Shown: in pieces, positions 1 through 64,000 of the stretch | Position numbering within the stretch: position 1 is the first letter of the stretch | How the letters are laid out: each line of letters opens with the position of its first letter | Source: Heteronotia binoei | Lineage: Eukaryota | Assembly (NCBI RefSeq): GCF_032191835.1 | Contig: NC_083231.1 | Span: forward strand, 126,232,001 to 126,296,000 | DNA: 64,000 nucleotides | Reading direction: 5' to 3' | Notes under the pieces: generated by a model | Database searches by the model: none | Told to the model about the DNA's origin: nothing | The model's input: only the letters and a program-made list of their open reading frames with translations | Position numbers and translations under genes: made by a program

Positions 1-169
1 TGGCCTGATCCAACAGGGCTTCTCTCATGTTCTTATGTGACACAGAGCGTTGGACTGGATGGGCCATTGGTCTGATCCAACATGGCTTCTCTTATGTTCT
101 TATGTGACACAGAGTGTTGGACTGGAGGGGCCACTGGCCTGATCCAACAGGGCTTCTCTTATGTTCTCA
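1..169 (+). repeat. Tandem array of the ~67-bp CR1 3'-terminal unit (at least 2.5 copies; runs off the left edge)
   Basis: Repeats of gtgacacagagtgttggactggatgggccattggcctgatccaacatggcttctcttatgttcttat; same unit as the arrays at 3309, 11175 and 15718. Confidence 0.9.
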
Positions 170-422
170 TTAAAATTAATTCTATTTGTTTTAGCCCAGT
201 TTTCCTGTCAAGGTCATCCTGTATCCTAACTCTGTCTTCTACCCTCTATTCCTTCATCCAAATCATTTATAAAGATGCTGAACAAAACAGGTCCCAGGAC
301 AGATCCCTGAGGCACTCCACTTGTTTCTGCTCTCCAAGGGGATGAGGAACCATTCACAAGCACTCTTTGGGTGTGATCTGCCAACCAGTTACAGATCCAC
401 CTAACAGTAATGGGATCAAAAC
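170..422 (-). mobile_element. CR1 LINE ORF2 (RT domain) fragment, degraded
   Basis: Near-identical to the reverse complement of the CR1 RT fragment at 48700-48990 (region encoding [24 protein letters not shown]). Confidence 0.8.
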
Positions 423-691
423 CTGTCGGAAATGATTATATAACATTATTTTTATGGTTGTTATTGTAAATACTCTATGTAAATATTTGTGAGATTCATC
501 GTTTTATTTTTAAAAGCATATTAGCCCATTTGTTACCATTTTTTTTATATTTAGCATAATATTGAGAGACTTCAGCTCCTCTCACACTGAATGGGCGAAT
601 CTGTGCTTCAGTCGTGCTGCAGAATGTGTTGCAGAGGGGAACCAACTAGCTTAATGCCTGCCCCACGCAAACTAAGAGAAACTGTAATAAT

Positions 692-870
692 CAGGGCTTT
701 TTTGTAGCAGGAACTCCTTTGTATATTAGGCCACGCCCCCTTGATGTAGCCAATCCTCCTGGAGCTTCCATTAGGCCCCGTACTAAGAGAGAGCCCTGTA
801 AGCTCTTGGAGGATTGGCTACATCAGGGTTGTGTGGTAGTTACAAATATTTGGAGCAGCTGTAGAAAGGG
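692..870. mobile_element. Partial palindromic hAT-like MITE
   Basis: Starts cagggcttttttgtagcaggaactcctttgtatattaggccac and has an internal hairpin; same family as 54896-55076. Confidence 0.75.
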
Positions 871-1064
871 CTTAGATCTCTGGAGGAGAGAGGGGTCCCT
901 CAGGTGGCTGAGGGGAAGGTCCACATTCGGAGGCCTCAGAAGGCCGGTGCGGGGGGGAGGGGCAACATCAGGGGAAGGCCTTGGCCCTCCTGGGCTAACT
1001 GGTTTGCCACTGGGTGTGGGCAAGGCTCTCCTGGCATTCCTCTTCCCTCCGCCTCCCCACTCAC

Positions 1065-1264
1065 CGCCGGGCCATGCGCTGCATGACTTGGGCCTCCTTC
1101 ATGCGCTGCAGCTCAGCCATGTAGGCCAGGATGCGGCTGTTGCAGACCAGCAGGCTCTTGGTGACCTCCAGGGCCTGCTCGCGCTGGGTGCAGGCTGGCA
1201 GCAGCTTGCAGGCTCCCTCACGCATGCGGATCTCGTGGTCTATCTTCTTCTGGATGTCCGTGCC
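1065..1264 (-). CDS. RTKN: Rhotekin exon 2 (HR1 Rho-binding domain); the gene continues beyond the left edge
   Basis: Encodes GTDIQKKIDHEIRMREGACKLLPACTQREQALEVTKSLLVCNSRILAYMAELQRMKEAQVMQRMAR, matching RTKN HR1. CAG acceptor 1267-1265, GTGAG donor at 1064, 200 nt. Confidence 0.97.
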
Positions 1265-2435
1265 CTGCGGAGGGGGGGGGGAGAAACAGAAGCAGCCACC
1301 TGGAATCTCTGGAGAGGGGGACTGGTCACTATGCAGCCAACACATATGAGAGAGAGAGACTGGGGGGGGGTTCTGTTGCTGCAAGCCCCCCTGGCAGTTC
1401 TTAACCACATCAAGAAGCAAGCAGCCATCAGGAAAGCCCTTTTCTTGCCCCCCTAATATATATACAACTACAGCTCCCTCCCAGGCCCCGGAGGGTGGTT
1501 GAGGGAGGAGGGGGAGTGACAACACCTGGGGGTTCAGTGACATGAAGGAGAACCCCCCACCACCACTGGTGCTTCCCCCCCCCCCCCGCCCTGCCATTAA
1601 GTCAAGCAAGTGCCCCGTGTCTGAGTATGGACATTGCCCCGCCCCCCTCCCCTCCCCTCTGTTGCTCAGCCTTCCATCACCCCCCCCCCCATTTTTCTGT
1701 TAAAACAACCCCCAAGGCAAGATGCAAGGCGGCAGGAGCAATTATTTAGGACACTAACTCCGAGTCTAATTTACTAAGCAAGGGCTGTAAGAATGGGAAA
1801 CCTCAGCTTTGCCCACCCACACGCAGTGCCACGTATGAGAGGGGGGCATATCCAGCATTCGCTGTGAGTATGACGCGGCAGACTGGGGGTGCAAAGGGGC
1901 CAGTGGGCCAGAGCCAGGTGAGGCCCTGCCGGTGGGCTTCCTGCCGGCCCCTGGGTTTGGGCCACTGTGAGGTGCAGAGGGGCCATGGCCTGATCCTGCA
2001 GAGTCCCCGCAGGCTGTTACGGGGGACAAAGGGCGGCCTGCAAAGAGCTCTCTCAGGGGTGCTGCCGGGGGGAGGGGAGGGGGGCTCATAGTGCAGGACA
2101 TGAGAAGGGGCAGCAACCACCCCACCCTCCCCCTGCCCACTGCACGCCAAGGAGGTGGAAGGAAAGCCAGTTCTTGGGGGGGGAGGGGTCTTTCCACTGC
2201 CTCTTGGCCCAAAAGGGTTTGCCAGGCCCAGGGGTCCCCGCCCCTCGCATGGGGTGCTGAGGGGCTCCCTCAGGGATACGAAGGGAGCCCTCTTTGCCAC
2301 GAAGGACCCCTTCCCCACCACCTGGCATGGGAGGGGAAGAGAGATGCTCATCTGTGGGTGGGGGGGGGGGGATGGCAGGATGCCCTCCTCAGCTCCTCCT
2401 CCCCCGGCGGATGCCCCGCCCAGACAGGCACTCAC

Positions 2436-2459
2436 CCTGGCAAGCTGTCCTTCCTCCAT
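2436..2459 (-). CDS. RTKN: Candidate third alternative first coding exon of RTKN (MEEGQLAR)
   Basis: ATG at 2459 has A at -3 and G at +4; donor AGG|GTGAGT; phase 0, in frame with exon 2; GC-rich promoter-like region directly upstream (2460-3010). No homology support. Confidence 0.5.
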
Positions 2460-3029
2460 GCTGCTGGCAGAGCCCCTAGGCCAGGCCCCAGCCCCAGGAG
2501 GAGGAGAGGCCAGGGCGGGTGGGTGGAAGGGGGAGGGAGGGGGCCGCCAAGGCAGCACTGCCCTCCCCCGCAAGGCTCAGCAATGGAGCGGGGCTGGGGG
2601 GGGGGGAGAGACAGCTGGCCGGCAGCTGCTGCTGCTTCGCCCGGAGGGAGAGAGGGAGGAGGAGCACCCGGGAGCCCCCAACTGGGTAGGGGGAGAGCAA
2701 AAGGGGGGGAGGCTGCCTCCCTCCCTCCCTTCCTTCCTTGCCAGCCAGCCGAGCTGGGGTGCTCCCTCCCTCCCCGCCTTCTTCAGCTCCTCCCTCCTTG
2801 CTCTTCCCTCCCCCCCCGTCTCCGAGGAGGCCACTGGCTGCTGTTGGGGGGGGGGATCCTGCCTTCCTTCCAGGGAGCTTAGCTTTGGCAGCTGCCTGGC
2901 GCCCCCCCCCCTTCTTGCGGCATTTGCCAGTTGCTGGCAGGAGAGAGAAGCCTGGCAAGAGTGGCAGGGAGGGGGCGGCCAGGAAGGAGGAGTCAGCCGA
3001 GAACCTCCGAGAAGTCCTTTTCTCCCTCT

Positions 3030-3575
3030 CTCACCATACGAGAACTCCTGGACATTCCATGAAATTACTGAGCAGTCGGATTAGAACGGATAAAAGGAAG
3101 TCCTTCTTCACCCAAAGGGTGATGAACACGTGGAATTCACTGCCACAGGAGGTGGTGGCGGCTACAAGCATAGAGGGGATTGGATAAGCATATGGAGCAG
3201 AGGTCCATCAGTGGCTCTTAGCCACAAGGTATAGATGGAACTCTTTCTCTGGGACAGGGATGCTCTGTATTGGACCTCCCGATGACACCTGGGTTTTTTG
3301 GCCTCTGTGTGACACAGAGTGTTGGACTGGATGGGCCATTGGCCAGATCCAACATGGCTTCTCTTATGTTCTCATGTGACACAGAGTGTTGGACTGGATG
3401 GGCCATTGGCCAGATCCAACATGGCTTCTCTTATGTTCTTATATGACACAGAGTGTTGGACTGGATGGGCCACTGGCCTGATCCAACAGGGCTTCTCTTA
3501 TGTTCTTATGTGACACAGAGTGTTGGACTGGATGGGCCACTGGCCTGACCCAGCAGGGCTTCTCTTATGTTCTTA
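3030..3575 (+). mobile_element. CR1 LINE 3' end (ORF2 C-terminus and 3' UTR) followed by 4 tandem copies of its 67-bp terminal unit (3309-3575)
   Basis: Translates to RIRTDKRKSFFTQRVMNTWNSLPQEVVAA, a typical CR1 ORF2 end, then UTR and repeated termini in the same orientation. Confidence 0.9.
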
Positions 3576-4077
3576 GATGGGAGGACAGAGAGAGAGGGAG
3601 AAAGAAAGCACCTTTAAATTTAAATGCATTCTCCAAAACAAGTCAGCGACTGCCTTGCCCTGGATAAGTGATTTAAAGAGAGAAATGCTTTCTCCAATAT
3701 GTGTGAAAGAGCCACATGCAGGCTACCGAGCCACAGTTTGGCCCCGCTGGCCTATTCCATCTCTGACAAGTGTCTGCCCAGCTGCTGCTTCAAGACTGCC
3801 AGTGCTGGAGACTCCCCCCTCCCTCCGTAGCGGATGCCACCGCTGAACAGCTCTGACTGTAAAAAATGTTTCCCTCATATCCAGCCAGGACCTTCCCCAA
3901 ATCCCTTTATTGGCATAGAAATAAAAAGTACAGCATAGTAAATTTACATGGAGTTTCAGCTATAAAAACCAGTCAAACATCAAGAAGGGGAGCTAGTCTT
4001 TTGCTCCCTGACTGTTATGGCAGCCAAAAGGTACTTTGCAACCAGCCTTGTGAAATGGGACCATTGGTCAGATAGCA

Positions 4078-4213
4078 CAGGGGTGGCCAACGGTAGCTCT
4101 CCAGACGTTTTTTGCCTACAACTCTCATCAGCCCCAGCCAGCATGGCCAATGGCTGGGGATGACGGGAGTTGTAGGCAAAAAACATCTGGACAGCTACCG
4201 TTGGCCACACCTG
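4078..4213. mobile_element. Palindromic hAT-type MITE, 136 bp
   Basis: Termini caggggtggccaac / gttggccacacctg; perfect 8-bp target-site duplication (TSD) agatagca at 4070-4077 and 4214-4221. Confidence 0.9.
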
Positions 4214-4967
4214 AGATAGCAGAAAAAAAACTAACTTTGCTTCAGGTAATCCATAAAAATTAGACAGAATAGGTTTGATTATGCAGTCCCTCACTCCCCA
4301 ATAAAAATCTCAATAAAGTAAGACATGGGTGACTGTTTCAAGGTGCCTTTGATTACATGGGTAGACTCTATCCTGATAAGGGCCATTGGCAAACCTCCCA
4401 GACAATACCGCTGAGGGCAGAACACTGAGTCTTGCTAACATAAAAGAGCGGTGTAACTGGGGTGAAGTACTTTCCCACCCCTAACTGAAACCCATTCTTG
4501 CAAGTCCTCTCCTCTCCAGCCCCCCCCCCCTCTAAGGGACAGCAGCCCTTCAGGGACTTATAGAGAGGAATCCTGTCCTCCCGCCCCGGCCCCTCTTCTC
4601 CAGACTGAGCGGTCCCAGCAAGTCCCTCTGCCTTTCCTCTCAGGGCTTCTTGGTCTCCAGGGTCACAAGATCTGGAGAAGGGAATCTCTGCCCAAGCCGG
4701 CCCCTCGTGCCTCGAGGCTCCAGCATGGCCACCCTTCCAAATCCCCAAGAAACCTGGTTTGTGCGCCGAGGCGGGCCCTTCCTGCGGATCCTGAGCCCCC
4801 CCCCCCCCCCCCCAGTGCCAGCAGCCAGGTCAGCACCCGCAAGGAGCCCGCCTGCACCCCCCGCCAGGGGTCTTGTGAGGACAGCCGGGAGCGCGGGCAG
4901 GAGCAGAGGCTCCCCGGAGGCAGCTGAGAGGTGGCCCAGGAGGGGGCTCTGGCGGGCGGCGGGTTAC

Positions 4968-5042
4968 CTCCAGGCTGAGGGCGATCTGGCGGATGTAGAG
5001 CATGTTGAGGTCTTCCAGGATGCGCAGCTTCTCCCGCTGCAT
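4968..5042 (-). CDS. RTKN: RTKN alternative first coding exon 1b
   Basis: MQREKLRILEDLNMLYIRQIALSLE resembles the short human RTKN isoform N-terminus (MQDRLHILEDLNMLYIRQMALSLE). GTAA donor at 4967, phase 0; lies in a CpG island (~4750-5760). Confidence 0.95.
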
Positions 5043-6248
5043 GGCGCCCGCCCGGGGAAGCCGAGGGAGGCAGGCAGGGCAGGCCGGCGCTCTCTCGCTA
5101 GCCGCCGCGCCCCGAGCCCGCCCGCCGCCCAGCCATGCTGCGCCCCGAACGCCAGCCCGCCCGCCCGCCCCAAGGGCTCCCCGCTCGGGCCGCCGCCGAC
5201 GCAGCAGCCAGCCAGCCAGCCAGCCAGGCGAGGGGAAGGGAAGGGAAGGGCCGGGCTGCCTGTGGCCGGCAGTCAGCGGATTCCGCGCCCCCGGCCCGCC
5301 TGGCCAGAGAAAGGGCCCTTTCTTCGCCGCCGCCGGGAACAAGCGGCCACTGTGCTCGGCTGCGGCTGCGGCTGCCTGGGCGGCCAGGGGGAGGCGAGCG
5401 CGGCCCGGATCCACGCAGGCAGGCAGGCAGGCAGCGGCAGGGCGGCCAGCAAACGCCCCCAGAAGCCGCCCCCTGCTGGACGCCGGCCGCCTCGCTCCGC
5501 CCCCCCCCCGCTCCCCTCCGACCCGCGCGGCCAGGCTGCCTCCCCTCCTGCTCCACCCCACGCCTCCCAATCCCCCCCCCGCCCGGGCCCCCCCCCAGCT
5601 CCCCTCCGACCCGCCTGCCCCCCCCCCCCCCCGCCGCATGGCCAGGCTGCCGCCCGCCCCACCACCCCAGCCCCAAACACAGAAGCGCCACCTGCTGCCA
5701 GGGTGGCCCAGCCAAGCAGCGGGTATGTGCCTGCCCGCTAGCGCCCCGGGCCCAGGCCGGGCACCCTCTGCCACCCACGCAGGAGAGCCTGCCCTGCTGC
5801 CGCACTCCACCGCCAGCACCACACATGGGGACTGGGGCCGCCTCTCCGCCCTGCCAGCACAAGCAACCCTACACTGCACCCCTGCCGCCTTCATCAACTC
5901 TGCACATGCTCAGAGGCCCTTCCCTGCACTGCAGCTTCATTTCCGTGCAAAAGACCTGGGCAAAGGGCAGGGGGGGGGGCAGAGAGAGCCAGGGCTGCCT
6001 GCTGAGTGCTGACCAGGCCAGCCAAATGGGGCTAGGGGGATGAAGGGAAAGGCTGTGGCCAGTGGGCCCTGCTTGCTCCTTGGCCTCCCTCCGCCATTGG
6101 CCTGGAAGCAGGAGGCCAGAGGGGGCTGGGCTGCTCAGGTGGCCAGGTCTGGGCTGGAAAACCCCGGGAGGCTTTGGGGGAGGAGCCAGGAGAGGGTGGG
6201 GTGAGGGGAGGGGCCGCAGCATGGTTCAGTGCCTTAGAGTCCACCCTT

Positions 6249-6590
6249 AGAATCACAGAGTTGGAAGGGACCTCCAGGGTCATCTAGTCCAACCCCCTGC
6301 ACAATGTAGGAAAGTCACAAACCCCTCCCCCTAAATACACAGGATCCACATTGCTGTTAGATGGCCATCTAGTCTCTGTTTCAAAACCTCCAAGGAAGGA
6401 GAGCCCACCACCTCCCAAGGAGGAAGCCTGTTCCACTGAGGGACCACTATAACGGTCAGGAAGTTCTTCCTCATGTTGAGCCGGAAATTCTTTTGATTTA
6501 ATTTCAACGCATTGGTTCTGCTCCTACCTTCTGGGGCCACAGAAAACAATTCCACCCCATCCTCTAGAGGACAGCCCTTCAAGCCCTTCC
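6249..6590 (-). mobile_element. CR1 LINE 3' fragment (second subfamily)
   Basis: ORF 6331-6690 contains ELFSVAPEGRSRTNALKLNQKNFRLNMRKNFLTV..QWNRLP..VVGSPSLEVLKQRLDGHL; 3' tail ggttggactagatgaccctggaggtcccttccaactctgtgattct. Confidence 0.9.
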
Positions 6591-6654
6591 AAGCAGCCAT
6601 TCTCTCCCCAGGGGTGCACAAAAAGGGGGTCTCAGAGTTAAGGCAGTCAAACAG

Positions 6655-6830
6655 AAAACGGCTGAAGGAACTATTTATATACTCAAACAATTATATATTT
6701 TTACAACTTAAACCAGTTCATACAAAATTCAAACCAATGTAGAGAAAAGTAATGCTGAATTTGTATACACTGCTTTAAATTGTAAAAATATATCATTGTT
6801 TGAGTATATAAATTGTTCCTTCAGCAGTTT
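6655..6830. repeat. AT-rich imperfect inverted repeat (~75-bp arms)
   Basis: aaacggctgaaggaactatttatatactcaaacaat... is reverse-complementary to ...attgtttgagtatataaattgttccttcagcagttt. Confidence 0.85.
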
Positions 6831-6964
6831 TCTCCAGGGGAGCTGATCTCTGCCAACTGGAGATCTGTTGTAAAACCGGGAGGTCTCCAGGTCCGACCTG
6901 GAGGCTGGCAACCCCACGTGCCAAGCTGAGCCGAGGCACTGAAAGCAGGTTCTTGCAATGGAGC

Positions 6965-7050
6965 CATAAGAACATAAGAACATACGAGAAGCCATGTTGG
7001 ATCAGGCCAATGGCCCATCCAGTCCAACACTCTGTGTCACACAATGGCCA
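6965..7050 (-). mobile_element. Single CR1 3'-terminal unit
   Basis: One copy of the 67-bp unit plus the start of the adjacent UTR. Confidence 0.8.
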
Positions 7051-8271
7051 AAAAAAATTATATATACACACACACACACACTGTGGCTAATAGCCACTGA
7101 TGGCCCTGGCAGAACTGGGAGTCATGGAGCTCCTGAAGGTGCCCCCCTGCCCCCAGGCCAGGAGCAAGCAGAGGAGAGATCAGAACAGAACTCTGAGTGG
7201 GGAAGGGGGGGGTCACCCAGCTCCCCTCGCCTCACACGGGTTGGGGAGGGGGATAATCTCGACCAGCAGGCACAGGCCATTTCAGGACTGCCCACAATGC
7301 CACTCTCTGCAGACAGCCAGGGGACACTGGGCCGGGGGGTGGGGAGTGCAGCCAGCCCTTGTGAGCCGCATTCCGAGGGACTGCCCCAGGCCAGTGGGCA
7401 GCCAAGGCCCCTCGGAGCCATTCCTGCGCCCAGCTCTGCCCTCCCTTCTTTGCCCAGCACAGAGATGCTGTCCTCCATGGTGGGGGTGCTGCCTTCCCCC
7501 CTCCTCCCGAGGGGAACGTGCAGCGCCTGTATCACCCTTCTGGCTTCCCCTGCTCCTCTGCTGCGGGGTGCTCGCGATCCATACAGGACCCTCTTATGCA
7601 CCACCAAGCGTGCCCCACCACGTCCAGTCCTGCTCCACTGCAGGCAATGCCCCCTGTTCTGTGAGGTCTTGCCCAAGAGCCCAGAAGCCGCTGCCTCCCC
7701 ACCCCGCCCATCAGGAACAGGAGAAGCAGACAGAGACGTGCCAGTGCAGGATCCCGACACGCCCTGCCCGAGCCTCTCCCCACCGACTTGACAGGCCTTG
7801 CCCAGCAAACACCCCAAGCTGCCTTCTCTCCTCCACTGAGATCTTCTGCCGCCCAGCCTCAGCTGGGCCACGACCAGCAGGCACAAGACATTTCAGGAAT
7901 CCCAGGGGATGGCCCCCACATCCATCCTCACTCCCTGCAGACAGCCAGGAGACACAGGAGGGAGGGGCAAGGACAATTCCACACCCTCCTCTATATGACA
8001 GCCCTCCAAGTCCTTGAAGAGGGTGATCATATCACCTCTCAGCCGCCTCCTCTCCAGGCTAAGCATGCCCAGCTCCTTCAACCTGTCCTCATAGGACTTG
8101 GTCTCCAGACCCCTCACCATCTTCGTCGCCCTCCTCTGGACCCGTTCCAGCTTGTCTATATCCTTCTTAAACTGGTGCCCAAAACTGAACCCAAGACTCC
8201 AGGTGAGGTCTTACCAGAGCAGAGTAAGGGGATACCATCAGATCACGTGATCTGGGCACTATGCTTCTATT

Positions 8272-8468
8272 CAGGGCTTTTTTGGGAGAAAAAACCCAGC
8301 AGGAACTCATTTGCATATTAGGCCACACACCCTGACATCACCTGTCACCATTGGTTCACATAGGGCTGTTCTGTAGAAAAAGCCTGGCAGGAACATATTT
8401 GCATATTAGGCCACACACCCCTGACTCCAAGCCAGTCAGAAATGCGTTCCTGCTTTAAAAAAAGCCTG
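8272..8468. mobile_element. hAT-type MITE inserted in CR1
   Basis: Termini cagggctttttt / aaaaaaagcctg; TSD cttctatt / cttctctt (7 of 8 match). Confidence 0.8.
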
Positions 8469-8541
8469 CTTCTCTTGATACAGCCCAAAATCGCATTGGC
8501 CTTTTTAGCTACTGCATCACACTATTGACTCATGTTCAGTG

Positions 8542-8706
8542 CAGGGCCGGATCTGGGGGGGGGGGGCAGAGGGGGGTGCTTGCCCCGGGCACCCGCGGAT
8601 GGGGGGGCGCCAAATTGGGTATGGAGTCCATAAGAGAGAATGGCCCATAAGGGGGCACCATTTTTTAATTTTGCCCCCCCTCAAAAAATATGTTGATCCG
8701 GTCCTG
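8542..8706. mobile_element. hAT-type MITE inserted in CR1
   Basis: Terminal inverted repeats cagggccggatc / gatccggtcctg; perfect 8-bp TSD gttcagtg at 8534-8541 and 8707-8714. Confidence 0.9.
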
Positions 8707-8826
8707 GTTCAGTGTATGGTCCACTAAGACACCTTGATCCTTTTCACACAGACTACTGTCACGTCAGGTCTCCCCGTCCGATAACTATGCATTGGATCAT
8801 ACACAGAACATTATATTTATATATTT

Positions 8827-9148
8827 GGTGGGCTCTCCTTCCTTGGAGGTTTTTAAGCAGAGGCTGGATGGCCATCTGACAGCAATGAAGATCCTGTGAA
8901 TTTAGGGGGAGGGGTTTGTGAGTTTCCTGCATTGTGCAGGGGGTTGGACTAGATGACCCTGGAGCTCCCTTCCAATTCTTCTATGATTCTAACAGGCTTC
9001 CTCCTCGGGAGGTGGTGGGCTCTCCTTCCTTGGGGTTTTTGAAGCAGAAGCTAGATGGCCATCTGACAGCACTGAGGATCCTGTGAATTTAGGGGGAGGG
9101 GTTTGTGAGTTTCCTGCATTGTGGAAGGGGTTGGACTAGATGACCCTG
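8827..9148 (+). mobile_element. Two head-to-tail CR1 3'-end copies
   Basis: Copies at ~8827-8990 and ~8992-9148, both containing ggttggactagatgaccctgg. Confidence 0.85.
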
Positions 9149-9159
9149 GTGATGACCCT

Positions 9160-9400
9160 CTTAAAATCTATTTTATTGGTTTTAGCCCAGTTTTCCAGCC
9201 TGTCAAGATCTTCCTGATTCTGTCTTCTATTGTATTTGCAACCCCTCCCAATTTAGTACCATCGGCAAATTTAATAAGCATTCCCTCTATTCCTTCATCC
9301 AAATCATTGATAAAGATGTTGAACAAAACAGGTCCCAGGACAGACCGCTGAAGCCCTCCACCTGTCACTCCTCTCCAAGAGGAGGAGGAACCATTCACAA
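9160..9400 (-). mobile_element. CR1 RT fragment
   Basis: Encodes [37 protein letters not shown]. Confidence 0.9.
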
Positions 9401-9679
9401 GGCATCCACTCGGACCCTGTTGCTGCCCCTCTCACCTGCAAGGAGGTAGCTGAAGCCTCCTTTGGCCTTGGGCAGCCCCGGGAGAGCCTGACCTCTCCCC
9501 CCCCCCCCCCCCCGCTCCCGCTTTCATCCACATCTGAACCCTTTGGTGGTCGGCTGCCACAGAAACTGTGTCCCATCTTTGGTCCCAACAGCACACCCCT
9601 CGCCCTCCTGCCCAGAAGAGCCCCCAGGTGGCCTGTGAGGGAGGGGCCAGCCCTTTCACCTGTACGCCTACAGGGAGCG

Positions 9680-9752
9680 GCTCTGGCTGCGCGGCAGAGC
9701 ATCTGCTGGGCCTGCAGAAGGTCCCAGGTTCAATCCCCGGCAGCATCTCTCC
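9680..9752 (+). mobile_element. tRNA-derived SINE head (Squam3-like)
   Basis: A-box-like tggctgcgcggcagagc and B-box ggttcaatccc; similar to 50140-50315; no intact cloverleaf. Confidence 0.65.
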
Positions 9753-10041
9753 CACTTCCACAGATGAGAGAGGACCTGACCCCCCCCCCAGATGAGAAGA
9801 GGCAAGACTCCCCCCCCCAGGCAGTTTCACAGGTGGGCTCCACAGTCACAGGGTTTGCCCAGCCCTTTGGTGTGGAACGGCGAAGCCCCCCTGAGGATAG
9901 CTCCAGAGGGGCAGCTGTGTGGGTCCCCTGAAGCAAAAGCAAAGGGAAGTCCAGTGGTGGCGAAGCCATTCGGGATAGGCTGGGGGCTCCTCTGCTCAGC
10001 TCCTCCCCCTTCCCCTAACCGGTTCTGCAGCTTTCTTTAGA

Positions 10042-10345
10042 TTGGGGTGGCCAAACTTGCTTAATATAAGAGCCACATAGAATAAACGTCTGAGATATGA
10101 ACTTCAGATGTTTGAGAAATGCAAGATAGGAAGGCAGGCAAATAAATGGGGGAGGGAGAGGTGGAAAGAAAGCAACTTTAACGTCAAATGCATTCTCAAG
10201 CCAACTGGCTTGGCTTGGAGAAGTGATATAAAGAGATAAATGCCTTCTCCAAGCAGGCCAATGGGGCAGGGGGGGGCTTCAAGAGCCCCACAATATATGT
10301 GTCAAAGAGCCACATGCGGCTCCTGGGCCAGTTTGGCCACCCCTG
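10042..10345. mobile_element. hAT-type non-autonomous DNA transposon
   Basis: Termini ggggtggccaaact / agtttggccacccctg; a partial relative lies at ~3580-3745. Confidence 0.75.
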
Positions 10346-11174
10346 ATTTGTCTTCTGGGCTGCCTTGCATCTGAGCTCTGCTTCCTGAACCCTCCTCCTG
10401 CAGGAAGCCCGCCTCCTCTCTCGAAGGCTGCTGCTGCTGAGGGGCCCCTCCATGGTGACCGGGCCCCCCCCCGTGCCATGGATGCTGGCTGGCTGGTTCC
10501 TTGGGGGCTGCTCACACTCACTCAGCCTCACAGCGGGGGACAAGAGAGTCACAGGAACCACTCTGGCCCCTGCGGGGGAGGAAGGGGGGCAGCAATGAAC
10601 CCGACGTGTAACCAGCCCTCTGTCTGCCAGGCGCTCCCAGACTCCTCTTTGTCAGAAGGGCAAGCAGCCTTCCCCAGCTCCCAGCCCACAGAAACATGGG
10701 GAGAGAGCTTGCCAGATACCCAGGGGGAGTAAAGGGAACCTCCACAGGCAGAGGCAGTCTACCTCTTGAGTCCCAGTGCCAGGAGGCAACCTCAGGGAAG
10801 GCCCAAGCCTCTCCTTCTTGGCATGACAGGGCAACTGGCTGGCCACCGTTGGACTCGATGGCCCCTCGCTTCTCGGACCCTGTGGGGCTCTCCTCATGTT
10901 CTCATGCAGGACAACCCAAAAGAGAAGAGCAGTGTCACCCTAGAGGGAGCAAAGGCTGCCTGGAAAGGGGCTCAAGATGGCCCTGGGGGGGCACCAGGAG
11001 GCAGGCACCACTATCAGCCCCACAGCTGTGGGAAAGCCGCCCTGAGCCCGCCTCGGTGGGGAGGGCAGGATATAAATGGAATAAATAAATAAAGACAAGC
11101 CAGCCATTGCTCCCCTCCCCATATGTGGACACTCTCCTCCCCCACACACCACACCTATGCAGGGAGGCCGTGCC

Positions 11175-11835
11175 TAAGAGAACATAAGAGAAGCCCTGTT
11201 GGATCAGGCTACTGGCCCCTCCAGTCCAACACTCTGTGTCACATAACAACATAAGAGAAGCCCTGTTGGATCAGGCCAGTGGCCCATCCAGTCCAACACT
11301 GTGTCACATAAGGACATAAGAGAAGCCCTGTTGGATCAGGCCAGTGGCCCCTCCAGTCCAACACTCTGTGCCACATAAGAGAAGCCATGTTGGATCAGGC
11401 CAATGGCCCATCCAGTCCAACACTCTGTGTCACATAAGAACATAAGAGAAGCCCTGTTGGATCAGACCAGTGGCCCATCCAGTCCAACACTCTGTGGCAC
11501 ATAAGAATGTAAGAGAAGCCCTGTTGGATCAGGCCAATGGCCCCTCCAGTCCAACACTCTGTGTCACACAGTGGCCAAAAAAATCCCAGGTGCCATCAGG
11601 AGATCCACCAGTGGGGCCAGGACACTAGGAGCCCTCCCACTGTGCCCCTCCCAAGCACCAAGAATACAGAGCATCACTGCCCCGGACGTAAGAACATTAG
11701 AAAAGCCATGTTGGATCAGGCCAGTGGCCCATCCAGTCCAACACTCTGTGTCACACAGTGTCCAAAACCCCCAGGTGCCATCAGGAGGTCCACTAGTGGG
11801 GCCAGGACACTAGAAGCCCTCCCACTGTTGCCCCT
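11175..11835 (-). repeat. CR1 3'-terminal array: 6 tandem units (11175-11566), UTR, a further unit and UTR
   Basis: Units cataagaacataagagaagcc[a/c]tgttggatcaggcca[a/g]tggccc[a/c]tccagtccaacactctgtgtca. Confidence 0.92.
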
Positions 11836-12412
11836 CCTCCCCCAAATGCAGGTGGCTGCGAGGGGGGGGGGGTACTGCCCCATTGCTGCAAGGGGCTCCC
11901 TTCCTCCAGAGGGCACCCTGCTGCCAGGGGCGGGCAGGGGGATGCCACACCCAACAGGGCGGGCAGGCTGGGACGCCTCCCTCCCTCCTCCGCCTTCCCG
12001 GGCGCAGCAAGAGTGGGGGTGGGGGGTGGGCCGCGGGGAATGCGGCTTCTGCAGACGGGGCGGGACCGGCCCGCGCCAGACTATCCAGCGAGAGGGCGCT
12101 CGAACCCAGCCCTTTGCTGCCTGTCCCGGGGCCCCGTTGCCTCCGGCGCTGCCCACCCCCACCCCCACCGCGGCCACTGCCCTTCCGAAGAGCAGAGACT
12201 ATGCCCCCGGTGGTGGGGCTGAGGCACAAGCAGCCCCCGCCCCCCGCCACGTCGTCCGGCGGCCCTCCCTCCCACAGCCTCCAGGACTTAACCGGGAGCG
12301 CGCCTTGCTTTCCCCAGGCGGGCGAGGAGGAAGCAGCCAGCCAGCCAAGCCCTCTGGCCGGCCACGTGCCTCCTCCGGGCTGCCGGCGGGGATCGCGGCC
12401 AGCCCGCCCTAC

Positions 12413-12526
12413 CTGCTCGGTGTCCCCGAGGAGGCTGAGCCGGAACCGGCCCCGCCGGATCTCCATCTCCAGGGCGGAGCCCCGCGCTACGGTCACTCGG
12501 CTCCGGTGGTGCCGCTGGAACGCCAT
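12413..12526 (-). CDS. RTKN: RTKN first coding exon 1a (canonical N-terminus)
   Basis: MAFQRHHRSRVTVARGSALEMEIRRGRFRLSLLGDTEQ matches human MFSRNHRSRVTVARGSALEMEFKRGRFRLSLF. GTAGG donor at 12412, phase 0; CpG island ~11900-12860. Confidence 0.96.
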
Positions 12527-12989
12527 GGCGGCCCGAGGCCAGCCCTCTCTCCCTCTCCTCGCACGCCCGCCGACCTTCCCCCTGGCCGGGGAGCCGCGCT
12601 GGCCCCGCCCCGTGGCCTGGGAAGAGGCGGCCCGCCCCGCCCCGCCCCGCCGAGCGCTTCCCTTCCCTGCGGCCGAGCGGGGAGCTCCCTGGCTGGCCTC
12701 TCCTGCCCTGGCTCCGTCCCGACGGGCGAGGGCCCAACCTTGCTGCCCAAGCTCCCTCCCTCCCTCGCCCGGGCCCCGAGGAGGGAAAGGCGCCTCAACC
12801 CCGATCCGGGGGGAATCCAGCTCCAGGCAAGCGGCGGGGGCGCGCACCAAGAAGCCGGCCCAGCAGGAGCCTGTGAGAACATGCCAGGAGCCCCTGGTCC
12901 ACCCAGGCCAACACTCTGGGTCAGGCAGGGGCCATCAACACCCAAAGCCTTCCCTTGAGGTCCACCCGCTGGGCCAGAACGCCAGAAAC

Positions 12990-13250
12990 CCTCCCAATGC
13001 CCCCCGCCCCCCCCCCAGCATCAAGAAGACAGAGCATGAGTGCCCCAGACAGAGGGCTCCCTCTATACCTTGTGGCTAAGAGCCGCTGATGGACCTGGGC
13101 TCCATGTGTTGATCCAGTCCCCTCTTCAGGCTGGCTGTGCTTGTAGCCGCCACCACTTCCTGCAGCAGTGAATTCCACCTGTGAATGACTCTCTGGATGA
13201 AGAAGGGCTGTTCTAAGCCCCCTGCTCCTTCATGTCATCGAGTGCCCAGG
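12990..13250 (-). mobile_element. Degraded CR1 3' fragment just upstream of the RTKN 1a promoter
   Basis: Reverse-complement similarity to 3040-3260. Confidence 0.75.
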
Positions 13251-13965
13251 AGGGAGAAAAGTGCTTATTTCTGTGCCTTCTCTGTCCCATGCGTGCACCT
13301 CTGTCGTGTCACCCCTCAAGCTGCCATTTCTCCAAAAGAAAGAGCCCTTGCCCCCTTCACCTTTCTTCATAGGGAAAGTGCTCCATCCCCTGAAGCATTT
13401 GTGTTGCCCATTTCTGCCTCTTTGGGTCTTTTCCGGTTTGCCCAGGGCTAGCTGGGAAACTGACCTGTGATCCCTCTGCCCCCCCCAGGTGCTGATCCAG
13501 CTGCCCCCCTGCTCCAACCACCCAGTGGGAGGGTGCCTGGCAGAGAGAGGCCTTCCCCAGGGTTGCTGGCGACTGGAACGGGCACCTCCCACGTGCCAAG
13601 CTTGTGCTGTATCCCTGGGCTCTGCACCCCAGCACCTCGACAGCAAGGTGGAGAAGGGGCTGCAGTGACTCCCCAAAAGAAGCTCTTCCTCTGCGGCCAG
13701 TCCTGAAGGTGCTCCTGCAGTCCTGCTCTTTTCTGCTGCTCTGAGGAGGCCGCCCATCTGGAGGGATTTGTGGCGGGCTCCCGGGACACCCTGCAAGGGC
13801 CACACCAGCACAGCACGGGGGGAGGGAGGGAGGACGGGCCTCGGTGGCAGCAGCCTCTGTTCTCTGCCTGCCATTGAATGGTGAGAGGCTGACTAAACTA
13901 AACCTACTGGTTACTGTGACCAAATTTACTAAATACTCTTAACATTTATTATAATTTGTTCTTTA

Positions 13966-14628
13966 GTCGCACAGTCAAGTCCGACTCTTTGCAACCCCCT
14001 GGACAAAGTCACGCCAGGCCTTCCTGTCTTCCACCATCCTCCGAAGTCTGCTCAGATTCGTGTTAGTTACATCAGTAATGCTGTCCAGCCGTCTCATCTT
14101 TTGCCATCCCCTTCTTCTTTTGCCTTCTGTCATTCCCAGCTTCAGGGTCTTCTCCACGGAGGGCTCCCTTCTCATTGGGTGGCCAAAGTGTCTGAGCTTC
14201 AGCTTCAGCATTTGACCTTCCAGGGAATATTCTGGGTTGATTTCCCTGTGGACTGACTGACTTGATCTTCTTAAATTCCAAGGTACTCTTAAGTCTTCTC
14301 CTCACCACAGCTCAGAAGCATCTATTCTTCTGTGTTTGGCCTCCCTTATGGTCCAGCTCTCGCAGCCGTACATTACTACTGGGAATACCTTCGCTTTGAC
14401 TATACAGACTTTTGTTGGCAGGGTGATGTCTCTCCTTTTTATTATACTGCCCACGTTCGCCATAGCTGTCCTCCCAAGGAGCAAACATCTTTTAATTTCA
14501 TGGCTACAGTCGCCATCTGCAGTGATCTTGGATCCCAGAAATGTGAAGTCTGTCACTACTTCCATGTCTTCTCCTTCTATTTTCCAAGGTGTGATGGGGC
14601 CGGATGCCATGATCTTAGTTTTTGTGAT
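13966..14628 (-). mobile_element. BovB (RTE clade) LINE 3' fragment, frameshifted
   Basis: Encodes EDMEVVTDFTFLGSKITADGDCSHEIKRCLLLGRTAMAN..TLPTKVCIVKAKVFPVVMYGCESWTI and KLKLRHFGHPMRR..EKTLKLG..EGKRRRG, characteristic of BovB. Confidence 0.95.
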
Positions 14629-15717
14629 GTTGAGTTATAATAAAGACAGGCAAATCAAGAATTCCATGTTGCAGACACACAAAAGGTAAAAGTCCATTCT
14701 TTGAAAAAATCCCTTTGTGACGGTCCAGATTCCGGAATGGACTTCAGTGACATGAAGTCAGCTGCAGTTTCTTGAATCCCATGAAAGATTCCCTCCTAAT
14801 GCAACAGGACAGTCGGTGTTCCACTTCCTGTTTCAATAAAATTTTCCCTCAGGAAAATTGTTCCCTTAGAACAATTTAATAATACCATTAAAGACATAAT
14901 TTCTAAGTCAGAGCTCTTCCAGGGCACACCGTCTCTTATCTTCGTTTTCTCCCTGGCAAAATGCTCAGATGGCTCAAGGCGGCACAAAGAACATGGTGAA
15001 CCCCCAGTGTGTGGGGGGGTGGCTAAGCCCCTATAACTGCTGCAGCACTGCCAGTGGCGCTCCCCTCCCCCCGGCATCTTTCAGGGGACTTTGGGACCCT
15101 TCCTCTTTGGATCGGGGGGGGGGGGTGTTGCTGATCTCCAGTCCATGGCTCAGCGGGATGCTGGGGGTCCCCTTGGCCACAGGAGGAGGCTGCACTTGCA
15201 CTCAGCACTTTGAGAACAGTTGACCTGTGGGGGCAGGGGTGGAGGTGGAAAAGGGCCTCCTCTGCTGTGGCAGCTGACTGCTGCTCTGACTCGGGAAGAG
15301 CCACAGTGGAGCTGAGCTGCAGCTGGCACGGGGGGGGGGGGGAGTGCAGCTGAGAAGACAGGAAGCCAATGCCCGCCAGTGCCAAGCACCGAGGAGGGAC
15401 AATGAGGGAGCGTGTAAGCATGTGAAGCCCTCTGTGTCTTTCTGGTGAGGGGCCTGAGATGCCAGGCCAGTTCAAACAACTGGCAAAATGCCCCCTCTTT
15501 TCATCATCTTGGTTCAGGCCCATGGCAAGGCAGGTCTTAATGAAAGATTACATATTTTAGACAGGAGACCCACAAATTCACATTTGAGGTCTTTCAGGTA
15601 TGCCATCTGGGTCTGGTGACTTATCAGTTCTTAGATTCTCTTATCAATCATAGGACCTCTCTTGTCATTCACTTTCCCCACGGGGGCTGGGTTGTACCAT
15701 GCATTTCAGTGCCCACA

Positions 15718-16600
15718 TGGCCCCTCCAGTCCAACACTCTGTGTTACATAAGAACATAAGAGAAGCCCTGTTGGATCAGGCCAATGGCCCCTGCAGTCCA
15801 ACACTCTGTGTTACATAAGAACATAAGAGAAGCCATGTTGGATCAGGCCAGTGGCCCATCCAGTCCAACACTCTGTGTCACATAAGAACATAAGAGAAGC
15901 CCTGTTGGATCAGGCCAATGGCCCATCCAGTCCAACACTCTGTGTCACATAAGAACATAAGAGAAGCCATGTTGGATCAGGCCAATGGCCCCTCCAGTCC
16001 AACACTCTGTGTCACATAAGAAAAGCCATGTTGGATCAGGCCAGTGGCCCATCCAGTCCAACACTCTGTGTCACATAAGAACATAAGAGAAGCCATGTTG
16101 GATCAGGCCAATGGCCCCTTCAGTTCAACACTCTGTGTCACATAAGAACATAAGAGAAGCCATGTTGGATCAGGCCAGTGGCCCCTTCAGTCCAACACTC
16201 TGTGTCACATAAGAACATAAGAGAAGCCATGTTGGATCAGGCCAGTGGCCCATCCAGTCCAACACTCTGTGTCACACAATGGCCAAAAAACCCCAAGTGC
16301 CATCAAGAGGTCCACCAATGAGGCCAGGACACTAGAAGCCCTCCCACTGTTGCCCCCCCCTCCCAAGTACCAAGAATACAGAGCATCACTGCCCCGGACA
16401 TAAGAGAAGCCATGCTGGATCAGGCCAGTGGCCCATCCAGTCCAACACTCTGTCACACAGTGGCCAAAAACCCAGGTGCCATCAGGAGGTCCACCAGTGG
16501 GACCAGGACACTAGAAGCCCTCCCACTGTTGCCCCCCCAAGCACCAAGTATACAGAGCATCACTCCCCCAGACAGAGAGTTCCAACAATATGCTGTGACT
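15718..16600 (-). repeat. CR1 3'-terminal array: 8 complete units and 1 partial (15718-16275), UTR, a further unit and UTR
   Basis: Eight successive ~67-bp units (one 57 bp) with recurring variant positions and no spacers. Confidence 0.93.
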
Positions 16601-17194
16601 AAGAGCTACTGCTAGAGGCCCAGGTCTGAATCCCTCCCCTCTCAGGGAAGATTGCAGGATGACCTTCAGAGGACTGCAGCTGCTACCAAGATGAAAGGGG
16701 GGAAGTGATGTCATCAGCTGCTTTTGGAGCCCTGATCTGGCTGGCCCAGTCTTGTCAGAGACGCTCAGGAGGGGCAGGCTTGGAAGGCCACCAAGGAAAT
16801 CCAGGGTCCTTGCACAGAGGCAGGCACGGGCAAGCCACCTCTGCACCTCTCTTGCTTTGGAAACCCTGCAGGCTGTGACTTGCCAGCCAAAAAAAGGTAA
16901 GGAAAGTGAGGAACAAGTGAATAAAGGGAAAAAAGGGTAGCAGGCTGTAGATTTGTCCTGCAAGTTCCCATTCCTTCTCCCAGACAAGGAAGGTCTGTGT
17001 TACATCCATCCCATCCCACACAGAAGATCAGATGGACACTCTAAGGCCCAGCTTTCAGATCTAGTCTCAGGTGAAGCCTTTCTGTTCTTCCTCTTTGCAA
17101 GCTGCATGTTTGCAGACCCAGAACTCTGGCTGCCTTGCATACTGGAACACAATCCTAAGTCTCTTGAGTCTCTCTCTCTCTCTCGGCTTGGCTT

Positions 17195-17350
17195 CGCGAA
17201 CGAAGATTTAAGAAGGGTGCAATAGTCCACGTTTGCTGCAGGCTTGCTGGTGGCTGACAAGACCAATGTGGGACAGGCAGGTCCGGCCACAGCGGCTGCA
17301 GGGAAAAGTCTGATTTAGGGTTGGTCCTGTAGCAGTGCGATTCTTCCCTG
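17195..17350 (-). mobile_element. RTE-clade LINE 3' end (C-terminal CCHC zinc knuckle)
   Basis: Encodes FPCSRCGRTCLSHIGLVSHQQAC, the typical RTE ORF terminus, followed by a short tail. Confidence 0.75.
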
Positions 17351-17359
17351 AATAGACAG

Positions 17360-17459
17360 GCGTCATGTGATCCTGCCAGGTATAAGCGGAAGGAAAGCCC
17401 ACTTCCTGGCAACAGGTGAGGCTTTCCTTCTGCTTATACCTGGCAGGATCATATGATGC
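17360..17459. repeat. Near-perfect ~100-nt hairpin (stem ~43 bp, loop 13 nt)
   Basis: gcgtcatgtgatcctgccaggtataagcggaaggaaagcccac / gtgaggctttccttctgcttatacctggcaggatcatatgatgc. Confidence 0.9.
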
Positions 17460-18179
17460 CCCTTTGCATGCCTCTAGGAGTGCCAGCTCAGAGCTGGAAA
17501 GCACCCAGGCCTCCTCTCCCCGCCCCCCCCCCCCCCATGTTCCCTGCTGCAAACTTTGCTCTTCTCAAGGGAAACCACCCGGGCTCCAGCTCAGAGGGCA
17601 AGTGGGTGGGCTGAACTGGGCGAAGTCCACCTGCCAGGCAAAACTCAGATCAATAGGCACTCCTTCGGAGGCCTTGGCTTGAGGCCCATTGGCTAAGTTG
17701 AGGCCTGGGGGCAATTTCTGTTCACTGAATGGAGATTGAGGGCTGATCTGCAAGGCCCCCTTATCTGGCTTCTCTTTCTCTTGTGTGCTTCTCCTTTGGT
17801 GGGCCCTGGTGCTTTTGGGCTTCCTGGAATAGTGGGATGTAACACATTAACCCACAGTATTAAATAAATGTGATTAGTTGGGGAGTGAGGCTCTGTGGGC
17901 CACGGAGTGTGGGGCTGTCCCCACCCACACCCCAATAAGCTCCTGCCTCATGGGAAGACAGCACCTCGGAAGCCTAACTTGTGATTCCGGCTGTGCGAGC
18001 AAAAGTGCACTCTGCACATGTACAGCTAAACTCTTTTATGAGCACTTCAGGTACCCCCCGGTGCTCCAAAGAGCTTCTGGAGCTGAGTCACGCGGCTTGT
18101 GCAAACCGGGAGCAGCTTCCAGCAATGCTTTGAGCAGAGGCTGTCCCGCTGCGTGTTCCAGCCTGTAATCTCTGCAGGA

Positions 18180-18934
18180 GGCCATTTTGGCGCTTGAGGA
18201 ACCGAGGAAGAAGACGCAGGGCTGCTCTTGAATCGGACTCCTGCTGCAGCAGCAGCAGCTTCCACTCTCCTCCGCTTCCCCACAACAGGCCCCGCGAGGC
18301 AGGTGGGCTGAGAGAGCCCTGAGAGCAGAGCCGTGACTGGCCCAAGGTCACCCAGCCGGCCGCCTGCGGGGGAGGAAGGGGCGCCCTCCCCTGTCTCCCG
18401 CCCTCCCTCCTCCCCCGCCCGGGAGGCTCAGGAGGCTGCAAGCTCTCCCGGGGAGGAGGGGGCGGAGTCCCACGTCGGCACCGCCCCTCATTGGCCCCTT
18501 TCTAGCCTCTCCGCCCGCCCTCCCGCCGGCGCCCCATTGGCCGCCTGAGCCCCGAGGGCACCGGTTGGCTCCCGCGCTGCGGCGTCGCCGGGCCCGCTGG
18601 CCGCTGATTGGCGCAAGGTGCCGTCCGTCTGCGGGTAGGCGGGGCCGGGCCCCTTTGTCTCTTGTTGTTAAGGCAGGAGGCGGCCGGCGATTGGGCGCGG
18701 CGCGGCTCGGGGGCGGCGGGGATTGGCCGGCTGCGTGCTGAGGGCGGGGCGGGCGTCGCTGCCCAGAGCGATGGCGGCGGTGGGGCAGGCGGCTGAGGCG
18801 GGGCCGGGCCTCGGCGGCTCGGGGGCGATGCGGGGGCGGCGGGCGGCCCTGGCCTTGGCGTCGGCGGAGGAGCGAGGCCCGCTGCGGCGAGGGCCGGAGG
18901 CGGGCCGGGGCGGCGGGCTGTAGGCGGCGGCGCC
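18180..18934 (+). promoter_or_regulatory. WBP1 CpG-island promoter with five reverse CCAAT boxes, GC boxes and a YY1-like motif
   Basis: ATTGG at 18490, 18536, 18607, 18690 and 18722; GGGCGG boxes; gccattttgg at 18181; dense CpG. Confidence 0.7.
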
Positions 18935-21113
<2,179 letters not shown>

Positions 21114-22593
21114 TGACAGCAGTCCCTCCAGAGGGCCCTTGCTGAAGCTCCAAGGACTAGGGAGCAGGCAGTTCACTGTGGAGCATCACCGCCTTAGTAC
21201 CGACACTGCCCTTGGCCAGATCTCGTGCGCACGCCGCCCTCTTCCTCCTGCCCAGGAAGCGTGTAGGTCTCGTGTTCTCCCCCCACCCCTCCCTGCCTTG
21301 GGGGCCCAAGAACTCTGTGGCTGGGCCAGTCATTTGCCTCTGGCTACTGTAGTGTCTTTGTGTGTGCGCGTGCATCCCGCTGGCTCTGTAGCCTTTGGTA
21401 CAAGGTGTAGCTCTTCCTTGTGGGGATAGACCCCTCTCCGCTCCTTTTCCTCTTGAAATCGGCAGGGGGGTGTAGACTGCTTGGTGCTTCAAGGGGATGG
21501 TTCCGGCTGACATCTGCTCCCCAAATCAGACTGCCTAGGCTGGAAGCAGGGAGCTGGCCTTCTCCTCCCCACCCACCCCCTTGCTGGACGCAGCTTCTTT
21601 GACCCCTGCCCTCCTGGTCCCCATTGGAGTGGAGGTTCTTTCCACGTGTGCCGCTGCGGAGGGCAGCAGTGCGGGCTTACTATTAAAGAGATGTGGCAGT
21701 TCTCAGCTCAGACTACCTCCTTTTGATTGTGCAACAGAAAAGGGGATCGTGCCTGCATGGCTTACTGCCGGGTGGGGGAGAGGCAGCCATCTGCAACAGC
21801 CTTGTTTTGGAGTGGGAGCGAGCAAGGGGGGGTTGTGCTCCTGCAGTGGCCAGATGGGAGACCATCCTGGCAGTCCCTGGTTGCGATTCAGAGGCAGGCA
21901 AAGGCAAACCCCCTCTGAATGAAGGTCTTTTGCCCTGGGAGGGAGGGGGTCACTGGAAGGCAGCTGGGGCTCGAGGAAACTTTCCACTATTTGGTCAGGG
22001 CTTGGGTTGGGGAGGTCCTCTTAGTCCTTCCCACTTTGCACTTTGTGGCTCCCAAGAGCGGCTGACAGCACCACACAGTTTCCATTCCCCCACCCCACAC
22101 ACACTTCTCCAAGGCTTAGGTTAGGGCATGGTCCTTCTTTACCTAGGAAATAGGGTTCCCTCACTCCAACACCTGCCTGTGACTGGTAGCAAAGAGTAAC
22201 CTGCCAGAAGACACACAAGGGTGAGGGGCTGGGCCAAACAAAATGAGGCAGGCAGGCCTATTCCTGGTGGCTGTGGATTGGCCCAGGGGCTCCACGGAAC
22301 AAGACCAAGGCCTTGGCCTACCTCACTGCTGCCACTGCAGTTTTCACTCCCCTTGGACTGAGACAATAGTTATTTGAGGCTAGAATTCAACCACAAAAGC
22401 TGGTTACCATCTCGCAGGGGACTCGGGGGCCTTCAGGCACAGCTACACGACTGAGGTCTCTGTTAGTCACGCATCCCTCATCCAGAGCACAACAGAGAGA
22501 GCACTCCGTTTTCTCATTTTATTTTAGGCCACAGCCCCACTGATCACAGGTTGCTGCTCGGAGTCCAAAGGTTGCCTGCCCGCCCCCGTGGCA

Positions 22594-25500
22594 CTAGTAT
22601 TCCTCCGCCATCATGAGCACCACCAGGGCAGACCAGCCGGTGAAGGGGTAGCAGCCCTGCCCCTTGCCTGTGCTGTCGTGGTACTGTTCCCAGAGGTAGC
22701 CGCTCTCCTTATACTGCCGAAAGACGTTGCTGATGAGGTTGGCTCGCAGCTCCCGGTACAGGGAGGCGGCCTCCGCCCGGAAAGGGCCCTCCAGGTGGCT
22801 GTAGTGGCGAAGGGCCCGCACAGCCAGGTAGTTGATGTTGATCCAGATGGGCCCCCGCCAGTAAGGGGGGTCGTGCTCCGTGTTGTGCTTGAGGTAGAGG
22901 GGGCTGCTGCGCGAGAGGGAGCGCAGGCCGAAGGGAGTCCACAGGTGCTTCTCGCTGCGCATGTCTGCCAGGAGGGCGCCCAGCCGGGGTGATTCGGGCT
23001 GCAGCAGCTGCAACAGCAGAGGGAAAAGGCTCACGTAGCCCAAGGCGCCCCCCACAAACTGCAGCTTGGGGGACTTGCGAACCACCCGCAGAAGCCTGGG
23101 GGTGGGGAGGGGCTGGCCTGGAGGAGGGGGCCGCAGCCTTTCCCGCTCTAGCGCCACCGCCTGCGTGTGGTTGCCATAGTCAGCAAAGGTGCCCAGCGCC
23201 TCAGCCCAGTGGTGGCGCTCCAGCAGCCGGTTGTCGGCCAGCATCTCTGCCATCTGCCGGTAGTCCTCCGCTGCTGCTTCCCCCAGGCGCCCAGCCACCT
23301 GGGCCATGACCTCTGAGGCGAGCGCCATCCAGCAGCGCAGGTCCAAGTGGCGCTCATCTGGGGAGGGGTGCGAGGCCCTTGGGTAGTCATCCAGCCCTGA
23401 GGTCAGAGTCTTTGGGTTGAGGAACATCCGCGTGTCCTGGTCGCGCCCACGCCACCGGAAGGTGTAGGGCAGCGGACCTGCCTGGGTGCGATTGTACCAG
23501 TCGTACCAGCTCTGCAAGCGAGGGTAGAGGCGCCGCAGGTAGGGCACGTCCGCTGTGCCCTGGGACAGCAGCTGCTGCAGCACTAGGAAGAAGGTGGGGG
23601 GGTTCCCTGCACTGCTGTGTTGCACCACGAACTCCGCAGGCACCTTGGCGCGGGCCTCGTCGCCCAGGATCTGCTCGCGAGGGATCCAGCCTTCCGCGTT
23701 CATGAGGTCGAACCAATGCGCCAGCACTTCCTGGGTGAGGGCTGGATCCCAGCGGCTCAGCAACAGCTGGTGGAAGCCTTCATCCCACAGGAAGCCCCGG
23801 GGGAAAAAGGAGCGCGATGGCACAGCTGTGAAAAGGGGGCCCTCAGGATAGGGCTGGGGGAGCTCGCTGTGCGGAGACTGCACCAGTGAGTGCCCGTAGA
23901 AGTAGCCCATCCCTCCCAGCATGTTGCTGAAGGCAGCCTTGGCAAAGTCCTGCTCCTGCGCAGAGAAGCCCTTGCGGGCCAGCCCAAAAGTCCCCTCAAA
24001 GCGCTCCTCGAAGGCTCCTCGGTGCCTGGCCAACTCCCCGGTCAGCACCTCTCCTGCAAGACGCTCGGTACGGCCGGCGACGCTGCTGGACTCAAAGAGC
24101 ACCTCCAGCCGGCAGGGCACTGCCACGGTCACCTGGTGGACGAGGAGCTGGCTGCGAGGCTCTGTGCCCTCGGGCGGCCCCCGGTAAGTGTCTAGCCCCA
24201 AATAGTAGCGCTTGGGGGCCCCCGGCGGCGCGTGCACAAAACGAGGGCTGAGGCTGGCCTTCACCACGTCGCCCAGGCGATGCAAGCCCTCAGCCTTAGC
24301 CTGCAGGAAGTTGTAGCTGGAGACAGACAAGGAGAGAAAAGTCACGGGGAGAGAAGCAGGCAGCCACCTGGGCCTCCCACAACCTCTGCAGCTGCCGTTT
24401 GGCTAAGGATACCTAGCATAGAGCGGGGCTGTGCCAGCCTCACTGGTGGGCTGCTGGAAGGTGACGGTGAAGTCCCCCAGCTCTTCCGTTGTGCCTGCGA
24501 GAGAGGCCATGCGGTTCTTCTCCACTACCAAAGGCTGAAGCGTCCCTTGGCCATCGGTTGCCATGTAGAAGAACAGGGAAACTAGGGGGGGCGGGCTCCC
24601 CACCATCCTCTGTAGGCAGGAAAGGGGTGTCAGATGCTCATCTCACACAGGCAACACAATTGCAAGCTTTCTCGCAGCACAGAGCCTAGGGGTGAAAGTT
24701 TACAGTCTGGCTTAGACTTGTGATTACTTTGAAGATCGCTCTGCTGGTTAAACGCTTTCTGAATTCAACAGAAACAGTAGATTTACTAACAGAGTGTCCA
24801 CTTGCTCAGACCCTCCCAATCTTTGGGTGCTGATGTACCTGCTGCCCCCTGACATAAGACTGGAGCCTCATGGGAAGTGAGACATCGGTCAAGGCTCAAC
24901 AGGGCTGGCACTAAAAGGAAGGAATGATGCAAACAAGCCGCAGAGGGGCCTTCCCCGCCCCAACTGCCGGGAGCTTCTCCCCAAAGGCCTGCAGGTCTCC
25001 TCACCTCCGGCCGTGCGGTGACCCTCCAGCTCCAGTCGCCCCCGTGCCGGCCTCCCGGCTGCTTCACAAACTCTGTCCGCAGGCTGAGGCCGAGGTCGCG
25101 GATCTCCTGCACCCCAAAGTGGGCCCCGTCGTGCAGCAGCCAGCCATAGCGGGCCAGCCGGTCACTCTGCTCGCAACTGTGGCGCAGCCGGGCGTCCCCC
25201 TCGGCCTGGAGCATCCACATGAAGCCTAGGCGGGAGACACAAGGGGGTCACCGGGGGGCGGGCGGGCGGGCTCCCTCCCCTCCCGCGCTCTAGGCCCCCG
25301 CCTAGCTGGCCTGACCTGCGGCCGGGGCGCGGGGGCTGCGCGTCTTCATGCCGAAGTAGACGTGGGGCCGGTAGGAGCCCCACAAGAGCGCGGCGCTGCT
25401 GCTGCTGTTGGCCGGGAGGGCGCGGGCGGCCGGGTGCCGAGTCAGGGCCGAGGAGGGGCCGCCCAGCCCCCAGCGCGCCGCCACCAGCCCCAGCGCCGCC

Positions 25501-25625
25501 GCCACCGCCAGCCCCAGCGCCGCCCCCGCCCGCCCCTGCCTCGCCGCGCCCGCCCGCTCCGGCGCCCGCGGCCCCTCCGGCCCGCCTCCTCCCCGCCGCC
25601 GCCGCCGCTGCTGCTCCCGGCCCAT
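22594..25625 (-). CDS. MOGS: Mannosyl-oligosaccharide glucosidase (ER glucosidase I, GH63), 4 exons, ~816 aa
   Basis: Exons 25625-25316, 25225-25005, 24609-24413, 24316-22594, phase-consistent. Type II transmembrane N-terminus, [69 protein letters not shown] (minus) at 22518-22523. Confidence 0.98.
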
Positions 25626-26512
25626 CCTCAAGCCCAAGCCGCGCCGCTCCACGTGGCCGGGGCAGCCCGCTGCATGCTGGGAAGCGTAGTCCGGCCGGCG
25701 GGGTCTCCTCTCGCACTTGCCTCCACGGGGCGGGGCCTTGCCGCTGCAGCAGCCAGGGCGCGTGCCCAGGAAAGCTCAAGCCCCGCCCCCCAGCGGAGGG
25801 CAGCCTCTCCTGGAGGCCCACGTCACCCCTCTCCCTTCCTCCAGCTGAACCCGCCCCGCCCCCTCAGCAACCTCCGCAGAAAAGGGCAGGGCTGCTCACC
25901 TCTTGCCAGGCTGGGCCCCCTAGCTCTTGGGCACAGCCCTAGTCTCCCTGCCCTCCAACCAGCCCATGACTCACATATTCTGCACCGCGGCGAGGACAAA
26001 TGCAAAGGTGAAACTGTGTCCTTTGGATAAATCTTTTATTGCTGCTGGAGCCACACCTCCTTTGCCTGCAAGGGCCTCACGTCGCCTGGCCCAAGCCCTG
26101 CCGCCCCCCCACCCCCAGCAAATTGCCCTATACCCTGAGATGCTTCCCCCCCCACACACACACCTGCACAGCAGCTTCTGGAAGCCAAAGCACAGCTCCA
26201 GGACTCCCCGCTCCCTCCCTCCACAAGCAGAGAGGGGCGCCTTGCAATGACAGCTCTGGAAGCCGCTCCAGGCCCGAGAGCAGAGGGGATTTGGGGATAC
26301 CACCAAGCCAGGACCAATCCCAGCTCTGGCCCCCGCTCCTTTTCCTTCCTGAGATGGGGGGTGGTGGAGGAAGGGGGGTGGCAGGCCAAGGAGACCAGTG
26401 AGATGAGCTTGGCTCCCTCTCTCCTCAGTCCGGCCACAGGAGGTCTCCAACATGCCGCTGCAGGTGCTGAGCGAGAGGGGGTGCTGGTGGGGAGGGGGCT
26501 GCCAGCCGCCAA

Positions 26513-29500
26513 TCACTGCTTGATTTGGCCACCATCTCCTTCGCTGACAAAGCGCTTCCGGCCCCTGAAGGGAAAGGGCAGGAGAGGGGAGGTGAGGGAG
26601 GGGCTGGAGAACCATGCCCCCCGCCAGGAAAGACTTCTGGTGCACCCTTCAACCCCCCCCCCCCCACACACACACACACGGACCGTGCCCGGCAGAGCAC
26701 CATACACCCAACTAAGAAAAGAACAGGCAAGAATTTTATGGTGTCTAAACCCAAGAAGGGATCTGCAGGCTTTCCGTCTGCCCAGGAAATCTCGTGGGGG
26801 CCTTGGGCAGATCTCCCCAGGAGAGGGCCAGAGGGGCTCAGAGACGTATCCCAGCCAGAGCTCCCCTGCCCTGCGCCCCAGCAGATCTTCCCAGTGGCAG
26901 GAGCCTACCGGGCAGGGCAGGCGTCTCTCAGCTGCTTGGTGATGACCCCCTCCTCGAAGCACAAGTCCACCAGGCGCTCCAGGATGTTGTGAGCCAGGGG
27001 GACGTCCAGGCTGATGTCTCCGAGCTCCTCGTACACCCGCTGGAAGCCCTGGAGGCAGGGAGGGGAGGGGTCAGGCAGGGCTGCCAAAGGCTGCAAAGCA
27101 GGCCCCCTCCCTCCCTCCCCCCGGGGTACCGTAACGGCTCACAGGCTCCCTTTCCCGCAGGTGTCATTGGGAGGTGTGGGGGCATCGTCTTCCCCAGGAG
27201 CCTGCCGTCCTCCTACCCTGTTCATCTGGTCCAGCGTCACCAGCCCCGTCTCCCACAGCACCTTCAACAGCTTCATCATCATGGCGACCGCCGTCTCGCC
27301 TGAGGACTCCAGCACCATCACCACCGCCTGGCAAAGAAGCAGAGCTGGAGCGGGGCCTGCAGGGCCAACGCAGGGCAGCCCCTTCCTCCCTCCAGCCGCC
27401 CAGCCCAGGGTCCGCGGGCACACCTCGTAGATGAGCTCGTGGTGGAAGTGGGGTACCTCCAGCTGGCGCAGGCAGCGCTCGGCCTCCGACACTTCTCCCG
27501 AAAGGAGGTACTCACGGAGCAGCAGGTTCATCTGCAGAGGGGGAGGAGAGAAGATGAGGACAGCCCCGCTGAGTTGCCGGGAGAGGTGACGGGATGGGCT
27601 GTTGCCCTGATCCAACATGGCTTCTCTGATGCTCTTATGGGCCCACCGGCTGAGGCCCAGAGAGCTTCCTGCCCATCCCCACATGAACTCCCAAAAGGGT
27701 CTCTGCCCAAGACCCCATCTGATGGCCTAGAAACACAGGGCTCCGATTCATGCCCCCCCCCCAATGCCACATGTGGAGTATGAGTCATTTGGAAATGCCC
27801 AGAAGCCCTTTAACACTGGCGCTGCGTGGGCGGGCACACACACCGTTTGGATCTGCAAGCAAGAAGAAAACCACTCCTCCTGCCCCCCAGAAGGGGTTTA
27901 AATGACGGGTGGAAAGACACGGGGGCTGGATAGCAGGAAACATTTTCCCAGGAAGAGTCAGCTGCCTTGGGAGGGGGTGAGCTCCCCCCACCCCACTGCC
28001 TGTCTTTGAGCAGCAGCTTTTAGAGATCCCAGAGTTGGAAGGGGCCACAAAGGCCATCTAGTCCAACCCCCTGCTCAATGCAGGGTCAGCCAGAGCTGAT
28101 TCCGCAGTTGAACAACTTGGACGGTCAAAAAGGTTTCTCTACTATGCCAATTGTGAGCTTCTCTCCTCTGCTGCCAACAGGACCAGCTCTTCAAATGCTG
28201 AAAGAGTGCCACCCTGTCCCCCTCCTCTTCTCCAGACTGGGCATGCCCAAGTCCCTCAGTCTCTCCTCCCAGGGCTTCTTGCCGGCCTCCTGACCCCTGA
28301 TCCTCCTCATCTGCTCCCGCTCCATTCTGTTTCGTTTAGGCTGATCCTGCATAAAGGGAGGGGGTGGACTCTATGGCCTCTCCAGCCCCTTCCAGCTCTG
28401 GGATTCTGGGGGGCCACAGAAGCTGCCTCCCCCACACCTGATTGCTGGTCCAGTGGAGGTCCCCCCCCCCGGACATCCTTGGTGTCAGTCCCTAAGTGGG
28501 AGAGGTGCAGCAGGCACCCTGGCTAAGCCAAAGGAGAAGTCTGGGCGAAGGTTCTGCAGCAGGCAGCCTGAGGGAGGAGAGGATGGACTGAGCAAGGTGA
28601 GCCCTGCACCCGAGGAGGCCCCTGGAGGGACCCTGGCTGTTATGGTCTCCCCAGGAGTCCTGCAGCGGCCTCAGGCTCTCCAAGGCCAGGAGCTCCTCTG
28701 TTCTGACTGGGAGCCTCTGGACCACTCTCTAAAGCTCAAGCCCTCCTCACCTCCCTGATAAGGTGCTTAACAGGTCTCTGGCCTCCCCCCACGCCCCACA
28801 CGTTGTCCAGGCGGTTGACGTCTTGCTTGATCCGCAGGAGGACAGCAGCGCGATCCAGGGCGGCCCTGCAGGGAGGAGGAGAGGCCTTCAGAAGGGAGCA
28901 GAGAGCAACTGGCCACAGGGCCCCCTTGCTGGCCCGCCTGCCTGGGGCTCCAGCACAGAGGGCCCCCCGGCCCCAGCGAGAGGGAGGGAGGCCGGTCGGG
29001 TCTCTCTCTCACCGAGCATGCTCACAGTCGACCCGCCCTTTGTAGCGCTCGAGGAAGTCGAGGGGCAAGGCGTGGTCAGCCACAGCCCGGGCGATGAACT
29101 GGCCCAGCATCTGCACAGACAGACGGGTGGACAGGGTTCAAAGGGCACGGGTCCTCCAAGCTCCCCGACCCCCGCTCTCCTGCCGGGGCTGGATGCTGAC
29201 CTGCGGGGCTTCCGGCGTGTCAAGGATCAGGTCGGGCAGGTCCTGCAGCATCCCATCGAACGCGGCCGCCATGTCCTCGGGGCTCAGCACCTTCCCCACC
29301 AGGTCCGACAGCAAGCGTGAGGTCAGCTCCCGGTGGCTGGCCTTGCCCTCCAGAGACAGTGCCACGGCCATCGAGGGCACCGCTGCCTTGTGGCCCCCCA
29401 GATTCAGGCCCCGGAGCAGCTCCTGCCAGGAAGGTGGAGGGCATCGGTCAGAGGTGGCACCAGCCCGGCACAAGCGTCCTATTGGCCACCCCCACCTGTG

Positions 29501-30984
29501 TGTTGCTGGGTGGTGGTCTCACCGCTGGGGCTGCTTGAGGGATTGTGCTGCCCCCAAAGGAGGGACACCCCCCTGCAAGTCCAGGCCGAGCCCCTGCGGC
29601 TCATGGGAGGACACCAGCCCCAGCCCCTTGTGCTGAGCACTGGGAAGATGCCAAAAGCCTTTGTGTTGTTCCTCAGTGCTTGCCAAGGGGGCTTGCCTTG
29701 CCCTGCTTGGGGTGGGCAGCAGGGGCAAACATCCCCCCCTCCTGAAACTCAAGGGGGCCCAGGACGTCCCCAACAGATCGCTGTGTGGACAAACATGTCT
29801 TTGCACTCCCCCACCCCTCTTATCTGTTGCTTGGTGATAAGTGATATTTAACCCAACCACTTTGGCTCTCCTCTGCCCCCTCCCAGCTGTGGTTCTGCTC
29901 TCTAGTGGATCACTTGAAGGGGAGAGGTGGGGGGTGCACCCGGAGCAGCAGCAGCAGCCACATCTCCCCACAAAGGACACCTTCCACTCCCCCTGCCCCC
30001 ACTCACCACCACCTCCAGGGGGTCTCCATGCTCAAAGTATTCCAGCACCATGGGGTGCACGTTCTTCTTCAGCTCCTCCTCCTCCAGCTCCGGCACCACT
30101 GTGGCATAGACCGTGTCGCCCTGGGGAGAGGGCACGGAAGGCACTGGGGGGCAGCTCCCCCCTCCCCCCCAGAGCCTGAGCCACGTCACCAGGCTGCGGA
30201 GGGCAGCGGGGCCTGGCAAGACCCGCACCCTCCGGACACAGCATCACAGGGCAGCATGCCTACCTTCACGGGGTGGAGGCGCGGAATTGGGGCGCAAGCC
30301 TCTGACATCAGCTGGAGAGTGGAATGGGCTCCCCCTCCCGAGCGGCCTTGGAGCAGGGGGCTAGACTAGATGGCCTCGGGGGGCCCTTCCCACTGGGGGA
30401 TCGGGGGAGGGCAGTACCTGGGCGGCCTCGTCGTAGTTGGGGTCCCGCGCGTCGGGCTCCTGGTAGGTGTAGACGAGGCCGGGCGCTCCCCAGACGCCTT
30501 TCCCTCCGGCGCCACCTGGGGAGAGGGGGCACGTGTGGGCGGGGCGCGGGGAGGCGGGGGCGGGGGGGCGGCGGGGAGGGGGCGGTACCTTTCTTGGGCA
30601 GGCCGCGCCCCTTGCCCATGCGGGAGCGCCGGTCGTGGCCCTTGGCGGCGGGGGGCGGGCTGCTGGGCTCGGGGCCGGCGGGCTCGGCGCCTCCTTCGGC
30701 CAGGGCGTCGCGGGAGGAGGTGCGGCGCAGGCGGCGCTTGGCCTTGGCCTTGAGGCGCGCCTCGTGCAGGGCCTTCTCGTGGGGGCTCCAGGGCCGCCCC
30801 CCGTCCATCAGCTCTTCGGCCCCCGGCGGGGCGGCCTGCGGGGCACACGGGAGAGAGAGAGCTCAGCGGGGGGGCGCTCTGCCCAGGCCCGAGGGGGCGG
30901 CCGCGCGAAGGCGGGCCGGGGGGGGGGACTTGCCGGCGGGAAGGGCCCGCGCGGCTGCTCGGCCGGGAGCGCGGAGGTGGACAT
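26513..30984 (-). CDS. PDCD4-like paralog (tandem MA3 domains), ~425-451 aa
   Basis: Exons 30835-30589, 30515-30418, 30120-30007, 29422-29201, 29110-29013, 28865-28751, 27531-27424, 27327-27217, 27048-26909, 26564-26513; intact frame, and from the second listed exon onward the boundaries match my recollection of human PDCD4. Motifs: [67 protein letters not shown]. Start is either ATG 30808 or a putative upstream exon 30984-30934 with a GC donor. AATAAA (minus) at 26035-26040. Confidence 0.95.
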
Positions 30985-31440
30985 CGGCGGCGGCGAAGGA
31001 CGGAGGGAGGGAAGCGAGGACGAGCTCTGCAGCCCCGCGGCGCGCCCCGTCCGGGCTCGGGCTTCTTGGGCCTGGCCTGGCCTGGCAGGAAGTGAGCTCA
31101 GAGCCGCCGCCGCCGGAGGAGGAGGAGGAGGAGGAGGAGGCGTGGCGGCCCTGGCACTCTCCGCCCGCCCGCCTGCCTGCCTGCCTGGGGGCCAAGCAAA
31201 GCCCCCCGCCCTGCGAGCGCACACGGCCGCGTCGCCTTTGCGCAGCGATGGCGAGCCAGAGGAGGAGGAGGAGCCCTTTCCCGGGACGCCGCCGGAGCTG
31301 CTCGTCCAAAGTGGACCCTGACGGGGGGGGGGCGCGGTTCTGCCTCTTCTGCGCGGCACCTGCCCCCCCCCCCCGGCCTGCCTGCCTGGAGACGGCACGG
31401 AGGAGCCGGCAACAGCGGCCAGCCTCTGTCAGACACCCCG
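30840..31440 (-). promoter_or_regulatory. CpG island / 5' region of the PDCD4-like gene
   Basis: Dense CpG, (GGA)n tract near 31117-31140, directly upstream of the first confident exon. Confidence 0.6.
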
Positions 31441-31486
31441 TCCCATCGCCTGCTCTGCCCGAAGCCTTCGGAGGACCAGAATGCTG

Positions 31487-32190
31487 TCATAGAATCCTAG
31501 AGTGGGAAGGCACCTCCAGGGCCATCTAGTCCAACCCCCTGCACCAGGCAGCAAACTCACAAACCCCTCCCCCTAAATTCACAGGATCTACATTGCTGTC
31601 AGATGGCCATCTAGCCTCTGTTGAAAGACCTCCAAGGAAAGAGAGCCCACCACCTCCCAAGGAGGAAGCCTGTTCCACTGAGCTCTAAACTCACAAGCAC
31701 CTCCCCCTAAATTCACAGGATCCTCATTGCTGTCAGATGGCCATCTAGCCTCTGTTTCAAAACCTCCAAGGAAGGAGAGCCCACCACCTCCCAAGGAAGA
31801 AGCCTGTTCCACTGACGAATTGCTCTAGCGGCCAGGAAGTTCTTCCTAATAGAATCCTAGAGTTGGAAGGGACCTCTAGAGTAATCTAGTCCAACCCCCT
31901 GCACAATGCAGGAAACTCACAAACACCTCCCCCTAAATTCACAGGATCTTCATCGCTGTCAGATGGCCACCTAGCCTCTGTTTAAAAACCTCCAAGGAAG
32001 GAGAGCCCACCACCTCCCAAGGAGGAAGCCTCTTCCCCTGAGGAACCGCTCTAACAGTCAGGAAGTTCTTCCTCTTGTTGAGCCAGAAACTTCTGATTTA
32101 ATTTCAACCCATTGGTTCTGGTCCTCTTCTGAAGCCACAGAAAACAATTCCACACCATCCTCTAGATGACAGCTCTTCAAGTGCTGAAAG
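31487..32190 (-). mobile_element. Three tandem, partly overlapping CR1 3'-end copies (second subfamily)
   Basis: The block cacaaa..ccccctaaattcacaggatc..gcctgttccactga recurs at ~31555, ~31690 and ~31915. Confidence 0.85.
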
Positions 32191-32221
32191 GAAAAAGGAA
32201 GGAAAAGTTCCCTGTGCAAAC

Positions 32222-32482
32222 ACCAGTCGTTTCCAACTCTGAGGTGATGTTGCTTTCACGTTTTCACGGCAGACTTTTACGGGGTGGTTTGCCATTGCCT
32301 TTCCCAGTCATCTACTCTTTCCCCCCAGCAAGCTGGGAACTCATTTTACCGACCTCAGAAGGATGGAAGGCTGTGTCAACCTCGAGCCGGCTACCTGAAA
32401 ACCCAGCATCCGCCGGGGATTGAACTCAGGTCATGAGCAGAGCTTAGGACTGCAGTACTGCAGCTTTAACATTCTGCACCAC
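32222..32482. mobile_element. Sauria SINE
   Basis: Contains actcattttaccgacctcagaaggatggaaggctgtgtcaacctcgagccggct; second copy at 40385-40648. Confidence 0.8.
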
Positions 32483-32484
32483 GT

Positions 32485-32720
32485 ATCATATCACCTCTCA
32501 GCTGCCTCCTCTCTAGGCTAAACGTGCCCATCTCCTTCGACCTTTCCTCATAGGACTTTGTCTCCAGACCCCTCACCATCTTCGTTGCCCTCCTCTGGAC
32601 CCGTTCCAGCTTGTCTAGATCTTTTTTAAAATGTGGTGCCCAAAAGTGAACTCAAGACTCCAGGCGAGGTCTTACCAGAGCAGAGTAAAGCAATAGCATC
32701 ACTTCATGTGATCTGGACAC
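32485..32720 (-). mobile_element. CR1 ORF2 fragment
   Basis: Similar to 8030-8255 and 42350-42560. Confidence 0.8.
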
Positions 32721-33453
32721 TCGACTTCTGTCATCTGCGCGGGGGGCAGGCTCTGCAGCCAATTTGCCAGTTCCAGCGCACTCCCCGCCCTTGTTGCTGG
32801 CAGCAGTACCCTGACACCCCCCCACCCCAGGCCCAGACCAGGCCAGGCTCATAAGATCTCAGCCCTGCTGAGGACTTGGGGCCCCACCTGGACATTCCAG
32901 GGTTTCTGTGCAGAGGAAACCACCTGGGAACGTCTCTCGCCTCAAAACACCCCCTGGGGAGGGGGGTCACCACACATCAGCTGTGATCGGAGGGCACTCT
33001 CCAGCACCAGCAGCTTCCAGCCGCGCCCACAGAAGAGTCAGAAAGTGTGCATTTTCCCAAGTTTATTCAAAATTAGACGTTGGTGGCTGCAGAAAAGAGG
33101 GATTTTTTTTTCTTTGCTAAAGTGCTGGGAGGAGACCTATGCCAACCCCCCCCCCCCCTTGTCCAGGACACATCAGGAAGAAGCTCCGTCGTGGACCGGA
33201 GGCTGAGGCACACAGGCCCCTTTCAGCCACAGATGCTCCTGCTGCAGCACCAAAGCCAGTCCAGTGGGAAGCAATGGCTCCGAAGGGCCTGGCCAGAGGA
33301 AGGGGGGAGGAGAATCCTGCAGCAGGCCCCACTTGCTACAAGCCTGACTGGTGGAGGGGAGGTGGCCCCCAGGCCCTAGTGCCCACCAGCAGCACACCTG
33401 GCAAAGGCATGGGGGCGGGGCTTGGAGATGTGCTTTCCAAGAGAGCCCTCCCT

Positions 33454-36400
33454 TCAGGGCTCCGTGGTTCTGCACATGCAGGCCAGGCCAGGCACTTTCC
33501 AGCGGTGGCGGCCCCCGTGCAGCCGCAGTGCCAGCCACTCCTGCTGGGGGGCGCTGAGGTAGGTCTCTGGGCTGCTGCCGCCTCCTTGCCCGCGGCTGAG
33601 CAGGTCCCCCGCCTGGCTCCCCCCGGCAGCTCCGGCAGGCTGTCCTTCCAGGCTCTCCAGGCTGTTGAGGCTGCCTGGGCCGCTGCCCAGCGTGTGAATG
33701 CCGTTGTAGGAGCCTGTGGGGCAAGAGGGAAGTCACCAGCCCCGCCTCCACCCAGCGCCACTGGCTGGTGCTTAGCAGGAGTGGGGGAGACACTGCAGCC
33801 CTCCTCTCCTCTCGCTGGGGAGGGTCTTTCACCCCCTCCGGGCCTCGGTTCCACTGGTGTCTTCTTCCTGCAGGGGGAGCTCAAGAGCAAAACCTTCCCC
33901 ATTCTGCAAGGGGCCATAACTATGCCTGGCCCAGAAGATGGGTCCCTCCCTCTCCCTGGGGCCGGCTTCAGAGGACTCACAGCACTGGCAGAGAGCTTCC
34001 CGGGGGTGGCACAGTAGGGAGGTCTTGCTGGGCTGCTGGAGGAGGCAGGCGATGGCGTTGTCCGCCTGCTGGAAGATGCGGAGGGAGAGCACCCGCTGCC
34101 TGCCCTCTGCAGAGAGGCCGGCCTCCTCGCACTGCAGCAACTCCTTGACCAGCTCAAAGTCCCGCTTCAGCTGAAGGGCACCCTGCAGGCTGGGGGGGGG
34201 GGGGCGAGGGCCGGTCTGCAGTCAGCACCATCCGGGCTGGACAGCCTCCTCTCTCTCCCCCGCCCCCCAGCTGGCTGCCTTACCTGAACCTGATCTTCTG
34301 GGCCAGAATGTGCTCCATCCAGGCTTCCAAGAAGGCGGTGGTGACCAGGCCGAGCACCGGCTCCTGTGCCTCGTGGGGCAGCAGCTGGATGCCTTGTAGG
34401 ACCTGGCCCAAGACTGCCTGGGCGGCAGCAGAGGCATACTCGCTGGGGGAGGAAGGCACATCTGCAGGGGCAAGCAGCCAACCGGCACTCAGGGCTCTGC
34501 GGAGTGGGGCCCGCCCAGGCCTCCCTCCCTGCTGGCCCCTGCAAGAATACCTGCTTGGAGGGCGAGGCGCCAGTGCTTGCCCAGTGGCATGGTCTGCCCC
34601 AAGATCTCCGCTGCCATGCGCTTACACTCTGAGGAGAAGAGCCTCAGGGCATCCTTTGCAAAATGCTGGGGGACAGAGAGGGGCATGAGGCTGGCACTTG
34701 GGGGCCACCATCCCCCCCCCTGAAAGGAGAAGCTGCCCCCCTCCCACGATCCAGCAGGTGCCTCTCCTGCTCTCCACTCCAGCTCAAGGGACAGAATGGA
34801 AGAAGCCTGGCCAAGGAAGGGCAGAGCCCAGCCCAGAGCCCCAGCGGAGGCGGTGAGGGAACAAAGGTGCCCGTGGCCAGAACCCAGGGATCCCCTCCAA
34901 GGGCCACGTGCTCACCTGCAGGCTGGTGTCCATGACACTGACTTGCTGGCTCAGCTCCTGCTCCTGCTGAGAGACCAAGGGGCTGGGCTTCTTCCCCCTG
35001 CCGGGCGGGACCGGACTGCTCAGCGCCGCCACCCTGCTCACCTCTCCCTGCAGCAGCTGAAACGAGGAGGAGCAGCGGGGTCTTTCTTCTGGGGAGGCTG
35101 CGGCAAGGGCCCTGTGGTGGGGCTGCCCTCTCCCTCGCATCTGGAGGCCGCAGGCTCCCTCCTTCCCCCCACCTGCTCCGGGGCTCTACTTGCCTGCAAG
35201 TCTCCGTGGGTGACCAGCAGGAACTGGCTGAGGGAGCCGGAGGCCAAGTGCTGTGAGGCTTTGCTCAGGACCCAGTAGCAGGAAGTCTGGCTGGCGGCCA
35301 CCGAGAGGGACAGCAGAGCCGAGCGGCAGCCCGCAGGCCCCAGGAAGCGGTCAGCTGCAGGGGAGGAGGGCCGGTCAGCAGCAGAGGGCCACACGGGGCC
35401 AGGGAGGCAGCGGCCGAGGGACACTCACCGGGGCTCCCAGGGAACCAGGTGTTCAGGCACCGCAGGGAGGAGGCTAAGGGCGGGAAGAGGCTTTGGAGGA
35501 GCTGAGCCGTGTGGCTGCTTGCCACAGCCGTGGTCTGAGACGGCGTGGCCACGCACTTATCGGTGAGGCTGGAGCCCAACACGTGGCAGAAATCTGGTCG
35601 GGAAAAGAAGGCCGTCTGGTGAGCGCCCCCCCCCCAGCACAGGTCCCTTTCCCAGGAGGCACACCAGGCCCATGGCTGCCCCCTCCCCCCACATCAGAGC
35701 ACTGGCCTCTCCCAGATCACCAGGCTCCCCAGCACTCCAGCTGACCTCGGTCCCAGCGCTGGAGGACCCCGCGCACCAGCAGGTGTAGCAAGGAGCCCCT
35801 CAGCTCCTCGGTGCTCTCTTGGGGAAGGCAGGCTGCAAGCAGAGAGAGGGAGAGAGAGGCCAGGATCAGCCAGGCTCACCAGCAGTGAGGATGAGCAAGG
35901 GCCTGGCTTTCCGGGGCAGCGGAGGGGGGGGTGTCCTGGTCTTGGCCGCTGCTTTGGAGCCCCTCTCCTTCCCATGGAGCAGACTCTCCTCCTGCAGGAG
36001 GCCCCCAGAAGCAGCCCCTCAAGGCCCCACAATGCAGGGCCTCTCTCTGGCCCCTGTCGGGGCTGCCTGAAAGGCCTGGCCTCCTGAAGCCCCCGATCGA
36101 TGGGGGCGCTGTCCTGCTCCAGCTGTGCTCCAAACTCCTTGCCACGAGCCAGGCGAGCACCGACCCCCCGCCCTGCGCAAGCCTGGGACCTGCTGCCTGC
36201 CCCCCTGCACCCACCAAGTTGCTGGCCCATCAGGGCTGCTGTCCTTGCTTGGGACTGAGTGGGGGGCGAACGGAGCTCCAGCTGGTGAGCCAGGGCAGTG
36301 GCCGTGGTGCTCCAGAAGAGGGGCCGGTATTGTGCCCAAAGCGCCCCGGCAGCTTCCGAGTAGGAGGCGTCCAGCCAGCGCACGGCCTTCCAAGCGGGCA

Positions 36401-37841
36401 GGGGAGTGGCGTCAGAGGCCTCCGGACCCTCGGGGGGCCGCTCTTGCTTGGGCCGACTGAGGAGGTGATGCCAGAGGCTGCGCGTGGAGGCCACCAGCTC
36501 TCCCAGGATCCGTAGCAGGTGCTCCTCCTCCGCCTGGCCCAGGGCCTGCAGCTCCGCACAGAGGCTGGGGCCGCCCTCGCCCGCCTGCAGGGACGCCTCC
36601 GGAAGCCAGGCCTCAGGGCTGCCCTCCGCTCCGCTGGCCTCTGCCTGCAGCCCCAGGAGGAGCTGGCTGAGCTTGCAGGCTGCCCGCTGGCCTCTCTCGG
36701 CTGCCAAAAGGCCCAGCACCCTCTCCACGGGAAAGGCAGCGGGGGGGCCCAGCTCTCCCTGCAGATCGGAGCTGGAGCCTGGCTCCGTCCACAGCGCCAC
36801 CGAGCAGTGCTGCCAGGGCTGCTCCCTCACCACCTGGTTGTAAATGTCCAGCCCCTGGAAGAAATCGGAGAGGGCAGCTGGGGGCAGCCCGGGCGGGTGG
36901 GCCAGCTGGCGCAGCAGGGCCTCCAGGCAGTGTTCCAGGAGACAGAGGCCCTGCAGGGCCAGCAAGGAGAAGGCCTGCTTCATGCGCAGCACCGGCTCCT
37001 GCCTCTGGAGCAGCAGGGGCCGCAGCCAGGGGTCACTGCGCATGTGCCGCTGCAGCGCTTCCCAGTGGGCGGTGTGGGTGCGCAGCTCTTCGCACAGCCC
37101 CCGCAGCTGGCGCCCCCACCGGGCCTCCTGCCTCTTGCTGGCCAGCAGCAGGGAACCCTCCGCAGTCCTCAGGCGCTGGACAAAGTCGGAGGCAGCCTTG
37201 AGGCGCTGGCTGTAGTGGCGGGCCAGGTGCAAGTGGTGGCGCTGCTGCAGCAGGGCGTGCAGGGTGGCACAGTGACGGGCCGTGCTGCTCCACGTGGCGT
37301 GGTACGAGAAGGCAGCCTGGGCTGGCTCTGGCCGCACGTGGCCCTGGAAAGTCTCGGTGTGGGGGTCCTCCCGCACAGACAGGCCCCGGCTCAGCCTCAA
37401 GAAGCCGCATTCCACCTGGGCCAGGCCTCCCACCGGCCAGGCCGCCTCCTCTTCCTCCTCCCTGCCTTCAAGGCCTTCTTCGCTGGGTTGCAGGAGCAGC
37501 AGGCGCCTCAAGCTGGGCTGGATGCAGCGGCGTAGCAGGGCTTCTGCAGCCTGCAAGGATTTGGCTAAAGCCCTACGGGAACTGGAGTCTGCAGGGAGAC
37601 GGAAAGGGGCTGTGACTCTGCTGCACCTGTGGAACAGGGCAAGCCCCTCTCTCCCCACAGCTCCTCCTTTGGCAAAGTCCCCTGGCAACCTCCACCCCCC
37701 CCCCCATGCAAGGTGTCCCTTACCTGCCTCTGCTTCCTCTCCCTGCTCCTCTTCTCTGCCAGCCGGAGCCACCTTCCTGGGCCCAACCAGGGTGCTGAGG
37801 GGGGGCACAGCGGTGCCCGAGGCCTGTGGCTTGCGTGACAT
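33454..37841 (-). CDS. CCDC142: Coiled-coil domain-containing protein 142, 10 coding exons, ~935 aa
   Basis: Exons 37841-37724, 37588-36215, 35832-35746, 35593-35429, 35354-35194 (GC donor), 35056-34916, 34665-34551, 34461-34284, 34189-33981, 33713-33454; phase-consistent. Matches human motifs PSEYA, HILAQKIRFSLQGALQLKRDF, SLNSLESLE, QQEWLALR. AATAAA (minus) near 33062. The start codon is inferred. Confidence 0.9.
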
Positions 37842-38675
37842 GAACAGGAGGACGACGGCATTCAAGCCCACGGCCTGCATGAGACACGAGAGTCAGCCCT
37901 GCACCTGCCCCGTCCGTCTTTGCCCCCAGGAGTGCAGCCCAGGGGGAGAGCCGGAGGTGCTGGAAAAGGCAAGCTGCTCACTTTGCAGTCAGTACAGAGT
38001 TAACTCAGCCCTGCCACTCCATTCAACCCCTCCCCTTCCACCTGTATGGCCCCTCCTTTGGAGGGCCTCCCATCCGCCCCCGTGGCTCACCTCCACCCCA
38101 CTCTGAACAAGTGCAGCATTGCTACTAGAGGGCCTTCAGATCAGCTACTCACAGCCAGATCCCCCTGGAAGGTTTAGTGAGTTAGACAAATGGGGGGAGC
38201 GGGTTGTTGCTTTTCTTGAGAAGCAGAAAAAGCGTTTAGAGCCAAACTGGGTAGCCCCCTGCCTGCCCCCCAAACAAAAAATGCTGCTGTGAAATCCTGG
38301 CTATGGCCCTGGGCTAACTGATGCTGTTAGTGGTTAATAAACAGGACATGGCGTTTTGTATCTCCTATGCAGATAAAAGTAGGCTGCAGCCTGCCTGGGA
38401 AGACTGAAGAGGAGGTATCTTGATCCATAACCTTCCTCTTGGTCAGTTTGCATCTTTTTTGTTCGCATCCTCTGCTGACCTCATTGCTGGTGGTGAGCCG
38501 GAAGGAGGAGGAAGGGCGGCCATCCCAGCTCAGCCATGGAAGAGTCAGGCCCTAGCTAGCAGCCGGAAGGCAGACTTTGCTTGCTTCTATCCCAGGCACC
38601 CTTCCTGGGTGTTTTTCAGCACACGGCATTTTCCCTTGTCAACTGAGAATGCTTAAGAAATTGGGGATGCTTATT

Positions 38676-39420
38676 AAATAAAGGAATGCTTATTAAATTT
38701 GCAGATGATACTAAATTGGGAGGGGATGCAAATACAATAGAAGACAGAAACAGGATACAGTAGTATGTGCAAAAAGGATCTCAGGGTCTTAGTGGACCAT
38801 ATGCTGAACAAGAGTCAAAAGAGTGATGTGGTGGCTAAAAAGGCAAATCACCTCTCAGCTGCCTCCTCTCCAGGATAAGCACCCCCAGCTCCTTCAACCT
38901 TTCCTCCTAGGACTTGGTCTCCAGACCCCTCACCATCTTCATCGCCCTCCTCTGGACCCGTTCCAGCTTGTTTATATCCTTCTTAAAATGTGGTGCCCAA
39001 AACTGAACAGGAGACTCCAGGTGAGGTTTTACCAGAGCAGAAAAAAAGTGATACCATCACATCATGTGATCTGGACACGATACTTCTTTTGATACAGCCC
39101 AGAATTGCATTTGTCTTTTTTAGCCACCGCATCACACTGTTGACTCATGTTTAGCATATGGTCCACTAAGACCCCTAGATCCTTTTCACACACAGTACTG
39201 CCAAGACAAGTCTCCCCCATCCTATAACCCTGCATTGGATTTTCCTTACCTAAATGCAGAACTTTACATTTATCCCTGTTACAATTCATTTTATTGGTTT
39301 TAGCCCAGTTTCCCAGCCTGTCAAGATCATCCTGCTGTATTTGCAACCCCTCCCAATTCCGTATGGTGGGCAAATTTAATAAGCATTCCCTCTGCTCCTT
39401 CCTCCAAATCATTTATAAGG
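38676..39420. mobile_element. Two CR1 RT fragments in inverted orientation (+ 38676-38850; - 38848-39420)
   Basis: Both span the regions encoding [12 protein letters not shown] and DLGVLVDHMLN..AKKA. Confidence 0.8.
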
Positions 39421-39471
39421 CCTGAACCAAAGAGGCCCCAGGAGAGCTCCGCCTGTCACTCCTCCGCTCAC

Positions 39472-40320
39472 TCATTGAGCCGCCTCACTCCAGGGGGGCT
39501 GCAAGAACGGCAGTCGCTGACGCTGTCCCGGGGGTGGCGCAGGAGCCCGCCCCCCCCCAGCTGCCCCCCGCCCGCCCGAGCAGACCTCTGGCCCCGCTTG
39601 CCATCCTCCAGGGGGGGCCTGGAGATCTCCCGCCCCGCCCCCTGCTCTCCAGGCCAGAGTTGGCAGCCCTTCTCGGCGGGGAAGGGGAGCGTCCACCAAG
39701 ACCCCCGCATCCTTTTCACGCATACCTTCGGCCCCTTCCTCACTTCCTGGGGCGGCTGCTGGGCGCTGCGAGGCAACGGGGCGGGAGGCCGGCCCTCGAG
39801 CGCGCCGCCAATCGGAAGCCGGGCAGGAGTCACGTGCGGGGGCAAGGGTCATGTGACGGGGGGCGGGCGCTGCGGCGGCCGGAGAGGGGAGGGGCCGCTG
39901 CTGAGCCACGCCCCCTGCTCCGCCCCGCCCCCCGGCTGCTGGGCCACGCCCCCTGCTCCGCCCCGCCCCCCCGGCTGCTGGGCCACGCCCCCTGCTCCGC
40001 CCCGCCCCCCGGCTGCTGGGCCCTGGCTCAGCCCCTCGAGCGCCCTCTTCCTCGGCGGCGCCACCGCCCGCTCCCGGCTGCTCGCGGGCAGGAGAGAAGG
40101 CTCAGCGGGCCCCCCAGACCTGGCCTGCCAAAGCCCCGCCGCAGCTGTTGCGGCTGAGTTGGCTGCTCCTCGGAGGGGGGAGCCTTTGCTGCCAGGCCCA
40201 GCCTCTCTCCTCCTCCGCATAAAGGGACCGCAGGGCAGCCTCTTCCCGGTCAGACAGCAAGCGGCAAGAGCTGCGGCTGCTTCCGATTGGCTCGCCCGCC
40301 TCGGGTGCTGCTCCTCCTTC
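39472..40320 (-). promoter_or_regulatory. CpG island: probable CCDC142 promoter and non-coding exon 1
   Basis: GTGAGC donor at 39471 pairs with the acceptor ctgactctcgtgtctcatgcag ending at 37875. CCAAT 39808, ETS CGGAAG 39813, E-boxes GTCACGTG 39829 and GTCATGTGAC 39848. Confidence 0.7.
39905..40019 (+). repeat. Three tandem 38-39-bp GC-box repeats
   Basis: Unit gccacgccccctgctccgccccgccccccggctgctgg starts at 39905, 39943 and 39982. Confidence 0.92.
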
Positions 40321-40384
40321 ATGGAAAAAGAGGTGCTGGAGCTCATCAGCACAACTCATTTGCATATGCCACCCCCCCCCCCCC

Positions 40385-40648
40385 ATCAGCCGTCTCCGAC
40401 TCTGGGGTGACATTGCTTTCACAACGTTTTCACCGCAGACTTTTTACGGGGTGGTTTGCCATTGCCTTCCCCACTCATCTGCGCTTTCCCCCCAGCAAGC
40501 TGGGGACTCATTTTACCGACTTCGGAAGGATGGAAGGCTGAGTCAACCTGGAGCCGGCTACCTAAACCAGCTTCCGTCGGGCTCAAACTCAGGTTCTGAG
40601 CAGAGAGCTCCGAGTGCAGTACTGCAGCTTTACCATTCTGCGCCACGA
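40385..40648. mobile_element. Sauria SINE
   Basis: Homologous to 32222-32482. Confidence 0.8.
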
Positions 40649-42013
40649 GGCATCAGCTCAGCATCTACCTTCAAATGCTTTTTGAATTGTCACTGTCATA
40701 ATAAAACCTGACTCCCATCATACTTTCCAAATTACTTTCTTCTATGTGGCCACAGTGGCATGAGGAAGATTTCCATCTATCGGCTTTATATGTTTTGGTT
40801 ATTTTCCCATTGTTGTGGGGGGGGGGGGGTATTAGAAAGTTTGTCCAATCTAGAGTTCAGCAAAATTCTCCCAGGGGGGTTGAACAATGGAGCCCAGAAG
40901 CAAGTATGGGGGGGGGGCGAGTAAGAGAGAAAGAGCACAATCAAATGTAGAGGTTCCAAAGCTTTGCTGCTGGGAGCTCCTGCCAACAACGAGGCCTGCT
41001 CCTGCCCCAGGCCTTACCTCTAGGGAGGGCTTCTTGGGCCTCCTCCTGGGCATTGCATCCTTCTCCACAGGGGCCAAGATGGCTTGCAGCCAGTCGCAGC
41101 AGGGACAGGGCAGTCAGCTGACAGCTACCTTAATCTGGACTGGGCTGCAGCCTGCTCATTGGCTTAGGGCTTCAGGCCACTCCTGGGGGAATCCCCCTCA
41201 GGCCCTCCCCTTTCCCAGGACAGGCACATCAGCTCTCTCTAGACTCCGAGCAGAGGAGCCCCCCCCCCCCGCACTGAAAGCCCGGATTTCTCCCCCACAG
41301 GTGCTCCAGAGCTGGGAAGGGCTGCAGCCATCAGGGCAGCAATGGGAGGCCACAGGAGAGCCGTGGCAAAAGGCACTGCTCTCCTCCTGCCAGGAAGGCA
41401 CGGGGTCGGGGGTGGGGGAGCATCCCTGTGGAAGCCAGAGAAGGAAGGCTGAATCTCACCCAGGGGGAAGAAGGTGGGACTAAGGCAAAGCTCTCTCAGT
41501 CTGTCAAGAGAAGATTCTCCCCCCAGAGATCCCACCCAGCCCCCACCCCACCCACTCTTTCTCGGCTTCTTGGGAGTCGGGTCTTGTCTTTTTTCTGCCA
41601 AGAGAACAGAAGGTTCAACAGGGCATGCTGGTGCCACCAGGCTTAGGTCTGGGCAGTTTTCTATGCTGCTTGATTCTTTTGCACAGCTAGATGCTCTTTT
41701 ATACCCTGCTGTCGTTTGAGGAACTCAGGAGCCGCCTGCAGCCTCATGATTGTTGCGTCAATGATGCTGAGATGTTATTGTTCTAGATGGCGAGACAAGG
41801 GGTGCCCAACTCATTTGTTACGAGGGCCAGAGCTGACATAAATGGGACCTGGCTGAGTGGGGGCAGGACGGGTAATGTGTGTACCTATTTAAGATAGCAG
41901 AGATATAACCTTTAGGTAGCAGATATAGAAACTTTATAAACTACACAGAGAAACAAAAAGTTTTTTAAAAAATTAAAATAAAACATGCTTAAAACATCAG
42001 TAGTCATTGGTCG

Positions 42014-42560
42014 TAGAATCATAGAGCTGGAAGGGACCTCTAGGGTCATCTAGTCCAACCCCCTGCACAACGCAGGAAACTCACAAATACCTCCCTCTAA
42101 ATTCACAGGATCTTCATTGCTGGCAGATGGCCATCTAGCCTCTGCTTAAAAACCGCCAAAGAAGAGCCCACCACCTCCCAAGGAAGCCTGTTCCATTGAG
42201 GAATTGCTCTAACAGTCAGGAAGTTCTTCCTAATGTTGAGCCGGAAACTCTTCTGATTTAATTTCAATCCACTGGTTCTGGTCCTACCTTCTGGGGCCAT
42301 AGAAAACAATTCCACATCATCCTCTATATGACAGCCCTTCAAGGACTTGAAGATGGTGATCCTCTCGCCTCAGCCGCCTCCTCTCCAGGCTAAGCATGCC
42401 CAGCTCCTTCAACCTTTCCTCATAGGACTTGGTCTCCAGACCCCTCACCATCTTCGTCGCCCTCCTCTGGACCCGTTCCAGCTTGTCTATATCCTTCTTA
42501 AAATGTGGTGCCCAAAACTGAATACAAGACTCCAGGTGAGGTCTTATCAGAGCAGAGTAA
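42014..42560 (-). mobile_element. CR1 LINE 3' fragment
   Basis: Encodes [53 protein letters not shown]. Confidence 0.92.
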
Positions 42561-42985
42561 ACATGTGCAGAGTCTTAAATGTACTCTCTTTGTATCTCTT
42601 CCATGGGATCTAGGGAAGTGGGCAAAGGAAGCTCTGGCTCTTTCCCTCCCTCCCCAGAGTGCCAAGAGGGGCACTTTGCAGCCAACAGCTCCATCCTCCC
42701 CCCAATTCCCAGCCCATTCCGTGCAGCTTCTTCCACAGCCCTCCTCTCCACCGGCTGCTTTTGCTGCTGCAGGGAGCGAAAGCAGCGCCGGTGGAAGTGT
42801 GGCTGCAGGCAGAGCAAGGAGGCTGCGGCCACGTCTTCCTCCCAGAGACGCTGAGAGCGGCGCGCAGAGCTCCCCCTTGCCCATTTCAGCTCTGCAAGGC
42901 TGGCTGGCTGGGAGCGGGCGGGGGGCGGGGCCTTGGGAGCGGCGCTCCTCCCCCGCCGCGTCACCAGCGAGGCCCCGCCCCCAGG

Positions 42986-51922
<8,937 letters not shown>

Positions 51923-54752
51923 GCTGAGCTCCCCCGGGGGCAAAATGCTGGACTCTGGGGCAGAGCCTCCTGGGGCGACCTGCCTCCTGACTCCCCGGCT
52001 GCTATGAAGATGGCATATATTGCGGGGGGGGGGGGGGGCGTTCTGGCCCAAGCCTTTGCCTCCAGGCCTGCCCTTGGTCTTCGCCCCCCAGAGAGGAGCA
52101 GCAGGTGTCTCTGTGCAGCTGCCCCCTCCTCTGCTCGCAGCCCCACCCCCATGGAAGGGCACACCTGCCGCATTTTGCAAGGGGGCCAGCAGCCCCTCCT
52201 GCTGCTGAAGGCCGAGTGTGTTGCCCTCCTGCAGGCCGGACAACTGGGGGGGGGGGGGGAGACTGAGGTCCCAGTTGCCTGCTCTGCTTGGGATGCAGGG
52301 AGATTGAAGCAGGTTGTGCACGTGGGGGGGAGGTGGCAGCTTTAACCTGACCCCCCATGGAAGGACGGGTGGACGGCCCTCGGCTGCAGGGTGGAGTTAG
52401 GGGCAGAGCTGTCTTTCCTGCTCTGCCCATTCAGGGGTTGTTGCCTCTTGCGTCGTTTTACACTGTTTGCAATAAAGTCATGAGAAACCAGCACTGGCTC
52501 TGATTCATGCCCTCCTCTCCTCCCCCCCACACACCCCACACCCTGCCTTGATAGGCCTCCTACAGCTGGCTCGGGATCATGCACAAGCAGTCCGTCTAGA
52601 GCAACGGGGCCTCCTCATGCTTGCCTGCCTGCCTGCCTGCCTGCCTACCTCTGGGCCTTCTGTGGAAGCAGGGAGAGAGAGATGGGGCCCAGGCAGCCTT
52701 ACGTGTCTCCTGCCTGCCTCCTTGCTCCTCTTTCACAGCCCCCAGCCCTCTTCATGGCTGGAGGGAAGCTGTGTCCCCTTCCTGTCTGCAGTAGCAGCTG
52801 CCTCCATTGCAGCAGGGCGGCTGGGTTCGGTCAGACATTTGGTCATTCCCACACCCCTGCCAGGGGCCATGTTGTTGTGGCGCTCACTGCTGGGTCTCCA
52901 AACTCTCAAAATGCCAGCTGATTCAACAGGGTTGAATCAAATCAAATCAAATCAAAAGGAAGCCTTGGAATGGTTGGAGGAGGGGCGCTTCTGCTTTCAA
53001 GGGCTGCCCCACCTGGGAGCTCCGCTGCCGCCTCTTGGGTGGGCCCAGCCAAGCAGCATCCAGCCTGTTCAGAGACGCCCGCAGGGCTGCTTCGGCTCTT
53101 CAAGGAAGGCCCCCCTTCCACGCCAGCCGGTCCATTGAATTGGCTGCCCTCTCCATGGCCTTTTCTGAAGGGAGCTTCGTGCTCATCTTCGCCCTTGTCC
53201 AGTGAGGGACTCGGAGGTGTGGCTGCTGCCATTTGGGTTAGAGGATAGGCAGGGCTGGGGGGTGTTGAGGGTGTTGTCCCACAGGCCTCCAGGGGGTGCC
53301 TTTCAGCCGCTTGGTGCAGGTTTAAGCAGCCTGGGAGAGCCGAAGTCATTCCCTTTAGGGCAGCAAGTGTGACCAAGAGCAGCGGTTCCCCCCGCCCCCC
53401 CACCCAGGATGGGGATCCTCTTCTGTCTGCAGCTGGGGAAGGGGGTCTTGCAGCCAGCAAGGGAAGGGACTTTCTGGAATTCCTTTCTGTGCTCCTGGCT
53501 GGGGAAACCAGAGGTGTCTGGGTGGTTGTAAGGGAAAGAAGGATGGATAGTAGTTGTCTTGCTTTTGCATCTTTATATGATTTAATTGTCCTATCCCAGC
53601 TAGTGCCAGGCTCGGCAATGGACATCATTTCATAGAAAACAACATACAAGTTTGAATCAATAAAACAACTTAGATTAAAACCATTTACAGCTCTCCAGAG
53701 ACACTGCGAATGGTCATTTAATTCTAAAGGTTGCTGGAATTTGCATCATTCCCCACCTGTTCTGTGAAAAGCCTTCAGGTTTTGCAAACTGTCGTGCATC
53801 AGGTATATGTTGTTTGGCAACATTTGTGTTTATAAGTCTCCTTGTAGTCCCAACACATTCCTTTGAGAGCCCTGTTTGGTCTTCACCACCATAGCTGCCT
53901 CAAAAATTAAATGCTTCACTGAAGTAGCTCCTAATTTCCGTTTGATTGAGTTAGTTTTATTTGTATGCCTGGTGCCCCTTCCTCTCAGAGACTCAAGGCG
54001 GGTGACGCACAACGTCAGTCACATACAGTTGACAAGACGGGACATCAAATAAGCAAGGCAACTGGGTGTGGACTGCAGAAATTTTAAAACAAGCAGCTGT
54101 ACAGAGCTTGAAACAAAAGAGCATTTAGATGTAACCTGTGAAATGGCCCAAGATGATCTTGCAGGGTCCTCCGTGCACAGCAGCCAGTGGGTGGGTTCAG
54201 TGTCCTCTGGTGGCGACTGACTTCCAGCAACCCTCTGGATTCATGTCCTCCAGCAGGCCCTTTCCTCCACAGCCCGGCTCAGGGCTTGCAAACTTCCTTG
54301 ACGGAGCCCATCCACCGTCCTCTTTTCCTGCTGTGGGCGGCCATCTCCATCCCTGTAGCAGAGCATCCTTGGGAACCGTTTCCTCACAGCCCCGGTAGCC
54401 CAGTGTTGTTGGATCTCGGACGCAAAGCAGGGTCAGCCCTGGTTAGGGAGAGCCCCGCAGGAGTCAGTCCCAGGTGGCTGTGCAGAGGCAAGCAATGGCA
54501 AACCTCCTCTGTCTGTCTCTGGCTATGACAACCCCCCCCCCCCCGTGAGGGAGCACCAGCAGCTGGCTAGGGTGGTGCTTCACACACACACGCTCGACTA
54601 CCTAAGCTCAAAAGCCCTCCTGTCCAGGCCAGGACAGGTTGAGGGTCCTTCCCATCTTTGTATGTCGGTAAGGTAATGGCCTCTGCCCGTGTCTGGGTGG
54701 GGAATCCCTGAGATTAAATGGATCACTTGCCTCAGATGCCTTCGGAGCCTCT

Positions 54753-55088
54753 CAGGGCCGGATCTGGGGGGGAGCAGAGGGGGTGCCGCAGGAGGGGGGC
54801 AAATTGGGTATGGAGTCCATTCTGTTCTATGGGCCCATAAAGGAATGTCATTTTTTAATCCCCCCCCCCCCAAAAAAAGAAAACGTAGATCCGGCCAGGG
54901 CTTTTTTGGGAGCAGGAATTTCTTTGCATATTGGGCCACACACCCCTGATGTAGCCAATCCTCCAAGAGCTCCCGGGGCTCTTCGTACAGGGCCTACTGT
55001 AAGCTCTTGGGGGATCGGCTACATCAGGGGTGTGTGGCCTAATATGCAAAGGAGTCCCTGCTCCAAAAAAGCCCTGGATCTGGTCCTG
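54753..55088. mobile_element. hAT MITE (8542 family) with a second MITE nested in its right terminal inverted repeat
   Basis: Starts cagggccggatct, ends tggtcctg; TSD gagcctct / gagcatct. Confidence 0.85.
54896..55076. mobile_element. Fully palindromic MITE (~80-bp arms)
   Basis: cagggctttttt..gatgtagccaatcc / ggatcggctacatc..aaaaaagccctg; TSD gatccggc / gatctggt. Confidence 0.88.
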
Positions 55089-56254
55089 GAGCATCTTTTG
55101 TCCTGTGACTGAGCTGGGCTGGTGCTTGATGGTTCTTTGGACCTCTGGATTATTTCTCTCCATTTCTTGGGTTAGCAGTTGCACCACTCAGCAGTTCCTT
55201 TGTGTTCTACAGAGTTTTGGAATAGTTATGCAGGAAACGTCTTTTAACAGCATCCACATGAAGGTTTTCTGCAACCTGTAATTCCTTCCTGAATCCCTCC
55301 ACTCCTCAGCAGGCAGCGGCGGGGTGGGGGAGGGGGGGAGGGGGCAGGGGAGCAAAACCCAGCTGCTTTGGGAGGGGGCTACCGGCGCTGCAGTGGAGCC
55401 TGGAGAGCCCTCCCCTCCCCACCCCACCCCACGGCTGAGCTGCTCCCATTCCCGCCAGCAGCAGCTGCTGCCGCCGCCTCGCAGTCGCTGCTCTGCTCTC
55501 CTTTCTCCACCTCCGATTTCATGGGGCTCCGCTGGAGGCCCCCACGGCCTTCCGTTCCCAGGGCAGGAATTCCAGGCAGCTGGGGACGGGATAGGCCAGC
55601 CTCCTGGGGCCTTTGGAAGGGCCTGAGCTCCTGCCGCCCCTGGGAGCCGGATTCCTGGCACAGCTGGCAGAGAGAGAGAGGGAGAGGCAGCCTCCTCCGT
55701 GCCCCAGAGGCCGGGTGGGGCGGCTGCCTCCTGCTCGCCCGCTCTCTCTCCCTGGGAAGCGGGGCCCCAGCGTGTGGCTGGAGGGCCTGGGGCCCAGCCA
55801 GCTTTCCAGCCGAAGGACCCATCTTGCCCGGCTGCCCAGTCCAGCTCCAGGGAGCCTCTCTCCCCTGGGCGCGCCCGGCCTCAGGTCTTCTTAGGGAGGG
55901 GAGGGGAGGGGAGGAGGCTTTGTGGCCAGTGGGGAGGCCTCTGTGAGCCGCCTTGGGAGGCCAGGGCCGGCCGGGACTCCTGCCTTGCCTGCGCTCCATG
56001 TGGAAGGGAGGGCAGGAGTTGGGGCCAGTAGTGCACTCCGAAGCCTCTGGCTGCCCCTCCAGCAGCAGCCCGGCTTGGCAAAGCAAAGCTTGTTTCAGGG
56101 TGTCCCCCCCCCTCTTCAGTGCCCCTGGAGGGCAGGACAGGAGGGTGGCAGTGCGGGCCCCTCCTTTCTGCGGGGAGCAAAACCCAGCTGCTTTGGGAGG
56201 GGGCTGCCGGCGATGCAGCGTCTGTCCCCACACGCCCCCCAGAGAGTGCTGAGC

Positions 56255-56650
56255 TCTGGATCCCACCATCTCCTAGTGGTCCCCGGGCTGAAGGGACCTC
56301 CCGGGCTGTGGACCTCCAGGGATCGGGCCTTTTCGGTGGCAGCCCCCGCCTGGTGGAATCAATTGCCGGAAGAGCTTCGGGCCTTCTGGGACCTCGCTCA
56401 GTTCCGCAAGGCCTGCAAGACCGTTCTCTTCCGGCAGGCCTTCAGTTGACCGCAGGAGAATTCTGGAACAACGGTCGTCCTGAGAATATGAGTAACATCT
56501 GATTTGTTAGCACCAACTGTAGATTGTTTTTAATTTATACTGTTTAAGGGTTTTATTGATTTTATGATTGCGATCTTCGTGTACTCTGATCTGCTGTGAG
56601 CCGCCCGGAGCCCCCCTCGGCGGGGAGGGCGGGGTATACATCAAAGGAAA
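56255..56650 (+). mobile_element. L2-clade LINE 3' fragment
   Basis: Encodes [42 protein letters not shown]; same family as 19630-20240. Confidence 0.85.
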
Positions 56651-57471
56651 CCTCAGCATCCGGGCACCAGCGAAGAGAGGCGGCAGGGCACCGGGGGCTC
56701 CCGAAGTGATCCTTAAATACCTGCAGGGGTCTTGGGGGCTGCAGGGTTCGCTGGCTGCTTTGTGTCTCTCCCCCGAGGCCTGCCTGGTGAGAGGCGATCT
56801 TCTCCGGCGAGGACTGCGGCGGGGGGGGGGGGGGCGGTGGAAGTGTGTTGGGGGCCGCAGTGCCGGTTCTGTCTCAGCTCAGCCCACCTCCCCAGGCCGT
56901 TTTTGGGAGGAGCAAGGGGCGGCCGTGCACAGCCCTGCGCTCCCAGGACAAAGGGAAGGGGACAGAAATGTCCCAAATGTGCAGGAGACGGCTGGGGCTC
57001 CTCCCTCTCACCCCCCCCCCCTGCCCTTTCTTCCAAGCTGCGCCGTCCACAGGCTGCCTTCGTGCCTCTCCGACATCCCTCCTTTCCCCACCCTCCGCCC
57101 TCCGGGATGTTTCCCTTTGGAGAACCGAATGGCTTGTCTGCCTCCAATCAACAGGCCCGCTGGTCAGGGATCTTGTTCTCCACAATGGCTGGCCAGTTGC
57201 CCACAAGCAAGGCCGAAGCCTACCTCCGCTTGCTCTCCCCCAACAGCTGAACTGCTCCTGGACACAGAGGCTCTGTGGAAGAGCCGCCAATGCCAAGCGC
57301 AGTCTTCAGAGAGCCCCCCTCAGGTCCCAGCTGAGCCCAGAAGTCCAGTCGAGGTTCTGCCCCTCATCCTGCCTCCCCGGAGGTCCCCGGGCCCTCAGTC
57401 AGCAGCCCTGCCGCTCAGCACCGCCGGAGTCCAGTCAGACACTGCCTTGAAGAGCAATCGCGGGCAGAATC

Positions 57472-57650
57472 CAGGGCCTTTTTTCCGAGCAGGAACGCGG
57501 TTTCGGCTGGCTTGGAGTCAGGGGGTGTGGCCTAATATGCAAAAGAGTTCCTGCAAAGCTTTTCTACAAAAAGGCCCTGTGTGAAACATTTGTGACGTCA
57601 GGAGGTGTGGCTTAATATGCAGATGAGTCCCTGCTGGGCCTTTTCTACAA
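57472..57650. mobile_element. MITE of the 8272 family, reverse orientation
   Basis: Reverse complement of 8272-8468 (ggggtgtggcctaatatgcaaa). Confidence 0.7.
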
Positions 57651-57846
57651 AACAGTCACCTCCCCCCCCAGAGCTCCCCCGCGCCGTTCCTTCCCGGTTG
57701 TCGCCTGCCCCCCCCACCGGAGGATGGCTGTGAGACCCAGAGGCCGCCCAAGGGCTGGGGGGGGGGGTCTGGCTGAGCCCTTCCTTGGCAGCCGCCCTCC
57801 CCCCGCCCCGCTCCGCCCCACAGGCAGTCAGGCAGCCCCCAGCCTC

Positions 57847-57861
57847 CCACCAGATGGCAGC
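57847..57861 (+). promoter_or_regulatory. Consensus CTCF core motif
   Basis: CCACCAGATGGCAGC fits the CTCF core CCASYAGRKGGCRSY at every position; lies between TTC31 and the LBX2 3' end. Confidence 0.6.
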
Positions 57862-58984
57862 GCCGGCCGCGCCGCCTAATGGAATCGTGCGGGGCGCAGA
57901 CAGGGCGGCCGCCAGGGGCCGAGACCCCCCCACCCCAGCTCCCTCAGGAGCCCTCCCCCTCCCGGCCTCTGAAGGCAGCCGAGTTCTGCCCAGCCGGGCT
58001 GCCCCAGTGGGAGGGGGGGGGAAGCGCTCTGCGCATGCCCGGGCGAGGGGAGCCCCGCTTTTGGGACCTACTCAGCGCCCGGCTTAATGAGGAGGGGGGG
58101 GGCTGGGTTTCTACCCGACCTTCCTTCCCTCGGAGAGCGGCTTCCAACCACCTCTCTGCCCTGGGGGGCCGCTGGGGCTGAGCGAGCAGAACTGGGAGTG
58201 GCCCAAGGTCACCCGCCGGCTGCATGCGGGGCGGGGGGAGGGGTGCTCCAGAGTCGGGCAAGATGCTCTGAAGCGGGACCGCGCAGCTGCCCCTCCCCAC
58301 CCTTCCCTTGGCAGCCCCTCCCCCAGCACCGGCAGCCAGGGCGCCCCAACCTAAGCCCCCCCCCGCTCCCCTTCGGGTTATTCTGCCGCCTCCTCCTGCC
58401 CCCACCCCCTCCGGGGTCTTCAGCCTGCCCCTCCCGCTCCCCCGCCGCCCCCCCAGGGCATGGAGCAGAGAGCTGGCGGCGGGCTCAGGTGTCTCTTTTT
58501 ATTCCAACGATTTCCACGCACACACCACCGAGGGGGGGAAGGGGGCCGCGGCCTCCCAGCCCCAGGCCCGCCACCGCCGTCCTGCCGCGAGAAGGGCGGG
58601 CCGGGCCAGAGGAGAGGCCGACAGGAGGGGGGGGGCTGCCCCAAGGCCGGTCGGGCTGGAATGTGCGGCTGTGAGCCCTGTGCGGCGGGCCAGAGACCGG
58701 CCATCGCTCCCCCTCTGCCCGGGGAGAAGGCAGAGACCGAAAGCCGAGCGCCCCGTGGAAGAATTGCACCGGATCCTCCCCGCCTCCCGGTGGCAGCGGG
58801 GGCCGGGAGGGGGGGAGAGCAGTTCAGAGCAGGGGCCGGGCGGCACCAGCGCTGGCTGGGCGTCGGAGGGGTGGGGATGGGGGGGTCCCGCGGGGGCCAG
58901 GCTTCCTGGGGGGGCAGGGGGGTCCGGCAGGCCCTCCCCCTCGGTTCCGCGGGACAGGGAGGGCGGCGGGAGCGCGCCTGGCCC

Positions 58985-61900
58985 TCAGTCCCCCACGTCT
59001 ATCTCTTCGTCGTCGTCGTCCTCGCCGTCGGAGAAGCCGTCCTTGGCGCGGGAGGGCGAGGGGGCTCGAGGCAGGCTGCCGGGGCGGGCGCGGGTGGGCG
59101 GGGGGTCGGGCTCCAGCTCCGGCATGGCGGCCAGCTTCTCCAGGGCGGCGGGGGGCAGTTTCTTGAGGGACTCCACGTCGGCCTTCATCTCCTCCAGGTC
59201 GCGCTTCAGCTTGGCGCGCCGGTTCTGGAACCAGGTGATGACCTGCGCGTTGCTCAGGCCCAGCTGCGCCGCGATGTGGTCTCGGTCGGCCGGCGACAGG
59301 TACTTCTGGTAGAGGAAGCGCTTCTCCAGCTCGTAGACCTGGTGGTTGGTGAAGGCGGTGCGCGACTTCCGACGCTTCTTGGACGGCTGCCGCGGCCCGA
59401 AGGCCCCCAGCGGGTCCCGGCCTGCCAGAGGAGAAGACCAGAAGGAGGCGGCGGGTCAGCGCCGGGCCACCGCACGAGAGCACCTGCCCGCCGCCCCCCA
59501 GGGGGATAAATGGCCGGAGGAAAGGAGGGAGAAACCCCCCGGCCTGGCCTGCCTCGGGGAACCAAGGGGGGGGGGCGCCCGCGGTCAGGCCTAAATGCCG
59601 CTCCCCACCCGCCGTCTTTGGAGACACAGACCGACTTCCAGCTGCTCTGTCTGCCTGCCCGTCTCCCCCCCCCCGCCCCCCGCAGCTCCTTCACCCGACC
59701 TCGGCTGGAGGGAGGACTATCAGGAGGGCGGGCGGGGCGGGGAAAGGTGGGGATCAGGGATTTATTTTTATTTCGTTTATTTATTATATTATATTTGTAT
59801 CCCGCCCTCCCCTGACAGGCTCAGGGCGGCGGACATCAATGAAATGGCTGGGCTGGGCTCAGGCGAGCGAAGCACACGATTGCGGCCCTTGGAACCGCCG
59901 GCTCCAGCCCCCTCCCCGCCCCGCCCCGCCGCCCTCCACCCGGAGCGGGAGCCAGAAGCTCCGTGCAAAACAAAATAAAACAAAAACAACGCGAAAAAAA
60001 TACAAAACAGCGGGGACATTTCATGGCGGGGCAACTTCCCCTATTCTAAACTGTCCGGGACATGTTGGAAATCTAAGGCAGCCCCACACACCCCTCCGCT
60101 CCCCCCGCCGCCCGGCCGGGGCGTTCAGGACACGTCTATCCTGGGGCGGGGGTGGGGGGGCGTCAAGAAATTTTAGAATAAAACTGGAGTTTCACAAGTG
60201 AGTTTGCAACGGCTGGGNNNNNNNNNNNNNNNNNNNNNNNNNNNNNNNNNNNNNNNNNNNNNNNNNNNNNNNNNNNNNNNNNNNNNNNNNNNNNNNNNNN
60301 NNNNNNNNNNNNNNNNNNNNNNNNNNNNNNNNNNNNNNNNNNNNNNNNNNNNNNNAGAGTTGAAGCTCCGTTTGCAAGAAATGCGGCTAACATCGTCCAG
60401 AAATTAATGGGATCACAAACGAAACAAAAGCGCGGAGAATGAGGAAACACAGATTCTCTGGGACTTCCGACTGCAAACAGATAAACACCTGGAGCACACA
60501 CACCCTCCCCACACACCCACATCACAATTGTAGGATCGTGTAACGTGTAATAGGGTTTGGATCACCGACACTGCAATCGCAGGAGGCAGCAGAACAGAAA
60601 AGAAAGAACAAGAGAAGATCACCAAATACCAAGACCCATGAACAGAGAGCCTCTGGGAGAAGGCGGCGACCATCCTGCCAGTTGTCCCTGGAGCCCTTGG
60701 AGCAGCGCCCAGAAGTCTCAAGCAACACCTGGACCTTCTGGGCATGCAGCAAAGAACACCAGCTCAGCTCCAGAAGACCGGTGTTGCTCGGAACAGCAGG
60801 AATCCTACGAAGAAGAAGAGACCTCCGCAGTCCCCGAGAACTGGGCGAGATCTCGAACTGCAGAANNNNNNNNNNNNNNNNNNNNNNNNNNNNNNNNNNN
60901 NNNNNNNNNNNNNNNNNNNNNNNNNNNNNNNNNNNNNNNNNNNNNNNNNNNNNNNNNNNNNNNNNNNNNNNNNNNNNNNNNNNNNNNNNNNNNNNNNNNN
61001 NNNNNNNNNNNNNNNNNNNNNNNNNNNNNGTTACCTACTGTTAGTTACTGTTATGGTTCTTGAGGGTGGAGAGCGAGCCGGATCGTGAGGCCTCTGGTCA
61101 CCGGGCTGTGCGCCGGAAGGGGCATCGGGCCCTCCTTCCTCTCGGGGCAGGAGCCGCCAAGGCGACGCAGCACGCTGGACTCTCACTTCCCCTTGGAAGG
61201 GAAGCGAAGGGCTTCCTCCTCCTCCCCCCTTCCTAATTTCCGAACTAACCGGAGTGCGGGGGGGGGGGGCGAAGGGCCTCCTCTCCACCGACCGCGGGGA
61301 TGTGCAGGCCGAAGGCGGCGAGAGGTCCGGCGGCGCCCGCGAAGCGAGCCCTGGATTCGGTCGGCTGCTCGTTTGCCGGCCAAATCCTCGCCCTGCTGGC
61401 TTTCTCACCAAATCTCCGCGGGGCTTCCCGGCTCTCGCTCTTGTTGCGGGGGGCGGAGAGGGGTGCTGGTGAAGAGGTCGCGGGGGAGTTCTCTTCTTAG
61501 GCGGGGCCCTTTGAGCCTCTCTCGCTGCCCTTGGCGGCTCCGGGGGATAGTGGTTGGGAGCAACAGAAATCGGAGGCAAAACCTGGGAAATAAACTTTCC
61601 AGCCAACCCAGTTGTATCCCAACAGAGCGATTCCAAATAAGCGCGCAAAACCGGAAACAAAACGAAAAACAAAAGAAACAAGCGGATTTAAACGGCTTTT
61701 TCAAGCGCCCGAAGACAATCGCCGCGGTTCTTAGCCGACAGCAGGCCTTTGGGCTTTGAAAGGGTCTTTCCGTCTCTTCCCACCTTTCCCGAACGACGGA
61801 CTCAGCCCCCACCTTCCCAGGGACAGGCTGGCTCAGGAGAAGCAGAGCGAAAAAGAAATCCGTTTTCGCCTGTTGGCTAAGTGGCTTGAAGGGCTTCGGC

Positions 61901-63499
61901 GCCGCCTGCAGCCGCCTCTTCCCGACATCTTGTCGATGCAAAGAAGAACCACCGCGACGGAGGCGGAAAGAAGGCAGNNNNNNNNNNNNNNNNNNNNNNN
62001 NNNNNNNNNNNNNNNNNNNNNNNNNNNNNNNNNNNNNNNNNNNNNNNNNNNNNNNNNNNNNNNNNNNNNNNNNNNNNNNNNNNNNNNNNNNNNNNNNNNN
62101 NNNNNNNNNNNNNNNNNNNNNNNNNNNNNNNNNNNNNNNNNNNNNNNNTGTGTAGCCTCTTGGCTCCTTGAGGTCCGCTTGGCTTCTAGCTGCGGCCTCC
62201 GGAGACCTTTCTCTGGGCAACCCTTGGAGGCCGCGGGCCTTGGAGCGAAGGCCTCCAGGGCGGGGAGGGTTCGGGGGCCGGGTAGAGATTGGAGGCAGCG
62301 GGCTACGGCCCCGCGGGCGCTCCACGGAGCCAGGATCGGGCCGAAGGGGAGGCGCAGCTTTTCTCCGGCCAGGCGGGCCCGCGCCTTTCTGCCGCGGAAC
62401 GCTGGGGCCCGAGGGGGCCTCTGACTTCCCAGGCTCCGTCCAGAGCGCCAAAGCCTCCCACGAACCGGCGCCCCACAACAGTCTTCGGGACCAACCAGCA
62501 AGTCTCGGGCACCTGTTCCATTGGGCTGCCCCTTCCCCCCACCCGGAGCCTCCCGGGGCGCTTCCCAAAGACCCAAACGCGCAGCCCCTGAGGGCGGGGG
62601 TCGGCTCGGGCCTCGCTCTCCCTTCCTCGGCTCCGCCAGAGACAAGAGCGGGCTTTGCCTTCTCGCCCGCCCCCCAGCTGCTCGAAGCCCCGCCGCAGGC
62701 CGCGGAAGGAAAGGCCGCCGCCGCCCCCCATCCTCCGCCCTCCGCTGGGGAAGACCCCACTCGAGTCGCCGCCGCCTCAGGCCGCCTCTCAAGAGCCGAG
62801 GGCGGGGGGGGGGGAGTCCCTAAATGCTTCTCTAGGGACAGAGAGGCCATCGGAAGGACTGCGGCGTCCCAACCTGGCTGCGCCGGGTTGTAGTATCGCT
62901 GCTGTTGTTGTTCTTATTCTTGCTCCTGTTCTTGTTGGGGTTAATCCCAGCAGGGGGGCAAGGGCAGAGTTCTCTCCAGTCCTTTCCCCAGCGCCCCACT
63001 CCGTCTGCCCGCCCGCCTCGCGCTCCCGGGTTGGCGGCTTCCAGGAGAAGCGAGCGGCGGCGGCGGGGCTTGCTTCCTTCTCCTTCCCCGGCGCAAAAGA
63101 GAGCCGGGGTCCTCTCAGCCGGGTGGAGCCGGCTTCCTCTCAGCTTGGCGGCCTGCTGGAGAAGCCCGACGGCCTGAGGCCTTCCATCTTACCTTCGGCA
63201 GCCTGCAGCACGTTGCCCTCGAGGCCTTGGAAGGTTTTGGCTGCCAGCTCCTGGAGGGCGCAGAGCGGCGAGGCCGGGGCGGGCAGACCGGGCCGGGAGG
63301 CGGCGCCCTTGTCCGGCAGGCGGGCCGAGGCGGCCTTGCGGCCCGAGGGCTTGTTGAGGATGTCCTCGATGCCGAAGGGGGTCAGCGGCTTGTTGGAGTT
63401 GGCGGGAGGCGGCAGCTGGTCCAGGGGGTTGCGCGGCCTCTCCTCTGCGCCCCCGCCGCTCGCGGGCGTCGCCGCTTTCGCTGCCTCGGCCGTGGTCAT
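58985..63499 (-). CDS. LBX2: Ladybird homeobox 2, 2 exons, ~247 aa
   Basis: Exon 1 63499-63193 (eh1 motif FGIEDIL, SPLCALQELAAKTFQGLE), GTAAG donor. Exon 2 59421-58985 (homeodomain KRRKSRTAFTNHQVYELEKRFLYQKYLSPADRD..WFQNRRAKLKR; C-terminus EEIDVGD). LBX2 rather than LBX1 is assigned by synteny with TTC31 and CCDC142. Confidence 0.93.
60218..62148. other. Three assembly gaps (N runs at ~60218-60355, ~60866-61029, ~61978-62148) in the LBX2 intron
   Basis: N runs are directly visible. Confidence 0.99.
60435..60815 (+). mobile_element. Degraded R4/Dong-clade non-LTR retrotransposon 3' end (restriction-like endonuclease) in the LBX2 intron
   Basis: Across frameshifts it reads ENEETQILWDFRLQTDKHLEH..IAGGSRTEKKEQEKITKYQD..SLWEKAATILPVVPGALGAAPRSLKQHLDLLG..QLQK..LLGTAGILRR. 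Confidence 0.75.
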
Positions 63500-64000
63500 T
63501 GCCGGGGGGAGGGGGAGGGGGGAGAGGGAGAGGGACGGGAAGCCCCCCCAGCCTGCCCCCCGCTCCCCGAGCAGGGACCGGGGGCTCAGCGCCGTCTGGG
63601 GCTCATGCTGCCGCCGCCACGGGTTGCCCAGAGGGTGAGACAGGCCCCGCCCGCCTCCTCCAGCCGCTGCTCCAGGCGCCGCAGCCAGCGGGAGTCCGGC
63701 CGGGAGAGCCCCTGCCCCGCCCCCTGCCCCCCCGCCCCGCCCCGGCCTGGCCTGGCCTGGCCCGGGGCTTCCCCTGCCGTCGGGTCTTTCCAGTCGCTGG
63801 CTGCAGACGAGCGGGTTCAGCCGCAGCCAAGCCCCGCCGGCGCTCCAGCCTTAAAGGCGCAGGGCTGGGCCACCAATTGGGCACCCGAGGAGGAGGAGCC
63901 AGCGCGGAAGGGAGAGCAAAGTTTCAGGGCTGGGGGGGGGGAGGAGGGGAGGGGACGGGAGGGGTTCTCCTTCTCAGGCCAGCCAGAGCGGGCGAAGGCG

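Follow-up and report, generated by a model that had tools for sequence, protein, structure and literature searches.

An intact PDCD4-like gene beside MOGS in the gecko Heteronotia binoei, most likely an ancient paralog of PDCD4 that mammals have apparently lost

The tumour suppressor PDCD4, an inhibitor of eIF4A, has been studied intensively, and nearly all of that work assumes a single vertebrate gene. A 64,000-nucleotide stretch of the genome of the gecko Heteronotia binoei (assembly GCF_032191835.1, contig NC_083231.1, positions 126,232,001 to 126,296,000; the window, in whose coordinates all positions below are given) carries a PDCD4-type gene between MOGS and CCDC142, and the question is what a gene of this kind is doing there. 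It could be PDCD4 itself in a new location, a duplicate peculiar to reptiles, a copy on its way to decay, or the sister of PDCD4 from an old duplication, as a first-pass annotation of the sequence had proposed. We hold it very probable that the window gene is the gecko ortholog of the genes called PDCD4-like or pdcd4a, an expressed and constrained PDCD4 paralog that split off before the gnathostome crown, most likely by whole-genome duplication, and that was apparently lost in mammals.

The coding sequence occupies positions 26513-30808 on the minus strand, where ten coding exons (1278 nt) form an uninterrupted frame of 425 amino acids, free of stops and frameshifts. Each of the nine introns is GT..AG and has a polypyrimidine tract. 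The gene is laid out as follows, with "RNA joints" marking boundaries seen as exact joints in transcripts.

30589..30808, minus strand: coding exon 1; ATG at 30808, ends in phase 1; basic N-terminal region (27 residues); RNA joint 30513/30587
30418..30515, minus strand: coding exon 2; a ten-residue stretch leading on to DPNYDEAAQ; RNA joints 30513/30587 and 30119/30417
30007..30120, minus strand: coding exon 3; 114 nt, the size in canonical PDCD4; RNA joints
29201..29422, minus strand: coding exon 4; 222 nt; first MA3 core and acidic eIF4A-contact loop LPDLILDTP; RNA joints
29013..29110, minus strand: coding exon 5; 98 nt, the size in canonical PDCD4; RNA joints
28751..28865, minus strand: coding exon 6; 115 nt, the size in canonical PDCD4; inter-MA3 linker; RNA joints
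27424..27531, minus strand: coding exon 7; 108 nt, the size in canonical PDCD4; second MA3 begins; RNA joints
27217..27327, minus strand: coding exon 8; 111 nt, the size in canonical PDCD4; RNA joints
26909..27048, minus strand: coding exon 9; 140 nt; second MA3 ends, acidic loop LGDISLDVP; RNA joints
26513..26564, minus strand: coding exon 10; 17-residue tail and TGA stop; RNA joint
26335..26512, minus strand: 3' UTR; extent taken from RNA, with cover stopping at about 26335-26356
30200..31600, no strand: CpG island spanning the 5' end of the gene; GC 0.72-0.81, CpG observed/expected 0.65-0.89

In the predicted protein a basic N-terminal region is followed by two MA3 domains and a 13-residue tail motif. 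Exon 4 by itself matches solved PDCD4 chains in the PDB (E = 2e-26) and yields the first MA3 domain in Pfam (PF02847, 34.7 bits), while exon 9 yields the second; in the gecko orthologs P0177 and P0162:216-640 the same family is found in two stretches (E about 1e-45). The tandem MA3 arrangement typical of the PDCD4 family is present, and the MA3 region aligns to canonical PDCD4 without a gap over the full-length alignment. The eIF4A-binding MA3 (HEAT-2) fold is shared with eIF4G, which differs in combining a single MA3 with MIF4G and W2 and in activating eIF4A. Seven consecutive coding exons (114/222/98/115/108/111/140 nt) are the same size in the window gene and in canonical PDCD4, and the introns between them therefore appear to be shared; with nine introns in all, the gene is not a retrocopy, as the first-pass annotation had also concluded. 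The gecko protein departs from its relatives at its N-terminus, which is about 40 residues shorter than in most orthologs. Gar, fugu and canonical PDCD4 have a short first coding exon; we found none at the gecko locus, and the ATG lies inside the equivalent of the second exon, so that the protein starts about 40 residues late. An in-frame stop lies upstream of this ATG at about 30863, and RNA reads run unspliced as far as 30990.

Whether this gene is PDCD4 itself is a matter for the phylogeny. We built a maximum-likelihood tree of 48 rows with IQ-TREE and ultrafast bootstrap, together with a quick 74-row PMSF tree and a FastTree analysis; the root was set on four long invertebrate branches, and the vertebrate sampling ran from sharks through bony vertebrates. 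Two vertebrate clades emerged, the same two in all three analyses. Clade A ("PDCD4-like" or pdcd4a), which holds the window gene, is separated from clade B plus the outgroup with an SH-aLRT of 99.8 and a UFBoot of 100, and clade B (canonical PDCD4, named pdcd4b in fishes), which holds mammals and the cartilaginous fishes Rhincodon and Callorhinchus, is supported at 99.7/100. The window gene does not group inside the human-type PDCD4 clade, which bears out the earlier proposal of an ancient sister gene as opposed to a translocated ortholog. Because sharks fall inside clade B, the duplication is older than the gnathostome crown, and PDCD4 and PDCD4-like would have gone separate ways before cartilaginous and bony vertebrates diverged.

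Clade A comprises teleosts, gar, bichir, coelacanth, lungfish, amphibians, turtles, crocodilians, birds and squamates, and the top database matches of the window protein are PDCD4-like or pdcd4a entries from these same groups. Retention in reptiles, as first suggested, is thus correct as far as it goes, but it understates the range, as nearly all bony vertebrates, fish included, have kept the gene. No mammalian clade A protein appears among the best 120 protein-database matches, which list fish proteins at 75-81% identity, and the loss on the human lineage that the first-pass annotation had claimed fits this result. Among the sequences sampled, clade A contains no cartilaginous fish. Both paralogs occur together in Mauremys, Varanus, Elgaria, Hemicordylus, Falco, Rhinatrema, Ambystoma, Lissotriton and Spea, and also in Latimeria, Lepisosteus, Erpetoichthys and Amia. 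A separate canonical PDCD4 of Heteronotia is present in protein databases, and from geckos and lizards we infer that it stands alongside the window gene in this genome. Searches of representatives at 50% identity do not separate the paralogs, which share a single cluster with a grouper pdcd4a as its representative, and yield no full-length canonical sequence; canonical PDCD4 was reached with a canonical-type fragment (P0047) as the query.

The neighbourhood tells the two genes apart as well. A tblastx comparison with an annotated bird locus puts WBP1 at 19.3-21.0 kb of the window, MOGS at 22.6-25.4 kb, CCDC142 at 34.0-37.4 kb and TTC31 at about 47.2 kb, which confirms the placement between MOGS and CCDC142. 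Further along, at about 59 kb, is a homeobox ORF of LBX2 type. Between PDCD4-like and CCDC142 we found no MRPL53-like ORFs, only LINE-derived ones. The order TTC31-CCDC142-PDCD4L-MOGS-WBP1 holds in bird and in Paroedura, and fugu has WBP1-pdcd4a-MOGS. No other gene is called within 10 kb of gar pdcd4a, so that this locus is uninformative on synteny. Canonical bird PDCD4 adjoins BBIP1; the window gene lies beside neither BBIP1 nor SHOC2. In clade membership, linkage to MOGS and exon plan alike the window gene goes with teleost pdcd4a and with the sauropsid and amphibian proteins that NCBI names "programmed cell death protein 4-like", orthologs that have MOGS and WBP1 as neighbours and the same exon sizes (98/114/222/98/115/108/111/140/52); what sets the gecko copy apart from them is its internal start, with about 40 residues and the short first exon missing, and an altered control region described below.

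What kind of event produced the two clades is less certain than its age. The Lbx1/Tlx1 and Lbx2/Tlx2 loci have been described as 2R paralogons (PMC2446394). An early vertebrate whole-genome duplication would most likely account for the split, leaving the canonical copy beside BBIP1 in an LBX1/10q24-25-type region and its sister beside MOGS in an LBX2/2p13-type region; ray-finned fishes, coelacanth, lungfish, amphibians and sauropsids have retained the MOGS-linked gene, and mammals have apparently lost it. We take the clade B region to carry WBP1L, LBX1 and TLX1, the ohnologs of clade A neighbours. Human PDCD4 lies several Mb away from LBX1, and its membership in the same paralogon block is inferred. 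The whole-genome origin put forward in the first-pass annotation is accordingly supported by position (MOGS/WBP1/LBX2 versus BBIP1) and is not proven. The alternative that survives best is an ancient small-scale duplication, either segmental or tandem and then translocated, in an early vertebrate, with the paralogon position a coincidence. The tree dates the split, by whichever route, only to before the divergence of sharks and bony vertebrates, an age with which 1R, 2R and an early segmental duplication all agree; we saw no third or fourth PDCD4 paralog in protein searches, and the mammalian LBX2/TLX2 block has been argued to have itself moved (PMC2446394). Coincidence would have to explain, however, why clade A sits beside WBP1, LBX2 and TLX2-type genes while clade B sits in the region of their ohnologs, and the two clades have similar stem lengths (0.25 for A and 0.26 for B) and the full exon structure in common; we regard a small-scale origin as unlikely.

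A reptile- or sauropsid-specific duplicate, or a canonical PDCD4 that has relocated, is a much poorer reading still, and we think it very improbable. The window gene groups with fish pdcd4a and amphibian PDCD4-like rather than with sauropsid PDCD4, and its MOGS-linked position recurs in bird and pufferfish, with the canonical gene of Heteronotia being a separate one. Its protein is 93% identical to that of Paroedura and 78% to gar 4a. Identity falls to 58-59% with the PDCD4 of primate and monitor lizard, and to about 52% with the shorter canonical isoform of Heteronotia.

A gene can be old and intact in outline and yet be silent. In four runs drawn from two studies, RNA contigs and raw reads have all nine introns spliced out exactly where the model places them, and dN/dS is 0.085 against the Paroedura ortholog and 0.13 against gar pdcd4a, so the checks on expression and selection that had been proposed both came out in favour of a working gene. 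That this is a decaying or functionless copy, to which the shortened gecko N-terminus and the altered serine-rich stretch after the S6K site might point, can be set aside almost entirely in view of the intact frame, this low dN/dS, the correctly spliced RNA and the CpG-island promoter. The CpG island itself had been noted in the first-pass annotation; the poly(A) signal noted with it did not hold up, as the sole AATAAA (26040) sits where RNA cover is nearly nil and transcripts seem to stop near 26335-26356. At 26378-26382 the RNA reads also contain an extra 37 nt that the window lacks. The 3' UTR of the window gene contains no miR-21 seed match.

If the PDCD4-like protein is a working paralog, the next question is how far it resembles PDCD4 in action. 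The two share their layout: a basic N-terminal region of the RNA/PABP-binding kind, a pair of MA3 domains and a 13-residue C-terminal motif with the equivalent of Ser457. The eIF4A-contact residues fall in the loops LPDLILDTP and LGDISLDVP, and the acidic contacts of the PDCD4 family (human E249, D253, D414 and D418) are represented throughout, with D253, D414 and D418 kept and the E249 position a conservative Asp in all of clade A and also in gar pdcd4b. In PDCD4, E249 and D253 are required for eIF4A binding (PMC3089569). The basic RNA/PABP region, a 17-residue stretch, is present across the exon 1/2 junction, and a 22-residue region is kept in the window protein; K114/K115 and V123/W124 are the named RNA/PABP-binding residues of the human protein (PMC4176178). 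To judge from the conserved architecture, PDCD4-like most likely acts as PDCD4 does. The MA3 pair would grip eIF4A and inhibit it as a helicase, and RNA and PABP would be bound by the basic N-terminal region.

Control is where the two proteins differ. Besides its place in a separate clade and beside MOGS, its roughly 58% identity to primate PDCD4 and the Asp at E249, the window protein has a shorter C-terminus (no ...ESY) and no DSGRGDS degron. Its S6K/Akt-type site RRLRRTSS is kept and is followed by a ten-residue stretch that contains no DSGxxxS motif, the conserved DSxRESLSE of its orthologs being DALAEGG in gecko. Across the canonical PDCD4 proteins sampled, from shark to primate, the control region of clade B is invariant (SSRDSGRGDS), whereas clade A mostly reads SSRDS[NTA]RESLSE, and the DSGRGDS beta-TrCP degron is absent clade-wide. 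Turnover of PDCD4-like is therefore probably regulated differently from that of PDCD4, as far as these motifs can indicate. Clade A also evolves more slowly, with turtle and gar 82% identical as against 71% for the canonical protein. We find it tempting to speculate, though we consider it doubtful, that clade A is the slower-evolving and less derived paralog, an eIF4A inhibitor that mitogen/mTOR-S6K1 signalling has no way of removing by way of beta-TrCP, and that mammals lost this constitutive tier. If so, non-mammalian vertebrates would have a two-tier brake on eIF4A, one regulated and one constitutive.

PDCD4-like is already annotated in hundreds of genomes, in tetrapods under that very name, as the first-pass annotation had anticipated, and in fishes as pdcd4a, and what we add is a point of interpretation, not a new element. 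Our literature searches found no published account of a vertebrate PDCD4 ohnolog and its loss in mammals. Most non-mammalian vertebrates have a second, strongly conserved PDCD4 without the canonical degradation signal, and the gene would offer a clean case of an ohnolog lost in mammals only. The second copy may give redundancy, which bears on knock-outs in zebrafish, Xenopus and chicken and on miR-21/PDCD4 experiments; zebrafish pdcd4a is reported to be induced in miR-21 morphants (PMC3709480).

The second PDCD4 copy of the gecko, a minus-strand gene at 26513-30808, is intact, as the first-pass annotation had proposed, and is expressed. Translated on the minus strand, 26300-31100 shows successive open segments that together read as a PDCD4 protein, and placing exons from each segment and its flanks yields ten coding exons separated by GT..AG introns, all with a pyrimidine tract ahead of the AG and with consistent phases. 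The coding sequence is 1278 nt long, free of stops and translates to 425 aa (GC3 0.88), and the gene has a CpG island of its own.

Features of the PDCD4-like gene and its surroundings (window positions)
30808-30589, minus, coding exon 1, 220 nt
30515-30418, minus, coding exon 2, 98 nt
30120-30007, minus, coding exon 3, 114 nt
29422-29201, minus, coding exon 4, 222 nt
29110-29013, minus, coding exon 5, 98 nt
28865-28751, minus, coding exon 6, 115 nt
27531-27424, minus, coding exon 7, 108 nt
27327-27217, minus, coding exon 8, 111 nt
27048-26909, minus, coding exon 9, 140 nt
26564-26513, minus, coding exon 10, 52 nt
26563/26908, 27047/27216, 27326/27423, 27531/28751, 28864/29012, 29110/29201, 29421/30006, 30119/30417, 30513/30587, RNA joints, introns of the minus-strand gene
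30200-31600, CpG island, GC 0.72-0.81, CpG o/e up to 0.89
30690-30760, degron region
about 59 kb, LBX2-type homeobox

Exon 4 is by itself enough to match the solved PDCD4 chains 2ZU6, 3EIJ, 3EIQ and 8XXL (E ~2e-26), and the window exons match Pfam MA3, of which the closest orthologs carry two stretches, as does primate PDCD4. The Met at 30808 is the likely translation start, because an in-frame stop lies at ~30863 with no ATG in between. The coding sequence begins inside the equivalent of the second exon: 30809-30990 yielded neither the first coding exon, which is short (40-46 nt) in gar, fugu and canonical PDCD4, nor the ~40 N-terminal residues known from other lizards. A protein start at an internal Met is common to this window and the gecko Sphaerodactylus, and the NCBI model for Paroedura carries an extra, dubious 585-nt GC-rich first exon.

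RNA from four runs of two studies, mapped to 26000-30990, contains all nine introns as exact joints (CT..AC on the plus strand, hence GT..AG for the gene). A ~1.1-kb contig runs through exons 10 to 3 in each of two runs, with the same joints in raw reads. The reads are mostly 95-99% alike to the window, so the sequenced animals differ somewhat from the assembled one; on the 5' side they extend past the ATG without splicing, to at least 30990. The poly(A) signal first assigned to the gene seems not to mark its end: the sole AATAAA, at 26040, lies in a stretch nearly without RNA cover. Cover falls to nearly nothing below ~26335, with the ends of many molecules at 26356-26359, so the transcript seems to end at ~26335-26359 instead, and no AATAAA-type signal was found near that end (~26335-26356). 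RNA reads have 37 extra letters relative to the assembly at 26378-26382, in the 3' UTR stretch 26335-26512. Two stretches of intron 6 (27503-27669 and 28004-28170), with summed contig depth in the thousands and many loose ends in RNA runs, probably represent a repeat that is abundant and transcribed, rather than part of the gene itself.

The gene is under selection: with coding sequences rebuilt from the other loci, dN/dS is 0.085 against Paroedura (dS 0.40, amino acid identity 94%), 0.13 against gar pdcd4a and 0.12 against fugu pdcd4a. The same reconstructions gave the exon plans.

Coding exon sizes (nt) in relatives
Canonical bird PDCD4: 40, 300, 95, 114, 222, 98, 115, 108, 111, 140, 61
Gar 4a: 46, 300, 98, 114, 222, 98, 115, 108, 111, 140, 52
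Fugu 4a: 46, 270, 98, remainder as in gar 4a

The run 114/222/98/115/108/111/140 is identical in these three and the window, which indicates that intron positions are common to both paralogs. The whole gene was therefore duplicated as DNA, and a retrocopy, already rejected in the first reading, is ruled out.

An exhaustive search with exon 4 returned 313 relatives. Among the proteins listed as matches, that of Paroedura picta is closest (93%), which marks the window as gecko DNA. The best 120 proteins for a turtle relative (P0006) include "programmed cell death protein 4-like" in turtles, lizards, snakes, crocodilians, birds, caecilians, salamanders and frogs, and "programmed cell death protein 4a" in gar, coelacanth, bichir, bowfin and teleosts. 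A search seeded with a canonical-type fragment found canonical PDCD4 of mammals, birds, reptiles (the gecko Heteronotia included) and amphibians, and "pdcd4b" of coelacanth, gar, bichir, whale shark, elephant shark and teleosts; at least 13 genera are common to both lists. Identity of the window protein to gar 4a is 78%, against 62% for gar 4b and 58% for primate PDCD4. Turtle-gar identity is 82% for PDCD4-like/4a (clade A) vs 71% for canonical/4b (clade B), so by sequence clade A appears to evolve more slowly; it is also slightly nearer the crinoid protein.

A 74-row maximum-likelihood tree (LG+C20 PMSF, quick search) places the window in clade A (38 rows, SH-aLRT 96), apart from clade B (32 rows, SH-aLRT 100), each tracking the species tree. 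In a second analysis of 48 rows (LG+F+G4, 1000 ultrafast bootstraps) the A and B splits have support of 99.8/100 and 99.7/100, and FastTree recovers the same two clades. The two cartilaginous fishes branch off first in clade B; given the invertebrate root, which rests on four long-branch outgroups with no cyclostomes among the rows, the duplication is therefore placed before the shark/bony-vertebrate split. Archosaur PDCD4-like nests inside squamates beside geckos rather than with turtles in both the 74-row and 48-row trees, probably an artefact of shared GC-rich composition, since bird rows fail the composition test. No mammal or cartilaginous fish falls in clade A among the rows or the best 120 matches. 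Bony-fish 4a appears there at 75-81% identity, so a mammalian or shark member, if conserved, should have shown up, although such a listing would miss a fast-evolving copy or pseudogene. An apparent loss in mammals agrees with the first reading, but retention extends beyond reptiles to amphibians, coelacanth, gar, bichir, bowfin and teleosts.

The proposed location between MOGS and CCDC142 also stands. Gene order is TTC31, CCDC142, PDCD4-like, MOGS, WBP1, INO80B and an Anillin/PH gene (probably rhotekin) in the bird Porphyrio, and TTC31, CCDC142, PDCD4-like, MOGS, WBP1 in Paroedura; in a tblastx comparison the genes of the bird locus match the window in unchanged order, and in fugu the order is WBP1, pdcd4a, MOGS. 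Human MRPL53 lies between MOGS and CCDC142; in window 30990-34000, from PDCD4-like to CCDC142, no ORF resembling MRPL53 was recognised, CR1/LINE-derived ORFs occupying 31.5-32.7 kb instead, and neither the bird nor the Paroedura locus has one called (L002 9797-10001; L005 8587-10001). Canonical bird PDCD4 adjoins BBIP1, as does human PDCD4 at 10q25. Of the pairs named in the first reading, WBP1/WBP1L, MXD1/MXI1, ADD2/ADD3, VAX2/VAX1 and EMX1/EMX2 are textbook ohnologs. Wotton et al. identified the LBX1/TLX1 and LBX2/TLX2 regions as paralogons from the two vertebrate genome duplications and do not mention PDCD4 (PMC2446394). These paralogons, together with the positions of the two genes, make whole-genome duplication the best reading of the pair's origin; an early segmental duplication is a less likely alternative.

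The eIF4A-contact loops of both MA3 domains are kept in alignment: LPDLILDTP vs human LPE249LALD253TP, and LGDISLDVP vs human IPD414INLD418VP. Every clade A protein, like gar 4b, has Asp instead of Glu at position 249; with E249A/D253A, binding to eIF4A in cells is lost (PMC3089569). Also intact are the [13 protein letters not shown] tail and, at the N-terminus, the stretch [15 protein letters not shown], which contains the positions altered in work on RNA and PABP binding (PMC4176178). Because these elements are conserved, the protein is a putative translation inhibitor that, like PDCD4, would clamp eIF4A. The beta-TrCP degron differs: canonical PDCD4 has SSRDSGRGDS[VL]SD after the S6K site, invariant from shark to primate, whereas clade A mostly has SSRDS[NTA]RESLSE and no member has DSG. 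In the window this stretch is [10 protein letters not shown]; it is altered in Sphaerodactylus also, and Paroedura keeps SARESLSE. RNA run X1 has a 12-nt in-frame insertion behind 30703 that would read ...RDA-ARDS-LAEGG, not carried by raw reads of another study. Zebrafish pdcd4a is reported only as induced in miR-21 morphants (PMC3709480). The 3' UTR (window 25900-26512) has no 7-mer or 6-mer miR-21 seed match, even though miR-21 is taken to target PDCD4 and zebrafish pdcd4a.

The gene itself is already known, being annotated in very many genomes. The expectation that databases would hold it only as a PDCD4-like model fits tetrapods; fishes have the ZFIN-style name. The evolutionary reading (ancient paralogs, mammalian loss) is correct and apparently unpublished, as no paper on PDCD4 paralogy, its age or mammalian loss was found in the literature searched, but it can be obtained straight from ortholog databases. 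Public annotation has two slips here, which reflect how tightly the genes of the region are spaced: the alligator PDCD4-like protein (P0164) is named "transcription factor LBX2 isoform X2", and a godwit model (P0179, Limosa) merges PDCD4-like and CCDC142 into one protein (Pfam MA3 and CCDC142).

Follow-up and report, generated by a model that had tools for sequence, protein, structure and literature searches.

The window analysed here, a 64,000-nucleotide stretch of the genome of the gecko Heteronotia binoei, contains a PDCD4-like gene of 11 coding exons (26513-30984, minus strand) with a product of 451 aa. The features of this gene and its neighbours are as follows.

22597 to 25247, minus strand: MOGS-like gene with GH63 N- and C-terminal domains, the downstream neighbour on the same strand.
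26356 to 26512, minus strand: 3' UTR of ~155 nt, with RNA molecules ending at 26356-26359.
26513 to 26564, minus strand: last coding exon, with a second RxRxxS site and the TGA stop (26513-26515).
26909 to 30120, minus strand: coding exons 4-10, encoding two MA3 domains.
28865-28751, 27531-27424, 27327-27217 and 27048-26909, minus strand: exons 7-10, canonical GT/AG junctions.
30120-30007, 29422-29201 and 29110-29013, minus strand: exons 4-6, canonical GT/AG junctions.
30418 to 30515, minus strand: coding exon 3; it and the end of exon 2 encode the segment that binds in the 40S mRNA channel.
30589 to 30835, minus strand: coding exon 2 (residues 18-100), the disordered N-terminal regulatory region that holds the kinase site and the degron position.
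30689 to 30709, minus strand: DALAEGG, homologous to human D70-SGRGDS76 and to DS[T/A/N]RESLSE of the clade, with both phospho-acceptor serines gone.
30716 to 30733, minus strand: RLRRTS (residues 52-57), an RxRxxS AGC-kinase consensus (S6K1/Akt/RSK type) whose Ser corresponds to human S67.
30836 to 30933, minus strand: intron 1, 98 nt, GC-AG, with donor GCAAGT and an acceptor of polypyrimidine tract plus CAG.
30934 to 30984, minus strand: coding exon 1, ATG at 30984, 17 codons, phase-0 donor, without DSG.
33832 to 34221, minus strand: CCDC142 exon, the upstream neighbour (PF14923, E = 2.7e-23).
58988 to 59455, minus strand: homeodomain exon (homeodomain, E = 2.8e-22), used as a synteny anchor.

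The PDCD4 paralog in the window is intact, spliced and transcribed. All splice junctions are canonical GT/AG except for the single GC-AG intron (intron 1), and for nine introns the exact joint is spanned by both transcript contigs and raw reads, taken from two studies. The joint between exons 2 and 3 (30513|30587) was bridged by a contig of the X1 RNA set and six raw reads of the X8 set, and the joint ahead of the last coding exon (26563|26908) was also bridged by RNA. These RNA runs are 95-99% like the window and so derive either from another individual or from a close relative. RNA support for the exon 1-exon 2 junction is approximate, as one X1 contig links 30805-30932 with the letters between them unresolved. 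Paroedura PDCD4-like aligns from residue 1 of the window protein, no further upstream in-frame ATG was found up to 31119, and RNA read coverage was present at 30868-31051 and absent at 31052-31235. The first-pass annotation had worried that an unseen upstream exon might supply a degron; exon 1 (ATG at 30984) does exist and carries none.

Matches to the MA3 domain were found on the exon 5, 8 and 10 pieces (Pfam PF02847), and PDB chains of PDCD4 MA3 domains were matched at E = 2e-26, 2.7e-22 and 6.7e-16. The aspartates aligned with human D253, D414 and D418, which together with E249 we take to be the acidic eIF4A-contact residues of human PDCD4, are identical in the window protein, and E249 is replaced by Asp. 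Within the 40S segment, LPKK (96-99) and GVWG (106-109) are present and the equivalents of K114/K115 and V123/W124, residues critical for 40S binding in human Pdcd4 (PMC11310195), are all conserved. By homology, the two MA3 domains would hold eIF4A in a clamp and the N-terminal KK...VW segment would plug the 40S mRNA channel, repressing translation initiation, and the window protein should thus be a translation repressor.

The gene had initially been described as a PDCD4 paralog, and this assignment can now be refined: it is orthologous to pdcd4a of fishes, goes by the name 'PDCD4-like' in reptiles, birds and amphibians, and represents a second PDCD4 gene that appears to be absent from mammals. 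Identity was 89.9% over 451 aa to Paroedura PDCD4-like (exon 1 included), 72-78% to fish pdcd4a (77.8% to that of gar) and ~62% (119/193) to mammalian PDCD4 on four MA3 exons, and the N-terminal signature of the clade (W[TS]...) is present in the window protein. In a tree built from the PDCD4-like clade and arthropod outgroups, the window protein was placed within a gecko clade (97/85) and the topology followed the species tree. The contrast with canonical PDCD4 uses the human sequence, and the split between paralog and ortholog is drawn from synteny, naming and identity levels. Searches with grouper pdcd4a and turtle PDCD4-like each gave at least 120 matches, those listed belonging to the paralog clade throughout; with a Daphnia query, all named matches among those listed were arthropods. 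Gar and bowfin have a gene named pdcd4a.

Gene order agrees with this assignment: in the window as in grouper, MOGS is the next gene downstream of PDCD4-like on the same strand, and the grouper order WBP1-pdcd4a-GH63 repeats the tandem pdcd4a-then-GH63 arrangement of the window. A gene model of Limosa lapponica fuses PDCD4-like to a CCDC142 domain, and an Alligator PDCD4-like protein carries the record name 'transcription factor LBX2 isoform X2'; the residues of the homeodomain exon in the window are presumably of ladybird/LBX type. At the gar locus, no neighbours were called within 10 kb. In zebrafish, pdcd4a is expressed and miR-21 morphants show its induction (PMC3709480), and shifts in pdcd4a phosphorylation have been described in anoxic crucian carp liver (PMC11170284). 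No PDCD4 rows were found in the crucian carp phosphoproteome supplements, and no miR-21 seed match (ATAAGCT) was found within the short 3' UTR of the window gene.

PDCD4 is a well-studied tumour suppressor whose abundance is set mainly by S6K1-primed beta-TrCP degradation, and work on it has been mostly mammalian. In the human protein, S6K1-primed phosphorylation of S67 and then of S71/S76 leads to beta-TrCP degradation (PMC6539695, PMC3462793), and the sequence R62LRKNS67 defines the RxRxxS site (PMC6539695). The peptide on which the first-pass annotation was based (30690-30760) is real, running on the minus strand from 30745 down to 30680, and had been placed correctly to within ~15 nt. Alignment of exon residues 12-73 with full-length human PDCD4, residues 48-115 (PDB 8xxl chain CD, E = 6e-9), puts the peptide of the DALAEGG region opposite human RRLRKNSSRDSGRGDS; because of this alignment, homology of the degron position to human is more than mere resemblance. 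The alignment bears out the replacement of DSGRGDS by DALAEGG, and the S6K/Akt site had rightly been called intact (RLRRTS, residues 52-57). The reported lack of DSG in the N-terminal exon extends to the complete 451-aa protein, which contains neither DSG nor D[ST]G. A second RxRxxS site, RKRFVS (residues 437-442), is equivalent to human S457, and S57 in the first site may be phosphorylated. At the degron itself, position 2 is Ala, with the next Ser/Thr (SSP) 18 residues later; positions 6 and 7 are Gly-Gly and Glu occurs only at position 5. Relaxed degron matches in the whole protein comprised only TSALPAE (residues 3-9), ETGLVTLD (377) and EEGVIT (420-425), the latter two within the C-terminal MA3 region and EEGVIT in exon 10.

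A motif census of 177 listed clade members was used to place this replacement among orthologs. In 148 of the 177 members, the counterparts of human S71 and S76 are both serine and canonically spaced, in the pattern [DN]S[TANS]x[ED]S; the first serine was kept in at least 165/177, and Ser was absent at position 2 in only three (3/177). D-S-G at this site was found in no clade member among those listed, and one mormyrid has ESGRDS. The serine cluster, SSRDS[T/A/N]RESLSE, is conserved from coelacanth and gar through birds. It hardly differs between coelacanth, gar, paddlefish or bichir on one side and caecilians or lizards on the other, a span presumably amounting to ~430 My. The DSARES form occurs in alligator, in birds and in the gecko Paroedura. 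Losses of the second serine are scattered over several lineages (turtles, snakes, skinks, Xenopus and the kagu), and within the named-taxon table both serines were lost only in Sphaerodactylus (DAAAREVLPE) and in the lineage of the window. Whether the loss was ancestral to the paralog clade had been raised at the outset; the orthologs answer against it, since most keep the serines, and because the clade conserves the homologous cluster the total loss is not ancestral to the paralog. It arose recently in the gecko lineage, in a disordered exon of very high GC content. In arthropod PDCD4s, consulted to polarise gain versus loss of the Gly, the whole KAKAKRR...SSRDS module is absent.

Part of this event can be traced at the nucleotide level to the deletion of 12 nt between 30703 and 30704. 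In the X1 transcript contig (close relative), GGAGTCGCGGGC is inserted behind 30703, reading SSRDAARDSLAEGG, and the deletion is flanked by direct repeats CCCGCGAC. Four of four X8 raw reads at the site match the window allele and are without the 12-nt insertion of the X1 contig, which rules out an assembly artefact at the degron site; the indel thus varies among closely related samples. The anchor serine has been changed to Ala by substitution, and the 12-nt slippage deletion has taken the remainder (ARDS).

The best explanation, and one that we consider probable, is that the gene is a gecko pdcd4a ortholog that recently lost its degron and whose product is predicted to evade destruction via S6K1/beta-TrCP. 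A phosphoserine at position 2 was common to all beta-TrCP degrons in a 2026 crystal study (PMC13097077); following this rule, kinase signalling could not build a beta-TrCP docking site in the window protein because the position-2 Ser is absent. With the AGC-kinase sites kept and the docking serines gone, the protein would escape S6K1/beta-TrCP turnover, and beta-TrCP insensitivity is a reasonable prediction from its sequence. The first-pass statement that mTOR signalling cannot destroy the protein has the same standing of a prediction. The same study reported that Ala is tolerated at position 3 in the WEE1-beta-TrCP crystal structure, that beta-TrCP binds mono-phosphorylated ATF4 and that Glu mimics pSer in WEE1 (PMC13097077). 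Such plasticity leaves room for a cryptic site in the window protein.

Neutral, GC-driven erosion is a serious alternative, though one that we regard as less likely. The Gly-less cluster would never have been a working degron, or would have ceased to matter in sauropsids, and would have decayed through GC pressure and slippage; the gecko protein would then behave like its orthologs, with the missing degron saying nothing about a change in regulation. The composition of the gene favours such decay, with a GC3 of 0.88 over the CDS and 0.95 in exon 2 and replacements that are amino acids with GC-rich codons (A, G, P), as do the several losses of the second serine and an indel that is flanked by direct repeats and varies between close samples. 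However, near-identity of the cluster from coelacanth to lizards and the wide retention of the first serine argue for function, and its loss should therefore have some consequence; the DSAxxS forms, moreover, fit accepted degrons. It is improbable, in our estimate, that growth signals still lead to destruction of the protein, by way of a beta-TrCP site elsewhere that is cryptic or non-canonical or of another ligase reading the RxRxxS phosphosites. The motif observation would then hold, but the protein would be no stable repressor. Both RxRxxS sites are strictly retained, implying that phosphorylation still matters, and SKP2 is reportedly another E3 route to PDCD4. RSK/14-3-3 and other routes have been described for the human protein (PMC6539695), and beta-TrCP tolerates non-consensus degrons (PMC13097077). 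Of the relaxed matches that could serve, TSALPAE and EEGVIT, neither has the D-pS core; EEGVIT is moreover within the C-terminal MA3 region, and TSALPAE is not conserved, as other squamates start MSASAIPASSGE.

A broader reading, which we hold to be doubtful, is that pdcd4a is an ancient ohnolog, lost in mammals but retained in fishes, amphibians, reptiles and birds, which beta-TrCP recognises weakly or not at all because its serine cluster has no Gly. Vertebrates other than mammals would thus have a pool of PDCD4-type repressor that is phosphorylated under mitogen/mTORC1 signalling but not efficiently destroyed. If true, the conserved RxRxxS would serve a degradation-independent role (localisation, 14-3-3 binding or ribosome release), and the gecko lineage would provide a natural 'degron-null' allele of the pdcd4a system. 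The clade and its mammalian counterpart offer a natural degron series (DSG, DSA, DST/DSN and none) on a near-identical scaffold, which could be used to test the contribution of the Gly and of each serine to beta-TrCP recognition in vivo, and could show what S67 phosphorylation does where degradation cannot follow. Most vertebrates other than mammals have this highly conserved second copy, with the Gly of the degron replaced and the adjacent kinase site and both serines retained; a literature search found no paper discussing it. The gecko degron loss itself is a modest variation, specific to one lineage, within a gene family that has already been annotated; being recent and possibly neutral, in a GC-saturated exon, the allele is a curiosity and not a discovery. 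The role in ectotherm dormancy or fasting floated in the first-pass annotation has lost ground, since many birds retain the gene and an ectotherm-specific role is therefore unsupported; no evidence was found linking the gecko allele to dormancy or fasting.

Compared with human and mouse PDCD4 (PDB 8xxl, 9bkd, 2zu6), a translation inhibitor regulated by S6K1 and SCF-beta-TrCP, the window protein has the same architecture of disordered N-terminus, 40S-binding segment, two MA3 domains and conserved C-terminal peptide, but differs in its ~62% identity on the MA3 exons, in DALAEGG replacing DSGRGDS and in an N-terminus ahead of the basic motif that is shorter and unrelated. Its genomic surroundings (MOGS/CCDC142/LBX-type) are also unlike those of human PDCD4, which we take to map to 10q25. 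The pdcd4a genes of fish (zebrafish, gar, bowfin, coelacanth and grouper) share the N-terminal signature and MOGS-adjacent position with the window gene, but have the serine cluster in full (DSTRESLSE or NSTSESLSE), of which nothing is left in the window. Sauropsid PDCD4-like (Paroedura picta, Lacerta agilis, Mauremys, Alligator and many birds) is the same gene, with Paroedura the closest, yet Paroedura, lacertids, iguanians, archosaurs and others keep DS[A/N/T]RESLSE, unlike the window. Among reported beta-TrCP degrons, DSAPGS of NRF2 and DSAYGS of NF-kB2 p100, both without the Gly of the DSG core, share the D-S-A-x-x-S pattern with DSARES of the clade. Set against these and DpSAFQE of WEE1, the window protein has Ala at anchor position 2, unlike even such relaxed degrons.

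The degron-region peptide described in the first-pass annotation is real and lies on the minus strand (translation of 30766-30668). When the window exon was compared by phmmer with all PDB chains, the only match was full-length human PDCD4 (8xxl chain CD, 469 aa, E = 6e-9), which paired window residues 12-73 with human residues 48-115 and set the degron-site peptide against RRLRKNSSRDSGRGDS. The degron comparison therefore reflects positional homology and not a coincidence of motifs. In human PDCD4, S6K1 phosphorylates S67 within R62LRKNS67, which favors phosphorylation of the two D70SGRGDS76 serines, S71 and S76, after which SCF-beta-TrCP binds (PMC6539695; PMC3462793), in agreement with the mechanism as annotated. 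The window protein retains RxRxxS as RLRRTS, and the reported absence of DSG from the N-terminal exon was found to extend to the complete 451-aa protein, which contains neither DSG nor D[ST]G.

All PDCD4 exons were located downstream on the minus strand, every border being canonical GT/AG. The reading frame is also open upstream of the ATG originally assigned (30808), with a good acceptor at 30836, and a further ATG at 30984 begins 17 codons ending in a phase-0 GCAAGT donor. The first coding intron thus appears to be of the rare GC-AG type:

30836-30933, minus strand: coding intron 1, 98 nt, GC-AG, donor GCAAGT; exact junction only approximately RNA-supported

No in-frame ATG occurs between 30984 and 31119. 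An unseen upstream exon had been envisaged as a possible source of a degron; the exon exists (ATG 30984) and carries no DSG. Aligned from residue 1, the predicted 451-residue protein shares 89.9% identity with PDCD4-like from the gecko Paroedura picta. Four public RNA runs from two studies were aligned over 25900-31400; at 95-99% likeness to the window, their source is either a close relative or a different individual. Transcript contigs and raw reads bridged nine of nine introns from exon 2 onward exactly as modeled, coverage reached exon 1 and ceased before 31052, and the transcript 3' end fell at ~26356-26359; the exon 1-exon 2 junction was covered approximately, by one contig. The 96-nt intron at 27328-27423 (minus strand, coding exons 8/9) is in frame and stop-free and, if retained, would insert 32 residues into the second MA3 domain; it is spliced out in the reads. 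Contig depth in the thousands, with many loose ends, was observed at 27556-27739 and 27924-28107 within the 1.2-kb intron, and these segments look like transcribed interspersed repeats outside the gene. At 26378-26382 in the 3' UTR, the window has 3 bases where all four RNA runs have ~37 other letters (ACTAGACAGGTGAGCGAGGTGGCAGC...), representing either a window/relative indel or a small assembly collapse. Neither a miR-21 seed match (ATAAGCT) nor an AATAAA/ATTAAA signal was found in the short 3' UTR (26300-26512, minus strand); zebrafish pdcd4a is reportedly induced in miR-21 morphants (PMC3709480).

MA3 domains were identified by Pfam, with strong matches to PDB PDCD4 MA3 chains. For human E249, D253, D414 and D418, which we take to be the eIF4A-contact residues, the three aligned aspartates are kept and E249 is replaced by Asp. 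The C-terminal 13-residue segment of PDCD4 is also kept, and the human residues that cryo-EM and mutagenesis assign to 40S binding (K114/K115, V123/W124; PMC11310195) are conserved as LPKK and GVWG. We infer from these elements that the window gene probably encodes a PDCD4-type translation initiation inhibitor.

Clade-wide conservation was assessed using the 177 pdcd4a/PDCD4-like proteins containing the AKAKRR anchor. Strictly, the statement that this paralog lacks the degron stands, as none of the 177 has [DN]SG at the site; however, 148 keep the two-serine cluster [DN]S[TANS]x[ED]S, and the statement was overstated at the level of the clade. Ser is absent from position 2 in only 3/177. The clade sequence DS-T-R-ES-LSE pairs with human DS-G-RGDS-VSD, its serines being homologs of S71 and S76 placed one residue closer together, which gives the canonical DSGxxS spacing. 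In most fishes, amphibians and some turtles the Gly has given way to Thr; most lizards have Asn there, whereas birds, alligator, a side-necked turtle and Paroedura have Ala. In the named-taxon comparison, the stretch is near-identical across coelacanth, gar, paddlefish and bichir. The pdcd4a-type protein of the mormyrid Paramormyrops kingsleyae reads SSRESGRDSVSE at residues ~66-75 (i.e., ESGRDS, with Gly at degron position 3) and resembles canonical PDCD4 here more than any other clade member does, possibly through reversion or convergence. In 2026 crystal structures, Ala at position 3 of WEE1 DpSAFQE leaves the beta-TrCP binding mode undisturbed, with weak affinity (567 nM versus 6 nM for PDCD4), binding of a mono-phosphorylated ATF4 peptide is tight, and phosphoserine at position 2 is common to the crystallized degrons (PMC13097077). 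Taken together, census and structures indicate that the clade as a whole retains a conserved, homologous degron-like cluster, possibly weakened.

Alignment of orthologs indicated that complete loss of the degron serines is not ancestral to the paralog clade, as both serines are kept in 23 of 32 named taxa (window counted separately) and the first alone in eight (turtles, snakes, a skink, Xenopus and kagu). Only Sphaerodactylus (DAAAREVLPE) among the 32 has neither, and the window likewise lacks both (DA----LAE); DSARESLSE persists in Paroedura, which belongs to the same gecko clade. In one transcript contig from a close relative (RNA run X1), 12 additional bases sit behind 30703 and give SSRDAARDSLAEGG. 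Relative to this contig the window lacks exactly ARDS, with the breakpoint between direct repeats CCCGCGAC, a signature of replication slippage. Since the insertion is missing from 4/4 raw reads of a second run labeled as the same species (X8), as it is from the window, the indel is real and variable among closely related samples. We infer a probable history from DSARESLSE through DAARDSLAE to DA----LAE.

After S58 the window protein has no Ser or Thr until an SSP motif 18 residues on, so none of the described kinds of phosphodegron can form at the homologous position. RLRRTS can still be an AGC-kinase target, and with the homologous site unable to form a phosphodegron, the window protein is rather likely to be insensitive to the S6K1-beta-TrCP route. 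The main rival explanation is that the change is neutral, the paralog never having been under S6K1-beta-TrCP control. GC3 reaches 0.88 over the whole CDS and 0.95 in exon 2, the residues replacing the cluster are those with GC-rich codons, and a non-adaptive cause, with GC bias eroding a disordered segment, is credible. That RxRxxS is strictly conserved across a clade lacking the Gly hints that the phosphosite does something other than prime degradation, a reading we consider doubtful. Less weight than to the neutral rival is given to a second one, in which a different site or ligase substitutes for the lost degron.

Full-length relatives were collected by an exhaustive representative search with exons 8-9, followed by word searches from two of those relatives. 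The fish matches listed are named "programmed cell death protein 4a" and include gar, bowfin, coelacanth and bichir; those listed from tetrapods are "programmed cell death protein 4-like" (turtles, squamates, alligator, many birds, caecilians, salamanders and frogs). Gar and bowfin represent lineages without the teleost duplication. No mammal was among the best 120 matches listed in the word search. The window protein is 77.8% identical to gar pdcd4a and ~62% identical to mammalian PDCD4 (119/193; four MA3 exons only). A maximum-likelihood tree built from 34 sequences of this clade plus two arthropod outgroups agrees with the species tree and groups the window with Paroedura, Gekko and Sphaerodactylus as a gecko clade (97/85). 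The neighboring features are:

near 1.1-1.7 kb: weak HR1 match
directly downstream of PDCD4-like, same strand: GH63/MOGS gene
upstream of PDCD4-like: CCDC142
after CCDC142 in window gene order: TPR gene
after the TPR gene in window gene order: LBX-type homeodomain exon

Grouper pdcd4a is flanked by a WBP-1-domain gene and GH63, in tandem orientation as in the window. The human 2p13.1 gene order WBP1-MOGS-MRPL53-CCDC142-TTC31-LBX2 is what we take to be the matching neighborhood, and 2p13.1 is paralogous to 10q24-25, the location of LBX1 and PDCD4; this order and paralogy fit a 2R ohnolog lost in mammals. The MOGS-like gene contains one very large 602-codon open exon (22597-24402, minus strand) spanning the whole GH63 catalytic domain and starts ~800 bp past the PDCD4-like stop codon, forming a tight tandem pair, likewise in grouper. 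Three N runs lie beside the LBX-type gene (60218-60355, 60866-61029 and 61978-62148). In public records, the alligator PDCD4-like protein is filed as "LBX2 isoform X2" and the godwit (Limosa) model is fused to a CCDC142 domain. Among the faulty models of Alligator, Limosa, Paroedura and turtles, several N-termini run too far or shift frame across the 5' region, which is GC-rich and free of stops.

The gene is already auto-annotated in dozens of genomes, and its zebrafish ortholog has been studied a little as pdcd4a (PMC3709480); our literature search found no discussion of a pdcd4a/PDCD4-like degron. Speculation about a role in ectotherm dormancy gains nothing from the present data because birds retain the gene. 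The sole physiological hint in the literature is altered PDCD4A phosphorylation in anoxic crucian carp liver, for which the phosphosites were sought and not found (PMC11170284). Clade members with Ala at the Gly position share D-S-A-x-x-S with two listed beta-TrCP degrons, DSAPGS in NRF2 and DSAYGS in NF-kB2 p100 (PMC10317156). Overall, loss of the degron site is genuine and represents a modest variation on an already known system, with its functional consequence predicted from sequence.
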